The notes: generated by a model not told the origin, from the sequence alone. A DNA stretch of 61,584 nt, filler included, from 4 parts of 4 records of this genome joined end to end with filler, not necessarily neighbours in it, one strand, 5' to 3'; positions 1-61,584 are shown, counted from the whole stretch's first letter. A program made the numbers and translations.

Positions 1-31
1 GACTATGTGGGAGAGTAGGTCGTCGCCGGCC
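1..31 (+). rRNA. rrf: 5S rRNA, 3' end (partial)
   Basis: GTGGGAGAGTAGGTCGTCGCCGGC matches the conserved 3' part of bacterial 5S rRNA; followed by a strong terminator. Confidence 0.85.
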
Positions 32-44
32 CTTTTATATATAT

Positions 45-84
45 AAGCCCCTAATACGTGATCGTATTAGGGGCTTTTTTTTTT
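45..84 (+). terminator. Intrinsic terminator of the rRNA operon
   Basis: 14-bp stem AAGCCCCTAATACG/CGTATTAGGGGCTT, 4-nt loop, T-run to 84. Confidence 0.9.
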
Positions 85-245
85 GCTAAATGCGAAAGCT
101 CTTTGTTTAGTGTCTTCTACACTTCTGTCTATAAGTGTATCGTTTTGTTAGTACGGTACAAGGTAAGTTGGTCTCATTGCTGGGGGGACAAAGTAGCTAT
201 GGGCTTTATTTAACACCAAGAGCCAGTCTTTTTTGTCAGGCATTA

Positions 246-1241
246 TTAAGGGGGACCAATCGTAACCAATATCCCCTGTCGCTTAAGTTCATCACCCGCA
301 GCAAACTCGGCGAGTCCAATGGTGTTCACATCATTTCGCCCCTTCTTTTCCATGAGAACATTCATCCAGTTAAGATCCAGTGAAAGGTTTTTGATTGATA
401 TGGCCTTCTCAGGATTTTTAAAAGTATCAATAAGGTGATGCAGTGACTTTTCCGGTTCGCCTATATGCTCTTTTTTTTCTTCCACGGCTTGAGAAGTCTG
501 GGTAAGCATTTTGTCGATATCCTCTATTTTTTTGCGCGCCTCATAGCTTGGTGGAGCCAGGTTGCCAAAGGCAAGGTTTTTGCCTTTGAGCATACGTTTC
601 ATCGCCTCCAGATGAGCCTTGCGCTCTCTTAGTTCTGCCAGTTCTTCACGCAGAGAATTGATATTTTCCATTACGGTGGCAGCAAGGATTTCAAGTACTT
701 TTTCTTCTAGCAGTGCCATGGTGCTTTCCAGGCGACTGGAAGGAGCAACCAGCAGGTGATCGTAAAAGTTGACGCTCTGCATCGTGGCATCTCGAAGAAT
801 CATTTCCCCCTGTTGTTCATGGCCAAAGGTGGTCTTTGTCTCTCTGGACATGGTCAATAAGGCTACGGTGTCTCCATTTTCATATCCTCTTTTTTTAGTT
901 TCTATAGGTAAGTGCTCCAGTACCTCTTTAATGTGATCTGGAGATCTGAAAATAGCTTTAAGAACAGGATCGCTATGATAGTAGCGGCTGCTGAGGCATA
1001 TTGGACCTGGAATAGCGGCAACAAGTCTCCTGCTGTATTCCATGGCCAATTCTATCGCTGGTAAGGCAGTTTTTTTGAACTGTGGTGCCAGGCGGATTTT
1101 AGAGTCAGCAATATCGATTACAGTTTCAAGAGCTTGGTTGACGGCAGCCTGTTGGGTCTGTTTTATCCGTAAGGTTTGGAATTGTTTTTCCACCCATGAA
1201 AGAACTGGAATTTTGGAGGTCAAGCTTGCATTTTTCATCAT
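246..1241 (-). CDS. Hypothetical protein with a central coiled coil
   Basis: 331-aa ORF with a heptad-like segment (LREELAELRERKAHLEAMKRML); no family recognised. Confidence 0.75.
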   Translation of the reverse strand: MMKNASLTSKIPVLSWVEKQFQTLRIKQTQQAAVNQALETVIDIADSKIRLAPQFKKTALPAIELAMEYSRRLVAAIPGPICLSSRYYHSDPVLKAIFRSPDHIKEVLEHLPIETKKRGYENGDTVALLTMSRETKTTFGHEQQGEMILRDATMQSVNFYDHLLVAPSSRLESTMALLEEKVLEILAATVMENINSLREELAELRERKAHLEAMKRMLKGKNLAFGNLAPPSYEARKKIEDIDKMLTQTSQAVEEKKEHIGEPEKSLHHLIDTFKNPEKAISIKNLSLDLNWMNVLMEKKGRNDVNTIGLAEFAAGDELKRQGILVTIGPP

Positions 1242-1413
1242 TGTACCGATTGCTTAGAAGTGGATAACAAAGAGCAGACAATGGAGAACAGCCCAACTTG
1301 AAATGCGTTATATGATGACGCTTAACACTTTAAAACAGAATACGTTCTATGCCAGACAGTTTCCAACAAAAAGTTATCAATCGTTTCTATAAAGATGTCA
1401 AAATCTCTGCTAT

Positions 1414-3120
1414 TCAGGTGGCTGGTGGATGCATCTTTTTCACAGCTATTTCTCGCATTTTAAATTTTTGTAACTTGCCGGTTACTGTCATTGGAAACTC
1501 TTCTACGAACCAGATGTATCGAGGGATTTTATAATGAGCTATTTTATTATGGCAGAACTCGCGAATTTCTTCCTCTGTAACGGTCATATCCGCGTGTGGT
1601 TTGATCCAGGCCATTATTTCCTCACCGTAAGTGCTATCAGGGATACCAAAAACGGCAATTGCCGTCACCTTAGGGTGGCTAAATATGTAATCTTCAATCT
1701 CTCGAGGATAAATGTTTTCTCCACCGCGGATGATCATCTCTTTCAACCTGCCTGTGATTTCAACATACCCATCCTCGTCCATTGTTCCAAGGTCGCCAGA
1801 GTGGAGCCACCCTTGCTCGTCTATAGCTTTGTCTGTAGCCTGCTGGTCGCGGTAATAGCCCTGCATGATATGGTAGCCGCGGAAACATATTTCACCGATT
1901 TCATGGAGGGGCACCTGCTGACCGGTGGAAATCTCTACCACCTGGACCTCCTGATGGGGGAGGTTGCGTCCGACAGTATGGATTCGGCGATGAAAGGTGT
2001 CGTCGGGCAAGGTTAAGTGGGTGATGGGCGAGGCCTCGGTTTCACCATACCCTATCAGGATCTGATGGCAGTGCATATCGCTTATAACCCGTTTCATTAA
2101 TTCTGGCGGGCAAGGTGCGCCGGCCATGATTCCCGTTCGCAGGCTGGACAGGTCAAATTCGTGGAAGCGGGGATGTTCCAGTTGAGCGATAAACATGGTA
2201 GGCACGCCATGAAGCCCAGTGCAGTTTTCCTCTGCAATCGCTTTTAGCACCTGAAGTGGATCGAAATGTTCACAAGCAATAACTATGCAGGCTCCAACCG
2301 AGATGCAGAGCAGATTGGCCAGTACCATTCCGAAACAGTGGTAAAAGGGTACTGGTACACATAAACGATCAGCAGCAGTAAACTGCATGGCCAATGCGGA
2401 AAAATAGGCATTATTGAGAATATTATGGTGGGTCAGCACTACGGCCTTTGGAAAACCTGTGGTACCGGAGGTATATTGAATATTGATCGGATCGCTGCAG
2501 CAGAGATCGTTGCTGATGGCAGCCAACTGCCCATCCGTAATATTGCGGCCTGCAGCAAGCACGTTTTGCCACAGCACCAACCCTGGATGAGCTGGATCGG
2601 TTGTTTCGGGTGCTGCAGGATCATAAAGAACGATATGCCGCATGAACGGGAACTCGATATTTTTGAGTGTCTGTCTGTTGTCCTGGAGCAGTTCAGGAAA
2701 GAGTTCTGTCACCATTTTAAGGTAGTTGCTGGTGCGAAAGGCCGGGATAATAAAGAGACCCTGTACTTCAGAGCGTTGCAATGCGTAGGCAATTTCTTTA
2801 AGCCGGTAAGCAGGATTAATGTTGACCAGGATAGCGCCAATACTGGCAGTCGCCAACTGGAGCAACAGCCATTCGATATTATTAGTGGACCAGATGCCTA
2901 TGCGATCACCCTTGGCATAGCCCATGGCGATAAGGCCTTTTGCCAGCCGATCAACTTCATGTGCGAGTTTTGTATAGGCCAGGCGCCGCCTCTGTGGGAG
3001 AGAGACAACTGCTTCATTATCAGGAAACATTCTGGTTATTGAAGCAAAGTGATCAGGAATCGTTGCTGTCAACAATGGCGGTTCACCATTAGTTCGGTAA
3101 TAGCTTGTGGCTTGCGGCAT
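1414..3120 (-). CDS. AMP-forming acyl-CoA synthetase
   Basis: AMP-binding motif YTSGTTGFPK, plus GYGETE, WLHSGDLG, GGENIYPREIE and the terminal GKLQK lysine. Confidence 0.93.
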   Translation of the reverse strand: MPQATSYYRTNGEPPLLTATIPDHFASITRMFPDNEAVVSLPQRRRLAYTKLAHEVDRLAKGLIAMGYAKGDRIGIWSTNNIEWLLLQLATASIGAILVNINPAYRLKEIAYALQRSEVQGLFIIPAFRTSNYLKMVTELFPELLQDNRQTLKNIEFPFMRHIVLYDPAAPETTDPAHPGLVLWQNVLAAGRNITDGQLAAISNDLCCSDPINIQYTSGTTGFPKAVVLTHHNILNNAYFSALAMQFTAADRLCVPVPFYHCFGMVLANLLCISVGACIVIACEHFDPLQVLKAIAEENCTGLHGVPTMFIAQLEHPRFHEFDLSSLRTGIMAGAPCPPELMKRVISDMHCHQILIGYGETEASPITHLTLPDDTFHRRIHTVGRNLPHQEVQVVEISTGQQVPLHEIGEICFRGYHIMQGYYRDQQATDKAIDEQGWLHSGDLGTMDEDGYVEITGRLKEMIIRGGENIYPREIEDYIFSHPKVTAIAVFGIPDSTYGEEIMAWIKPHADMTVTEEEIREFCHNKIAHYKIPRYIWFVEEFPMTVTGKLQKFKMREIAVKKMHPPAT

Positions 3121-3132
3121 AGCTCTGCTCCG

Positions 3133-4056
3133 TCAGTGGTATTCTACCTTGTGCCAATACGCATCAATTCTATCCTGTATTTCCTTGAGTGTTTTATCAT
3201 CTCGTTTGGGGTGAAAGAGATGGTCGTATCGCCCCTGGAGCTTGAGATATTCTTCCACCGGCAGTCGATTTTTGGGGATTTTGGTATGAACAACCTCGCC
3301 TTTGAAAAATTCTTTGAGCGGCCACACACCAGTCTGTACAGCTTTCTTTCCTATTTCTACAGAAAGGCTTGGGTCAAAACTCCATCCCGTAGGGCAGGGG
3401 GCAAGAGCCAGCAGCAGGCGCGGTCCGTTAAGACTGGAGGCTTTAGAAATCTTTTGGGCAAGATCAAGCGGGTTGGCAGCGATCACAGTAGCTGCATAGG
3501 TGGGTTTATGCGCGGCCCATATCGAGAACAGATCTTTTTTAAAGCCGGGATAGCCACGGGAGCCTTTGCTGGTCGCCGTTTTAACACCATGGGGGGTGGC
3601 AGCAGAGTATTGATGGCCGGTGTTACCGTAGCCTTCATTGTCATAGCAGAGGTAGATAAAGTTGAGGTCACGATCAATAGCACCTGATGTGGCAGAAATT
3701 CCCATGCCATAGGCAGATCCGTCGCCGGTGAGGACGATCACCTCAAGGTCATCATCGGGCTTGATTTTTCCCTTGGCCTTTAATATATCCAAGGCATCTC
3801 GAACCCCCTGTGCACCTGCCGGTGCCGATGCCATGGCAGTGTAGAGCCAGGCCCCTCGAAAGGGAGTAAAGGGATACACAGAAAGCAGTGTCATGCATCC
3901 TGCTGCATTTACAAAAACTGTCTTTTCTCCCATGATGTCATAAATCTCATGTAGAGCTGCCAGACCACCACAGCCGGGGCACATTGGTGTTCCTGTTCCA
4001 AGGATATGTTTTTGGGGCAGATCTCGCTTGCTTTTAAAATCTGTAGTGTTGTTCAT
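3133..4056 (-). CDS. 2-oxoacid:ferredoxin oxidoreductase beta subunit (TPP-binding)
   Basis: CPGCG, GDG...DNEGYGNTG TPP motif, PCPTGW. Confidence 0.92.
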   Translation of the reverse strand: MNNTTDFKSKRDLPQKHILGTGTPMCPGCGGLAALHEIYDIMGEKTVFVNAAGCMTLLSVYPFTPFRGAWLYTAMASAPAGAQGVRDALDILKAKGKIKPDDDLEVIVLTGDGSAYGMGISATSGAIDRDLNFIYLCYDNEGYGNTGHQYSAATPHGVKTATSKGSRGYPGFKKDLFSIWAAHKPTYAATVIAANPLDLAQKISKASSLNGPRLLLALAPCPTGWSFDPSLSVEIGKKAVQTGVWPLKEFFKGEVVHTKIPKNRLPVEEYLKLQGRYDHLFHPKRDDKTLKEIQDRIDAYWHKVEYH

Positions 4057-5303
4057 CTACTCTCTCCCGGTGCAGCCGGTATGGATCCAGCAATGGTTTG
4101 TAATGCCCGCATTTCGCGCATCTCCTCTTCTGTGTAAAGAAGCCTTGGTGGAGGCGGTGTACCGGTTGCCGAAGCCTGCTTAAGGACGGTGGCCATCTCA
4201 AAGAATTCTTCCTCTTTGATATCCCTGCCGCCAAGCCCACCGATAAAACTGGCAAGCAAAGGTGCGTCAGGGCAGCCGTAAAGCGCACTTTTGAGTTCAG
4301 TGTAGAGGATGCCACCTTTACCCATTGAAATATTTTGATCGATTACAGCGACACCTTTTTTCTTCTGTAATGCTTCATTGAGGGGCGCTTCTGGGTACGG
4401 CCTAAGCATCCTGGGACGGACAAGACCGATTTTCCAACCTGCTTCGCGCAGACTGTCAACAGCCTGCTTGGCCTTGGTGGCATAAGAACCGATCATGACA
4501 AAAGCAAACTCGGCATCCTCGTTTTTGTATTCTTCCAGCGGGCCGTATTCTCTACCGAAATGGGCAGCAAAATCGAGGCAGATATTTTCGTAATATGACA
4601 GAGCTTGCAGGGATGCCAAGTGTGCTTGATAGCGAAAATAAGAATAGGCCGATCCACCCAGTACTGCCACTCCAGCGCTGACAGGTTCATGGGCACGAAA
4701 GCGGAGCGAGTTATTAGACGGGTATGGTGGTAAAAAGGCATCTGCAGCCTGGGGATCGGGGAGCTGCACAACCTCCCTGGTAAAGGAGAGGTAGAATCCG
4801 TCGAGATTGACAATCACCGGCAGCCGTACGCCTTCACTTTCGGTCAAACGGAAGGCGATCAGCATGTGATCGAGTACTTCCTGACAGGTAGAGCAATGGA
4901 GCTGGATACAGCTGCTGTCACGGGCTGAAAGAATGTCGTTGTGATCAGGTTCCAGTGTGATAGGAGCAGCCAGTCCCCGTGAGACATTGATGAGCACAAA
5001 AGGTGCTCGCCAGCCCGCTACAGTGTACAGCATTTCCATGCCGTGGAGCAAACCCTGGCTTGAGGTGGCGGTGCAGGCACGAACTCCTGTAACCGCGGCT
5101 GCTCCAGCAGCTGTTATCATCGAGTGTTCAGAGTCCATGGTGACCATTCTGCAGTCCATTTTACCACTATCTATCCATTGGGAAAGAGTTTCGATGATCT
5201 CTGTCTGTGGGGTAATGGGAAAGGCCGGCAGGTATTCAATTCTGGCAAGACGGGCTCCCCAAGCTGCAGCTCCGTTCCCTGTAAGTAATTCTCGTTTCAT
5301 CAC
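4053..5303 (-). CDS. 2-oxoacid:ferredoxin oxidoreductase alpha subunit
   Basis: FPITPQTEI, SEHS, TATSSQGL, DGFYLS, GLGGRD motifs of the PorA family. Confidence 0.92.
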   Translation of the reverse strand: MMKRELLTGNGAAAWGARLARIEYLPAFPITPQTEIIETLSQWIDSGKMDCRMVTMDSEHSMITAAGAAAVTGVRACTATSSQGLLHGMEMLYTVAGWRAPFVLINVSRGLAAPITLEPDHNDILSARDSSCIQLHCSTCQEVLDHMLIAFRLTESEGVRLPVIVNLDGFYLSFTREVVQLPDPQAADAFLPPYPSNNSLRFRAHEPVSAGVAVLGGSAYSYFRYQAHLASLQALSYYENICLDFAAHFGREYGPLEEYKNEDAEFAFVMIGSYATKAKQAVDSLREAGWKIGLVRPRMLRPYPEAPLNEALQKKKGVAVIDQNISMGKGGILYTELKSALYGCPDAPLLASFIGGLGGRDIKEEEFFEMATVLKQASATGTPPPPRLLYTEEEMREMRALQTIAGSIPAAPGESR

Positions 5304-6226
5304 TTTTCCTCTCCGGGTAACCGGGAGGCCTCCTGTTCAGGGAGTGCCTGGATGGCATGGGTAGGACATTGCACCAGACAGACCAGACACCCTTTGCAGT
5401 GTGTATAATCGATTTGTGGAAAACCATCGGAGTCGACATGGATTGCACCTTCCGGGCAGAAGGTACTGCAGAGCCACCAGCAGCGGTTGCAGATGCTATG
5501 ATCAATTACCGGCCGTTGGGTTCGCCAAAGTCCTGTTGCTAGCTTTTCGCTGGTGGCACTGGCGTAAATGGCGGGTGCGGTTTGTAACCCTTTCTCCATC
5601 GGCATATCCAGCCAATGGGGAGGAGTATAGGTTGAGGCTGCAGTAGGAGAGGACTCCTGGATTACAATTTGAGTGGCAGCCATTTCGTCAAAATAGTTGA
5701 GGGCTGTGTTGTTGCTCTGCTCGGCAGCAGTTGTATCCAGTGTGACCAGTTCTTGGTGCAGTGCATCTGTCAGTGCCTCTCTGGAGAGCACTCCCAGGAG
5801 GCGGGCAACAGTACCAACGCAGGCCATCCCCCACAGAAGGGGTGATTTTTCTTTGGCGGCAGTCTTTGACAGACAGAGCACCTTTCCCGGTATCTGCAGA
5901 CGATGCGTCCATTTTTCTGCAGGCAGATCACTGATAATCAGAACCACTGTCTGCGGTTCACAGCCTTGAAGGATGGCAGCAGTCGGGACAGGCATGAGCG
6001 TATCATCAACAACCACAATGCAGTCAGGACGCTGAATAATTCCGCGCTCATGAATGGGCGTTAGCGACGCCCTGACGTACGCAAAAATTGGAGCACCTCT
6101 GCGTTCCGCACCATACCGCGGTGCATCTTGTACATTGTACCCTTCGTTGAAAAAGGCCCTGCCGAGAATGCGGCTTGCGGTCTTCACTCCCTGACCGCCA
6201 CGTCCGTGAAAGCGAATGCGATACAT
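5300..6226 (-). CDS. 2-oxoacid:ferredoxin oxidoreductase fused gamma-delta subunit
   Basis: N-terminal HGRGGQG and YGAERRGAP (gamma); C-terminal 2x[4Fe-4S] motifs CNRCWWLC...CP and CKGCLVC...CP (delta). Confidence 0.92.
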   Translation of the reverse strand: MYRIRFHGRGGQGVKTASRILGRAFFNEGYNVQDAPRYGAERRGAPIFAYVRASLTPIHERGIIQRPDCIVVVDDTLMPVPTAAILQGCEPQTVVLIISDLPAEKWTHRLQIPGKVLCLSKTAAKEKSPLLWGMACVGTVARLLGVLSREALTDALHQELVTLDTTAAEQSNNTALNYFDEMAATQIVIQESSPTAASTYTPPHWLDMPMEKGLQTAPAIYASATSEKLATGLWRTQRPVIDHSICNRCWWLCSTFCPEGAIHVDSDGFPQIDYTHCKGCLVCLVQCPTHAIQALPEQEASRLPGEEK

Positions 6227-6276
6227 GGTTTTCCAAGCTCCTTAACGGGGTGCTTCAAGGCTTTCAACACGATGAA

Positions 6277-7392
6277 CTAAAAGATACGCCACCGTTTGTG
6301 ATGCATGGCCTTTTCAAGCCTTGAGCGGGAAAGTTGTACTGCAGCCTGTCTGGGCAGCAGGTCATTGCTTTTTGCCAATTCCAGCACTTCGATAGTGTTG
6401 TGCCTGATTTTTTCCTCAATGGTCTGCATGGATGCAGTCTGGCTGGCACCGTGGAACTCCATTGCAGCGCAGATTACCCCGCCAGCATTGGCAATAAAAT
6501 CAGGAATAACAAGCACACCATGTTCGTGTAGATATTTTTCTGCATCAGCAGTCAGGGGAATGTTGGCCCCCTGGGCAACGAGTTTTGTAGAGAGACGGTG
6601 GATATTGCCCTTATGCAGGACGTCAGGGCGGGCAGCAGGAATCCAGATATCACATTCCATATCAATCACAGCCTCTGCGTCCCCTGTGATTCCTTGAGGG
6701 CTGTCAATAACGCTTTTCCCTTGGTTTTTGATATCTATGAGTGCCTGAACATCCAGCCCCTCTGCATTGTAAAGAGATCCCCTGCTGTCACAGGTACCGA
6801 CCAGTACTCCACCGTTTTCGGTTAGAAAACGGGCGGCATGTTTTCCCACTGCGCCAAATCCCTGGATGACGATGCGGGCACCTTCAAGAGAAAAGTCAGT
6901 ATGCTGCAGAGCTACGTCTATTGTATGGTAGATGCCCCAACCGGTTGCCCCAATGATGTCAAGCGGTATGCCTCCTATTTCACTGGGCAGACCAACCGCA
7001 CGGCCGATTTCGTCTTTGACCCATGCCATGCATTCTTCATCGGTGCCCATGTCAGGCCCAAAAATATAGTCTGATTCACCGCGCAGGGCGTAAGCAAAAC
7101 CCCTTATTAGATTTTCTTTCCGGTCAGGCTCCACTTTGGGATTGCCGAAAAGGACCGATTTGCCGCCTCCGTGGGCCAGGCCTGCAGCAGCATTTTTAAG
7201 GGTCATGGCTCTGGCCAAGCGAACACACTCCCCCATGCTGACATTCTCAGCCATCCTTAATCCTCCGATAGAGGGACCAGCGGCAACATTATCGACAACC
7301 AATATGCCTTGGAGGTGTATCGAAGGCTCCTGTATACAAATGATCTTGGCGGGTCCTAAATCATCAACAAAAGTCTCTATCGTTTTTTCCAT
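6277..7392 (-). CDS. Glu/Leu/Phe/Val dehydrogenase
   Basis: GGLR, GGGKSV, GPDMGT, GFGAVG, PDFIANAGGV. Confidence 0.93.
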   Translation of the reverse strand: MEKTIETFVDDLGPAKIICIQEPSIHLQGILVVDNVAAGPSIGGLRMAENVSMGECVRLARAMTLKNAAAGLAHGGGKSVLFGNPKVEPDRKENLIRGFAYALRGESDYIFGPDMGTDEECMAWVKDEIGRAVGLPSEIGGIPLDIIGATGWGIYHTIDVALQHTDFSLEGARIVIQGFGAVGKHAARFLTENGGVLVGTCDSRGSLYNAEGLDVQALIDIKNQGKSVIDSPQGITGDAEAVIDMECDIWIPAARPDVLHKGNIHRLSTKLVAQGANIPLTADAEKYLHEHGVLVIPDFIANAGGVICAAMEFHGASQTASMQTIEEKIRHNTIEVLELAKSNDLLPRQAAVQLSRSRLEKAMHHKRWRIF

Positions 7393-7999
7393 AACGCTTT
7401 ACCCTGGTTGCATGAAGAGGATGTGTATAAACTGTATGCATCTTTCGGATAGTGTCCGAAAAAACAGTCTCTCCTCTTAGTACAGCACAATACCCTTTTA
7501 GTTGTCAAATTTGGTTTAGGATAAAAAGAATACAGAAAGAGGCTCTTGTTGGAAAAAAGAAGCACAGAGCTCTTGGTTACGGGTATTTTTGTGGGAGTGA
7601 AACCGATGGGAAAGGAGTCTTAGCGGGTGACATGCCCTGCAGGTTTGTTGTGAAAAAAAAGAAAGTGCCTTTTTACAGGCATTTGTCTTTGTTGCAGGTG
7701 AGGGCAATGTTTTTTGAATTTACGAATGCTGAGTTTCTTCTGTGGCACAGCTTCTATAGTTATCTCACGTTCTCGATAGATCAGGATTGGCTGAAAAAAA
7801 TAATCTAAAAGCGGGGATCGGTCAGTAATAAACAGAGTGTGAATTCCAAATACAAGCAAGGTGTGTCAGGCAATACTATAGTGCTCTCAAAGCAACGGGG
7901 ATGTTAAACGTGCAATACGAGCTGCAGCCCTAAACATCAGCGGTTTATCCACATAGTGCTCTCGACTGACCAGCTCACTCTCCGATGAGGAGGGCGGCC

Positions 8000-9424
8000 T
8001 TACCATTCCTTGGACCAGTAGAGGAAGTCGCGGTTTTCCAGAAGGTCCATGTCTTCCATGTATCGTTCCATGGATTCTGCCACTACTCTTCCCTGATATA
8101 CAGCTTTGGCAACCGTTTGTGGTCCAAGGACGTTATCACCGCCGGCAAATATCCACTCCACATTGGTCTGCAGGGTAATTGGGTCAACCTCATAAGGCCC
8201 CCAAGGCGTTACCTTCAAGGACATCCCCTCATGAGCACTATGATGCACGGTCTGGCTGATCGCCGGGATGATATACTCTGCCTCAATGGTGAAGTGAGAT
8301 CCCTCTTTCGGAATAGGGCTGTAACGACCGGTTTCGTCGGGCTCACCCAACTCCATGCGGATGCACTCAACTCCTGTCATGTGTCCGTTTTCATGCAGTA
8401 TTCTGATAGGTGCTGCCAAGGTTTCGATATGTACACCTTCTTCCTCCAAGTGCTTCACTTCCATTGGGGCAGCCGGCATTTCTTTTTTTGTGCGTCGATA
8501 GAGAATGAAAACATCTTCAGAGCCGGTTCGCAGTGCTGTCCGTGCAACATCAATGGCGACATTGCCACCGCCGATGACAACCACCTTGTTGCCGATATAG
8601 GTTTCCTGGCCGGTGAGGGTCTTGCGCAGATAATCCACCCCATGCATCACCCCTATTGTTCCTTCTTCTCCTGGGATATTCAATTTCCTGCTTTTGTGGG
8701 CACCAACACCGAGAAAGATGCACTGGTAACCCTCTTCTTTAAGTTGGAGGAGGGTTTTATCTTTTCCTATCTCAATACCAAAGACGATTTCCACACCGCA
8801 TTTTTTTAAAGCGTGGAGTTCGGCACCAACAATATCCCGAGGCAGCCGATAGGGGGGAATACCAACAGAGAGCATACCTCCGAAAACCGGTAGGCTTTCA
8901 AAAATTGTGCATTGGTATCCTTTTTGAGCAAGGTGATAGGCAACGGTCATACCAGCAGGCCCAGAACCGATGATGGCTACTTTTTTGCCGTTAGGGAGGG
9001 CACACTGCAACGAAAGGTCTTTGTTGTTGGCAACCATCCAGTCAGTGAGAAAACGTTCTAAAAGACCTATCGCGACGGGCTCTCCGCGTTTGCCCCTTAT
9101 ACAGGATCCTTCACATTGAAATTCATGGGGACAAACTCTTGAACATACAGAGGGCATGGTGCTGGTCTTACGGACTTCCCAGTAGGCTTTTTCAAACTGG
9201 CCGTTTTTTATATACTGTATAAATTTGGGGATGTTGTTGTTAATGGGGCACCCATTGACACAGGGTGGTTTTTTACATTGCAGGCAGCGTTCGGCTTCAA
9301 GCTGTGCCGCTTTCTGGTCATACCCCTTGGTCACCTCGAGAAAGTCAGTGATCCTTTGCATGGGATCTAATTCCGCAGGATGCTGACGGGGAATAGCCAT
9401 TCTTTGTTTGGGCTTCATCTGCAC
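8000..9424 (-). CDS. GltD/SudA/NfnB-like NAD(P)H-dependent Fe-S flavoprotein
   Basis: RCLQC...CVNGCP and CSRVCP...CEGSC Fe-S motifs; GSGPAG, GGGNVAID, FAGGD. Confidence 0.9.
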   Translation of the reverse strand: MQMKPKQRMAIPRQHPAELDPMQRITDFLEVTKGYDQKAAQLEAERCLQCKKPPCVNGCPINNNIPKFIQYIKNGQFEKAYWEVRKTSTMPSVCSRVCPHEFQCEGSCIRGKRGEPVAIGLLERFLTDWMVANNKDLSLQCALPNGKKVAIIGSGPAGMTVAYHLAQKGYQCTIFESLPVFGGMLSVGIPPYRLPRDIVGAELHALKKCGVEIVFGIEIGKDKTLLQLKEEGYQCIFLGVGAHKSRKLNIPGEEGTIGVMHGVDYLRKTLTGQETYIGNKVVVIGGGNVAIDVARTALRTGSEDVFILYRRTKKEMPAAPMEVKHLEEEGVHIETLAAPIRILHENGHMTGVECIRMELGEPDETGRYSPIPKEGSHFTIEAEYIIPAISQTVHHSAHEGMSLKVTPWGPYEVDPITLQTNVEWIFAGGDNVLGPQTVAKAVYQGRVVAESMERYMEDMDLLENRDFLYWSKEW

Positions 9425-9915
9425 TCCGAAAAGGTTGTTTGTATTGACTGTGATCTGAATGTATCCTTTTATCTATTATAAAAGATTGGACAACGTTGCA
9501 ATAACAGTGGGCGGAAATGTTGAAAATGAGGGCTCTTAAGCACATTGCTAGTGGGAGCATGGTTCTTTACGACAAACCTGTGGGCAGATTATCATAGGGT
9601 TGTTATATTTTGTTATTTGGTACTTGATTCCAGGGAGTAGGGAAGTTGAAAAAGCTAATGCCTCCCTTTTTTAAAATGATTTTTTTTCAGAATTTGGTGT
9701 ATGTTCAAGCCTTTATATTTGCCTCGGAGTCGAATTTACTTTGGCCCGGTCGAAAAAAAAGAATTTTTCAAGGCATTCTGAAGTATGTTTTTTATTATTA
9801 ATCGAGAAAAACGTTTTGCAGGGTGACTTCTGTGGTTTGATTCCGGTGAGAAAGCGGTGTATCGAAAGATATCTTGGTACACCGGGCAGAGTGCGTCAAT
9901 ATATTAAGAGGTAAC

Positions 9916-10737
9916 ATGAAAAAAGCAGCGAATGTAGAGATCCTTATTGTTGGTAATGAAATCCTAACTGGGGACATACTCGATACCAATACCAACTGGC
10001 TTTGTAAGCTGGTACACGGACGCGGAGGTAGTATTGCTCGGGTAACTGTTATCCCAGACGAACAGGACGTAGTGGCCGATGCCGTTCGTGCCGCTGTGGC
10101 GCGCAAGGTCGACATTCTTTTCACTTCTGGCGGGCTTGGGCCGACCTCTGATGACTTGACACTGCAGGGTGTTGCCGACGGGATAGGGCGTAAAACAGTC
10201 CTGCATGAGGAGGCACTTGAGATGGTGAAGCAGCAGTATGATTATTTTTTTGAACAGGGCATTATGGATCAGGGTGGATTGAACCCTGCCCGGGAAAAGA
10301 TGGCTTGGCTGCCCCAGGGCGGGGAACCACTTTTTAATGCTGTAGGTACTGCTCCCGGCGTTTTTCTCCAAGTAGAGGAAACGGCAATCATCAGTGTCCC
10401 CGGTGTGCCTTCAGAGCTTAAGGTCATTATCAATCAGTCGATGAAGGAATTTCTTGATAAGGTCTTTGGTGAAGGCGAGGCTCTAGATATGTGCGTGGCT
10501 GTGGAATGCAATGATGAATCCATGCTGGAACCAGTACTGATTCGTATTGTGGAGCAGTACCCAGAGATTTACACTAAGTCCCTGGCGACAACACTTGGTG
10601 AAAAAAAGGAACTGGACATCATCATGACCATCACCGGGATTGGGGAAAAGAAGACACTTTTGAGAAAGGCCTACCAGGATTTGTGCGTAGGCCTTGTTGA
10701 GTTGGGATTTACCATCAAGAAAAAGAAAGTTAATTGA
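9916..10737 (+). CDS. CinA-like (molybdopterin-binding domain) protein
   Basis: GNEILTG, DTN, SGGLGPTSDDLT, GTAPG, PGVPSE; lacks the C-terminal PncC domain. ATG at 9916 follows GAGG. Confidence 0.85.
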   Translation: MKKAANVEILIVGNEILTGDILDTNTNWLCKLVHGRGGSIARVTVIPDEQDVVADAVRAAVARKVDILFTSGGLGPTSDDLTLQGVADGIGRKTVLHEEALEMVKQQYDYFFEQGIMDQGGLNPAREKMAWLPQGGEPLFNAVGTAPGVFLQVEETAIISVPGVPSELKVIINQSMKEFLDKVFGEGEALDMCVAVECNDESMLEPVLIRIVEQYPEIYTKSLATTLGEKKELDIIMTITGIGEKKTLLRKAYQDLCVGLVELGFTIKKKKVN

Positions 10738-10738
10738 T

Positions 10739-11428
10739 TCAGAGGGGCAGGCGAGTGCCAATATTCTTGGCTGCCTCTCCAATGACCGTCTGTAGAGTGA
10801 TAACGTTTTCCGAAATCATCTCTTCTGACCAGTTCAGCTCCTGGAGGGCCTCCCAGGCTATCTCCCCGCTTTCAGCATCCCATATCTGAAAAAAGAGCCT
10901 GAGGGTCGCTTTTCTGGTCTCGACAAGCCGTAGTCCAAAGACTCCCAACCTGCCGCTGGCCCCCTGTTTAAACCCTGCAAGTTTGAGTTGAGCCAGATAC
11001 CTTGTTTGGGTTGCATGGGAGATCTTACGCAGTATTTCAGGTTTGAAGACACCCGTATCCTTATATTCCCTGTACATGTACTCATACTCACCGGCAAGAC
11101 CCGCCTTGTTGATGGCACTGAGGGTTTCCGGTAGTGAGAGTATTTTCAAGTCACTTCTTTCTTTCTCAAGGGTGTTAAAAAAGATAAAGGCAACAGCCTG
11201 TTTTTCTTCCTCCTGGCCGGTAACGGTGGATGGGGTCATAAAGGCAATGCCGTTTTCTTTCAGGAGTTCTGCTGATAAGCTGAGCTGCTTGTGATCGATT
11301 TTGGAGTATACTTGCGGGGAACACCCGATAAGAAAGACGGGGAAGAGTAAAAGCAGTAACAGAATAAGGGATGATTTTCGATATTTCAATATCTGGGTAT
11401 AAAAACATATCAGCAGTGAATTTATCAT
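10739..11428 (-). CDS. Putative lipoprotein
   Basis: Basic residues, hydrophobic stretch and LIGC lipobox; true start probably downstream of 11428. Confidence 0.7.
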   Translation of the reverse strand: MINSLLICFYTQILKYRKSSLILLLLLLFPVFLIGCSPQVYSKIDHKQLSLSAELLKENGIAFMTPSTVTGQEEEKQAVAFIFFNTLEKERSDLKILSLPETLSAINKAGLAGEYEYMYREYKDTGVFKPEILRKISHATQTRYLAQLKLAGFKQGASGRLGVFGLRLVETRKATLRLFFQIWDAESGEIAWEALQELNWSEEMISENVITLQTVIGEAAKNIGTRLPL

Positions 11429-11631
11429 AAAGCCTCCCTGGAAAATGCTTGGTGAGAAACCGAAGGTGCCCCTGTGGATGAAGAAAGAGTATCGTCCACT
11501 GTTAATAAAACCTTCTTTATTTATCTATTCGAATTTTAAAGACTTTTGTCAAGTGCGAAATGTTTTGTTTCATGCTTTCTCTGGATTGTAATGGGGGGAA
11601 TTAGACCGACTTTCAGCTGGTTGTATGTGAG

Positions 11632-13524
11632 TCAGGCATACCGTGCCAATGGTGTTCGTTGGTCCTGAAAAGTGTGTTTTTGCACATTATCGGAAAACAT
11701 TACTGTACAGCCTTGGTTGTCGATTGGTATTCTTTCACCTGTTTGTCTGAATGAGGCAAGTTTTTCAGTTGTATCCTCAAGTAACGATGCAAGAGTGATG
11801 GAGAGGTGATCAGAGGATGTGTGAGTGTCTTCAGAGAGTTGAAGAATCGTTTTGGCAGCAGTATTTATCTGCTGGATATTGGAGCTGACCTGGCAGCTAT
11901 TTTCTGAAGCCTGGGAGGTCAGGGTGACAATCTTCTTGATATGATGCTGTTGCTCCAAAGCCGTACTCTCTATGGAGTTGGTTACGTGGTGGAGTTGTTC
12001 TGCGTGAGTGTTCATGGTATCGAAAAAATCTATGAAGGTTTGGCAGTAGCCGTTAATTGCTTCTACCTTGCTCATGATTTCTGTTGCTGACAGTGCTGTT
12101 TCCATTGATAATCCCTTTACTTCCTGGGCGACAACTCCAAATCCTTTGCCTTGGTCACCAGCCTTAACTGCTTCAATGGTGGCATTAAGGGCAAGAATCT
12201 TGGTTTGATCAGTTATCCTGTAAACTGTGTTGATAATCGAATCAATCTCGGTAACTGCATTCTTTAGGTCTCCAAGCTGCACATGGGCACTACCTATGCC
12301 CTTCACAATATGGTCCATAACTTGAACCTGGCTTGTCATCTGCTCGTTGATGCTATGGGTTGTTCTGCTGAGTAGGTCTGAAACCTGTGTAACTTTTTTG
12401 GTGTGCAGTGCTGTATTGTTTGCAATGTCTGTGGCTTCTTCGGTCTGGTGTTTAGTTGTTTCTGCCAGATCTTCGAGTGATAAAGACATTTCAGTCAATT
12501 TCCTGGCTCGGTTATCGAGATCATTGATACTCGCGGTTAGGGTATGGACAAGGTTATTAATAATCAGTTGTTCTTCCTGTTGGTTATGATCTCTTTCCTG
12601 CAGCTCCAGCAGAGCTTTACGAAAAGAGACAATAGCTTTGCTGAGGATGCCTATTTGGTCTTTTCTGTTTTGCATCGGTATTTCCGGAAAATGTCCCTGG
12701 CCAAGGTCGGCGATAACCGATGTCAGACGACGCAGAGGTTTTTCTACCACTATCCTTGTGAGGAGAAAGAGGACGATCATGTTGCCTAGGATCACTATTC
12801 CAGCAATAGATATATTCATCCATTGCTGTTTCTTCTTCCTGCTTTCAAGTTGTTTGTCCATAGCTTGAATGTGGTCAATGTGGTTAAGGATTTCGTTGCG
12901 TGTTTTTTCTGCTGCAATACCTTTATCTGCAACCAACTGCTTGAGTGTGGCTAATTTGACTTCAAGGTTTGCTGACTGGTCTTGACTGGCATAGGCTGTA
13001 TGGATGTATTTGTCCAAAAGGATTTGCTCTTGTACAGCATTGGAACTTTGAAGATGTAGTTGCACGACCTTGGCTAGAAAAATGCCTTGGTCGTCAAAAA
13101 GACCATAGGTGAGAAGCAGCCGCCCCTCGTGGCTGGTGGCTACGATCTTATTTTTTGCGATATCCCTTTTTTGAGTGCGTTTAAATAGTGGGCCGTAAGT
13201 TTTTCTACCTTCCAGTGTCCACTTATCAACTACTGGGTGCTGGGCGGTAATATGATCAATAATTTCTTTGTTAGGATTTGAATCAAACAGGTCTGGCAAG
13301 CGGTTGAAATCATTTTGCAGGTTAACGATCATCTCCCGAAGATGAGTCGCCATATCTTTACGGAGTGTTGTGCTTTGCTCCACCATGTGGCTTATTTTGA
13401 TATCTGCCTGATGATTGCTGTAGAGCAGGAGCCCCATGAAACAGTTTGATACAAACGCAACCCCTATAAGGATTTTCATTCCAAGGGTCATTTTTAATTT
13501 TGAGCGTATATTTTTCATTAGCAT
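11632..13524 (-). CDS. Methyl-accepting chemotaxis protein
   Basis: Two TM segments flanking a periplasmic region, HAMP (RKDQIGILS), signalling tip QTKILALNATIEAVKAGDQGKGFGVVAQEVK. Confidence 0.92.
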   Translation of the reverse strand: MLMKNIRSKLKMTLGMKILIGVAFVSNCFMGLLLYSNHQADIKISHMVEQSTTLRKDMATHLREMIVNLQNDFNRLPDLFDSNPNKEIIDHITAQHPVVDKWTLEGRKTYGPLFKRTQKRDIAKNKIVATSHEGRLLLTYGLFDDQGIFLAKVVQLHLQSSNAVQEQILLDKYIHTAYASQDQSANLEVKLATLKQLVADKGIAAEKTRNEILNHIDHIQAMDKQLESRKKKQQWMNISIAGIVILGNMIVLFLLTRIVVEKPLRRLTSVIADLGQGHFPEIPMQNRKDQIGILSKAIVSFRKALLELQERDHNQQEEQLIINNLVHTLTASINDLDNRARKLTEMSLSLEDLAETTKHQTEEATDIANNTALHTKKVTQVSDLLSRTTHSINEQMTSQVQVMDHIVKGIGSAHVQLGDLKNAVTEIDSIINTVYRITDQTKILALNATIEAVKAGDQGKGFGVVAQEVKGLSMETALSATEIMSKVEAINGYCQTFIDFFDTMNTHAEQLHHVTNSIESTALEQQHHIKKIVTLTSQASENSCQVSSNIQQINTAAKTILQLSEDTHTSSDHLSITLASLLEDTTEKLASFRQTGERIPIDNQGCTVMFSDNVQKHTFQDQRTPLARYA

Positions 13525-13560
13525 TTGATGTTGGGGAAAAAGGAGACCAGGGAAGGGACG

Positions 13561-15336
13561 TTACTGGACGGGGGCTGGCATAACCATCTGGGGCGAAGGC
13601 AGGCCGATGTTTAACTGATGTATGTAGAGTGAACTGCCTATCATCTGTTTTGCTTTCTTTTTGGCAATGGCTGCTTCTTTTGAAAGATCTATGTGGCAGT
13701 GATTGTTTGAAGAGGGAACACGCACCGCGCCCACAGAAAGAGACATCCTCTCGTAATTTCTTGTATTCCCGTTACGGTCTTTTGTTCGGATATTGCACCC
13801 TATATTGCCGTTATAAAATCCCGAGATACTCTCATCAAATTGGTCGAGGATGCGTTTGATCACCTCCTGCCAGTTGCTGGTTTCAAAGATGCAGACAAAA
13901 TCATCGCCGCCAATATGGCCGATGAAATTTAGTTGGTCGTCAATATTTACCACCAGTAACTCGGACAGAAATCGGAGGACTTTGTCGCCTCGGGTAAATC
14001 CGAACACATCATTAAACGGTTTAAAGTTATCGAGGTCAAAATAGCAGACGACAAAAGGACTATTTTTTCTGAAGAGTTTTTGCAGTTGCTGCTGAATCGG
14101 AACATTACCCGGTAACAGAGTCAGGGGGTTGGCATGCCTTGCCCTGTTTACCTGTAGTTTGGTGATCTCATGGAGGAGGTCGATGAGGCGTCCGGTCCCT
14201 TCCAGTTTGCAGTTGTTAAGAATGATGAATTCTTCCCGATGAAGATCCAGGCCCGTAGTGAGGCGGTAACTTACATCTTCCAGAGGTAGATATTTCTCAA
14301 CCTGGAGAACATTGCGATTGATAAAACGCATGATTTGCTGTCTGCCGTAAAGATCCTTTCCGTACAAACTGGCATACATGTTCATAAACTCTTTGCGCAG
14401 AACCATGCCGAGTACCTCTGTTTCTTGGAGAATGACCAATGATTCCAACTCTGGCATGGAAGTGAACAACTCGCCGATATGGTTGACGCTGGTGTTTGCC
14501 TGCGCCGAAACTGCCGGTCGTTTGATATGCTCCGCGGTCAACAGTTCAAAGGTACCTCCACCGCGAGGTTCTTTTCGAAATTTACTTTGTGAAATTGTTG
14601 TGGGGGGGATACTCGCCGGTCTGCAGAAATAGTATCCCTGGATCATTTCGATGCCTATTTTCCGCAGGGTGGCATATTCTTTTTCTGTTTCCACCCCTTC
14701 GGTTATGACTCTTGATCCGAGGGCCGTAGCAGTTTTTAAAATCGCGTTGACAAAGTGTTGCTTGGTACAATCCTCGTCAATGCCCTGGATAAAATGACCG
14801 TCAATTTTTACTATATCTGGACGTATTTCCGACCATAGCTTTAGCCCCGAGTACCCTGCTCCCAAGTCATCGAGCGCTACCCTGAAACCCATTTGTCGGT
14901 AGTGGTTCATTGCCTGTTGCATGAGCTCTATGTCTTCAATAGGATTGGTTTCCGTCAGCTCTATAATAATCCGTCCCGGATCTATACCTGCCTGCTGGAG
15001 AAACTGCAGGGTTATACCTTCTCGAAACCGTTCATGGAGCATGGTTATAGGGTCGACGTTGACAAATAATCTTCCGGGAAGAGAGAGTTTCGCAAATCGG
15101 CAGATTACTTTTTTCCGGCAAAGTATATCGAGTTCCGCCAGCCTGTTAGATCTTGTAGCCGCTTGAAAGAGGCGGGTAGGAGAATGCAGAACGGTGTTGA
15201 CTGGGCCGCGAATGAGTCCTTCATAGCCGTATATTTGTTGGGTCTGCAGATGTACTATCGGTTGAAAATGGACAGAAAGCTCCTCCTCCTCAATGATTTT
15301 AACTAGCAAGGTATCGATGTTGTTTTCCATATGCAT
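13561..15336 (-). CDS. EAL-CBS-GGDEF c-di-GMP turnover protein
   Basis: FQPIV, EGL, ELTE, DDLGAGYS, EGVE, QGYY (EAL); CBS-like middle; DLDNFK...GHIGGDDF (GGDEF). Start placed at ATG 15336 after AAGGA. Confidence 0.9.
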   Translation of the reverse strand: MHMENNIDTLLVKIIEEEELSVHFQPIVHLQTQQIYGYEGLIRGPVNTVLHSPTRLFQAATRSNRLAELDILCRKKVICRFAKLSLPGRLFVNVDPITMLHERFREGITLQFLQQAGIDPGRIIIELTETNPIEDIELMQQAMNHYRQMGFRVALDDLGAGYSGLKLWSEIRPDIVKIDGHFIQGIDEDCTKQHFVNAILKTATALGSRVITEGVETEKEYATLRKIGIEMIQGYYFCRPASIPPTTISQSKFRKEPRGGGTFELLTAEHIKRPAVSAQANTSVNHIGELFTSMPELESLVILQETEVLGMVLRKEFMNMYASLYGKDLYGRQQIMRFINRNVLQVEKYLPLEDVSYRLTTGLDLHREEFIILNNCKLEGTGRLIDLLHEITKLQVNRARHANPLTLLPGNVPIQQQLQKLFRKNSPFVVCYFDLDNFKPFNDVFGFTRGDKVLRFLSELLVVNIDDQLNFIGHIGGDDFVCIFETSNWQEVIKRILDQFDESISGFYNGNIGCNIRTKDRNGNTRNYERMSLSVGAVRVPSSNNHCHIDLSKEAAIAKKKAKQMIGSSLYIHQLNIGLPSPQMVMPAPVQ

Positions 15337-15393
15337 AATTTCCTTTGCTTCCTTAAAAGCCTTGTGCTGTAAGTACTTTTTGTACATGACGAA

Positions 15394-15432
15394 TGTTAGT
15401 GGACGGTGAGGAAACGGTTAGGTGTTTGCTAG
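15394..15432 (-). promoter_or_regulatory. PhoB/OmpR-type direct-repeat box (four half-sites, 11-bp period)
   Basis: Plus strand TGTTAG (15394), GGTGAG (15405), GGTTAG (15416), TGCTAG (15427), just upstream of the EAL gene. Confidence 0.55.
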
Positions 15433-15535
15433 CCATTTCATGGGCAGGGCAGAAGCAGGGGGAAAAAGAGGAGTGCCTGAAGGGAATAGAGATATCGTTA
15501 CTTTTCAGGTCAATGCACGGGACCGTGCAGAGAGT

Positions 15536-15569
15536 GCTTTCTCTCCCTTAAAGGTAGGGGAGAGAAAGC
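15536..15569. terminator. Stem-loop downstream of the 15624-16412 gene
   Basis: 15-bp stem GCTTTCTCTCCCTTA/TAGGGGAGAGAAAGC with a 4-nt loop; no clear U-tract. Confidence 0.5.
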
Positions 15570-15623
15570 TGGAGGGGTTTGAGTGGTTTTTAATGGGTCA
15601 AGGTGAGAAAAAAGATATAATAA

Positions 15624-16412
15624 TTAGTAGGCAAATGCCCGGTATCCATCACGGGAACCAAGCCAGCGTTCACGAAAGGAAAGGGGGTGGTACCGTTTTC
15701 TTCGTTTGTTTTTAGGGAGCCGGTTCATTTCCAGTTCCGTTACCTGCCCATACTCAAAAGGAAGACTTTTGGTGTTACCTATTGCAATGGATGTCAGTGG
15801 CGTGTCTTTACTGGTCAGGATGGAGAGTGGGGAATAAGCAGATGTCCTGGAATTTAATGGATGAGCAGTGAGCCCTTTGCTATCAAACACTTTCTTTACC
15901 ATCTTTCCACCGAGAAGACAGTTGAGATTGCTGTTGATAATGAGCGCACCGTATTGCTGGTTGAGTAATGGGTGGTTAAGGAGCTGTAGTAGTTGTTTTT
16001 TAGGGCTGGCATCGGTGAACCGCACATTGATCACCAGGACGGAATTGCTATTAACTCTAATGACCCCGAACTGAATCTGCCGGTGCACATTATTGATTTC
16101 AGACAGCGAAAAACTGCCGCTGTTAAGCATCCAACAATCTTTACCGGTAAGAATGGAAAAGCCTGTTTGAGCCTTTTTTTTATGTTTACGAAATGTCGCT
16201 TCATAGTCTTGACATGAGTTTGAGTACATATACGTCATTTCGAGTGACTGGGCAAGATCGCGAGCCAGACCATGGGTATCGACTCCAGGAATGCATGCTG
16301 TCTGGTTAAACAGAATATCTAGCGCTTGATCTTGCATGGCTGATACCAGCTCGGAATAGGTTGTGTTGGTGTCGATTGACTGGAGTTCGTTGACTGTCGC
16401 AATACGTAACAT
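15624..16412 (-). CDS. Hypothetical protein, possibly a degenerate endonuclease/exonuclease/phosphatase fold
   Basis: Starts MLRIATVN, resembling the EEP family LRIxTxN; catalytic motifs not evident. Confidence 0.55.
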   Translation of the reverse strand: MLRIATVNELQSIDTNTTYSELVSAMQDQALDILFNQTACIPGVDTHGLARDLAQSLEMTYMYSNSCQDYEATFRKHKKKAQTGFSILTGKDCWMLNSGSFSLSEINNVHRQIQFGVIRVNSNSVLVINVRFTDASPKKQLLQLLNHPLLNQQYGALIINSNLNCLLGGKMVKKVFDSKGLTAHPLNSRTSAYSPLSILTSKDTPLTSIAIGNTKSLPFEYGQVTELEMNRLPKNKRRKRYHPLSFRERWLGSRDGYRAFAY

Positions 16413-16438
16413 TTTTTTCTCCCTTAAACGGGTGCAGT

Positions 16439-17317
16439 TTAGGCTGCTGGCCGCATTTGTTGCTCTTTGAAGAGATGCATATGGGGTTGGTTTTTCACGG
16501 TTTGTTGTAGTTTTTTGCCTTGGATAAATAAATCCTGAACTCTGCTTCCCTGCCAGCTGGGGTGGGGGGAAACGTTAAGGATGTGGGCTAGTGTAGGGGC
16601 CACATCGATAAAAGAAATATTGCGTTGGATAACTGTGTTCTGGGCGATACTCTGACCGGAAATAATCCAGGGAAGAAAAAGAGGCGTGCTGTTTGTATGA
16701 CCGATGGTCCATGATCCACCGTAGCTGGAAGTGATCATGATGGTGTATTCATTCTCCAGCCCCACCATACGCAGTTGCTCTGTAAGTATGCCAATCGCTT
16801 GGTCTGCTTGTTCAATTGTTTCCAGATATGGCTCTGAAAGATAACCAAAATGAGTGCCGGCAATATCTGTACCCTGCAGAGCAAGGCAACATACGTCGGG
16901 TTGCTCTCGCAGGATGTGAGAGGCTGCCATCTCGGCAAGTTGGCTGTCCATGTTTTTTATCCCCTGGGAGTTGATAAACACGCCGGTACCCAGTTCCCCT
17001 TGGGGCAGAAGGTGCTGCAGATGTTCTCGACTGTAGAAAAAAGACGTGGTGAGATGATGATATGGTAACAGTGTAAAAAGGGAGTTGGCGTGGCGGGTAT
17101 CAATGAGGCCGCTGTTGTTGTCCATTACACCATGTTCGTGCGGCGGAATCGAGGAAAAGAGCGTTGACACGCCGGGCAGGGGCAGGTTTGGACCATCATG
17201 GTATAGGTTATTAACTGTAGTTCCTGACGCCATCAAGTTTTTGAGGCAGCGCACATGGGCACATTTAAGCGCTTCCATCTGCAGTCCGTCTATCAGAATA
17301 CATAAGAGTTTTGTCAC
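16439..17317 (-). CDS. Alkaline phosphatase superfamily (phosphodiesterase/NPP-like) protein, possibly degenerate
   Basis: ILIDGL, PHEHGV, DIAGTHFG, ITSSYGG (usually TSDHGG), DVAPTLA. Confidence 0.8.
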   Translation of the reverse strand: MTKLLCILIDGLQMEALKCAHVRCLKNLMASGTTVNNLYHDGPNLPLPGVSTLFSSIPPHEHGVMDNNSGLIDTRHANSLFTLLPYHHLTTSFFYSREHLQHLLPQGELGTGVFINSQGIKNMDSQLAEMAASHILREQPDVCCLALQGTDIAGTHFGYLSEPYLETIEQADQAIGILTEQLRMVGLENEYTIMITSSYGGSWTIGHTNSTPLFLPWIISGQSIAQNTVIQRNISFIDVAPTLAHILNVSPHPSWQGSRVQDLFIQGKKLQQTVKNQPHMHLFKEQQMRPAA

Positions 17318-17424
17318 AATCTCACTCCGTGCAGGAAGCGGTGGCAGATCCTGTGGGCTCGGTCACCAGTATTGACGGTTATTTATTAACCAACCTTATT
17401 TCTGGCATTATGATTACCACTGAC

Positions 17425-17453
17425 TTGTTATGATGCTGTTAACTCACTGTTAT
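17425..17453. promoter_or_regulatory. Pho-box-like direct repeats (11-bp period)
   Basis: TTGTTAT (17425), CTGTTAA (17436), CTGTTAT (17447); resembles CTGTCAT-N4 repeats and lies upstream of the phosphatase-family gene. Confidence 0.55.
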
Positions 17454-17667
17454 AAAATGATCATTATGTGGAGGAGAAACTGTGGCCGGGAATGTATAGT
17501 AGATAGCTTCATAACCACTAAAAGGACGGTGAGGGGAATGGCTAAGGGGGGGGCACTTGATGATCCATAGTGCCAATTTAATTGTTTAGTAGGGGGGAAA
17601 TGAGATATAAGAAACTACATTCTAGCTTTTCATATTGTTAGACTCTCATCGTTATTTAGGAGAAATA

Positions 17668-19236
17668 ATGGCCGGCAGACCATCTTGTGAAGAATTGGAA
17701 CAAACAATTAAGGCGAATGAAAAAAGGGAGCAAGAGCTGCAGCGAAGCGAAGCACTCTTGAACGCTACTCAGAGAATAGCCAAAGTTGGCGGCTGGGAGT
17801 GGAATGTGGAAAGCCAAACCATGTTTTGGACAAGTGAGCTTTATCGTCTCCATGATTTTAACCAAGATGAGTTTAAGCCTGGGTCGATGAAACATATCGA
17901 GCAAAGCATTGAATGTTATGAACTTGAAGATCGTATGGTTATTCAGGAGGCCTTTAAAAACTGCATTGAGAATGGGGCCGGATATGATTTAGAATTTCCT
18001 TTTCACACTAAAAGAGCTCAACCTAGGTGGATTCGCACGATAGCTGAGCCAATTCGAAAAAATGGTACAGTTATTAAAGTTATCGGCAATGTCATAGATA
18101 TAACTGATCACAAGCAAGCTGAAGAAAAATTGAGGAAGAGTGAATTAAGACTTAGAAAAGCCGAAGAGATGGCTCAAATAGGGCACTATGTCGTTGACAT
18201 AAGCAAAAACAGCTGGAAAATCTCAAGCAAATTAAATGATATTTTTGGAATAGATGAAAATTATATTATTAACTTCGCCAGTTGGATGCAAATAATTCAT
18301 CCAGATCATCGGGGAATTGTGTCGAATTATTTGCGGGAAAATATTTTGAAAAAACACCAATCTTTTGATTTTGAATACAAAGTAATAAATCAAAGAACTG
18401 GGCATGAAAAATGGGTGCACGTGTTAGGTGATCTCAAATTAGATAATAACAGTAACCCTGTTGAAATATTCGGTACAATTCAAGATATTACCGAGCGAAA
18501 AAAAATAGAAAATGAACTGATTAAGTTAAAAAAACTTGAGGCGACTGCAACTCTTGCCAGTGGAATAGCTCATGATTTTAATAATATTTTGACGGTTATA
18601 ACCGGTTATATCGAATTAACTCTGCATGATCGCAGTGTGAATCACAGAAGTACTGAAGACCTGAGTGAGGCTCTTAACGCCAGCAGAAAGGCTCAGGAAC
18701 TGACCAGGGAATTTATCACTTTTTCTTCAGGGGGCGCCCTTGTTAAACGAAAAATATCAATTAAAGAACTCATAACAGAATCTGTTGATGTAGTCTTTCC
18801 TGATACTGATAATCCTGCCGAACTTTCATTTGAAGACAACTTGTGGCAGGTCGAGGCGGATGCTGGGCAGATAAACCAGGTTTTCAAGAACGTGTTTAGC
18901 AATGCAAAGGAATCAACGGAAAAAGGTGGCGTAATCAAGGTTTATGCAGAAAACATTGCATCTTGCATAAATGAGCCTCTTGCAGGTAAGACTTTAACCG
19001 ACAGTAAGTATGTTAAAATAGTTATATCAGATCAAGGTAAAGGTATACCGGATCAAATTATGCGAAACATTTTTGATCCTTATTTTTCAACTAAAAAGCG
19101 AGGGGCTCAAAAAGGAATGGGGCTTGGTCTCACTGTTGCATTGTCTATTGTGAAACAGCATGGCGGTCATCTCGTCCTCAAGTCGAAAGACAATGTTGGC
19201 ACATCTGTTTTTATCTATCTGCCAGCCACACCATAA
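17668..19236 (+). CDS. PAS-PAS sensor histidine kinase (cytoplasmic)
   Basis: Two PAS/PAC repeats, AHDFNNIL H-box, NAKES, DQGKGI, FDPYFSTK, GMGLGL; no receiver domain. ATG 17668 after AGGAG. Confidence 0.92.
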   Translation: MAGRPSCEELEQTIKANEKREQELQRSEALLNATQRIAKVGGWEWNVESQTMFWTSELYRLHDFNQDEFKPGSMKHIEQSIECYELEDRMVIQEAFKNCIENGAGYDLEFPFHTKRAQPRWIRTIAEPIRKNGTVIKVIGNVIDITDHKQAEEKLRKSELRLRKAEEMAQIGHYVVDISKNSWKISSKLNDIFGIDENYIINFASWMQIIHPDHRGIVSNYLRENILKKHQSFDFEYKVINQRTGHEKWVHVLGDLKLDNNSNPVEIFGTIQDITERKKIENELIKLKKLEATATLASGIAHDFNNILTVITGYIELTLHDRSVNHRSTEDLSEALNASRKAQELTREFITFSSGGALVKRKISIKELITESVDVVFPDTDNPAELSFEDNLWQVEADAGQINQVFKNVFSNAKESTEKGGVIKVYAENIASCINEPLAGKTLTDSKYVKIVISDQGKGIPDQIMRNIFDPYFSTKKRGAQKGMGLGLTVALSIVKQHGGHLVLKSKDNVGTSVFIYLPATP

Positions 19237-19506
19237 AAAGTATATTTGTATCAGCTCAGACTTTATCTGACCCTTCTAGGGAGATGAACAGAAATTGTTT
19301 TGTGAGGCTAGCTATGTTGCGTCTTCTCTTCCTTCCTTGCAAAAGGCTGACGGGAAGGGAGGAAAGAGGCGAATAAGTTATGTTGCCTGCAAAAGAAGAA
19401 TTGTTCTCAAGAATTGAGGTGCATGATAAAATAAATGCTTTTTCGAAAAGGATTTTTTTTTCAAGTTGATAGATTGGCTGGCAACACAGCAGGAATAGGA
19501 TTGAAC

Positions 19507-19558
19507 TGGAGCGTTAATTGAATACTACTACCTACGAACTGGCAACATTAACGCTCCA
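19507..19558. other. 12-bp inverted repeat just downstream of the KamA-family gene
   Basis: TGGAGCGTTAAT (19507-19518) / ATTAACGCTCCA (19547-19558); possible 3' stabilising or terminating hairpin. Confidence 0.45.
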
Positions 19559-19575
19559 CCCCATTCTATAGCTTT

Positions 19576-20649
19576 TTATTCCGGCATGTTTGGCCATTTT
19601 GTTGTGACACCTTTATAATTCTCAAGGGTGTACTCTTTCTCATCTTTTCCTTTGATATAATAATCAGGCATCAACGGAATTTTACCGATACTTGTAGCAA
19701 TCACATACATAGGTTGAGCGAGACCTGTTGTATGGCCACGGATGGCATCCCGGATGAGTTCTGCCCCTTTTTCAACAGTTGTCCTGAAATGATCGATTCC
19801 AGGCGCTGGTTCACAGTAAAACAAATAGTAGGGACGAATTCTTACCCGGAGTAATTTCTGATGCAGTTCCCTGAATGTCTCAACATCATCATTTATTCCT
19901 TTGAGCAGTACGGCCTGATTACCAACATTAACACCACAGGTGAGCAGATCAAACACAGCTTCAGCTGTCTTTTCTGTAATTTCATTGGGATGGTTGCACT
20001 GGGTGTTAATCCAGATTGGGATTTTGTGGTATGGGCTCAATATTTTTTTTAGGCCAGGGGTAATCCTGTGGGGTAAGACGATGGGAGCCCGGGTTCCAAA
20101 TCGAATCATTTGGAGATGAGGAATTTCCCGTAATTTTTTAATAATATATTCTAGTTTTTGATCTGAAAGAATGAACGGGTCTCCGCCGGTCACCAAGACA
20201 TCCCGAATTTCTTTATGCTCCCTGATCCATTCTAAGCCTTCGTCTACATCCATACGGAGCTGGAGCTCTCTGTCGACCACAACCTCTTTTCTGAAACAGT
20301 GGCGGCAGTAGTTGACACAGACATCTGTCACCGTAAAGGCAACCCTGTCTTGGTATTGCCGTGCTATGCTATCGGGTCGAACTTCATCTGTATCTCTATT
20401 TTCTTTCCATATGAGATAATTTTTTATCCCGTAATTATTAACAGTTTCCTCTAGGGAGGGAAGTACTTGTCTGCGAATAGGGCATTTGGGGTCATCCTTG
20501 TCCATAAGAGAGGCAAAATATGGAGAGGTACCCCATTTTGTATCCAACGTCTCAATGGCTTGCCGTTCTTCGGGGGTGATATTAATAAACTCTGCTAACC
20601 GTTCCAGTGTATTGACATTGTTTTGGAGTTGTTTAATCCATTCTTCCAT
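19576..20649 (-). CDS. KamA-family radical SAM/PLP 2,3-aminomutase of unknown substrate
   Basis: CVNYCRHCFR cluster motif, TGGDP, NHPNE, NQAVLLKGIND, PYY, GKIP PLP lysine. Confidence 0.92.
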   Translation of the reverse strand: MEEWIKQLQNNVNTLERLAEFINITPEERQAIETLDTKWGTSPYFASLMDKDDPKCPIRRQVLPSLEETVNNYGIKNYLIWKENRDTDEVRPDSIARQYQDRVAFTVTDVCVNYCRHCFRKEVVVDRELQLRMDVDEGLEWIREHKEIRDVLVTGGDPFILSDQKLEYIIKKLREIPHLQMIRFGTRAPIVLPHRITPGLKKILSPYHKIPIWINTQCNHPNEITEKTAEAVFDLLTCGVNVGNQAVLLKGINDDVETFRELHQKLLRVRIRPYYLFYCEPAPGIDHFRTTVEKGAELIRDAIRGHTTGLAQPMYVIATSIGKIPLMPDYYIKGKDEKEYTLENYKGVTTKWPNMPE

Positions 20650-20683
20650 TTAGCTTTACCTCTATTGATTGATGTTGTGAATC

Positions 20684-21994
20684 TTATCTATCGAGATACA
20701 TCGACAATTCACGAGGGGTAACATGGGTTCGATGTCCTTCCCACTCCTTGGTTTTTAATGCCATGAAGTTTTGGTAGGTTTCTTCTCCGAGTGTCTGCTT
20801 GAGAAATGAACTCCCTTCGGCCTCCGCCAGGGCTTCAAACATGGTTTTAGGTAGAAAACGCTTATCCCATATTTTAGTTGATAGATCTTTACTGGAAATA
20901 TCATTTGTGGATTGTTCTCCGCAGGCGATATTATTCCTGATGCCTTCCAGGCCCATTGCTATTAAAATGGCCACTTGAAGGTATACATTCCCCGCTGGAT
21001 CTGGATTCCTGAGCTCGAGCCTGGTACTCTGCGGGTTGGGACAGTAAGGGATCCTGACCATAGAACTTCGGTTCTTAAAACCCCAGTTACAGATAATGGG
21101 TGCTTCCCGTTCTATAACATATGCTTTGTAGGAATTGAAGGTGGAGGCCATAATAATGGATGTTTCTCTGGCATATTTAAGAATACCGCCGATAAAGTAC
21201 CTGGCGATGGGACCGATATTATGCGCAGCGTTTTTGTCATAGAAAACATTTTTCCCTTCGAGATCCTGAATAGAAAGATGCAGGTGAAGAGCATTCCGGT
21301 TGTACCCATCAAAGGGTTTGGGCATGAAGGTGGCTCGATATCCGAATTCTGCAGCAGTTTGCTGAGTGACATAATTAAATAGGACAGTACGGTCAGCGCC
21401 GCTCAGGGGATCTGTGGGTTCGAGGTTTATCTCATGTTGAGATGGCGTAACCTCGTGGTGGGCTTTTTCGAAGGCAATTCCGCTTTCTTTTAGGATATTA
21501 ACTATTTTATTTCTGACAGCTTCCCCTTTATCATGGGGACTTGATTGAAAGTAGAGGCCTTCATCCGTGTGCAGGTTCTTCTTGTTTTTTGCATTTTTTA
21601 GTAGAAAAAATTCATGTTCCGGCCCCAAGAGAAATTTAAAACCGAACTCCCGTTCAGCATCAACCAAAATGTTTTTCAGAATGGCCCTCGGGTCTGCTTG
21701 AGCTGGTTTATCTTTTTCGTTGTAAATACTGGCAATGAAAAATCCTACAGTCTCATCTGAAAATTTTAAAACTTTAAAACTATCTGGGTTTGGAAACAAG
21801 AGACGGTCACTGCTGTCGACAGTCCCGTAGCCTGCAATAGAACTGCCATCAAATCCGATACCATTTTCGAAGATGGATTCAATGTTATCGGGGTTAACTG
21901 GTAGACTCATGATTCTACCGTTAAAATCTGTAAAAAAAATCTTTGTGCTATCGACAGTCTCAAGTTCTTTTTTAATCTCTTTCAAGTTCGCCAT
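20684..21994 (-). CDS. Glutamine synthetase-family ligase with an altered glutamate site
   Basis: FDGSS, PEHEFF, HHEV, QHEI, FMPKP, EAP, NRS, RLELRNPD. Confidence 0.92.
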   Translation of the reverse strand: MANLKEIKKELETVDSTKIFFTDFNGRIMSLPVNPDNIESIFENGIGFDGSSIAGYGTVDSSDRLLFPNPDSFKVLKFSDETVGFFIASIYNEKDKPAQADPRAILKNILVDAEREFGFKFLLGPEHEFFLLKNAKNKKNLHTDEGLYFQSSPHDKGEAVRNKIVNILKESGIAFEKAHHEVTPSQHEINLEPTDPLSGADRTVLFNYVTQQTAAEFGYRATFMPKPFDGYNRNALHLHLSIQDLEGKNVFYDKNAAHNIGPIARYFIGGILKYARETSIIMASTFNSYKAYVIEREAPIICNWGFKNRSSMVRIPYCPNPQSTRLELRNPDPAGNVYLQVAILIAMGLEGIRNNIACGEQSTNDISSKDLSTKIWDKRFLPKTMFEALAEAEGSSFLKQTLGEETYQNFMALKTKEWEGHRTHVTPRELSMYLDR

Positions 21995-22109
21995 ATTGCA
22001 GGTATCCTAATGGGTGTTTTAAATCTCTTTTTGTGTGTATTTTTCCCTTTTCCGCTGCAGTAGTGTCCGGTGATAGCAATGCATGTATAAAAATTTTCCA
22101 TCTGCCGCA

Positions 22110-22142
22110 TAATGTGTAATGTCTAATGTCTAATGTCGACAA
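22110..22142. promoter_or_regulatory. Putative GntR operator: heptamer repeats ending in a TGTCGACA palindrome
   Basis: TAATGTG-TAATGTC-TAATGTC-TAATGTC-GACAA upstream of the GS-like gene. Confidence 0.65.
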
Positions 22143-22194
22143 CCAGTCGTTTGAAAGTTCCCTTCGATATGTTTTCGTATCATACACCCCTTTG

Positions 22195-22842
22195 TTACCC
22201 TTTTTGCAGGGAAGCTATTTTTGTTCCTGTTTCGGTGTAATGGTCGCGAACGACCTGTTCGACCTGTGACATCTCATGCGATTTGAGCGCATCGACGATT
22301 CGCTGGTGACGGTTGCCAATCTCTTCCTGGTTGTAAAGTTTCGGCCAGTGCTTGAAAAAGAGGATGTGGAGTTTAAGACTCAAGCGCTGGGTATACTCGA
22401 TGAGCTGAATATTATTGTTTTTGCTGATGAGCAGACTGTGAAAGTCGTCACCAGCCTTAACGACCATTTTTCGGTTGTTTTTGCTGGCATATTTTTCCAT
22501 CATCTTTGCCATGCCGCTTAGCTCTTCGATCTCATCTTCGCTGAATTGGTCGCGTGTGGTTCCTATTGCATATCCTTCCAAGACTCCTCGGGTGATATAG
22601 GCATCGACGATTTCTTTTGGGGAGAGTTGGGTAATATAGTTGCCCACCTGTGGGCGGTATTCAATGATCCCATTACTGATGAGCTCTTTTAAACCTTCAC
22701 GGATGGGCGCCCTGCTTATACCCATTTCATTTGAAAGGGAGCTCTCTTTGACCTGGTCACCGGGAGTAAGGGTGCCATCCAAAATCAAATTGTACAGATA
22801 TTCAACAACTTGGTCTTTGTAAGTTCGTTTGACGATGACCAT
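22195..22842 (-). CDS. GntR (FadR/FCD) family transcriptional regulator
   Basis: wHTH with LSNEMGISRAPIREGL; FCD domain with DDFH and H-x-x-I-V-D-A-L. Confidence 0.93.
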   Translation of the reverse strand: MVIVKRTYKDQVVEYLYNLILDGTLTPGDQVKESSLSNEMGISRAPIREGLKELISNGIIEYRPQVGNYITQLSPKEIVDAYITRGVLEGYAIGTTRDQFSEDEIEELSGMAKMMEKYASKNNRKMVVKAGDDFHSLLISKNNNIQLIEYTQRLSLKLHILFFKHWPKLYNQEEIGNRHQRIVDALKSHEMSQVEQVVRDHYTETGTKIASLQKG

Positions 22843-22876
22843 TCTTAATTTCCTGTAAATTTCATCAGTTTTCAGT

Positions 22877-22896
22877 GTTAGTCGATTGTCGACATT
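22877..22896. promoter_or_regulatory. Second putative GntR operator (autoregulation)
   Basis: GTTAGTC-GATTGTC-GACATT containing TGTCGACA at 22887-22894, 45 nt upstream of the GntR start. Confidence 0.6.
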
Positions 22897-23093
22897 GGGG
22901 TCGTGTAACCTTTTTTGCCTATTGATAGCAAGGGAAAAATAGAATTAAGGAATTTTTCTTAACCACTTCTCATAAGCAGTAGGGTGGTTACTGTACATCA
23001 GGCCTTTCATCTGAAGTAGGCAGAGCTGCTCATTAAAAATGTATAGAAACAAACTTGGCAGGCACACTGGTTGATGAAAATGCAGTTGCCTTT

Positions 23094-24068
23094 TTAGCCC
23101 AGCTGTCGAATGACATCTCTCGCAATTCTTTCGCTGTATGTGTTCAGTTTCCAGTGGTCAGGGCTCCAGCCTTTAAGGAAACGGAGAAAATCCGTCCAGG
23201 CATAAGGGTAAAGATTTCGCCACTCCGCCTCTACTGTTGGAAAGTCGATTTCTGGCTTGCACGCGGCAAGAGCCCCCTGTAGAGCTGTGAAGTAGGTATT
23301 CAGTAACCAGCTTTCCAGACGCTCGCAATCATTATCCCCAAGACAACTGCCGATAAAATAAGCTACATCTTTCATGCCGCATCCACCACCAACGTATTGG
23401 AAATCCACCGCGGCCACCTTTTCGCCATCATGAGAAAAACAAAAATTTGCAAGCTTGGCGTCTCCGTGTACAAGTGTTTGATTCCGACAATCCTGCAATA
23501 CTCTATCAATCCTGCTAGCAGCATGTTTAAGTGCAGGATCATCCAGGGCTTCTAATTCTTCCGGTCGCGTTTCCAAGTGCCAGTAGGTGCCTTGAGACCA
23601 CAACCCTGTAGGTTTGGCTTCCATCCAGGTCGCGTGAAACCAGGCAAGCCATTTAAGACAGGCGATAATTTCTTTTTTTCCGACTACCTCTCGACGATCT
23701 GGAAAACCTACAGAATCCAGGTCTTCCAGAACGATCACCGTCTCTGCGTCAAATTGTTCTACAGCCAGGCAATGTGGAATCCGGCATTCATCAGGACACA
23801 GATAAGCCCAGTTGGTGTACCATTCTGTTTCCACTTTATACGACCGCAGCTTACGGTGATGTCCAAGGTCAGTATTCCATCCCCGTGGGTGGTCTCTCCC
23901 ATCCAGCAGATTTACATGCTTCATGACAATGGTGGAAATGGTGCTCCCTGTTAATCGATAGCGCTGGATCGCCCCGTAACCGCTCCACAGTTCCTGAATT
24001 TCTTCAATCAGTTCTATATCAGTGGCGCCTGTTGCTTTTAGAGCACAATCAAAAATATCGTTTTGCAT
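23094..24068 (-). CDS. Aminoglycoside/choline-kinase-like phosphotransferase (ecdysteroid kinase-like family)
   Basis: HGDAKLANF catalytic loop and VDFQYVG metal-binding motif. Confidence 0.85.
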
Positions 24069-24160
24069 AAATATAAGAAATCGCTTTGGGAGTACGAGTT
24101 AGTGGATGAATACTATCATGAATGATGGGCTAGTATAGTTGTATGACTTTTCTTTTTCAG

Positions 24161-27100
24161 TCAGTGTTTTCTCAGCAGGTTGAAATCATCAAAGACAGCA
24201 TAGAGAGCTGGTATCACCAGCAGCACAAGTATGGTTGTCATTAGCAGGCCAAAGACAATGGAGCATGCTAACGGAATAAGGATTTGGGCCTGCATGGAGC
24301 GTTCTGCCATCAGAGGAAGCAATCCCATGATGGTGGTGAGCGAGGTGAGAAATACCGCACGAAACCTGTCACGACTGGCCTGTCTGGCTGCATCCATGGC
24401 GGCTTCACCTTTATCCATGTGATTGCGGATAAATGTCACCAGCAGAATCGAGTCGTTCACTACGATACCAGCCAAGGAAATGAATCCCATTATACTAGGC
24501 ATACTTAAATCAAGGCCAAGAAGGATGTGCCCCCAGATGACGCCGATCAACGCAAATGGGATCAGGACCATAACAATGATCGGCTCCAGATAGCTTTTAA
24601 ACTGCAGACTGAGAATTATAAATACCCCGAAAATTCCTATGAAAAAGGCTTTTACCATACCTGCCATGGCCGTTTTTCCTTCTTTTGCCTGGCCTTCCAG
24701 CAATACAGAGACATCCGGAAATTCTTTGCCAAGTTTAGGCCGGAAGTTGTCGCGTGTGTGTTGGATAACTTCGTTTGCATTTGCTTTTGCGGTATCTATA
24801 TCGCCGGTGACAGTGACTGTCCTGAGTGAATTTATTCTATTAATGCTGGCAAAACCACGGCCCTGTTCCACTGTCGCAACGGACTGCAGTGGTACCCTTT
24901 TTCCTTCCGAACTAACCACATAAAATGAGGAGAGGTCGGTAACGAACTGTCGGTTTTCATCGGCGATTTTCACCATTATTTCATAAGATTCTCCACCATA
25001 CTGGACTTCGCTTACAATACTGCCGTAAAAGGAGGCGCGCAGCTGACTGGCTATGGTTTTGGCGGTAAAGCCCATGGCAAGTGCACCCTTGTTCATTTTG
25101 ATTCTGAACTCTGGTTTTCCGGGGCGCAGGTTATCATTGAGATCAACCACTCCATCATAATGGCTAAGCCAGTCAATCAGCTTGATAGAGGCCATTTTTA
25201 GTCGATTAAGATCGTGTCCCTGGAGCTGTAGTTCTATAGCCAGACCACCGGGGCCAATACTTGGTTCTTTGAAACTGATATTTATTATATCGCTTATAGT
25301 GCCAAGGTGCTTCCGCCAACTATTGGTGATGGAATCGATGGAGCTGTTGCGTTCCTCTGCGCTCAGAAGATCAAGAGATACTGTTGCCACATGGGGTCCG
25401 GTCTCACCAGCGTCTGCATTAGTGTTAAAGAGTACACTATAGTTCTCAATGAGCGGCTTTTGACCAGGTTGCTCCGGTGTTAGCTCTTTATTAATCTGCA
25501 ATATGGCGGCTATAACCTTGTCTACGACTTCCTCTGTACGTTTAAATGAAGTGCCCTGGGGCATGAGAATTCTGGCCTGGAGCACATCCCCCTCTGTATC
25601 GGGAAAGGCTTTCACCTTCAAAAAGCCTCCTGCAATCATGGAAAGAGAAGAAATAAACAGGAACATTACAAAGCCAAGCATAAGATAACGGTGGTTTACA
25701 ACCGTATCTACGGCCCTGCCAAGTACATTTTCTCGTATGTTATCAATAATTCTATCGAATTTTTTTCTGAACCCTGTGGAGGATGTACGGTTGTAGCCAG
25801 TGAGAGAGTGCGAGAGATGGTTTGGCAGAATGGTAAAGGCCTCGACGATGCTAATCGAGATGGTCAATATTAGCATTACAGGGATTGCATAGAGTACCTT
25901 GCCGATATCCCCTTGCATACTGAGGGCGAGCGCGCCGAACACAAAGAGTGTGGTGAAAAAAGATGAGAACACCCCAGAAGCCACTTCTGAAACACCGTCA
26001 ATGGTCGCCTGCAATGGTTTTTTCCCATCCTCCAGATGAGTGACCACATTTTCAGCTATGACTATTGCATCATCCATCAGAATACCTATGGCAATCAGCA
26101 AACCAACCATGGTAAGCATATTGAAAGAGAATCCGATCTGTTCCATGAAGAAAAACGTCATACAGAACGAAACGGGCAGTCCCATAGCAACCCAGAATGA
26201 TACTCGGAAGTTGAAAAACAGCCAAAGGGTAAGAAAGACCAAAAATAATCCCTCAAGCCCGTTGATGGTTAGCATTTCAAGTCTGTCCCGGACGATCTTC
26301 GAGGTATTTTGGGTGATTACAAAATCAACCCCTGGAGCGACCAGCTGTTTTTCCGATTCCAGAAAAGCTGAGATCTCATCCATGATCCCCAGAGCATCTT
26401 CAGACTTGTTTTTATTAATCTGCAGTAACCCGGCCCGCTTACCATTGAAACGAATACTGTTTTCCTTATCCTCAAATCTGTCGGTAATAGTAGCAATATC
26501 CAGGAGTCGTATCTCACCTCCCATGGGGCCCGAAGCAATAACCAGCTTCCCCAACTCATAGGGAGTAAGGCGCTCTTCTGTAAAACGGACAAGGTAATCG
26601 GTTTGATCCGTCTCTATACTACCTACCGGCATATCTATGGACTGGTTTTGCAGCACGTCCTGGATATCGTTCACCGAAAGCCCTAATCGCATGAGGTTGT
26701 GTTTGGGAATCTCTATCTGCAGTTGATGCTCTGAGAAGCCAAGAATATCGACCTGAGATACCAACGGTAGTTTTTTTATTTTTTCCTTAAGCTGTTCACA
26801 GAAAATTTTTAGGTGCGGTTCGCTCATGGGGCCGGTCACCGCTATGGAGAGTACCTGGTCCGTCCGGTTTAACCGCTTGACGATAACGTCTTCGACCTCT
26901 TCAGGAAAATTGGAAATAGCCTCCACTTCTGTTTTTATATCATTTAAAAATTCAGTGGCATTAGCACCATCCAGCATTTCAAGAGTGACTGTTGCCATGC
27001 CTTCTGTAGCTTTTGAGGTCACCTTGAATAAGTTGGATATACCTTCTACCGATTCTTCGATTCGCTCACATACTGCCGATTCAACATCTTCAGCTGTCGC

Positions 27101-27271
27101 CCCGGGATAGACAGCAGTAACGGAAACTTCAGTAGAGGCAAAGTCCGGAAAGGTTTCCCTGTGGATATCACCCATGGTCATCAAACCAAGGAGTATAAAC
27201 AGGATCATCAACAGGTTGGCTGCCGTCGGGTGAGCCGCAAGAGGGCCAATCCAGGATTTCATAAATTTCAT
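24161..27271 (-). CDS. RND efflux permease (AcrB/CzcA family)
   Basis: About 1036 aa; GILMDDAIVIAEN, GIVVNDSI, RFRAVFLTSLTT. ATG 27271 after AAGGAG. Confidence 0.95.
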   Translation of the reverse strand: MKFMKSWIGPLAAHPTAANLLMILFILLGLMTMGDIHRETFPDFASTEVSVTAVYPGATAEDVESAVCERIEESVEGISNLFKVTSKATEGMATVTLEMLDGANATEFLNDIKTEVEAISNFPEEVEDVIVKRLNRTDQVLSIAVTGPMSEPHLKIFCEQLKEKIKKLPLVSQVDILGFSEHQLQIEIPKHNLMRLGLSVNDIQDVLQNQSIDMPVGSIETDQTDYLVRFTEERLTPYELGKLVIASGPMGGEIRLLDIATITDRFEDKENSIRFNGKRAGLLQINKNKSEDALGIMDEISAFLESEKQLVAPGVDFVITQNTSKIVRDRLEMLTINGLEGLFLVFLTLWLFFNFRVSFWVAMGLPVSFCMTFFFMEQIGFSFNMLTMVGLLIAIGILMDDAIVIAENVVTHLEDGKKPLQATIDGVSEVASGVFSSFFTTLFVFGALALSMQGDIGKVLYAIPVMLILTISISIVEAFTILPNHLSHSLTGYNRTSSTGFRKKFDRIIDNIRENVLGRAVDTVVNHRYLMLGFVMFLFISSLSMIAGGFLKVKAFPDTEGDVLQARILMPQGTSFKRTEEVVDKVIAAILQINKELTPEQPGQKPLIENYSVLFNTNADAGETGPHVATVSLDLLSAEERNSSIDSITNSWRKHLGTISDIINISFKEPSIGPGGLAIELQLQGHDLNRLKMASIKLIDWLSHYDGVVDLNDNLRPGKPEFRIKMNKGALAMGFTAKTIASQLRASFYGSIVSEVQYGGESYEIMVKIADENRQFVTDLSSFYVVSSEGKRVPLQSVATVEQGRGFASINRINSLRTVTVTGDIDTAKANANEVIQHTRDNFRPKLGKEFPDVSVLLEGQAKEGKTAMAGMVKAFFIGIFGVFIILSLQFKSYLEPIIVMVLIPFALIGVIWGHILLGLDLSMPSIMGFISLAGIVVNDSILLVTFIRNHMDKGEAAMDAARQASRDRFRAVFLTSLTTIMGLLPLMAERSMQAQILIPLACSIVFGLLMTTILVLLVIPALYAVFDDFNLLRKH

Positions 27272-27284
27272 TAAAGGCTCTCCT

Positions 27285-28640
27285 TTACTTGCGAACACCC
27301 AGATTATTTATCCTGGCAGAAAGTTCCTTATTGACCACAGGTTGAAGGAGCATGCCATTGATGGCGGGGACCAAGTCCGTAGTAATAACTTTATTGCCTG
27401 CTTGCAGGCCGCTATGTATAACCGCCATGTCCCGCATCACCATTTCCACTGTCACGGCCTGTTTTTTTAACCTGTTTTCAGCGTCGACCAAATGAACCGC
27501 ACCGTTATGGATTGCTTGAAAAGGAATGACAAAGCGGTTTTCCCTCGGGCTGCCACTCAGCTCTACCTCGGCATAGAAGTTTGGGACAAGCGGTGGACGC
27601 TCGGAAGGAATAACTTTTTCATAAGGTTGATCAACCTCCACGAAAACGGTTATGGCCCCGGTATCGAGATCTATTGCGTCACTGGTACGCATGAAGGTGC
27701 CTTCCCATTCTGCTTTTTTGTTAAAAAGCGGAACACGGACTGTGGCCGAAATGCCAATCATTTTACGTATGGCATCCATATTGAGTTTTGTGACGGAAAA
27801 AGGTGACAACGTACCAACTTTTTGGGACAAGAGATTGGAAAAGTCAGTGGGAGAAAGCTGTACAGGTATCTCAACTTTTGAAATGTTCACCGCTTTAACG
27901 AGCATGGCACCTGCCTGGGCAAACTGATTGAGTTCGATATTCACCTCTGCAAGTCGACAATCAAATGGTGCTCTGATGACTGTTTTCTCGATATCGAGAC
28001 GGAGCTCACTCAAACTTGATACATCAGATTTTTTTTTGGCTTGCAGAGCCGTTTCCTGGGTTGGAATGAGCTTGAGGGTGTTAGTCAAATTATCTACGCT
28101 TGTCTGTTGGACTAACAGAGTGGTCTTTTCTTCCTCCAGGCGTGAAGCTGAAATAACTTTTTTCTCATGCAGCTTCTTTTTTCGCTCAAAATCCTGTTTT
28201 GCTAGTTTAAGTTTCTGCCGCTCAATTGTCAGAAGTTTTTTGGTGTTTATTTTTTGCTGGGCGAGTTCTTTTAGCTGAGCATCAATACTCATCACATTGG
28301 CTAAACCTCTGCTTTCCGCAAGTCCATAGCTCTGCGGATCTATTCGCACCAGAAGATCGCCCTTTGCAATAAAAGCACCTTTTTCCAGTTCAGGGTGAAT
28401 TTCCACAATTTTACCGTCAACCTCGGGCAATGCCTCCCATGTTTCAGTAGGTTGAACATAGCCGTAACCGGTAACTCGAGGGATGATTGTCATCGGTTGA
28501 GTTGTAACCACATTTACTGTGCGTGACTTTTCTGTGAGCTGGGGCCTGGAAGGTCCTTTTTTATTATTCACCATGATAAAGAAAAGCAGCAACCCTGCAG
28601 CAATCGGAATAAAAAAGAGTAGTTTTTTGTTAATTTTCAT
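27285..28640 (-). CDS. RND membrane fusion (periplasmic adaptor) protein
   Basis: N-terminal TM, PEVDGKIVEI, coiled-coil hairpin, IRAPFD. Confidence 0.92.
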   Translation of the reverse strand: MKINKKLLFFIPIAAGLLLFFIMVNNKKGPSRPQLTEKSRTVNVVTTQPMTIIPRVTGYGYVQPTETWEALPEVDGKIVEIHPELEKGAFIAKGDLLVRIDPQSYGLAESRGLANVMSIDAQLKELAQQKINTKKLLTIERQKLKLAKQDFERKKKLHEKKVISASRLEEEKTTLLVQQTSVDNLTNTLKLIPTQETALQAKKKSDVSSLSELRLDIEKTVIRAPFDCRLAEVNIELNQFAQAGAMLVKAVNISKVEIPVQLSPTDFSNLLSQKVGTLSPFSVTKLNMDAIRKMIGISATVRVPLFNKKAEWEGTFMRTSDAIDLDTGAITVFVEVDQPYEKVIPSERPPLVPNFYAEVELSGSPRENRFVIPFQAIHNGAVHLVDAENRLKKQAVTVEMVMRDMAVIHSGLQAGNKVITTDLVPAINGMLLQPVVNKELSARINNLGVRK

Positions 28641-28761
28641 TATCGTGCCTCATCCACGTTGGTGTGTTGCGTTCTCTTATCAAGTTGTACATGCTCACAG
28701 GGTATATAATACCTTGTTATCTTAGCTTAAACTTATTGGTCTGGAGCGTTTGTTCATATTA

Positions 28762-29370
28762 TTATCGCCGAATACAATCCCAGCAAGATGCAGCAATTCC
28801 TGTTATAATCTCATCGTCAAGTTCCATAAAACCTTGGCCCACATGCTTCAGGATAAATGTCATTGGCCCCATAGCTAATGCAATTAAAATCTGGAGAGGG
28901 AAATCTTTGATAATTCCCTGTTTTTTTCCGTTCATGAGAATTCGATTCATTGGATAGAAGATAGGCTTGCTGTTCGGGTTGGCTAAAACGGCATCAAGAG
29001 TTTTTTTTCGATATGCAATACCCATAGGAGAATTTAGGTATTGTTCCATAAAGGCATGGTGTAATGGCAATCGCAGACCAGTAGAAAGAAAATCACAGAC
29101 GAATTGAAGGAATTGTGTATGTACCGATGCATTTTTGTCAAAATTCTGAACTGCCGGGCCAAAGACAAGGGTTCCTATGTATAAAGCTGTAGTACCTATA
29201 AGGTCATTTTTATTGTTGAAGTAACGATATATTGTACCTTCTCCGACATTAGCAGACTTAGCAATCTTCCCGGTTGTGGTCCTATCAAAGCCTTCTTCTG
29301 CAAGAGTAATGATTGTTGCTTCAATTATCGCCAGTTTTTTACTTGGCCATTGGTCAGTGTGCAGTTCCAT
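28762..29370 (-). CDS. TetR/AcrR family regulator
   Basis: GFDRTTTGKIAKSANVGEGTIYRYFNNK HTH. Confidence 0.93.
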   Translation of the reverse strand: MELHTDQWPSKKLAIIEATIITLAEEGFDRTTTGKIAKSANVGEGTIYRYFNNKNDLIGTTALYIGTLVFGPAVQNFDKNASVHTQFLQFVCDFLSTGLRLPLHHAFMEQYLNSPMGIAYRKKTLDAVLANPNSKPIFYPMNRILMNGKKQGIIKDFPLQILIALAMGPMTFILKHVGQGFMELDDEIITGIAASCWDCIRR

Positions 29371-29385
29371 CTTATCTCCTTAAGG

Positions 29386-29409
29386 TGCGGAGTGAGCGCT
29401 CACTCCGCA
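29386..29409. promoter_or_regulatory. Putative TetR operator
   Basis: Perfect 24-bp palindrome TGCGGAGTGAGCGCTCACTCCGCA immediately upstream of the tetR SD. Confidence 0.75.
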
Positions 29410-29654
29410 TGCATATTCTAATTTCTAGTAGCTGTCAATAGGTGTTACAAACCGCAAAGAGGCCAACAAAGAGATTTGGGCTTTCTAGCAAATATTGAAA
29501 AATGAGACGCTTTTTCTCGGAATCTAGAATGTGAAGTAGGAAATATCTTGGAATATGTAGATGAATAATCTTCATAATTTCATTAGCATGGGGCTCCAAG
29601 GAAGAATCTCCATCGCGGCACCTTCCAGCTTGCCCCTTTCCAGGATTTTTGAAA

Positions 29655-30521
29655 ATGAAAAAAGCAAACCTAGAACTTCATGTTGCCGTATTCCTATTTG
29701 GAATAACCGGTCTTTTCGGGAAATTTATCACTGCAAGTCCGCTTGTTATCGTTTTCGGACGGACTGCTTCTGCTGCAGCCATAATAATGCTTGGCCTGAA
29801 GCTCTACAAGGTGGGGCTGGTTGCTTCCTCCAAGAGGGCTCATATTCTCATGTTGCTTTCTGGATTGGTACTTACGGTGCACTGGGTGATATTCTTTTAC
29901 TCAATACAGCTATCAACGGTTGCTATAGGAGTTATTGGTTTTTCAACTTTTCCTGTGTTTGTAACTTTTTTTGAACCGGTATTGTTTAAACAAAAGCTCC
30001 GCAAGGTAGATATAGCAAGTGGTGCATTGGTCGTTGTTGGCTTGCTGCTTGTAGTCCCAGGGCTGTCACTTTCAGATTCGTCAACCGTAGGTTTGCTATG
30101 GGCAGTCCTTTCAGGGGCATTGTATGCTGTTTTGGCTTTGATGAATCGGCATCTTGTTGAAACCAACTCGTTTATGCTCATCACTTTTTATCAGCACTCA
30201 ACAGGTGCACTATGTTTGTTACCATTCGTATTAGCCGGTGCAGACTCCCCTGACCTTAGAACGATCTGGCTATTGATAGTATTGGGTGTAGTATGCACAG
30301 CACTGCCACAGTCTCTTTTCATAAAATCACTGAAAGTGGTTAAAGCACAACTGGCAAGTGTTGTAATAGGTCTGGAGTCTGTGTATGGAATCATTTTTGC
30401 CGCACTATTTCTTGGGGAGATCCCTAGCCTGCGAACTGTTGCAGGCGCAGTTGTTGTCTTAGGGGCTGTCATGCTTGCCATGAAGGCTCATTCAACTTCT
30501 GAAAAGGAACTCGGCAGCTAG
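29655..30521 (+). CDS. DMT/EamA family transporter
   Basis: About 10 hydrophobic segments in two repeats; LESVYGII motif. Confidence 0.9.
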   Translation: MKKANLELHVAVFLFGITGLFGKFITASPLVIVFGRTASAAAIIMLGLKLYKVGLVASSKRAHILMLLSGLVLTVHWVIFFYSIQLSTVAIGVIGFSTFPVFVTFFEPVLFKQKLRKVDIASGALVVVGLLLVVPGLSLSDSSTVGLLWAVLSGALYAVLALMNRHLVETNSFMLITFYQHSTGALCLLPFVLAGADSPDLRTIWLLIVLGVVCTALPQSLFIKSLKVVKAQLASVVIGLESVYGIIFAALFLGEIPSLRTVAGAVVVLGAVMLAMKAHSTSEKELGS

Positions 30522-30592
30522 CATTACTTACAATATATAAATGCATTATCGTGCAGTATCGCGTCATCGATCAACGCTGGTGATTTTGTCTG

Positions 30593-31063
30593 GTGCCTGT
30601 TTCTGCCGGTAACACTGCCCAACAGGAAAAGATAATTTTGCGGGGCATTCAAAAAATATCCGATGCTCATTTTGGGTTCTCTGTTGCCTTTCCGAAAGAC
30701 TGGAGCATTACCAAAGAAGAAAAAGATAAGTATAGCCTCAGTTATACACTGGAACCAACGGAAAAAGACCCCTCTGTATATGTGTCGGCAGTGGATTTTA
30801 AAAAGCCTATCAGTTTGACACAACTTAAAAGGGTGTTTGACAATGAAATAACCAAGGAACTGGATTTTCTCAATCTGTCGACTTCAATGGTCCCATCTCT
30901 ACCAGTTATACTGGATCAATCGATCCGCAAGCCCATCAATGAGGTGCAACTGAACCAATACAGCGGAAATTGGGATGGGCATCCAGTTAACGCTCATATT
31001 GGCTATGTAACCAAAGGGGACTACGGCTATGTAGCGTCCCGAGTGATTATCTACCAAAAATGA
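30593..31063 (+). CDS. Hypothetical protein (PsbP-like FSVAFPKDW motif); start uncertain
   Basis: 156-aa ORF at the contig end with no clear SD; may be a gene remnant. Confidence 0.4.
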   Translation: MPVSAGNTAQQEKIILRGIQKISDAHFGFSVAFPKDWSITKEEKDKYSLSYTLEPTEKDPSVYVSAVDFKKPISLTQLKRVFDNEITKELDFLNLSTSMVPSLPVILDQSIRKPINEVQLNQYSGNWDGHPVNAHIGYVTKGDYGYVASRVIIYQK

Positions 31064-31064
31064 G

Positions 31065-31164
31065 NNNNNNNNNNNNNNNNNNNNNNNNNNNNNNNNNNNN
31101 NNNNNNNNTTAATTAATTAANNNNNNNNNNNNNNNNNNNNNNNNNNNNNNNNNNNNNNNNNNNN
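31065..31164. other. Artificial contig spacer
   Basis: 44 N + TTAATTAATTAA + 44 N; the 12-mer has stops in all six frames. Confidence 0.97.
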
Positions 31165-31542
31165 TTATTGCTCGCTCATGCAACCTGAAAAGAACCGAAC
31201 CAAAGAAAAAACGAACAAGCATGATTTTGCATAGCAAAATCTATTGACCGATAGTATTATTTTGTTTGCAAAATGATACAAAAGGTAGAAAATTCAATGC
31301 GCAGTTTGCCCCAAAGGGCAAATCCACTACGTAAAGCGACGCAAAATCAAGTTTTGTCTTACGCATTACTTAAGTGGGCTTAGGAATTTTCTTATTAAAC
31401 TATTGTGTAAATTGCAGTGAAAGATTGCTACGGATAGGTCTACCACCCCCCACTACACCAATATCCACTTTCCCACTTTCCCCAACCTCCCATAAATGCT
31501 ATAATATTACTATATATTACATATACAGGGGAGTTGTGGCAG

Positions 31543-34320
31543 ATGGATGTTAAGAAGTTTATTAGAGAGCTGAAAGAGATTACTGATGTTAAAGTTATAG
31601 TTTACGAAGATGATAAGAAGTTTAGACGCAGTTCGAATTTATATGGCATTTCAATACTAAAAGTAAATGATACTATAACAGGAGTACGTGTACGTAGTTG
31701 CGAAAATATTGAAAAGATATTAAAGAAGATAGTACAGTTAAATTCTTTGACCTCTTTAGAATTATCGCGATGCAAACTAAAAAAGATACCACAAAGCATA
31801 TTTGAGTTAGAATCCTTACAAGAATTAGATTTAGACGATAGTCAAATAACCCATATACCAGAAAGTATAGTAAAGTTAAAATTCTTACAAAAATTATATT
31901 TAGGCAGTAATCAAATAGCCCATATACCAGAAAGTATAGGGCAGTTAGTATCCTTACAAGAATTAAATTTAAGCGATAATCAAATAAGCGAGATACCAGA
32001 AAGTATAGGACAGTTAAAATCCTTACAAGATTTAGATTTAAGCTGGAATCAAATAACCCAGATACCAGAAAGTATAGGAGAGTTAAAATTTTTACAAAGA
32101 TTAAGTTTAAAAGATAATCAAATAAGCCATATACCAGAGAGTATAGGACAGTTAAAATTCTTAGAAAGATTATATTTATACAAAAATCAAATAACCTATA
32201 TACCAGAAAGCATAGTAAAGTTAAAATCCTTACTAATATTAGATTTAAGGGATAATCAAATAACCCATATATCAGAAAGTATAGGACAGTTAAAATACTT
32301 GCAGTATTTAAGATTGTGGGGTAATCTAATAACAAAACTACCACCCCAATTATGCAAACTAGAGCTATTGGAAAAACTTGATGTTGATGATTGCCCCTTA
32401 GTTGACCCGCCTATAGAGATTGCGAAGCAGGGTATAGATGCAATACGTGAATACTTCGAGGCAAAGGAAAAGGAGAAAGTCAAGGTCTACGAAGCCAAGC
32501 TAATGATAGTAGGCGAACCGGGAGCAGGGAAGACAACTCTCCAGCGAAAACTGCTGAACCCAGAGGCAGAGCTGCCAGAGAAAGATGAAACTACCAAGGG
32601 TATAGATATTGGTACATGGGAATACAGCTACAGGGATAATAATTACACAGTAAATATTTGGGACTTTGGAGGGCAGCAGATATACCGTTCTACTCATCAG
32701 TTTTTTATGAGTGAGCGTGTGCTATATGTACTGCTGGCTGATTCACGAGAGGAAAAAACCGACTACAATGACTGGCTTCATCGAATACAGCTATTTGCCA
32801 ATGACAGCCCTGTGGTTATCGTCCACAATGAAATGAACGACAGAGTAAAGCAAATCGATATGCCAAGTCTGAGGCAGACATTCCCATATATAAATGAACC
32901 CATGCGATGCAATCTGGCAAAGACTGTAGGCTCGATAAGGGAAGATGAGTATTGGAGTGTAGTTAATGAGATAAAGCAAAAGATAGCCAAGCTAAATGTA
33001 ATAGGGCAGGAGTTTCCTAAGTCATGGCTGGATTTAAGGAGCCAACTAGAGATAATAGTAAATCAAGATAAACTAGACTATATTTCATCAGATAAATACT
33101 ATGAGCTTTGTGAGGAATATGGAATTGACCAAAGGGGTGCAAAAGTACTGGGGAACTATCTCCATGCAATCGGAGCAATATTATTTTTCCCAGAGGATGA
33201 TGTCCTAAAAAATACTGTTATCCTAAATCCTGAATGGGGAACAGATGCAGTGTACAAGGTAATCGACGATGAAAGGGTGCAGAGTAGCTACGGTAGATTT
33301 ACCATGTGTGACATACACAGGATTTGGTCGGCAAATATGTATAGTAATAAACACTTTGAGCTGCTTCAATTGATGAAGAATTTCAGAATCTGCTACAAAT
33401 CAACTCATCAGAGAGACTTTTACATACTGCCTCAGCTGCTAAAGTATCCACCCGAAGATTATTCATGGGGACATAAGGCAGACCTTCACTTCAGATATCA
33501 ATATTCAGGCTATTACCTAAAGCTGATAATGTATCATTTCATTGTGGCAGTTCACCAGTATATTGAGGGGGATTGTGTTTGGCGAAATTGTGTAATACTT
33601 GGCAGAGATGATGCCAGTGCAGAGATAAAGGCGGACGAAAAGAAAGGACGAATACACATTCGTGTCAGTGGTATGATGTGCGATGAATTTCTGGCAATAA
33701 TACGCTACAACTTCGAAATGATTCACTCACAGTATCCTAAGCTGCAGGTAGAGAGTATGGTTCCCTGTAATTGTGATGTGTGCAAAAATTCTGATGAACC
33801 TAACTTGTATAAGAATTCATATCTGCGTGACAGACTAAAACACGGTAAGAAAATAGTGGAATGCAGTAAAAACAACTATACTGAAGTGGATATTGAGACG
33901 TTAGTCAGGAACTTCCCATTTTATAAAATTAACGATAAACAAAAATGGATGACTAGAGAAGAAACAGAAAAATTGATAAAGGAGAAAGGTTTTATGAAAA
34001 TACATTATGGCGACGAAATACATGCTGGCGGAGATGTGCAAAATGCAAAAGGCAAAAATATCAATCAAACAATGACAAAAGATTCAAAAATGGAGAATGC
34101 GGTAAAAGACCTAAAGAACGCAATAGACAAAGAAGAACTACACAGTGATATCAAAAATCAAATCCAAGCCGTTATCACAGAGATACAGGATAACGACTAC
34201 GACCTAAAGCCAAAGGTTAAAATCAGGCTAAAGGATACACTGCAAAATATTTTGCAGAATGTAGCGAATGTGGCTACAGTTGCAGGATTTATTACACAAT
34301 TGATTGGATTGCTTACTTGA
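31543..34320 (+). CDS. Roco protein (LRR-Roc-COR) with a C-terminal extension
   Basis: 23-aa LRRs; Roc motifs GEPGAGKT, TKGIDI, WDFGGQ, THQFF; COR (ILNPEW, LLQLMKNF); CNCDVC...C. ATG 31543 is 9 nt after GGAG. Confidence 0.93.
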   Translation: MDVKKFIRELKEITDVKVIVYEDDKKFRRSSNLYGISILKVNDTITGVRVRSCENIEKILKKIVQLNSLTSLELSRCKLKKIPQSIFELESLQELDLDDSQITHIPESIVKLKFLQKLYLGSNQIAHIPESIGQLVSLQELNLSDNQISEIPESIGQLKSLQDLDLSWNQITQIPESIGELKFLQRLSLKDNQISHIPESIGQLKFLERLYLYKNQITYIPESIVKLKSLLILDLRDNQITHISESIGQLKYLQYLRLWGNLITKLPPQLCKLELLEKLDVDDCPLVDPPIEIAKQGIDAIREYFEAKEKEKVKVYEAKLMIVGEPGAGKTTLQRKLLNPEAELPEKDETTKGIDIGTWEYSYRDNNYTVNIWDFGGQQIYRSTHQFFMSERVLYVLLADSREEKTDYNDWLHRIQLFANDSPVVIVHNEMNDRVKQIDMPSLRQTFPYINEPMRCNLAKTVGSIREDEYWSVVNEIKQKIAKLNVIGQEFPKSWLDLRSQLEIIVNQDKLDYISSDKYYELCEEYGIDQRGAKVLGNYLHAIGAILFFPEDDVLKNTVILNPEWGTDAVYKVIDDERVQSSYGRFTMCDIHRIWSANMYSNKHFELLQLMKNFRICYKSTHQRDFYILPQLLKYPPEDYSWGHKADLHFRYQYSGYYLKLIMYHFIVAVHQYIEGDCVWRNCVILGRDDASAEIKADEKKGRIHIRVSGMMCDEFLAIIRYNFEMIHSQYPKLQVESMVPCNCDVCKNSDEPNLYKNSYLRDRLKHGKKIVECSKNNYTEVDIETLVRNFPFYKINDKQKWMTREETEKLIKEKGFMKIHYGDEIHAGGDVQNAKGKNINQTMTKDSKMENAVKDLKNAIDKEELHSDIKNQIQAVITEIQDNDYDLKPKVKIRLKDTLQNILQNVANVATVAGFITQLIGLLT
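31843..32325 (+). repeat. 69-bp tandem repeat encoding LRRs (7 close copies plus degenerate flanks)
   Basis: CAAATA(A/G)...ATA(C/T)CAGA(A/G)AG(T/C)ATAG units start at 31843, 31912, 31981, 32050, 32119, 32188 and 32257. Confidence 0.92.
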
Positions 34321-34420
34321 TGGGCGGTTGATATTATCGCAACTCTCAAGGGATTAAATCCCTTGAGCAAAGTACAGTGCAGAGTCCCGCTTTTGTGCGA
34401 CAGCATGATGCAGTAATCCC

Positions 34421-35176
34421 CTAGCACAAAGGCAAACAATCATCCACACAATAGCTGTAGGTCATCATAGACACATCCTCATTCTTATAGCAGTCACCGT
34501 GGAAGCTAAAGCGATTCTGCAGTAAGCCCAGACCGTCTACATGTGCCAAGCCGACTACCTCCTGATATACGATTAAATCACAGGAATAGTCTCTGTTAAC
34601 GATAGGGAATGAAATATTAGCTCCGTATACACTTCCTTCTGTAGGCTTTTTCAGAGTTCCGTCAGGGTAGTAGAGATTGTTCAGATAATCCATACCTTTG
34701 CAGGAGATGTCTACACCATAGGCTAGATTATCCCGTGTTATCCTTACCAGGTAGCAGTTCTTGTAATTTGCCTTGTAGTTATCATACTTGTCATTATACA
34801 TATCATCGGAGAATACAGTTTTCATTCTGCAATTATTGAAATTAATGATATAGAAGAATACATAGCCGCCGCTGCCGCCTGAATCGATATTTATGTATAT
34901 GGAGTTCTCAGCACCGTTAAAGCACAGAATCTGCAAAGTTGGATTGTATCCGCCTTTTAGCGCACATTTGTCCATACAATTTGCTGCAAACACGTAGACA
35001 TAGACTTCCTTGTAGAATGTTGCATTGTCGTCAAATGGAATGCCAGTAACAACTACCATGCAGGGCTTCTTGTCTCTGCCTAGGATTGCTCTTTGACATG
35101 CCAGTATTTCTTCGCCCTTACCTATACGATGACGCACATTTATATTATCTAGACTTTTTTTACTTTTTCTTTTCAT
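34421..35176 (-). CDS. Cys-rich clostridial hypothetical protein, spore-coat-like
   Basis: GYNPTL...IDSGGSGG and DISCKG...Y..DGTLKKP recall a Firmicutes family often labelled spore coat protein; upstream CATATACT (35239-35246, minus strand) resembles a sigmaE/K -10. Confidence 0.55.
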   Translation of the reverse strand: MKRKSKKSLDNINVRHRIGKGEEILACQRAILGRDKKPCMVVVTGIPFDDNATFYKEVYVYVFAANCMDKCALKGGYNPTLQILCFNGAENSIYINIDSGGSGGYVFFYIINFNNCRMKTVFSDDMYNDKYDNYKANYKNCYLVRITRDNLAYGVDISCKGMDYLNNLYYPDGTLKKPTEGSVYGANISFPIVNRDYSCDLIVYQEVVGLAHVDGLGLLQNRFSFHGDCYKNEDVSMMTYSYCVDDCLPLC

Positions 35177-35433
35177 AAATATAATACCTTTCTTTGATTA
35201 TTAATTGAATATGAAGATGAGTAAATGCTCATGGTAATAGTATATGATTAAGATTTGGAAATGCTTACACAACAAATTAAATATTCATAAGCATTTGTTT
35301 CGCTGTGAGATATTAGTAGTAATGGGATCTATTTGATGTGGATTTTTAAATAGTAAATATTATCTGCATATTGTTGAATCATTAACTTTTTTATAATGTG
35401 AAGAATAACCTTTGTGAATCTTAATATTAGATT

Positions 35434-35850
35434 TTAAAATAACGTGCTTTCTTCTGCAATGCTTTCTGAGGCATCTTCAGCGCTCTTTTTTGATGCTCGG
35501 TATTTTACCAGAGAAGTTATAACGGTAAAAACAATGACGATAATAATACTGATAGTTCTATTCCCAACAGAATATGCAATGGAAAATAAAAAATCGCATA
35601 TTGCCTGAAAAATATTAAATAAAATGCTTCCAAAGCCCTTTGCCTTGGTAACAGCAATTACAGACAGAACAAAGCTAAGAATAATAACTAAAACAAATAA
35701 GAATACAGACATGTCGTATGCATTTGCCAATATACCACCATTGCTGAGGTTGTCCACAAATACAGTTGTTGCTACCAATACAAATGGAAATAGTAATATA
35801 AAAAAGAATATCTTTTTCAGTGATATATATTCAGATGAAGAATCATGCAT
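35434..35850 (-). CDS. Hypothetical membrane protein
   Basis: 138 aa with about 4 hydrophobic segments; GAGGG SD upstream. Confidence 0.7.
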   Translation of the reverse strand: MHDSSSEYISLKKIFFFILLFPFVLVATTVFVDNLSNGGILANAYDMSVFLFVLVIILSFVLSVIAVTKAKGFGSILFNIFQAICDFLFSIAYSVGNRTISIIIVIVFTVITSLVKYRASKKSAEDASESIAEESTLF

Positions 35851-36080
35851 TTATTTTTCCCTCTGAAGTATTATATGTTTTTATACAGCTAATTATTGAT
35901 ATATTATATTCTATTATACTAATTGTAAAATAAGGAAATGATTACTACGGAGGAGTCAATTAATACAAAAGAAATACTATTATATATTTATATTAATAGT
36001 ACACTTTTATTTATTAGGTTGTTTATTAAATGCTTAAAATTATTTAACGAGATATTTAGACCAAAAAATGCTCTATTTAC

Positions 36081-36109
36081 TTGCATATTAGGTGAAAAAA
36101 TGTTAAAAT
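36081..36109 (+). promoter_or_regulatory. SigmaA promoter of rpmB
   Basis: TTGCAT-17 nt-TAAAAT with an extended TG. Confidence 0.7.
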
Positions 36110-36190
36110 ACATAGCACTGTATATATGAGGGCAGTATTTAGTGCGTTTAAACACTATTGTATTTATAATTCGGAAGGAATGAGCTAAAA

Positions 36191-36382
36191 ATGGCTAACA
36201 AGTGTCAAATCTGCGGTAAGAAAGCAGTACACGGAAACAATGTTTCTCACTCAAACAGAAAGACAAAGCGTACATGGAAACCAAATGTACAAAAGGTGCG
36301 CGCAATTGTAAAAGGTACACCTAAGTCAATCTACGTTTGCACTAGCTGCCTGCGTTCAGGCAAAGTAGAGCGTAACGTTTAA
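36191..36382 (+). CDS. rpmB: 50S ribosomal protein L28
   Basis: CQICGK, GNNVSHSNRKTKRTWKPNVQ, CTSCLRSG (Zn-binding type). Confidence 0.97.
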   Translation: MANKCQICGKKAVHGNNVSHSNRKTKRTWKPNVQKVRAIVKGTPKSIYVCTSCLRSGKVERNV

Positions 36383-36420
36383 TACATCTTTTGAGTACTA
36401 TAAGAACATATGTATGTAGC

Positions 36421-36449
36421 ACATAGTCGTTATATGACGGCTATGTTTT
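36421..36449 (+). terminator. Terminator after rpmB
   Basis: ACATAGTCGTT/GACGGCTATGT stem followed by a short T-run. Confidence 0.6.
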
Positions 36450-36483
36450 ACTGTACTTAAAAATAAATAAGGATTATTTGGAT

Positions 36484-37830
36484 ATGGGAAAATTATTCGG
36501 TACAGATGGAGTTAGAGGAGTTGCAGGTACGGAGCTTAGCTGTCAGCTAGCATATGATCTAGGCAGGGCAGGAGCTCATGTATTAACCGACACTACACAC
36601 CGTCCAAAAATATTAGTAGGAAGAGATACCAGAATATCCGGCAATATGCTGGAAATGGCACTATGTGCAGGTATCTGCTCAACTGGTGCAACAGTACTTT
36701 TGGTAGATGTTATGCCTACACCTGCAATCAGTTACCTTACAAGAAAGTACAAGGCAGATGCAGGAGTTGTAATCTCTGCAAGTCACAACCCAATGGAATT
36801 TAATGGAATTAAATTCTTTAACTGTGAAGGCTTTAAGCTGTCAGATGAATTGGAAAATCAAATAGAAGCAATCATTGAGGATAATTGCAGCGTGGTAGAT
36901 ATAGTAATAGGTGCTGAAGTAGGTACTGTAGAGACTATTGATTACGCTGATAAAGATTATATTGAATATATAATGTCACTGAACTCCATTGATATAAAGG
37001 GAATGAAAATCGCTATCGACTGCGCAAATGGTGCAGCAAGTGCTGTGGCACCAAAGTTGTTTGACAAAATGCATATGGATTACATATCTATCTATGACCA
37101 TCCAAACGGAGTAAATATTAATGCTGACTGCGGCTCAACACATCTGGGTGAACTAAAAAAACTGGTAGTTGATACAAAATGCGATTTAGGTCTTGCCTTT
37201 GACGGAGATGCTGACAGGATGCTGGCTGTGGATGAAAAGGGCGAGGAAATTGACGGTGATATGATTATGGCAATCTGCGCTAAACAGATGAAAGAGGACG
37301 GAGTTCTCAATGGCGATACATTGGTTGCAACAGTTATGAGTAATCTTGGGTTGTCAATATTTGCAGATAAAGCTGACATTAACTTGGAGCGTTCCAAGGT
37401 TGGGGATAGATATGTACTTGAACTTATGAAGGAAAAAGGGTATAATCTAGGCGGAGAGCAGTCTGGACATGTAATATTCTTAGATTATAATACGACAGGT
37501 GATGGAATATTATCAGGGCTTAAGCTGATGGAGGCTCTGAAATTATCAGGCAAAAAGGCAAGCGAGCTGAAGTCAATCATGAAGAAGCTGCCTCAGGTAT
37601 TGGTAAATGTGAAAGTAGCCAACGACAAAAAGTATGCGTATGCCGATGATAAGGACATTGCGGATTTTATAGACAATCTGGATAAAAAGTATGACGGCAG
37701 TGGCAGAGTGCTGGTAAGACCATCAGGTACAGAGCCAAAGGTCAGGGTTATGATTGAGGGCGAAAATATTGATGAAATCACCAATGATGCCAATGCACTG
37801 GCAAAATTGATGAAGGAAAAGTTCGCTTAA
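36484..37830 (+). CDS. glmM: Phosphoglucosamine mutase
   Basis: LFGTDGVRG, SASHNP, DGDADR, GGEQSGH, RPSGTEP; glmS ribozyme downstream. Confidence 0.96.
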   Translation: MGKLFGTDGVRGVAGTELSCQLAYDLGRAGAHVLTDTTHRPKILVGRDTRISGNMLEMALCAGICSTGATVLLVDVMPTPAISYLTRKYKADAGVVISASHNPMEFNGIKFFNCEGFKLSDELENQIEAIIEDNCSVVDIVIGAEVGTVETIDYADKDYIEYIMSLNSIDIKGMKIAIDCANGAASAVAPKLFDKMHMDYISIYDHPNGVNINADCGSTHLGELKKLVVDTKCDLGLAFDGDADRMLAVDEKGEEIDGDMIMAICAKQMKEDGVLNGDTLVATVMSNLGLSIFADKADINLERSKVGDRYVLELMKEKGYNLGGEQSGHVIFLDYNTTGDGILSGLKLMEALKLSGKKASELKSIMKKLPQVLVNVKVANDKKYAYADDKDIADFIDNLDKKYDGSGRVLVRPSGTEPKVRVMIEGENIDEITNDANALAKLMKEKFA

Positions 37831-37843
37831 AATGTTTGCAATA

Positions 37844-37879
37844 GGAAAAGCTATTTACGTCAATTAGCTTTTCCGTTTC
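37844..37879 (+). terminator. Hairpin after glmM
   Basis: GGAAAAGCTA/TAGCTTTTCC stem with a weak U-tract. Confidence 0.5.
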
Positions 37880-37953
37880 ATATAATATAATATATTTGCA
37901 AAACTAATTATAAAGGAGGATATAAAGAAATAACGAAATGAAAACTAAATAGC

Positions 37954-38132
37954 AGCGCCAGACCCAGCAAATTTAATAAATTTATATTTATCACCTGCTT
38001 ACGTAATGAAATCTACGATTTCAAAACAATTGCAGGGAGCAGCTAAATGTGGTTTAGCTAAAAAATTTGTTTTGAGTTTTTCTTATTAGAAAAATTCTTG
38101 GGTGACGAGGACAGGGTTAATCGAAAATTCGG
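37954..38132 (+). ncRNA. glmS: glmS ribozyme (truncated by the contig end)
   Basis: AGCGCCAG cleavage-site motif at 37954, P1 ACCCAG/TTGGGT, core GACGAGG...TTAATCGAAAATTCGG; typical position downstream of glmM. Confidence 0.88.
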
Positions 38133-38232
38133 NNNNNNNNNNNNNNNNNNNNNNNNNNNNNNNNNNNNNNNNNNNNTTAATTAATTAANNNNNNNNNNNN
38201 NNNNNNNNNNNNNNNNNNNNNNNNNNNNNNNN
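38133..38232. other. Artificial contig spacer
   Basis: 44 N + TTAATTAATTAA + 44 N. Confidence 0.97.
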
Positions 38233-38364
38233 ACGCTGACTCATACCATGAGTTTCAGCTTGTTTGAGATACCAGTTATTTTCTAATGTAGCGGCACCGA
38301 GTGTGGCAGCAATGGATAGAATCCCTTGACCTCCTACTCCGGCTAATATGATATCAGTTTTCAT
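38233..38364 (-). CDS. iorB: Indolepyruvate:ferredoxin oxidoreductase beta subunit (5' partial)
   Basis: Manual translation MKTDIILAGVGGQGILS...AETHGMSQR. Confidence 0.9.
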
Positions 38365-38382
38365 AATAATCTGGGTTTAGCG

Positions 38383-39993
38383 TTAATTTTGTTTCTTTAG
38401 TTTAGCTTCCATTTTTTTGCGACGTAGTGCTTTTTGAATACACTCACGACGTGGAATAATCACTGAAGGTCCATTATACTCAAACTCTTCTTTCATTACC
38501 TGCACCATTTCATCATGATTCTTTTTAATTGGATTCAATACACGAATATGATCAGGATCAACACCTAGCCCCTTACAAATAGATTCAATTCTATTTAATG
38601 CTGAAGAGTCCTGGCCTCCAGTCATTGAAGTTGACTCATTATCAGAAATAATAACTGTAATAGGCGAATTTTCGTTCACAGCATCAAGTAAACCTGTCAT
38701 ACCTGAGTGAGTAAAAGTAGAATCACCAATAACTGTTACCGCAGGAACTAAACCAGCATCAGCAGCTCCTTTTGCCATAGTTACAGAAGCTCCCATATCC
38801 ACACATGTATTAATCGCATTAAATGGTTCCAATGCACCTAATGTATAGCAGCCGATATCAGAAAAAACACGCCCTTCACCATAAGGAGCAAGCGCCTCGT
38901 TCAATGCATTATATACATCTATGTGACTACATCCAGGACACATACTAGGAGGACGATTGACAACAAAATCTGGAATTTTACTCTCTTTAGAACCTGTTTG
39001 AATACCTAAAGAAGCAGCAACTAAATCAGCATTTAACTCACCATCACGCGGTAAAGTACCATCTAATCTACCTTTTACAGCTTCTTTTTCAAGGAAACCT
39101 TTAATCATTTCCTCTATCATTGGGTAACCTTCTTCGATTACCAATAATTCATCTGTTTCTGCTGCAATTTGCTTCACCTGCTTTTCAGGAAGCGGATATT
39201 GTGCAACTTTCAGAACAGGATATTTACAATCTTTTTCAGATAAAATCTCTCTCAAATAATTATATCCTAAGCCACAAGCAATAATTCCCAGGCTCTTATC
39301 TTCACCATCAAAATATTTGTTATAAGGTGAATTCTCGGACTCTGAAATAAAGTGATCCTGGTTAGATAATAATCCTTTATATTGTTTTCTGGCAATAGAT
39401 GGAAGCAATACAAATTGACGTGGATTTGAAGGTAATGATTGCTCATTTTGAGGTCTCATTTCTTTTGTGATAACTCCGGCTCTTGAATGAGCAATACGAG
39501 TTGTAATTCTTATCATTACAGGCACTTTATATTTTTCTGAAAATTCAAATGCACTGTAAGCCATGTCATAAGCTTCTTGCTGATTTGATGGCTCAAGAAT
39601 TGGAATTAATGCAAACTTACCATACACACGCGAATCCTGCTCGTTTTGAGAGGAGTGCATTGAAGGATCATCTGCCACAACCACTAACATTCCACCATTT
39701 ACGCCTGTTATAGCTGCGTTCATAAAGTTATCAGCAGCCACATTAAGCCCAACATGTTTCATACATGTCATACTACGCTTTCCTGCGTAAGCCATTCCTA
39801 GCGCAGCTTCCATAGCAGTCTTTTCATTAGCTGCCCAGTCACTATGAATGTTTCTTTCCTTAGCAATCTTACTTGCCTGAATATATTCTGTTATTTCTGT
39901 AGAAGGAGTTCCCGGATATGCATAAACACCGGATAAGCCTGCATCAATAGCTCCTTGTGCGATGGCCTCATCTCCCAATAAAAGTTTTTGCAT
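38383..39993 (-). CDS. iorA: Indolepyruvate:ferredoxin oxidoreductase alpha subunit
   Basis: YPGTPSTE, NEKTAME, KHVGLNVAAD, SSQNEQD, CPGCSH, DIGCY, GDSTF. Confidence 0.94.
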   Translation of the reverse strand: MQKLLLGDEAIAQGAIDAGLSGVYAYPGTPSTEITEYIQASKIAKERNIHSDWAANEKTAMEAALGMAYAGKRSMTCMKHVGLNVAADNFMNAAITGVNGGMLVVVADDPSMHSSQNEQDSRVYGKFALIPILEPSNQQEAYDMAYSAFEFSEKYKVPVMIRITTRIAHSRAGVITKEMRPQNEQSLPSNPRQFVLLPSIARKQYKGLLSNQDHFISESENSPYNKYFDGEDKSLGIIACGLGYNYLREILSEKDCKYPVLKVAQYPLPEKQVKQIAAETDELLVIEEGYPMIEEMIKGFLEKEAVKGRLDGTLPRDGELNADLVAASLGIQTGSKESKIPDFVVNRPPSMCPGCSHIDVYNALNEALAPYGEGRVFSDIGCYTLGALEPFNAINTCVDMGASVTMAKGAADAGLVPAVTVIGDSTFTHSGMTGLLDAVNENSPITVIISDNESTSMTGGQDSSALNRIESICKGLGVDPDHIRVLNPIKKNHDEMVQVMKEEFEYNGPSVIIPRRECIQKALRRKKMEAKLKKQN

Positions 39994-40063
39994 TGATCAA
40001 TATTTTAAATTACAAATTTGTTTCTTAGAGAAAATCGAAAAATAAAAAAAGGAAAGTGTGGTA

Positions 40064-40147
40064 TTACAGACCACCAAAGCGTTTTTGAAAGCCAACATTA
40101 ATGGCAATCACAAAATAATAAATAGCTGGAATATAGATGTTTTTCAT
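40064..40147 (-). CDS. Putative leader peptide of iorAB
   Basis: MKNIYIPAIYYFVIAINVGFQKRFGGL, between the promoter and iorA, followed by a short hairpin and U-rich tract. Confidence 0.5.
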   Translation of the reverse strand: MKNIYIPAIYYFVIAINVGFQKRFGGL

Positions 40148-40174
40148 AAAATGAATCGTCATTTTATTGTTGTT

Positions 40175-40205
40175 CAAAAATAACCAACTTTTTGATAAAA
40201 GCAAA
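40175..40205 (-). promoter_or_regulatory. Bacteroidota -33/-7 promoter of iorAB
   Basis: TTTG-19 nt-TATTTTTG on the minus strand. Confidence 0.7.
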
Positions 40206-40326
40206 TGTCAAAAAGCATATGCAAACGATTTAAATCGATTCTAAATGACATTGATTCATTTTCAAGTTTATTACAATAATTTTGTTTCCTATATGAATAC
40301 ACGCTAATTTTAGTGTCCTATTTAAA

Positions 40327-41109
40327 ATGAATATGATGAAATACGGGATATGCCTATCCAGCCAAATACCAGTGAGAAACTCACGCTCTGAAAAATCAGA
40401 AATGGTCACACAAATGCTTTTCGGAGAAACATGTAAAATTGTTGATCAGAAAGGATCATGGTATTTTGTATACACTGATACAGACCAATACTTAGGCTGG
40501 TGTGATGTAAAAATGGTTACAATTATTTCTAAAGAAGAATACCTTAAAGTTGAAGAAAACAGTCATCCATGTGTATCTTCAGCTTTTGCTCAAATAGAAG
40601 TAAATAATGAATTACTATTTATCTCACAAGGTAGCACAATACCATTTTTAAAAGAAAATATTGCATTCATTGGCAACAATACATACAATCTTTTAAATGG
40701 ATCTGTTGAGAACAATGAAAACATTATACAAACTGCAAAAAAAATGCTCGGAGCACCTTACCTTTGGGGAGGTAGAACAATAATGGGGATTGATTGCTCG
40801 GGGTTTATCGTGAACTTGTTTAAAACAAAAAACGTATACCTACCTAGAGATGCCAGTGAGCAAGTAGCCTATGGTGATTCTGTTGCCTTCCTTAATGAAG
40901 CAAAAAAAGGTGACCTTTGCTTTTTCGATAATGAAGAAGGTAAGATTATTCATGTAGGAATGCTTATAGACAACCAAAATATTATTCATGCATCAGGCAA
41001 AGTAAGAATAGATCAAATTGATCATCAGGGCATTTACAATAATGAATTAAAAAAATACACCCATCATTTAAGAATTATTAAACGCTTAAAAACCACACAA
41101 AATGATTAA
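40327..41109 (+). CDS. SH3b + NlpC/P60 (C40) peptidase
   Basis: GAPYLWGG...GIDCSG, LPRDA, HVG, IIHAS. Confidence 0.92.
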   Translation: MNMMKYGICLSSQIPVRNSRSEKSEMVTQMLFGETCKIVDQKGSWYFVYTDTDQYLGWCDVKMVTIISKEEYLKVEENSHPCVSSAFAQIEVNNELLFISQGSTIPFLKENIAFIGNNTYNLLNGSVENNENIIQTAKKMLGAPYLWGGRTIMGIDCSGFIVNLFKTKNVYLPRDASEQVAYGDSVAFLNEAKKGDLCFFDNEEGKIIHVGMLIDNQNIIHASGKVRIDQIDHQGIYNNELKKYTHHLRIIKRLKTTQND

Positions 41110-41422
41110 TACAAATACAGAATTCGTTGGAGGACATGAAATAGTTGAGACTCTTGATGTAGTAAGAGGAAGCACAGTCAGAGCACGTCACCTGGGAAGA
41201 GATATCTTTGCTGGATTAAAAAACCTGGTTGGTGGCGAAGTTAGTGAGTATACCAAACTAATGGCACATGCAAGAGAACAAGCTATGCAGCGAATGAATG
41301 ATGAAGCCCAAAAAATTAATGCCGATGCTGTTATTAACATTCGTTTTACTACAGCAATGGTTATGCAAGGCTGCTCAGAAATTATGGCTTATGGCACAGC
41401 AGTAAAATTACGAAAAATATAA
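41102..41422 (+). CDS. YbjQ/UPF0145 family protein
   Basis: GRDIFAGLKNLVGGE...AREQA...AYGTAV. Confidence 0.92.
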   Translation: MINTNTEFVGGHEIVETLDVVRGSTVRARHLGRDIFAGLKNLVGGEVSEYTKLMAHAREQAMQRMNDEAQKINADAVINIRFTTAMVMQGCSEIMAYGTAVKLRKI

Positions 41423-41424
41423 CT

Positions 41425-41538
41425 ATGGTATATTTCCCTATAATCGGATTAAGCATAGTAGTAATTGCCATTATTATACTTGGCATTCTTCAATACAATA
41501 AGAGTAAATCAGAAAACTTTAATAAGAAGGATTATTAA
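41425..41538 (+). CDS. Small single-pass membrane protein (37 aa)
   Basis: MVYFPIIGLSIVVIAIIILGILQYNKSKSENFNKKDY fills the gap and overlaps the next start (TAATG). Confidence 0.7.
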   Translation: MVYFPIIGLSIVVIAIIILGILQYNKSKSENFNKKDY

Positions 41539-41975
41539 TGACATACTCCTATAAGTATCCAAGACCGGCAGTAACAGTTGATATCATTTTATTTACAAAT
41601 GAAAATCTACCTCGTATTCTATTGATAAAAAGGAAAAATGATCCTTTTCAAAACAAATGGGCTTTACCAGGTGGTTTTTTGGATATGAATGAAACACTTG
41701 AAACTGCAGCTGAGAGGGAACTATATGAAGAAACGAAACTGAAAAACATCAACCTTAAGCAGTTTAAAACATATTCAGATCCAGAACGTGATCCACGTGG
41801 TCGAACCGTGACAACTGTTTTTTGGTCAATCATAAATAAGGAAAAAAAAAGGAATACAAAAGCTGGAGATGATGCTTCTGAAGCACATTGGTTTCCGATA
41901 AATGAACTTCCCCAACTTGCATTTGACCATGATATGATAATAAATGAGTTTAAAACCTTTTTAAATTATCAATAA
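41538..41975 (+). CDS. NUDIX hydrolase (ADP-ribose pyrophosphatase-like)
   Basis: WALPGG...ETLETAAERELYEET, RDPR, LAFDH. Confidence 0.93.
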   Translation: MTYSYKYPRPAVTVDIILFTNENLPRILLIKRKNDPFQNKWALPGGFLDMNETLETAAERELYEETKLKNINLKQFKTYSDPERDPRGRTVTTVFWSIINKEKKRNTKAGDDASEAHWFPINELPQLAFDHDMIINEFKTFLNYQ

Positions 41976-42133
41976 TCTCAGATTTTTGACCCTCTGAAAG
42001 CCTTATTTTACGCCAATTGTCCATTTTTTTTGATAAATCGCTGTTAAAGACTTGTTAAAAAAAATATCTTTTTCGTATTTTAGTAGAAATTTTTGTCATT
42101 GAAAAGACATTAAGCCAACGAAACTAAATTATC

Positions 42134-42823
42134 ATGGTAGAGAAAACACTTATACTGTTAGTTGAAGACAACCCTGCGGAAGCTGTGATGGTAGCCGATT
42201 CACTTGAAGAGAAAGGGTACGAGGTACTGAAAGCTGAAGATGGAGAGCAAGGAATGGATCATTTTTCAAATCATCCTATTGACCTTGTTATACTCGATGT
42301 TGTGCTTCCGAATGAGAATGGATATGAAATAGCCAAAAAAATACGCGAAATTGATAACGATATCCCAATCATTTTCCTCACTTCTAAAAACATGAAAGAT
42401 GATCAAATCTCTGGGTTCAATGCCGGGGGAGACGACTACATCGCAAAACCATTTGATAGTGAGCTACTTCTACTCAGAATAAATGCACTTTTAAAGCGCA
42501 CTATTAAAAACAAAGAGGACGAATGTTTATATAAAATCGGGGAATTCAATTTTGATTGCAAAAATCTTGAACTTAAAAGCCCACTTGAAAAACGTCGCAT
42601 GACAAAAAGGGAATCAGACGTACTTCAAATTCTTTGCGATAACATGAATGAAATAGTAAAACGCGAAGATATGCTTACAAAAATATGGGGCGAAAATGAT
42701 TATTTCAATGGTCGCAGTTTAGATGTATTTATTACAAAATTACGTAAATACCTCAAAGCAGACGAGAGAATCAAAATTGAAAATATACATGGCGTAGGAT
42801 TTGTGCTAAGTGTAAATATTTAA
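42134..42823 (+). CDS. OmpR-family response regulator (RprY-like)
   Basis: Receiver domain (VED, LD, KPF) and wHTH RSLDVFITKLRK. Confidence 0.93.
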   Translation: MVEKTLILLVEDNPAEAVMVADSLEEKGYEVLKAEDGEQGMDHFSNHPIDLVILDVVLPNENGYEIAKKIREIDNDIPIIFLTSKNMKDDQISGFNAGGDDYIAKPFDSELLLLRINALLKRTIKNKEDECLYKIGEFNFDCKNLELKSPLEKRRMTKRESDVLQILCDNMNEIVKREDMLTKIWGENDYFNGRSLDVFITKLRKYLKADERIKIENIHGVGFVLSVNI

Positions 42824-42827
42824 TTGC

Positions 42828-43490
42828 ATGTCTATTCAGGAAAACCTTAAGCAAATACTAGAAGAAATACCAAATTCAGTAAAACTTATAGCCGTTTCCA
42901 AGACAAAACCCATCGAAGACCTCCAGGAAGCCTACAATTTTGGTCAAAGAGACTTCGGGGAAAATAAAGCTCAGGAATTACAAAACAAAGCACCTGAAAT
43001 GCCCAATGATGTCAAATGGCATATGATTGGACATATGCAGCGCAATAAAGTAAAGTATATTGCGCCTTTTGTACATTTAATTCATGCAGTAGATTCCTGG
43101 AAACTAGCCGCTGAGATTAATAAGCAGGCAGAAAAAAATAACCGATCTATTAATTGCTTACTTCAATTTCATATCGCTGATGAAGCAACAAAATTTGGAT
43201 TTTCCTTAGACGAATTCCTAGAGATACATAACGAAAACAATTTCAACTCACTTCCTCATGTCAATTTTATTGGTGTAATGGGAATGGCAACCTATACTGA
43301 TAATCAAGACCAAATACGAGGTGAATTCAAGCAATTAAAAACAATATTCGAAAAGCTAAAAACAGAACATAACTTCAATAAATTCAAAGAAATCTCAATG
43401 GGGATGTCTCAAGATTATTCTATTGCAATTGAAGAAGGAAGTACCATGATTAGGGTGGGAAGTTCTATTTTTGGTGCACGTAATTATTAA
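42828..43490 (+). CDS. yggS: PLP homeostasis protein
   Basis: AVSKTK, FGENKAQE, WHMIG, SMGMS, RVGSSIFG. Confidence 0.95.
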   Translation: MSIQENLKQILEEIPNSVKLIAVSKTKPIEDLQEAYNFGQRDFGENKAQELQNKAPEMPNDVKWHMIGHMQRNKVKYIAPFVHLIHAVDSWKLAAEINKQAEKNNRSINCLLQFHIADEATKFGFSLDEFLEIHNENNFNSLPHVNFIGVMGMATYTDNQDQIRGEFKQLKTIFEKLKTEHNFNKFKEISMGMSQDYSIAIEEGSTMIRVGSSIFGARNY

Positions 43491-43530
43491 AAAAGTGCTT
43501 AATTTGTAATCAAAATCAAAAAATACATCT

Positions 43531-44517
43531 ATGGCTGATCTCAAAACAACTTTCGCAGGGCTTGAATTAAAAAACCCAATTATAGTAGGTAGCTCTGGGC
43601 TCACTGATAGTGTTGAAAAAATCAAAGATATTGCCAATCAAGGCGCAGGAGCTGTTATTCTAAAAAGCTTGTTTGAAGAACAAATCTCTTATGAGGCTTA
43701 CAATACAATTAACAGTAATGAAACAAATGAATATCCTGAAGCTGCTGATTATATTAAAGGATATACAAAAGATAATACTGTTAATGATTACCTCAACCTC
43801 ATCAAAGAAGCTAAAAAAGCTGTAGATATACCTATCATTGCAAGTATAAATTGTGTTACAGCAAATGATTGGATTGAGTTTTCGAAAAAAGTAGAAACCG
43901 CCGGAGCTGATGCCCTTGAAGTAAATGTTTTCATACTACCTACTGACCGCAATAAAAGCTCAAAGGAATATGAATTACGTTATCATGAACTATACGAAAA
44001 GCTAAAAAAGCAAATAACTATTCCAATCATATTTAAAATTGGTCAACAGTTTACAAATATTCTCGGATTATTGAATCGTTTCAATGCTGATGGCGTTAGC
44101 GGAGTTACACTTTTCAACCGCTTTTATGAACCCGACATTGATATCAATAAGCTTTCAATTAAAGCTGCTGAAGTATTTTCAAACCCTTCAGACATCCGCA
44201 AAGTTCTACGTTGGGTTGCTATTGCCTCAGGTAAAGTTGAAGGATTAGACATTTCTTCTTCAACGGGAGTACATGATGCAGAAGCTGCAATCAAAATGAT
44301 TTTGGCCGGTGCAACTACGGTTCAAATATGCAGTACCATATACCAAAAAGGGACCGGTATAATTATGGAAATTGTAGAAGGATTAAATAAATGGATGGAT
44401 GATAAAAATTTCTCTAACCTAAAAGAATTTAAAGGAAAGTTAAACTACAGGAAGCTTGAAAATCCTGAAATGTATGAGCGTTCACAATTTATGAAATACT
44501 TTTCAAACCATGTTTAA
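43531..44517 (+). CDS. Dihydroorotate dehydrogenase-like protein
   Basis: GLELKNPII, LKSLFEEQ, LFNRFY, GVHD, AGA..VQ. Confidence 0.9.
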   Translation: MADLKTTFAGLELKNPIIVGSSGLTDSVEKIKDIANQGAGAVILKSLFEEQISYEAYNTINSNETNEYPEAADYIKGYTKDNTVNDYLNLIKEAKKAVDIPIIASINCVTANDWIEFSKKVETAGADALEVNVFILPTDRNKSSKEYELRYHELYEKLKKQITIPIIFKIGQQFTNILGLLNRFNADGVSGVTLFNRFYEPDIDINKLSIKAAEVFSNPSDIRKVLRWVAIASGKVEGLDISSSTGVHDAEAAIKMILAGATTVQICSTIYQKGTGIIMEIVEGLNKWMDDKNFSNLKEFKGKLNYRKLENPEMYERSQFMKYFSNHV

Positions 44518-44531
44518 TAATTGTACACTAT

Positions 44532-44568
44532 AAAAAAAAAGCGAAGCTTTTATTGGCTTCGCTTTTTT
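44532..44568. terminator. Bidirectional intrinsic terminator
   Basis: A-run + GCGAAGC/GCTTCGC stem + T-run between convergent genes. Confidence 0.85.
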
Positions 44569-44586
44569 CATACAATTACTTTCGGG

Positions 44587-45099
44587 TTAAAAAGACTTTA
44601 AAACTATTTTTAACTGCTCTAACATCTCTCCTTCCACCTCACTCTTCTCATTTACAGCACTCTCTACTCTTTTATAAGATTGATCTAACAATTCTTGATT
44701 TGGCACAAATTCGAAATTTTCGATTACTGTAATAACCTCAAAAATCAACATATATTCACCTTCCAAAGCAATGTCAATAAAAACTTCCAGGTAATTACTA
44801 AAATCTAAACTAGAAGACCAACATGCAGTTAATAGCATTGATCTTAATTCAATATTAGATTTATGTTTTAATAAGTCTATTATGATCGAAACACCATTAG
44901 TGTCTTTCAAATCCTGAAAAATTGCCGAAATTTTATCCTTAATATCCTGTTCCTTTACCCTCACATACATATCAGCTAAATAAGGCAAATATTCAGCAAA
45001 TCCCTCTCTCCTAATCACTTCAAGGGTGCTTAGCTCAGTCTCAGCATTACCCGATTCTAATCCTTTTATCAATTCCTTATTTAATTTTTTCTTTTCCAT
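44587..45099 (-). CDS. Hypothetical alpha-helical (HEAT-like) protein
   Basis: About 170 aa, acidic and helical; TACTTTTG -7 box upstream on the minus strand. Confidence 0.75.
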   Translation of the reverse strand: MEKKKLNKELIKGLESGNAETELSTLEVIRREGFAEYLPYLADMYVRVKEQDIKDKISAIFQDLKDTNGVSIIIDLLKHKSNIELRSMLLTACWSSSLDFSNYLEVFIDIALEGEYMLIFEVITVIENFEFVPNQELLDQSYKRVESAVNEKSEVEGEMLEQLKIVLKSF

Positions 45100-45274
45100 T
45101 CTTTTCCATTTTTTTGACAAAAGTAATCATAATAAATACTTCAGAAAAAAGTGTTAGCCACTGCATACTGAAAAAATCCTTAATGATAAGAGAAGTGTTA
45201 CTTGCATATTATAGATTCTTATTTTATTTTTCGAATAAAATTTTTACATTTACATCAAACAAAAACGTTATAAT

Positions 45275-46186
45275 ATGCCAAGCATTATTAGGTTAATGAC
45301 TATCACTACTTTAGCTCTTGCAGTAACTTTAAGCTGCGGAACTGATAAATCGAAAAAAATTGAAAAGGATTTAGCCGATGAAAGTCAACAAAAAGCTGAA
45401 CAATTAAAAAAGGACTTTAACAAGGCTAAACAAGTTTTTTATTCATTGCCTTCACCAATTGAAACAGCAATGCTAATAAAAAGAAGTGGTGTAGATTATG
45501 ACGAATCACTTTTAAATCCTCTTGAAAATCAAAGTAAGTATGTAAGTTCATACAAACTTGCCATGAACCTTGGAGTTTATAGTGCAAACATTAGCTATTC
45601 CAGCATTTTTAATCAATCGCAAACATCTATTAAATATATGGCAGCCGCTAAAAAGCTGGCTGAAAATCTTGGTATATTGGATGCAATTGATCAAAAAACT
45701 GTAGAAAGACTAGAAAATAATATCAATAACCGTGATTCTTTAATGGATATCATCTCAGAAACATTTATGAATTCTGATAGCTTCTTAAAGGAAAACGGAA
45801 GACCTGAAACAGCTTCATTACTTATAGCAGGCGGTTGGATTGAAGGACTCTATTTAGCAACCCAACATGCTGCATTAAATCCGGAGAACGAAGAAATTGT
45901 TGATAGAATAACTGATCAAAAAATTTCATTGCAATCGCTAATTAAGCTTTTGGAAAGCTATAAAGAAAATGAAAATGTAGCAAAGGCTTTAGAGAGTCTT
46001 GTGAAAATTAATAAAATTTACGAAAACTTTACCATGGTGACCACAGATGTAAAATCAGTTACTGATGATGCAGAAAGAAAAACTTTACTTCAAGCAAAAA
46101 GTGATGTTTACCATGATAAAGAACACATCAAAGAACTAACAACTGTTGTCGATTCCATTAGAACCGGGATCGTGCAACCTGACTAA
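45275..46186 (+). CDS. Hypothetical lipoprotein
   Basis: TLSC lipobox; helical body with NLGVY and GGWIEGLY. Confidence 0.8.
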   Translation: MPSIIRLMTITTLALAVTLSCGTDKSKKIEKDLADESQQKAEQLKKDFNKAKQVFYSLPSPIETAMLIKRSGVDYDESLLNPLENQSKYVSSYKLAMNLGVYSANISYSSIFNQSQTSIKYMAAAKKLAENLGILDAIDQKTVERLENNINNRDSLMDIISETFMNSDSFLKENGRPETASLLIAGGWIEGLYLATQHAALNPENEEIVDRITDQKISLQSLIKLLESYKENENVAKALESLVKINKIYENFTMVTTDVKSVTDDAERKTLLQAKSDVYHDKEHIKELTTVVDSIRTGIVQPD

Positions 46187-46206
46187 ACTACTGCATATAA
46201 CTAGTC

Positions 46207-46235
46207 AAAAACGGAACTCCGGTTCCGTTTTTTTT
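46207..46235 (+). terminator. Intrinsic terminator
   Basis: AAAAACGGAAC-TCCG-GTTCCGTTTTTTTT. Confidence 0.85.
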
Positions 46236-46352
46236 ATGAACAAGAAATATTATTTAATCAATTTCGTTCATAAATACAATTAAATGGCAATATATTTGAA
46301 TATATGAATTTGAAATATTTTATTTGTGCTCAAAATAACCAAAATTTATCTT

Positions 46353-47033
46353 ATGAAAAGACTAAGCGTACTTGTTTTACTTACATTAATGGGATTGATT
46401 GCTATGGCGCAATCAGGGAAAGAATTTGAAAAAAATGCAACAGATGCCTACAAAGCTAAAAACTTTCCAAAAGCTTTTCTAGATTATTCAAGAGCTGCAG
46501 AGGCATATGAAAAAGAAGGTACTACAGACACCGCTTTATATTACAACACAACTATTGCCGGATATAAAGCAAAAAAATACGATGAACTCATTCCATATGC
46601 TCAAAAAGCTATTGATTTAAAACACGAAAAATCACATTTAGCTTATTATATAATGGCAATTGCTTATGAAAAGTTAAATAAAGATGAACTCTATATAGAA
46701 ACATTAAAGAAAGGTCACGAAGCTTTTCCAAAGTATAGCAAAATCAGTAAAAAACTAGCAATTGCTTATCTAAAAGAAGGAATGGAACCTTACAAAGAAG
46801 GAGCTAAAATTATTACTGATGCTGAACCTATTAGAGAATCTGATACTGATAAATATCTGAAAGAGCTTGAAAAAGCAAACGCTAAATTTAAAGAAGCTCT
46901 TGATATTTTCTTAAAAGCATATGAAGCTAATAATAAAGAAGAACAAGTATTAAAAATCTTATTGACTGTTTATCAAAATCTTGAAATGGAAGATAAAGCA
47001 GCTGAGATTGATGAAAAATTGAAATCAATTTAA
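46353..47033 (+). CDS. Secreted TPR-like protein
   Basis: Signal peptide ending AMA-Q; A/Y/K-rich helical repeats. Confidence 0.8.
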   Translation: MKRLSVLVLLTLMGLIAMAQSGKEFEKNATDAYKAKNFPKAFLDYSRAAEAYEKEGTTDTALYYNTTIAGYKAKKYDELIPYAQKAIDLKHEKSHLAYYIMAIAYEKLNKDELYIETLKKGHEAFPKYSKISKKLAIAYLKEGMEPYKEGAKIITDAEPIRESDTDKYLKELEKANAKFKEALDIFLKAYEANNKEEQVLKILLTVYQNLEMEDKAAEIDEKLKSI

Positions 47034-47046
47034 TCTTTATAAAACA

Positions 47047-47082
47047 CAAAAAAAACGTCCCGAGTTCGGGACGTTTTTTTTT
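47047..47082. terminator. Bidirectional intrinsic terminator
   Basis: A-run + CGTCCCG-AGTT-CGGGACG + T-run. Confidence 0.88.
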
Positions 47083-47097
47083 ATTTCTAAATTTTAC

Positions 47098-48249
47098 TTA
47101 TCTGAAGGAAATACCTAATCCAAAATTCACCATTGAATATTCCTGGTAAATATAAGCAGCATGCAGTGAAACAATTGCTAATTTTAATTGAAATCCAATT
47201 GCAGCATTAAATGAGCTATATTTTATATCTGCATCTATCGGATCAGTAATTATATTATCGCTATCTAGCACTGACACAATATTGTCACCATTATCATCAT
47301 GTGATGCATATTCACCTGTTGCATAAACATAATCCGGTATTAGATATTTACCATTTAGTGAAATATTAAAATTGCTACTTGCGTACCCTAAACTGGCAAA
47401 TGCAGTAAAAACACTAAGTTTTTTAGAAATAATAAAATTCACATTCCACGCAGAGGTAGTTAAAGTTAAGTCTTGTGTTCTGTAAAAATCATTTTCAACA
47501 GCAACATCATCTTCATCAATAGGTAAAGTTGGATCAACATATTCAAATACAAAATCATCTTCAACAAGAGCTGTGGGATAATAATCAATTTGTGTGTATG
47601 TTCCACTTAATCTGGACCAACCTCCCTGCAGTGACATATGGAATGGTAATTTATTAACGACTGGAATCCATTGCTTGAAATCATGTTTTAGACCAAAACC
47701 TAACATGCCAATTTTACCATAATCCCCAAACTCTAACTCCGGAAAAAACCTGAATGTAAGATCTGTCCCTTTAATAACACCTACACTTAATTGCATCATG
47801 GGTAAAGGAACAAAATCTAGCCCACTTCCATCAGGAAGGGTGTAAATGTCATTCAATGTTAAACTATTTCCAAACGGATCTTCAATTGTAGCTCCTACAG
47901 TTGCACCATCATTACTTCCCATAATTGTTGCTGAAGTTGTGCTAGAACCCGGTTCTATTACATGAAAGTCATAATCATCAAAACTAAATGTACCTGCAGA
48001 TGAAGGAACATTTACCAAAGTTGTATTAATTGTAAAATCAAATCCAAATTGTTGATGTGTTTCGGCAGTCCAAAACCATCCTGCATTCATAGCTGTTCCA
48101 AAACCTTTTCCAAAAGGTTCAAGATATGCTTTGGTCAGGTTCTCCATATCCTGGGCACCTGACGTTATAAACCTGCCTATTTCACCTTGTGAAAATGCGC
48201 CAAATGGCATAATAATGGCAAAAAGCAAATAAAATGCTGTTTTTTTCAT
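47098..48249 (-). CDS. Outer-membrane beta-barrel-like protein (DUF6588-like)
   Basis: Signal peptide, GFGLKHDFKQW, C-terminal FGLGISFR. Confidence 0.75.
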   Translation of the reverse strand: MKKTAFYLLFAIIMPFGAFSQGEIGRFITSGAQDMENLTKAYLEPFGKGFGTAMNAGWFWTAETHQQFGFDFTINTTLVNVPSSAGTFSFDDYDFHVIEPGSSTTSATIMGSNDGATVGATIEDPFGNSLTLNDIYTLPDGSGLDFVPLPMMQLSVGVIKGTDLTFRFFPELEFGDYGKIGMLGFGLKHDFKQWIPVVNKLPFHMSLQGGWSRLSGTYTQIDYYPTALVEDDFVFEYVDPTLPIDEDDVAVENDFYRTQDLTLTTSAWNVNFIISKKLSVFTAFASLGYASSNFNISLNGKYLIPDYVYATGEYASHDDNGDNIVSVLDSDNIITDPIDADIKYSSFNAAIGFQLKLAIVSLHAAYIYQEYSMVNFGLGISFR

Positions 48250-48396
48250 AATATGTAAAATTTAGTTATTGCAATATCTATTTAATCCAAAATGAATACC
48301 TTTGCTTGATACATCATTACGAATTTAAACAAATGATTTTAAATGATGTTCGAATAAATTTATTTTGTCATTTTTTTAACAATTATCTAAACTAAT

Positions 48397-48771
48397 ATGA
48401 AAAAAATAATTAGCACAGAAAACGCACCTAAGGCAATTGGTCCATACAGTCAAGCCACAGAAGCAAACGGAACCATTTATATTTCAGGCCAACTTCCTAT
48501 CAACCCTGCCACTGGAGAAATGCCAGATAACATTAAAGACCAAACCAAACAAGCACTTGAAAACACAAAAGCTATTCTTGAATCTCAAGGGCTAACAATG
48601 GAAAATATTGTAAAAGCAACTGTTCTCTTAGATAATATCGAAGACTTTGCAGCTATGAATGAAGTTTATGCTGAATATTTCAAGGTAAATCCTCCTGCAA
48701 GAGCTGCATTTGAAGTAGCCAATTTACCTAAGGCTGCCTTAGTTGAAATAGAAAGTATTGCTGTAAAATAG
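48397..48771 (+). CDS. ridA: RidA enamine/imine deaminase
   Basis: APKAIGPYSQA, SGQLP, MNEVY, PPAR, VEIE. Confidence 0.94.
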   Translation: MKKIISTENAPKAIGPYSQATEANGTIYISGQLPINPATGEMPDNIKDQTKQALENTKAILESQGLTMENIVKATVLLDNIEDFAAMNEVYAEYFKVNPPARAAFEVANLPKAALVEIESIAVK

Positions 48772-48959
48772 AAATAGAAACAAATATTGTAATATTCAAA
48801 TTAGTCTCATGCTTGTTGCAATAAATAGGTTATTTTTGTAACAAAATGGCCAAAATTGCGTGTTTATAAGCAAATAGGCGGTTTTTTTAGGCTATTTTTT
48901 TTAAATTTATTGATTTAATGCTTATTATTGCCTAATATAGGTACTAAATAGGATACGAA

Positions 48960-50381
48960 ATGATAAAATCATTGGTCGTCGCATTTAATTTTTTAGTGAT
49001 ATTAGTGCTCACTAATATTTTTGGGAGTGTTACTATTACTCAAAATATTCCTGACTCTGTTGATGCCGGCCAGCAATTTACGGTAACAGTCACCATTGAC
49101 AAAAGTAATATTGGCGCTTTTGGAAGATATCAATTGGTTCTACCCAATGGATTCGAGGCTAAAGCTAAAGATTCCAACGGTGGTGCGTTTAGCTTTTCCA
49201 ATCAAAAATTAAGAATTCAATGGCTTACCCTACCTTATGATGATCGATTTACCATAAGTTTTGATATTATTGTACCTGCAACTCTGGAAGGTGAAGTTCC
49301 ACTTAATGCAACATTTGCATACATCAAAGACAATAGCCCTACACTAGAAGAAATACCAACGCATACATTAACTATTAAAGGTAATGAAAGTGCAGAAGAC
49401 TTAACAGCTGTAAACACTTACAATTACAAAGGAATTCGAATGAAAGAGATTGACTGTATTCGTCAAAAACCATATCTGAATGAAGAGGACGAGATTATAG
49501 TAAATCTACTAGTCGTAAATAAAGCAGGAATCAATGAGTTTGGTAAAATTCAAGAACAAATACCACGTGGGTATAAAGCTATTGCACTTAGAAGCAAAAA
49601 TGCAATGTTCACTAATAATGGACGTATCTTAAAATTTATGTGGATGCAATTTCCACCAGATGAACATTTTGTTGTTACATACAAATTAATCAGGACTGAA
49701 GAAATACCAAATCAGGTTTTTCTAATAAAGGGTGAACTAACGTATACCAGAGATGGCCGTAATCAAATGACAGATATTGCTGAAAGAAATGTAAACCTTG
49801 AAGAATTTGCAGAAGAAGATTTGGTTGTTGATAATTCACCAATGCCGGAAGAAGAGGATGACAAGAAAACAGATCTATTAGACGCCGGAGACCAATTCAC
49901 TGGGACAACATACGTATCAAATGAAACTGATAAAAGCCAAAATAAAGAGCTAAAAGAAAGAACTGAATATTACGAAAAGAGCTTACAGAACTATGCTGAG
50001 AATACAGGTAAAACTAATTTAATTGACCAAACAAGTCAGTATTCTAATGAAAGTAGTCAAAGTTATCAGGAAACTAATTATTCAATTACAAATCCTAATG
50101 GTGTGACTTACAGAGTACAAGTAGCAGCAGGGCATAAACTAGTTTCTGACAATTATTTTAGAAGGTTGAATCTTAACGAGTATGTACAGATTGAAATTCA
50201 TCAAGGTTGGCATAAATATACTGTTGGATCACATAATGTTTACAAAGGAGCAAGAGACCACAGAAACAATATTTGGAACTCCACTCCTATAAAAGATGCT
50301 TTTGTATGTGCATACAATAATGGACAAAGAATTACTGTACAGGAAGCACTTATGATTGCCAACCAAAAATGGTATAAATAA
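48960..50381 (+). CDS. Secreted multidomain hypothetical protein (two Ig/cohesin-like domains, acidic linker, SPOR-like C-terminus)
   Basis: Repeated LPNGF...W / IPRGY...W beta domains; YRVQVAA...KYTVG...DAFV.AY C-terminus. Confidence 0.65.
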   Translation: MIKSLVVAFNFLVILVLTNIFGSVTITQNIPDSVDAGQQFTVTVTIDKSNIGAFGRYQLVLPNGFEAKAKDSNGGAFSFSNQKLRIQWLTLPYDDRFTISFDIIVPATLEGEVPLNATFAYIKDNSPTLEEIPTHTLTIKGNESAEDLTAVNTYNYKGIRMKEIDCIRQKPYLNEEDEIIVNLLVVNKAGINEFGKIQEQIPRGYKAIALRSKNAMFTNNGRILKFMWMQFPPDEHFVVTYKLIRTEEIPNQVFLIKGELTYTRDGRNQMTDIAERNVNLEEFAEEDLVVDNSPMPEEEDDKKTDLLDAGDQFTGTTYVSNETDKSQNKELKERTEYYEKSLQNYAENTGKTNLIDQTSQYSNESSQSYQETNYSITNPNGVTYRVQVAAGHKLVSDNYFRRLNLNEYVQIEIHQGWHKYTVGSHNVYKGARDHRNNIWNSTPIKDAFVCAYNNGQRITVQEALMIANQKWYK

Positions 50382-50418
50382 ATCACAACTAAAACCATAT
50401 TGACAAAATAAATATCGG

Positions 50419-51831
50419 ATGGAAAAAAGCTTACGAATATCAATCATAATTGGAATCATTTCTATTTGTTTGCTAAGTTATTCGACAACCGCAATTGCGC
50501 AGCTCGACGAAGAGTATGAAACCTCATTGCTTCTAGAGGAGGATAATGGTAAGGATGTATTCAATACGGTTTTCAAACCCATAATTGGAATTGGTCAGGG
50601 TATGTTCACCTTCCTTGGAGACGTTAAAGACAAAAGACTTTATAACCCTAATCAGGGGTATTGGGGCACAAAAGCTGTTATTTCCAGAACATTTGGAAAA
50701 AGCTTTGAATTTGACCTCTATTTCATATTTGGTAAATTTGGAGGTGCACAAAACGGCTTTACAACAGAAACTACGCCCCTTGAGGAATCATCAACATATG
50801 AAGAGGATATATTATCAAGTAAAAATAAAAACTTTTATACTGATGTTTCCGTTTCAGGAGTTTCATTTACTTATAACTTCATAAATCTATTTGGTCGTAA
50901 AAGACCTATTCTTCCATTCATATCATTAGGGGTAGAGACTATTCAATTCCGTCCAAAAACAGATTTAGTATACACTGATAACTCAGGCAATACCCTGCCC
51001 TATCACTACTGGAGTGATGGTACTATTAGAGATGTTAGTGAATTAACAGGAGGATCTTCAAACTTAATTAATCGTGACTTCGAATATGAAACTGATGCTC
51101 GTAATGCCAGTGGCCAGGATTATTCATTTTTCACCATAGGTATTCCGGTTGATGTGGGTGCAAATGTCACAATTACTGACCGTTTAACTTTAAGACTTGG
51201 TAATTCATTCCATTTCACTGTTACTGATTATTTAGATAATTATTCGAACGCAAAATCGTTTTTTGAAAATGACTTTTTTAACTACACATACACTTCTTTA
51301 AGACTAGACATGTTTAGTCCAAAAGAAGAGATTATTGCTGTGGAAAACTTTAAAAACGTTAAATTCATTGTTACTGATAATGAAGATGAAGATGGAGATG
51401 GTGTAGATGACTTTAATGATCTTTGTCCTAACACAGAACCCGGTGTAAAAGTTGACTTTCGAGGCTGTCCATTTGATGAAGACAGAGACGGAGTGCCTGA
51501 TTACAAAGACAAACAAAAAGGTACCGTTTTAGATGCATTGGGTGTAAGAGAAAACGGAATTCGTATTTTGGATATGCATGTGATTTCAATGCTTTATGAA
51601 CCTGAAGCTGTTAAAAGAAAGGATATTTACAACTATTACAGCATCTCAGATGGTGAAAGAAAAACTTACGACGAAATTCCTGATAAATTTAAACACCTTG
51701 ACATCAATGAGGATGGATGGATTTCACCTAAAGAACTCCAACAAGCTATTAATGATTTCTTCGATTTTAAATCAAAGCTAAAAGCCGACGATATATACGA
51801 ACTTAAAGACTTCTTCTTCTTACAAAAGTGA
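50419..51831 (+). CDS. Outer-membrane beta-barrel protein with TSP3-like repeats and an EF-hand
   Basis: TDYLD barrel motif, DEDGDGVDDFNDLCP and DEDRDGVPD repeats, DINEDGWISPKE EF-hand loop. Confidence 0.75.
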   Translation: MEKSLRISIIIGIISICLLSYSTTAIAQLDEEYETSLLLEEDNGKDVFNTVFKPIIGIGQGMFTFLGDVKDKRLYNPNQGYWGTKAVISRTFGKSFEFDLYFIFGKFGGAQNGFTTETTPLEESSTYEEDILSSKNKNFYTDVSVSGVSFTYNFINLFGRKRPILPFISLGVETIQFRPKTDLVYTDNSGNTLPYHYWSDGTIRDVSELTGGSSNLINRDFEYETDARNASGQDYSFFTIGIPVDVGANVTITDRLTLRLGNSFHFTVTDYLDNYSNAKSFFENDFFNYTYTSLRLDMFSPKEEIIAVENFKNVKFIVTDNEDEDGDGVDDFNDLCPNTEPGVKVDFRGCPFDEDRDGVPDYKDKQKGTVLDALGVRENGIRILDMHVISMLYEPEAVKRKDIYNYYSISDGERKTYDEIPDKFKHLDINEDGWISPKELQQAINDFFDFKSKLKADDIYELKDFFFLQK

Positions 51832-53048
51832 TAAAATCAATAACCATTACGCTATTGCTTGCCATAATTATGTCAAGCTGCGTTATTACGACTCAAAAAA
51901 ATGAGATAATAGTACTCAATAATACCGAAAATATTGTTGAAGTAGATATTTATGACACCTGGTCTGGAGAGACAACAGATCAATGGAAGCTACAAAAAGG
52001 TATTAATAAATTCAACATCGATGGTGAAACTTTATTTGGATTGTATGCAAAGGGTTTTCCGGAAAAAACCATTTATACGCACCCAAATACAACCATCACA
52101 TTTGAAACCAATGAAGTAATACTTGATGAAATTAACCAGGAAATTAATGCTCACTACATTTGGAGTCAGCAAATAGCAACGGGCGAATCACAAAGTATTT
52201 TCCATTGGCACAACAGCAAGGAAAACCTCAAACCACTTAATGATTGGGAAAAACTTGACAGCCTTCTCTTTAAACTATCTAATAATCCAGAGATTAAAAT
52301 CGAAAAAGGTGTGCTCAACAGAGAACATATTAATACTTATCCTGCAGCATATATGCTAATTGATAAAATTTGCTATTCTGAAAACATCTCAATTGCTGAA
52401 AAAGTCAATCACTTAAAAACACAGTTGACACGAGCAGAATTACCAAATAAAACCCAAAATAATTTCCTAAAGCACTATTTAATGCCCCAGAAATTAAGCT
52501 TAAGAAATGACAGTATTTTAATAATGGCCAATATGCTATTCCCTGAAATCTCATCAGATTTAAACTTAAAATATAAAGAATTAGAGCAAACAGCCATATT
52601 GAAAAAAGGAATGTTACTTCCTGACTTCATGTATGAAAATAAAACGATAAAGGCTTCATACATTACAAATGGGTATAAATATACGCTAATTGATTTTTGG
52701 GCTACATGGTGCATTCCTTGCATTAAACAAATGCCAGACATGAATGAATTCGCAAAAAAATATAGTAATAAAATTAAATTTATATCACTTTCAGTGGATA
52801 ATAAGAGAGACTATGATAAATGGAAGGAAATTGCCAATGAATATAAAGCTATTCAACATTTTTGGCTAAGCGATACAACTACAATAAGAGAGGATTTTGG
52901 AATAAAAGGGCTACCAAGAATGATATTATTAGATCATAAAGGTGAAATAATTGATCCAAATTTCCCTCATTTCTATGATCCTCTAGCTCCATTGTGGATC
53001 AAGTCCTTAGCTAATAAAGAGGAACAAGACAAAGTCGCAAAAAAATAA
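51828..53048 (+). CDS. TlpA-family thioredoxin-like lipoprotein
   Basis: MSSC lipobox; DFWATWCIPC. Confidence 0.9.
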   Translation: MIKSITITLLLAIIMSSCVITTQKNEIIVLNNTENIVEVDIYDTWSGETTDQWKLQKGINKFNIDGETLFGLYAKGFPEKTIYTHPNTTITFETNEVILDEINQEINAHYIWSQQIATGESQSIFHWHNSKENLKPLNDWEKLDSLLFKLSNNPEIKIEKGVLNREHINTYPAAYMLIDKICYSENISIAEKVNHLKTQLTRAELPNKTQNNFLKHYLMPQKLSLRNDSILIMANMLFPEISSDLNLKYKELEQTAILKKGMLLPDFMYENKTIKASYITNGYKYTLIDFWATWCIPCIKQMPDMNEFAKKYSNKIKFISLSVDNKRDYDKWKEIANEYKAIQHFWLSDTTTIREDFGIKGLPRMILLDHKGEIIDPNFPHFYDPLAPLWIKSLANKEEQDKVAKK

Positions 53049-53119
53049 AACAACAGAAATATTTTCGAATTTTATTTGAAAATATGAAATAATGGTTTAC
53101 TTTTGCAATCCAATTACCG

Positions 53120-53149
53120 GCGGATGTGGCGGAATTGGTAGACGCGCTA
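53120..53149 (+). tRNA. tRNA-Leu, 5' part (truncated before the anticodon)
   Basis: GCGGATGTGGCGGAATTGGTAGACGCGCTA is a typical tRNA-Leu acceptor and D-arm; TACTTTTG -7 box at 53098-53105. Confidence 0.8.
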
Positions 53150-53249
53150 NNNNNNNNNNNNNNNNNNNNNNNNNNNNNNNNNNNNNNNNNNNNTTAATTA
53201 ATTAANNNNNNNNNNNNNNNNNNNNNNNNNNNNNNNNNNNNNNNNNNNN
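53150..53249. other. Artificial contig spacer
   Basis: 44 N + TTAATTAATTAA + 44 N. Confidence 0.97.
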
Positions 53250-53361
53250 AGCACCTGTAAAAGGGTGCTTTTATTATGCCCTTTTTTCGTATTTGCAGGG
53301 TAAAAAGAACAAAGACCTTTAGGAGGAGGCGACCTCCATAAAAAGCTTGAAAGGAAGATAC

Positions 53362-53937
53362 ATGGATTTTTTAAGAGAGATTTTGGGCGAAGAATTATTT
53401 GCAATGGTTCAGGAGAAGCTGGAAGGTGCAGAAAAAATGGAACTGGCAAATGTGGCTGACGGCAGCTATATACCAAAGCAGAAATTCAACAGCGTCAACG
53501 ATTAGGTAAAGGTGCTAAAGGGTCAGGTAGGCGACAGAGAGAAGCAACTGATGGAGCTAAAGAGCTTAGAGCCGGAAAAACTGCAAAGCAGGATATCAGA
53601 GCTAGAGACTAGCAATCAAACTCAGAGACAGGATTACGAGAAGCAGCTACACCAGCAGTCATTCGACCATGTGCTCAATGCAGAGCTGGCAAAGTCAGGT
53701 GCTAGGAACCCAAAGGCACTAAAGGCACTGCTGGATATGAATGCAATATCTCTAGAGGGCGATATGTTGGTTGGTTTGCAGGAGCAATTGGAGGCATTGA
53801 TGCAGTCCGATCCTTACCTGTTTGACCTGCCAACGGAAGAAACCACAGGTGCTACCAATCCTGCTGCTGCAAAAAAAGGCAAAATGAGCAAAGAGAAGCT
53901 AACTGACGAGCAGTTCTTTGCACAAGCATTTAAGTAA
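53362..53937 (+). pseudogene. Phage scaffolding protein (GP20-like) interrupted by an in-frame TAG
   Basis: ATG 53362 after GAAAGGA reads MDFLREILGEELF...YIPKQKFNSVND*VKVLK...GARNPKALKALLD...SDPYLF; TAG at 53503-53505 (codon 48). Confidence 0.8.
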
Positions 53938-53949
53938 AAGGAGATTAAA

Positions 53950-55059
53950 ATGGCAAATACTTATTTATCAATGAAGAACATTGCAAGAGAGGCACTGCCT
54001 ATTCTTGTAAACAACTTGGTGTTCCCAAATCTGGTGCATCAGGACTATTCAAATGACTTTGTAGGAAAGGGAGACACTATCCAAATCAAGAAGCCTCCTA
54101 TCTATTCTGCAAAGGACTTTGACGGAACAATCGACATTCAAGATACTACATTTGGCTCAGTAGATGTAACAATGGACAAAATCGCTGACGTATCTGTAGA
54201 AGTCACTTCAAAGGAATTGGCACTGAATATGCCTGATTTCTGCGATCAAGTTATCGAGCCAATGGCTGCTGCAATTGCTGAAAAAATCAATTCAGAGGGT
54301 CTAGAGCTGGCAAAGGACGTACCTTACTTTTCTGGTACTGCAGGCACTACTCCAGATGCTTTGGATGACTTTGCAGGTATTCGCAAGAGCCTGAACGAGA
54401 GAGGTGTACCATCACCTAAACGCTGTGCTGTGTGGGACGTAGATGCTGACGCTAAGTTCGCAACTATCGATGCACTAGTAAAGGTAAATGAATCAGGCGG
54501 CAGTATTGCACTTCGTGAAGGCGAAATCGGCAGAGTATTCGGCATGGATAACTACTATTCAGGCGCTGTGTATACTCATACAGCAGGTACTGCAACATCT
54601 ACTACTTCACCAAAGGTAAACGGAGCAGTTACAGCTGGTACAACTACTATAAATATAGATGCTACTTCTATGACTGGTACACTGCTTGCTGGTGACCTAA
54701 TGACAATCGGCGGATATACATATGTAGTAACAGCAGATACAGCTACTGCATCAGGCAATGCTATTAACAATGTTGCTATCTATCCAGCAGCAGTTGCAGA
54801 TATCAGCGACAATGCGGCTATTACTTTTGTATCTGATTCAGTCCGTAACGTTGGCTTCCACAAGAATGCATTTGCATTTGTTTCTCGTGCACTGCCAATG
54901 CCAGCAGGAGCTGACGGATACGTAGTATCATACGGCGGTATCACTCTGCGTGTTGTCCGCTCATATGACATCACTCAAAAGAAAGAGATCATGTCTATGG
55001 ACGTACTTTACGGCTACAAAACAGTCTATCCAGAATTGGCTCACGTAGTGCTTGGGTAG
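53950..55059 (+). CDS. Major capsid protein (P22 coat-like family)
   Basis: GDTIQIKKP, FHKNAFA, DVLYG; follows the scaffold gene; AAGGAG SD. Confidence 0.9.
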   Translation: MANTYLSMKNIAREALPILVNNLVFPNLVHQDYSNDFVGKGDTIQIKKPPIYSAKDFDGTIDIQDTTFGSVDVTMDKIADVSVEVTSKELALNMPDFCDQVIEPMAAAIAEKINSEGLELAKDVPYFSGTAGTTPDALDDFAGIRKSLNERGVPSPKRCAVWDVDADAKFATIDALVKVNESGGSIALREGEIGRVFGMDNYYSGAVYTHTAGTATSTTSPKVNGAVTAGTTTINIDATSMTGTLLAGDLMTIGGYTYVVTADTATASGNAINNVAIYPAAVADISDNAAITFVSDSVRNVGFHKNAFAFVSRALPMPAGADGYVVSYGGITLRVVRSYDITQKKEIMSMDVLYGYKTVYPELAHVVLG

Positions 55060-55066
55060 GTGAAGT

Positions 55067-55243
55067 ATGAAGGTAAAATCAAAGATTGTAACCGGTAGAG
55101 ATGGCAAGCCTGTGAAGGTAGGTGACATCATAGAACTGGATAACAAAATGGCAGAAAACTGGATAAGTCTGGGCTATGGCGAAGCTGTACAAGATGGAAA
55201 GACTCAGACACGTAAAGAGCCAAAAAAGAAAGTAGAAAAGTAG
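55067..55243 (+). CDS. Small head-associated protein (58 aa)
   Basis: MKVKSKIVTGRDGKPVKVGDIIELDNKMAENWISLGYGEAV...; AGGTGA SD; below the ORF-track cutoff. Confidence 0.75.
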   Translation: MKVKSKIVTGRDGKPVKVGDIIELDNKMAENWISLGYGEAVQDGKTQTRKEPKKKVEK

Positions 55244-55251
55244 GTGATTAG

Positions 55252-55794
55252 ATGCTGACTATAGGCGTAGACAGCTATGTATCTACATTGGAAGCTGATG
55301 AATATATATCTGTACATTACACATCATATGATGCTCAACGCAGCACATGGGAAGCATTAAAAGAATCCGATAAAGAGATATTTCTACGCAATGCAGCGGT
55401 GGCGATGAATAATATTAAATTTAGTGGTATTAAACTTGACAGCGATCAGATGCTGTCCTTCCCCCGCTGCTATAAAAATGCTAGCTATTATCCACTTAGC
55501 TGGTATGAGTGCAAGAAGATAGATGATTACTATTGGTATTGTCAGTCAGAAGCACCTGAGGAAGTTAAGTATTCACAGATTGAGGAAGCATTGGAGATGG
55601 CAAGTCCGTCTGAATCAAGTGCTGATTATGAAGTGCTGAATGGTGCAGTAAAGAGCTATTCCATATCGGGGATATCTGAGACATTTAAAGATATTCCTGT
55701 AAGTACATCTGGTACAGTTCAAACCGAGCTATTCTCTAAAAAAGCACAGAAGCTGTTATGCGTATATACCGGAGGTAGTTACCGTGTCAATTAA
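55252..55794 (+). CDS. Head-tail adaptor (DnaT-like phage family)
   Basis: DSYVS..EADEY, QMLSFPR, VKSYSISGISETF; position after the capsid gene. Confidence 0.75.
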   Translation: MLTIGVDSYVSTLEADEYISVHYTSYDAQRSTWEALKESDKEIFLRNAAVAMNNIKFSGIKLDSDQMLSFPRCYKNASYYPLSWYECKKIDDYYWYCQSEAPEEVKYSQIEEALEMASPSESSADYEVLNGAVKSYSISGISETFKDIPVSTSGTVQTELFSKKAQKLLCVYTGGSYRVN

Positions 55795-56104
55795 GGATAG
55801 AATGAGCATTTATCTGAAACAGGATTTGTCTTGGGAAAAGGCTAAGCAGGATGATGATGGCGAAATCGTCTATGATGAGTATGGTATACCCCGAAGGTAT
55901 GATGCTGTGACTATAAAGGGCAGGAGTATCGGCAAGACACACCGTACGGTGAGTAAAGAGGGTGTATTGATAACTACAAATACTTATGTTATTACTCAGG
56001 AAGGCGTTGGGGTGGATGACACTATTGACGGCAGGGTAGTGGTAGATAGTACTGATATTGTTAATAGGCATGGCGAAGTAATAGGGGTGGAGTGTTATCT
56101 ATAG
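55784..56104 (+). CDS. Putative head-closure protein
   Basis: 106 aa, DEYG motif, synteny. Confidence 0.65.
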   Translation: MSIKDRMSIYLKQDLSWEKAKQDDDGEIVYDEYGIPRRYDAVTIKGRSIGKTHRTVSKEGVLITTNTYVITQEGVGVDDTIDGRVVVDSTDIVNRHGEVIGVECYL

Positions 56105-56140
56105 ATTATTTGTTTTGTTGCTATGTTGTAAATTTATGTT

Positions 56141-56168
56141 AAGGGAGCTACAGCTCCCTTTTGCTTTT
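56141..56168 (+). terminator. Terminator-like hairpin inside the head-tail module
   Basis: AAGGGAGCT-AC-AGCTCCCTT followed by TTGCTTTT. Confidence 0.6.
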
Positions 56169-56179
56169 GGAGTATTGCT

Positions 56180-56524
56180 ATGAGTAGATTTAAGACTAAT
56201 ATTGATTTTGTAAAGTTAAAGAAATCAATTGTATCCAGAGCTAAAAAGGGCCTAAAACTGTCCGCTAAAAAGCTATTGGAAGATAGTAATTCAAAGGTTC
56301 CAATTGATACTGGAAGGCTGAAAAAAAGCGGAATAGTAAATACCAGCGAACTGGGAGAGATGAAAACTGCAGTAAAATATACTGCTGATTATGCTTTCTA
56401 TCAGCATGAGAATTCTAGATTGAAGCATAAAAAAGGAGAAGCAATGTATCTAGAGAATACGCTCATTAAAAATAAAGCGAAATACATTGAGATAATAGCA
56501 AATGAGATAAAAGGAGCACTATAG
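56180..56524 (+). CDS. HK97 gp10-like neck/tail completion protein
   Basis: VPIDTGRLKKS, YAFYQHE, YLE motifs. Confidence 0.85.
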   Translation: MSRFKTNIDFVKLKKSIVSRAKKGLKLSAKKLLEDSNSKVPIDTGRLKKSGIVNTSELGEMKTAVKYTADYAFYQHENSRLKHKKGEAMYLENTLIKNKAKYIEIIANEIKGAL

Positions 56525-56920
56525 ATGAGTATGATACATGACATAAAGACCTTTTTACAGAGTAAAGGGATAGAAGAAACTATTTATCTGGGGAATATGC
56601 CTGATTCACCTGACAAAGCTATTGCTCTGTTTGAAGATGAGGGACTGGAATACGTTCAATATACAGAGCTAAAACGAATAATGCTGCAGGTGATACTGCG
56701 GGATGAAGAAGGGAATTATGAGACGGCATACTCATTGATGGAGAGTATTCACAATTTGCTTGATAATGTAGGTAATGAAATCAATGGAAGCGGAGAAGCA
56801 ATTAATATAAACGAAGATATATATTTTCGTATATATGCAAAAGGCTCGGGAATAGCTCATATGAAGGATGAAAACGGGCGGATAGTGCTAAAGAAGGACT
56901 ATATTGTGATACGAAGCTAA
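56525..56920 (+). CDS. Putative tail terminator (minor capsid family)
   Basis: MPDSPD, LQVILR, DENGR; directly precedes the major tail gene. Confidence 0.7.
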   Translation: MSMIHDIKTFLQSKGIEETIYLGNMPDSPDKAIALFEDEGLEYVQYTELKRIMLQVILRDEEGNYETAYSLMESIHNLLDNVGNEINGSGEAININEDIYFRIYAKGSGIAHMKDENGRIVLKKDYIVIRS

Positions 56921-56951
56921 CAGATTTAACGAGATAAAGAAAGGGAAAATA

Positions 56952-57557
56952 ATGAACAAACAAAGTGCAAAGATAGGTATAGACAAGCTCTATATTGCTG
57001 AAGTAACAGCAGAGACAGACAGCAGCATTACATACGGTACACCTATTCACATTCCAGGTATTACAGAATTTGAGATTACTCTGAATAACTCTGTGACACC
57101 GATATTTGCAGATGATGGTGTGTATGAAAGCTTTAACGACCAGGGCGAGATTGAGTGCAAAGTGCCATTGATTGGACTGGACGGCGAGACATACTGTAAG
57201 GTGACTGGAGCAAGCTATTCCAATACTAATGGTGTGGTGGAGGACGCTATGAGCAATGCTTCCAGTTACTTTGCTGTAGGTTTCCGTGCACAGAAAGTAA
57301 ATGGTACATATCAGTATGTATGGCTATTAAAAGGAAAATTTAATAAACCTGATATGAGCCAAAAGACAAAGGGCGACGGTACAGAGGCTGGAATCGAGGA
57401 ATACACTTATAAGGTGCTGAACAGGCATGATGGCAAGTGGAGACGTATGCTAAATAGTGATGATTCAAATCTGCCAGATGGTAATACAGATGCAACACTA
57501 AGCGATGCTGCAAGCGGTTGGTTCTCTAGTCCTGACTTCGTGCCGACTGCATCATAG
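56952..57557 (+). CDS. Major tail protein (phi13 family-like)
   Basis: IG.DKLYIA, FADDG, YFAVGFRA, YVWLLKGKF, WF near the C-terminus. Confidence 0.9.
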   Translation: MNKQSAKIGIDKLYIAEVTAETDSSITYGTPIHIPGITEFEITLNNSVTPIFADDGVYESFNDQGEIECKVPLIGLDGETYCKVTGASYSNTNGVVEDAMSNASSYFAVGFRAQKVNGTYQYVWLLKGKFNKPDMSQKTKGDGTEAGIEEYTYKVLNRHDGKWRRMLNSDDSNLPDGNTDATLSDAASGWFSSPDFVPTAS

Positions 57558-57694
57558 AGATATTAACAAAGCGATTGTTCGCTTACTCATTGCTGTGGAC
57601 TTAAAGTTCTACAGCAATTAATAGGTGAAAATAAGCAGATACATCCTAAAATAGGGTGAATTTATATGAACTATTAAAAATGGAGGACACTAAA

Positions 57695-57973
57695 ATGACA
57701 AATTTTACAATGAAAATTAACGGCAAAATGCATACGGCGAATAAGCCAAAGATGCGTACACTGAAGGCATTCCTGAAGGCAAAAGGCAAGGACGATAATC
57801 TGGAGATAAATGCAGATAGTATTGACAACCTGAATGAGGTTATTATCAGTATTTTCCCAAAGGTTAAGATCAGTGATCTGGATGAACTGGAGATTAGCGA
57901 ATATATCTCTATGTTTCAGGATATTGCAGACTGGATAGGTGAAAGCATGGGCAGCGAAACGCCAAAAAACTAA
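57695..57973 (+). CDS. Tail assembly chaperone (gpG-like)
   Basis: ATG 57695 after GGAGG; ends PKN-stop on a slippery site. Confidence 0.8.
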   Translation: MTNFTMKINGKMHTANKPKMRTLKAFLKAKGKDDNLEINADSIDNLNEVIISIFPKVKISDLDELEISEYISMFQDIADWIGESMGSETPKN

Positions 57974-58155
57974 ATACCCCTCAAAATGGGGGGAATGAAT
58001 ATGAAGCCCTTATGTATATGTATGGCGTGCTGCTAAGAGAGCATGGAGTGATGCCTAGTACTGTGGATAATGAGTATATTGAAGATTTCTATATAGCATT
58101 GCTGTCTGAGGAACCCAAGAGAGTCAATTGTATTGATGAGGTTAATGGGTGGTAA
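57964..58155 (+). CDS. -1 frameshift extension of the tail chaperone (gpGT-like)
   Basis: A AAA AAC at 57964-57970; the -1 frame is open to TAA at 58153-58155 (LNTPQNGG...CIDEVNGW). Confidence 0.8.
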   Translation, partial: KKLNTPQNGGNEYEALMYMYGVLLREHGVMPSTVDNEYIEDFYIALLSEEPKRVNCIDEVNGW

Positions 58156-58202
58156 AGACAAAATAGGACTATATATATGATATGAAATGGTAATGGTAGA
58201 TA

Positions 58203-58231
58203 TTGCTATATGTGCGATGATAGAGTAGAAT
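58203..58231 (+). promoter_or_regulatory. SigmaA promoter of moron 1
   Basis: TTGCTA-17 nt-TAGAAT. Confidence 0.7.
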
Positions 58232-58265
58232 GGTAGGGAGATTATTTGTGGATGAAGGAGATACA

Positions 58266-59050
58266 ATGCTTGAGAATTTTGATTTGAGTGATTTACAACC
58301 ATTACTGCTTTCGCTAACAACGTTGATGTTATTTCTATCTAATATCAAAGAAAGAAAGAATAGACATGAAGGAGTAATCAAAAGATTAGGTGAAAAAGTT
58401 ATAAATCAAAGACGTGATATAGTATATACTGCATTAATAACAACAGTATTTGAGCATCCCATATATACAATAACACAAAAAAGAGATGATGAGTGTACAA
58501 TAAATATTAATACCTCTGGTCAAAAGAAGCTTTACTTGAATGGAAATATAAAGGTAACTTTATATTATTTAGATGAAAAAAATCAAAAATTGTGATTGAA
58601 AACACCTACAACACAAGAAAATCAAATAAAGAAACTGTAGATATGATTATAGGTGGAGTTTTAAGAAATATTATGATTTATGATAAGATTGATGAAGATA
58701 AAAGTATAGAGGAAATGACGAAAAAAACATCTGCATATTATCAAAATATTTGCAAATTGAAAGTAATTTCAACTGAAGATGAAGTCTTTAATAAACTGTT
58801 GGAGTATAGTGATAAAAATCAGCACTTAATAGAAAGCGATTCAAAGAAATACTATGTTGAGTATAGTATAAATAGTATTTTCCGACTAGCTGTTAATATA
58901 TATGCTGTAAATGATGAAATTACAGTAATAAATGTTGGAGTAGAGTGTAATACTATGTCTGGAAGAGAGAAAATTAATAATTATATAATACTACAAAATG
59001 TCGATAGGATAGTTAAATATATTAATGATACTTACAATGTATATAAGTGA
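58266..59050 (+). pseudogene. Moron 1: membrane-anchored two-domain gene split by a frameshift in an A7 run
   Basis: ORFs 58266-58595 and 58592-59050 join via a -1 shift at 58576-58582, restoring similarity to the 60202 protein. Confidence 0.6.
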
Positions 59051-59088
59051 TATTTGAATAATATATACTTATTATATTTATGGAGATT

Positions 59089-59117
59089 AGAAGTCTAAAA
59101 AGGCTTCTTTTATTTTG
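59089..59117 (+). terminator. Terminator after moron 1
   Basis: AGAAGTCT-AAAA-AGGCTTCT followed by a T-rich tract. Confidence 0.65.
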
Positions 59118-59134
59118 CTTTAAGGAGAGATTTT

Positions 59135-60052
59135 ATGGAGACAGAAGCTTTATTACTAAAGTTTGCATTAGATATTACATCTTTTTATGATGGTATTAAT
59201 ATTGTAATTGAAAAACTAGACGGACTAATAATAATGGTAGATGAGTTTACGGTGAAAATGGATGATGTTAGTAACAAATTAGATAAAACAAGTTTTGATG
59301 AATTTGCTGAGAACATTGGGTTGGCGGCTTCTGGAATAACAATACTAGGTACTGTACTAGGCTTACTTGGCATAGAAATACCAGCACTAACAACTATTTT
59401 CGGTGGATTATCAACTGCTTTAGCAGGTACTGGTATTGTAGGAGTTGCCGCTTTTGCATGGGTCTTTGGAATTATAGCGGCAATAACTATCCTGTTTTTT
59501 GCAATAAGGTATTTAATTAAAAACTGGGATAAAACAAAAGAGCTGTTTGGTAATATAGGGAAAGCAATTGGTGATAAAGTAAAAGAGGTATGGACTAATA
59601 TTACTGATTTTTTTACTAACATTAAGTTTGAGGATTTTATAAAAGTAGGAAGACTGATTATTACGAGTTTATTAATTGGTATTTTGGGAGAAGATTTTGG
59701 AGGAATCATTATTAAAACAGGACAAGAAATTATCAAATGGTTCAAAGAGGCATTAGGTATGCATTCACCATCCAAAAAGATGATTGAAATCGGTAAATTT
59801 ATTATTTTAGGTTTAATAAATGGTTTAAAAGGTGCAGCAAAGGGAGTACTTACGTTTATTGGTGGCTTTATTGCAAATGTGATTGCATGGATAACGATAA
59901 ATGTGCCGATGATAATTACTGCTGTGGGGGCGTTGTTTAACAATCTGTGGGCGAGTATAACTACATTCTTTACTAAATTGCCAGTTGTAATCGCTGAATG
60001 GCTGTTGATTATAATAAATACTCGTTCTAAGTTTCTCATTAAAGGGATTTAG
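59135..60052 (+). CDS. Short tape-measure-like protein, copy 1
   Basis: Hydrophobic G/A-rich segment, IKNWDK, periodic W/F, LGMHSPSK motif; AAGGAG SD. Confidence 0.78.
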   Translation: METEALLLKFALDITSFYDGINIVIEKLDGLIIMVDEFTVKMDDVSNKLDKTSFDEFAENIGLAASGITILGTVLGLLGIEIPALTTIFGGLSTALAGTGIVGVAAFAWVFGIIAAITILFFAIRYLIKNWDKTKELFGNIGKAIGDKVKEVWTNITDFFTNIKFEDFIKVGRLIITSLLIGILGEDFGGIIIKTGQEIIKWFKEALGMHSPSKKMIEIGKFIILGLINGLKGAAKGVLTFIGGFIANVIAWITINVPMIITAVGALFNNLWASITTFFTKLPVVIAEWLLIIINTRSKFLIKGI

Positions 60053-60142
60053 CAGGGGTATTTTGAGAGGATAAAGGTAGGTGAGAGATATTGATTGTGG
60101 ATTAAGATGGATGATATTTTGATAAAATAATGATGGATAATA

Positions 60143-60172
60143 TTGCTAAATGTTAGGGGTATAGTGTAGAAT
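60143..60172 (+). promoter_or_regulatory. SigmaA promoter of moron 2
   Basis: TTGCTA-18 nt-TAGAAT, homologous to 58203-58231. Confidence 0.68.
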
Positions 60173-60201
60173 ATATTTAACAATAGAAAGAGGTATATAG
60201 C

Positions 60202-60558
60202 ATGGCTGGTTCTTATTTAAGTCCTATAAGTAAAAAGAGTGAAGTACAATATTCGTGTGGAGTAGATGATGTAGTCAAAGCAACATTAAAGATTGGAGAA
60301 AACAATTCGGGTTATGAGTTGTTGTCTCATAACAAATTGGCAAAGATTATTCATTACAAGTATGACAAGTCAATATTATTAAATTGGCAGAGTATTTATG
60401 TTACTGTTTTTAAAATAGATGATAATAATACTAAAGTAGAAATAGAAGTTGTAGAAGAGAGAGAAAAACTTATTAGAAACGGTTTCTATCAACAGCATAT
60501 TGATTACATGACTACTGAGATATCAAAAGAATTGGGAATAATTCTTAGGAGCAAATAG
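60202..60558 (+). CDS. Moron 2: small alpha/beta protein, paralog of the moron 1 domains
   Basis: 118 aa with its own promoter, GAGGT SD and terminator. Confidence 0.78.
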   Translation: MAGSYLSPISKKSEVQYSCGVDDVVKATLKIGENNSGYELLSHNKLAKIIHYKYDKSILLNWQSIYVTVFKIDDNNTKVEIEVVEEREKLIRNGFYQQHIDYMTTEISKELGIILRSK

Positions 60559-60586
60559 AACAAAAAGATAAAACAAATAGTCATTT

Positions 60587-60610
60587 AAGCCCTTTAAGGG
60601 CTTTTTTATT
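60587..60610 (+). terminator. Terminator after moron 2
   Basis: AAGCCCT-TTA-AGGGCTT followed by a T-run. Confidence 0.75.
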
Positions 60611-60628
60611 GTTAAGAAAGGATATAGC

Positions 60629-61584
60629 ATGAGTGCAGAAACAATATCAATGTCAGTAGAACTAAATACGAGTTCTTTTGAAAATAATATTAATACAATA
60701 TTAATCAATCTAGATAGTATAACACTAAAAATGAATGCATTAGCAGCATTGATGGTGAATATCAGTGAGAATGTTGAGTTGTCGCTTAAGGTGTCGGGTT
60801 GGGATAAATTGAATAATGTTATTAATACACTGGCACTTTTTCAATTCTTTGGGGTAAAAGTTACATCAATTATAGGCAAATTTGGTAGGTATTTTAGTGA
60901 ATATGGGATATCAATTATTGGAGTAGCGACTAAAATAGGTCCAAAGATTATTGGATTATTTAAATCAATGGGATCGGGTATTGGTACTGCAATATCCTGG
61001 ATAGGAAATATAGTTAGTGTAAAAATGATAGTAATAATAGTAGTTATTGGATTGCTAGTAGCTGCAGCCATATTAGTTATAAAAAATTGGGACAAAGTTA
61101 AGGCATTCTTTGCAAGGCTTTTTGGATGGTTCAAAGCAAAATGGGATAACTTCAAGTCCTTTTTTTCTAGAGGATTAAATTTATTTAAAGGTTTAAAAGA
61201 AAAATTATTAAAGCCCCTTTACGATATGAAACCTAACATGTCACCTATAGGAAAAGCAATAATTGAGGGATTGCTTGATGGTTTGCTTACATTTAATCCT
61301 ATAGTTGCGATTATTAGTATTGCTACAAGAATAATTAATGTATTTAGGGAAAAACTAAAAATCAACTCCCCATCCAAAAAGATGATTGAGATAGGTAAGT
61401 ATATTATTCTTGGACTGATAAGTGGCTTAAAAGCAGCAGCTCAGGGTGTGCTTACATATATCGGGAAGTTTATAGGTAATGTAATAAAGTGGATAACTAC
61501 AAATGTGCCAAAGATAATTGCTGCTATTACTACGTTCTTTGCCAATATGTGGACAAGCATTACTACATTCTTTACAAATATTTG
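60629..61584 (+). CDS. Tape-measure-like protein, copy 2 (3' partial)
   Basis: Manual translation from ATG 60629 (GAAAGGA SD) is open to the window end: MSAETISMSVELNTSSF...IKNWDK...KINSPSKKMIEIGKYIILGLISGLK. Confidence 0.82.
   Translation, partial: MSAETISMSVELNTSSFENNINTILINLDSITLKMNALAALMVNISENVELSLKVSGWDKLNNVINTLALFQFFGVKVTSIIGKFGRYFSEYGISIIGVATKIGPKIIGLFKSMGSGIGTAISWIGNIVSVKMIVIIVVIGLLVAAAILVIKNWDKVKAFFARLFGWFKAKWDNFKSFFSRGLNLFKGLKEKLLKPLYDMKPNMSPIGKAIIEGLLDGLLTFNPIVAIISIATRIINVFREKLKINSPSKKMIEIGKYIILGLISGLKAAAQGVLTYIGKFIGNVIKWITTNVPKIIAAITTFFANMWTSITTFFTNI

Follow-up and report, generated by a model that had tools for sequence, protein, structure and literature searches.

A conserved gene pair for a glutamine synthetase-like ligase and a KamA-family aminomutase in Desulfobacterota: a candidate beta-glutamine module

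Three substrate classes of the KamA family, lysine, glutamate and arginine, are covered by the models used in this study. Lysine 2,3-aminomutase (KamA/AblA; C. subterminale LAM, PDB 2A5H) is the mutase of the ablAB osmolyte operon, where it is joined by a second enzyme, a GNAT acetyltransferase, that modifies the beta-amino acid. The glutamate enzyme (Eam, Clostridioides difficile type, TIGR04368) yields a five-carbon beta-amino acid, and the arginine enzyme is of the BlsG type (TIGR04468). The glutamine synthetase (GS) fold has also given rise to paralogues with a changed choice of substrate that reside in catabolic operons, such as PuuA, Streptomyces GlnA2 and GlnA3, and GmaS, all of which bear a likeness to the ligase described below. 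Gamma-glutamyl-amine ligases have kept the glutamate site and altered the ammonium site (PMC8998196), and the amidation of beta-glutamate by a methanogen GS has been reported (PMC1224877). Beta-glutamate is abundant in the sea and reaches 730 mM in N. maritimus (PMC8269262).

The locus described here follows a logic similar to that of ablAB, with a GS-fold ligase in place of the acetyltransferase. It lies in a 61.6-kb window (the whole stretch of DNA that was analysed), where ORFs and coordinates confirm the arrangement given in an earlier note: gntR, a GS-like gene and a KamA-family gene are co-oriented on the minus strand, the last two 34 nt apart. The features are as follows.

22881-22894, minus strand: operator-like site TGTCGACAATCGAC, 39-52 nt 5' of the gntR start
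22195-22842, minus strand: gntR, FadR/FCD-type GntR regulator, 215 aa (P0003)
22128-22141, minus strand: second operator-like site TGTCGACATTAGAC, within the gntR/GS-like spacer
21814-21821, strand ".": third copy of TGTCGACA, within the GS-like coding sequence
20684-21994, minus strand: GS-like ligase gene, 436 aa (P0002), Gln-synt_N and Gln-synt_C
19576-20649, minus strand: KamA-family gene, radical SAM/PLP 2,3-aminomutase, 357 aa (P0001), Radical_SAM and LAM_C
19493-19566, minus strand: hairpin past the KamA stop codon, from fold energy versus shuffles

The 34-nt spacer holds an AGAGG ribosome-binding site, and the spacer between gntR and the GS-like gene measures 200 nt. The hairpin (-29.2 kcal/mol, z = -3.9, equalled by none of 200 shuffles) has no clear U tract and is probably the 3' end of the transcription unit. 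Sigma-70-like promoters between 19200 and 23200 occur at chance level (8 seen, 8.1 expected); the sigma-54 consensus is found 32 times in the window against 34 expected and in neither spacer.

The mutase P0001 belongs to the KamA subfamily (TIGR00238, 291.3 bits against a cut-off of 199.2) and matches the LAM structure 2A5H with E = 2e-90, sharing its fold and cofactor motifs but lacking its C-terminal ~50 residues. C111/C115/C118, R120 and K323 align with LAM C125/C129/C132, R134 and K337, the cluster cysteines, the alpha-carboxylate arginine and the PLP lysine of that enzyme; the KamA CxxxCxxC motif and both other residues are thus present, R120 and K323 in 74 of 74 clade sequences. Because these motifs are intact, P0001 would be expected to perform a radical SAM/PLP amino shift. 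Its specificity positions differ from those of LAM: E280 and A318 replace D293 and D330, and E122 stands where LAM has R136, E280 and E122 both being clade-specific acidic residues. When such signatures were calibrated against the models, D/D (94 of 136 representatives) went with AblA (P0127 passes that model), K/N (7 of 136) with glutamate (P0149 passes) and D/T, with Phe at the R136 position, with arginine (P0129 passes at 629.9 bits). The E/A pair was present in all 74 clade sequences and in 2 of the 136 representatives, only in this clade.

Consistent with its residues, P0001 falls short of all three models: it scores 342.2 bits for the glutamate type (cut-off 650) and has no K/N pair, and 372.7 bits for the arginine type (cut-off 600), its highest NCBIfam equivalog score, and has no D/T pair. 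The earlier note had left room for an ordinary lysine 2,3-aminomutase, against which speak the E/A pair where D/D would stand and a score of 344.4 bits against 525.4 (TIGR03820). No full-length representative from beyond its own clade shares more than 45% identity with P0001, and in the tree this clade sits in the non-lysine group alongside the K/N and D/T types. P0001 shares with Eam a branch as well as the Cys triad, PLP lysine and alpha-carboxylate Arg, but carries Glu/Ala and not Lys/Asn; with the BlsG type it shares a shortened loop before the PLP lysine, whereas that type has Asp/Thr, and Phe where P0001 has Glu. Judged by these residues, the mutase is predicted to be of neither the lysine, the glutamate nor the arginine type, and its clade carries a fourth, strictly conserved KamA signature.

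The closest solved structures to the ligase P0002 are type I-alpha glutamine synthetases (E = 7e-91), yet it stays below the cut-offs of both the type I GlnA model TIGR00653 (361.8 bits against 429.15) and the gamma-glutamylputrescine/polyamine synthetase model NF045547 (220.6 bits against 650). P0002 retains every residue of the metal, ATP and ammonium sites and of the flap of the type I-alpha enzymes (Methanosarcina mazei, M. thermolithotrophicus, B. subtilis), namely D50, S53, Y179, E129, E131, E212, E220, H269, H271, E327, R339, R344, E357 and R359. The residues of the first three sites are shared by 53 of 53 GS-like sequences, S53 excepted (52 of 53). In contrast, two glutamate-binding residues kept by the type I-alpha enzymes are replaced, R233 occupying the position of G265 and A291 that of R321 in St numbering. 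The NGSGMH loop has become NRNALH and KRL has become KAY; G265 to R and G267 to A are found in 53 of 53 sequences, R321 to A in 52, the remaining one having Gly. Motif spacing agrees with PMC10799026, in which the equivalents of G265 and R321, MtGS Gly246 and Arg303, are among the conserved Mg/glutamate-binding residues. In the whole genomes examined the variant is always a supernumerary paralogue, and canonical GS paralogues with KRLVPGYEAP coexist with the pair genes in three of them (G001, G004 and G005).

From its intact catalytic residues and its unchanged ATP and ammonium sites, we infer that the GS-like enzyme is an ATP-dependent carboxylate:ammonia ligase, and the gain of one Arg with the loss of another suggests that its acid substrate is still a dicarboxylate and not a cationic acid. 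The pattern is opposite to that of the gamma-glutamyl-amine ligases and lacks the site signature of gamma-glutamylputrescine/polyamine synthetases: the acid site appears rebuilt and the amine site does not, whereas in all the characterised GS-like ligases compared it is the other way round. For both enzymes, alignment thus agrees with the earlier statement that catalytic residues are kept and substrate-binding ones changed.

The pairing itself, whose conservation had been put forward as a check, is widespread. Among the best 80 of 458 genome hits, the GS-like gene lies within the mutase locus in 62, is directly upstream and co-oriented in 57 and is missing in 18. Reciprocally, an E/A mutase lies directly downstream of the GS-like variant in 14 of 14 testable metagenome loci (those of a set of 20 that carry the variant and at least 1.1 kb downstream of it). 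The short spacer and common strand persist where GS-like identity drops to ~60%. Carriers are sulfate-reducing bacteria from several orders of Desulfobacterota, with record titles that mostly denote marine, saline or soda-lake samples, and include a cultured organism, Desulfopila inferna (P0041, 83% identical). Two complete chromosomes (G002 and G003) have the mutase and no GS-like copy, so the mutase can fulfil its core role without the ligase. The data support the view that the two genes form one conserved functional unit, within which dependence is strictly one-sided: in testable loci the ligase always comes with the mutase, and the converse does not hold.

What might the two enzymes do together? 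A 2,3-amino shift and an ATP-dependent ammonia amidation around beta-glutamine remain the best chemical fit. We tentatively propose, with a probability of roughly 30%, an assimilation route in which (i) the GS-like enzyme, as a beta-glutamate:ammonia ligase, would turn beta-Glu, NH4+ and ATP into beta-Gln; and (ii) the KamA-like enzyme, as a glutamine 2,3-aminomutase, would interconvert beta-Gln and L-Gln. The genes would then be a two-enzyme module with beta-glutamine as shared intermediate, whose net effect would be the ATP-driven conversion of beta-glutamate to L-glutamine, by which a beta-amino acid that abounds in the environment would be assimilated. We infer both substrates from residues and neighbours: beta-glutamate because the swap affects both residues by which L-glutamate is held at its alpha end, and glutamine because the Glu that replaces the lysine-binding Asp would reach one bond further and because the obligatory partner ligase would make a primary amide. 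The amino shift and the amidation of the earlier note's two-step route to a beta-amino-acid amide thus survive as a proposal centred on beta-glutamine, but its order, glutamate shifted and then amidated, is unsupported because the mutase has Glu/Ala and not the Lys/Asn signature of glutamate enzymes. On the ligase side, the distal carboxylate of beta-glutamate is at the same chain distance as that of alpha-glutamate, so loss of R321 is not obviously required, an observation that tells against beta-glutamine.

Alternatively, though we think it rather unlikely, the mutase may act on an amino acid of basic or ureido type that is either shorter than lysine by one bond or a relative of arginine (ornithine, citrulline, a guanidino acid), with the GS-like enzyme amidating or ligating another acid of the same pathway. 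E280, E122 and the loss of D330 together resemble the D/T solution of the arginine enzyme, the short loop before the PLP lysine is common to both, and the arginine model tops the NCBIfam scores (372.7 against 344 and 342 bits), but that score is far under the cut-off of 600 and the Arg loss and gain in the ligase suggest dicarboxylate binding and not a cationic acid. In addition, no arginine, ornithine or polyamine genes recur near the pair, whereas glutamine-type genes do. As to the side chain alone, the acidic E280 and E122 would suit a cationic group (ornithine, arginine-like) as well as an amide, which also weighs against beta-glutamine.

Beta-glutamine is a zwitterionic compatible solute of Methanohalophilus. 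The same two reactions could serve biosynthesis, L-glutamine being converted to beta-glutamine as a solute that the GS-like enzyme tops up from beta-glutamate, a purpose that comes near to the proposal of the earlier note and that we regard as unlikely. Beta-glutamine and beta-glutamate are established osmolytes and GS can amidate the latter (PMC1224877), most carriers' record titles denote marine, saline or soda-lake samples, and a mutase with no partner ligase, the situation in G002 and G003, would be enough to form beta-Gln from Gln. However, the source of beta-glutamate would be missing, since a TIGR00238 search of five whole genomes identified no glutamate aminomutase of the K/N type, as judged from the match list and from the specificity residues read for the paralogues next to the pair. 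The constant presence of the mutase beside the GS-like gene in testable loci fits a ligase that feeds the mutase better than a side entry; GntR and RpiR repressor types, uptake systems and amidases recur, as is typical of utilisation loci; and no riboswitch or other RNA element, Na+ and c-di-AMP types included, was matched in Rfam up to E = 1 between 19000 and 23300. Uptake systems, amidases and regulators near the pair speak for utilisation no less than for the synthesis of a compatible solute.

It is improbable that the enzymes are specialised but belong to separate pathways, adjacent through shared nitrogen regulation or joint transfer. The mutase does occur without the GS-like gene (18 of the best 80 of 458 genome hits and the two complete chromosomes) and the flanking genes are highly variable, yet the mutase follows the GS-like variant in every testable locus, on the same strand and after a short spacer, even at ~60% identity. 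For the beta-glutamine route too, the absence of the ligase from G002 and G003 beside a mutase is an unfavourable observation. The chance adjacency of a housekeeping glutamine synthetase and a lysine 2,3-aminomutase is very improbable: public records so name them and the catalytic residues of both are complete, but both are under the equivalog cut-offs, no clade member retains the equivalents of D293/D330 or of G265/R321, canonical GS paralogues are present in the same genomes and the pairing is conserved across orders.

In the searchable literature we found no publication on the GS-KamA pair, on a glutamine 2,3-aminomutase or on the breakdown of beta-glutamate by sulfate reducers, nor any catabolic route for this compound. 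If beta-glutamine assimilation is the correct reading, ATP-driven use of beta-glutamate in marine and sediment Desulfobacterota would be a route new to science and the first catabolic fate for the solute that dominates in ammonia-oxidising archaea and in many methanogens, showing how abundant sediment bacteria recycle it. The mutase would be the first natural glutamine 2,3-aminomutase and a fourth substrate class of the KamA family, and the pair would supply enzymes for making beta-amino acid amides. Should the reading be wrong, the pair would still be a clean, expressible target for a new aminomutase substrate.

How would such a module be controlled? The gntR product has an N-terminal GntR winged helix (PF00392, 54.3 bits) and a C-terminal FCD domain (PF07729, 50.5 bits), both above cut-offs, which places it in the FadR/FCD subfamily; it passed no NCBIfam equivalog. 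The shared operator-like motif claimed earlier is borne out: the TGTCGACA palindrome has three copies in the window, every one inside 21814-22894, against 0.47 expected (2 of 100 shuffles get to 3). The two intergenic copies have TGTCGACAxTxGAC in common; the flanks of the copy in the coding sequence differ. Homologues of gntR (76-78% identity) occur at the same position only in two of the 20 metagenome loci, one (L109) with the identical 14-mer TGTCGACAATCGAC ~50 nt 5' of the gntR start and the other (L110) with TGTCGACA at the equivalent place, also ~50 nt 5'. In the best 80 of 458 genome hits gntR was never present. We thus rejected it as a general partner of the pair, and GntR control, presented earlier as a feature of the pathway, is lineage-specific. 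In this window a lineage-specific GntR/FCD repressor, probably autoregulated, would bind TGTCGACA-type operators and govern the module; in other lineages this role would fall to RpiR-type regulators, or to none nearby. RpiR regulators make up 8 of 132 flanking ORFs. They normally sense sugar phosphates, and their place among the neighbours is a further observation against beta-glutamine.

Between 10.7 and 29.4 kb, the ORFs with 150 aa or more encode kinase-like, RND pump, HlyD, TetR, histidine kinase, phosphodiesterase, EAL-GGDEF and MCP proteins, and two (10739-11428 and 15624-16412) have no Pfam match. None of ten neighbouring ORFs in this interval has an acetyltransferase, EF-P or lysine-fermentation domain, as expected from the earlier remark that ablB, efp/epmA and lysine-fermentation genes are not adjacent, and GNAT beta-lysine acetyltransferases are absent from the 25 most frequent families of the 132 flanking ORFs; the locus is thus no ablAB-type N-acetyl-beta-lysine osmolyte operon with an adjacent GNAT gene. 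The window's flanking genes (kinase-like, RND, HlyD, TetR, histidine kinase, phosphodiesterase, EAL-GGDEF and unknown) had no match of at least 40% identity in any related locus compared and were rejected as module members. A third universal partner was likewise rejected, the commonest immediate flank, an M20 amidohydrolase, accounting for just 10 of the 132 flanking ORFs.

Several recurrent neighbours, the M20 amidohydrolase among them, nevertheless lend context in favour of the beta-glutamine reading. A GlnH-type binding protein gene is found in 17 of the best 80 of 458 genome hits; its product passes the GlnH equivalog (335.6 bits against 303) and matches E. coli GlnBP with E = 1.6e-81. The protein itself resembles an ordinary L-glutamine binder and not a beta-glutamate binder, which tells against that reading. 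Type I asparaginase-like genes accompany 6 of the same 80 genome loci and 5 of the 20 metagenome loci. The metagenome locus with the identical operator-like site, L109, also holds a C-N hydrolase gene, a D-Glu-cyclase-family gene and a TRAP binding protein gene; as an anecdotal observation, downstream genes for DUF2848, C-N hydrolase, D-Glu cyclase and DctP are confined to L108 and L109, two loci with 100% mutual identity.

The pairing of a GS-like gene with a KamA-family mutase gene is genuine and conserved; it encodes an uncharacterised two-enzyme module, and each enzyme is a new specificity variant of a well-known family. In the openly readable literature, we found no description of a GS-KamA pair, a glutamine 2,3-aminomutase or beta-glutamate catabolism; an earlier characterisation is possible. 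Three co-oriented ORFs occupy positions 19576–22842 of the window:

22195–22842, minus strand: gntR (product P0003), 215 aa, with GntR and FCD domains
20684–21994, minus strand: GS-like gene (product P0002), 436 aa, with both glutamine synthetase domains
19576–20649, minus strand: KamA-family mutase gene (product P0001), 357 aa, with Radical_SAM and LAM_C domains

The spacer between the GS-like and mutase genes is 34 nt long and carries an AGAGG ribosome-binding site, that between gntR and the GS-like gene measures 200 nt, and a stable hairpin lies 3' of the mutase stop codon (z = −3.9). The ORFs, spacers and motif count confirm what the earlier note had observed: three co-oriented genes, two of them 34 nt apart, with a shared operator-like motif. 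No Rfam element was found around the module and no sigma-54 site in its two spacers, and sigma-70 sites were not above chance. The surrounding genes (a kinase-like gene, an RND pump with HlyD and TetR, a histidine kinase, a phosphodiesterase, an EAL-GGDEF protein, an MCP and two Pfam-less ORFs) are functionally unrelated to the module and absent in all related loci compared. The EcKL/APH-type small-molecule kinase gene (23094–24068), on the same strand as gntR and 250 nt upstream of it, has no NCBIfam match and is not conserved beside the module in other loci.

Judged from their sequences, both enzymes are intact and catalytically complete, have non-canonical substrate sites and are encoded by linked genes. 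P0001 passes the KamA subfamily model (291.3 bits vs a cut-off of 199.2) and matches the Clostridium subterminale lysine 2,3-aminomutase (LAM) structure 2A5H (E = 2e-90). Its cluster cysteines C111/C115/C118 correspond to C125/C129/C132 of LAM, R120, after the third cysteine, to R134, and the PLP lysine K323 to K337. The two proteins differ at LAM D293 and D330, which we take to be the positions binding the lysine epsilon-ammonium group and which are replaced by Glu280 and Ala318 (E/A) in P0001. We calibrated these specificity positions empirically on 136 full-length family representatives: 94 carry D/D, seven carry K/N, and E/A occurs only in P0001 and the representative P0124. When one representative of each type was scored, D/D passed the lysine (AblA) equivalog model, K/N the glutamate 2,3-aminomutase model and D/T the arginine 2,3-aminomutase model; P0001 falls below these cut-offs (344.4 vs 525.4, 342.2 vs 650 and 372.7 vs 600, respectively).

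Clustering of the library at 50% identity reduces the entire E/A clade to one full-length representative, 75% identical to P0001, and the nearest full-length relative beyond it shows 45% identity. The 74 clade sequences agree without exception at 147 of 357 positions, E280, A318, R120 and K323 among them; clade-specific residues (invariant in the clade and unlike at least 60% of the 134 other representatives) include W81, Q98 (LAM R112), E122 (LAM R136), E280 and A318. A FastTree phylogeny of the 136 representatives placed the clade on a long branch, with a W/D/G representative as its sister (support 0.93), within a 17-tip group (support 0.84) to which every K/N tip and the D/T tip belong.

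The nearest solved structures to the ligase are methanogen type I-alpha GS (E = 7e-91), and P0002 scores below the GlnA cut-off (361.8 bits vs 429.15). A residue survey of P0002 and 52 full-length relatives (n = 53) found that the metal ligands, ATP arginines, flap glutamate and ammonium-site residues (S53 in 52/53) are kept, while the NGSGMH loop becomes NRNA(L/F/Y)H and KRL becomes KAY. In what we take to be St numbering, the changes are G265→R, G267→A and L322→Y (53/53 each) and R321→A (52/53). The spacing agrees with that of MtGS, with Gly246 at −4 from His250 and Arg303 at −6 from flap Glu309. Both MtGS residues are listed as Mg/glutamate-binding and as conserved across archaeal and Bacillus GS (PMC10799026). 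Characterised GS-like glutamyl-amine ligases have a changed ammonium site (PMC8998196); P0002 shows the opposite pattern, an intact ammonium site with changed glutamate-binding residues. Canonical GS genes with KRLVPGYEAP and far higher Pfam scores coexist in the variant-carrying genomes, indicating that the variant is an extra paralogue.

The gene-neighbourhood search that had been proposed as a check showed the pair to be conserved. A scan of species-representative genomes yielded 458 stretches encoding P0001 relatives, and the best 80 of the 458 (76–95% identity; by record titles nearly all Desulfobulbales, Desulfobacterales, Syntrophobacteria and Desulfovibrionales) were searched by tblastn with the three window proteins. 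A GS-like match was present in 62/80 loci. It lay directly upstream on the same strand in 57, of which five were cut by a contig end and three were in two pieces, and elsewhere, 2.4–6.5 kb off and with the same variant signature, in L015, L016, L049, L053 and L078. No GS-like match was found by tblastn in 18/80 loci, two of which have <100 nt of upstream sequence. Reciprocally, metagenome contigs queried with P0002 gave 28 loci, 20 with the variant (61–92% identity; NSYKAY in 19). An E/A mutase lay directly downstream in 14/14 variant loci that extend 1.1 kb or more past the GS-like gene; of the remainder, five break off too early to show one and L125 holds a mutase fragment only. It was not found alongside the eight distant metagenome GS matches (29–38% identity). 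Two single-chromosome assemblies with the mutase (G002 and G003) have no variant GS anywhere in the genome. Thus, the dependence is one-sided: no case of the ligase variant lacking the mutase was seen, but the mutase does sometimes lack the ligase. One contig (C8 of genome G004) carries two whole pairs, at 7843–10141 and 977424–979722, about 970 kb apart, both GS-like copies being 81–82% identical to P0002.

The 132 ORFs directly next to the module across the 80 loci include no third universal gene. M20 amidohydrolase was the commonest family (10/132), followed by RpiR and ACT (8/132 each) and by CBS, Hydantoinase/oxoprolinase, Asparaginase, ATP-grasp, Radical SAM and FlpD (5/132 each). A polar amino-acid ABC system occurs in 17–20 of the 80 loci; its binding protein passes the GlnH equivalog cut-off (335.6 bits vs 303) and matches the E. 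coli glutamine-binding protein (E = 1.6e-81). The closest relatives have glnQ-P-H and an asparaginase-like gene, divergent from the GS-like and mutase genes. What recurs among the neighbours is the uptake of glutamine-like compounds and the metabolism of their amide bonds. Two further, non-canonical types of KamA paralogue, neither passing an equivalog model, lie no more than a few kb from the E/A mutase in related loci: (i) one of 439–543 aa (532–543 aa in 5/6 loci) with Ser/Thr at the specificity positions, in L005, L006, L012, L044, L047 and L050 (e.g., L047:2231–3862), preceded by an ATP-grasp gene in 5/6; and (ii) a 398–601-aa ORF with Met/Gly, adjoining glnHPQ and RpiR genes (L013:3718–4956, L015:4681–5877 and L036:169–1974).

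Is the module controlled by GntR? The 61.6-kb window has three copies of TGTCGACA, all of them inside 21814–22894 (expected 0.47), and 2/100 shuffles yielded three. The copies 5' of gntR and 5' of the GS-like gene have TGTCGACAxTxGAC in common. The third (21814–21821) lies about 175 nt within the GS-like coding sequence, with flanks unlike those of the two intergenic sites. No gntR was found in the 80 genome loci (tblastn), and a homologue (76–78% identity) 5' of the GS-like gene occurs only in metagenome loci L109 and L110, so the suggestion that GntR control is a general feature of the pair is not supported; the regulator is a lineage-specific addition. Both loci carry TGTCGACA about 50 nt upstream of the gntR start, and L109 has a 14-mer, TGTCGACAATCGAC, identical to the window's upstream of gntR. 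The putative operator 5' of gntR is therefore kept wherever the regulator is present, which supports autoregulation through the predicted TGTCGACA site. In eight other loci, an RpiR-type regulator lies directly 5' of the mutase. The L109 lineage alone bears an extension 3' of the mutase (L109:7706–11203, identical in L108), with DUF2848, C-N hydrolase, D-glutamate-cyclase-family and TRAP (DctP) binding protein genes, an arrangement suggestive of a larger island for using a compound akin to glutamate.

What is the reaction of the pair? Because its ammonium site is intact, the ligase probably still uses ammonia, and because the loss of one arginine in its pocket is offset by the gain of another, it may still bind a dicarboxylate; its product would then be a mono-amide with a free carboxylate. 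The mutase would need a free alpha-carboxylate (R120), and its Glu, one methylene longer than the lysine-binding Asp, would suit a side chain with its terminal nitrogen one bond closer than lysine's, as in glutamine or ornithine. Both enzymes would be satisfied at once only by glutamine/beta-glutamine. Since the GS reaction runs effectively one way, and since the five genomes searched gave no K/N glutamate aminomutase, with signatures read for part of the distant matches only (weaker KamA-like matches also occur in 4/5), the simplest flux would be beta-Glu → beta-Gln → L-Gln, and we tentatively read the module as an assimilatory route in this direction (probability roughly 0.3). The earlier proposal of an amino shift plus amidation was close in idea, but its step order, in which glutamate is shifted first, is not supported, the K/N glutamate signature being absent from the mutase. 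Methanogens have beta-glutamate as a major solute (PMC1224877), and it is the most abundant Nitrosopumilus maritimus metabolite, at 730 mM (PMC8269262), which makes for a plausible ecological setting for assimilation. Real counter-evidence to the assimilatory reading comes from the two acidic pocket residues of the mutase and its kinship with the arginine type, which would suit a basic substrate; such a substrate seems to us somewhat less likely. The same chemistry might instead be run for osmolyte synthesis, which we hold to be less likely still.

Elsewhere in the window, G+C falls from about 0.45 to 0.32–0.38 over 30000–54000, a stretch that encodes a bacterial ROCO protein (LRR-Roc-COR, 31534–34320), a DUF6588 protein (47098–48249) and several ORFs with no Pfam match. 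At its edge, an ORF at 53950–55059 matches the P22-type major coat protein family (E = 1.3e-48); it may be what is left of a prophage, or else some other capsid-like gene.
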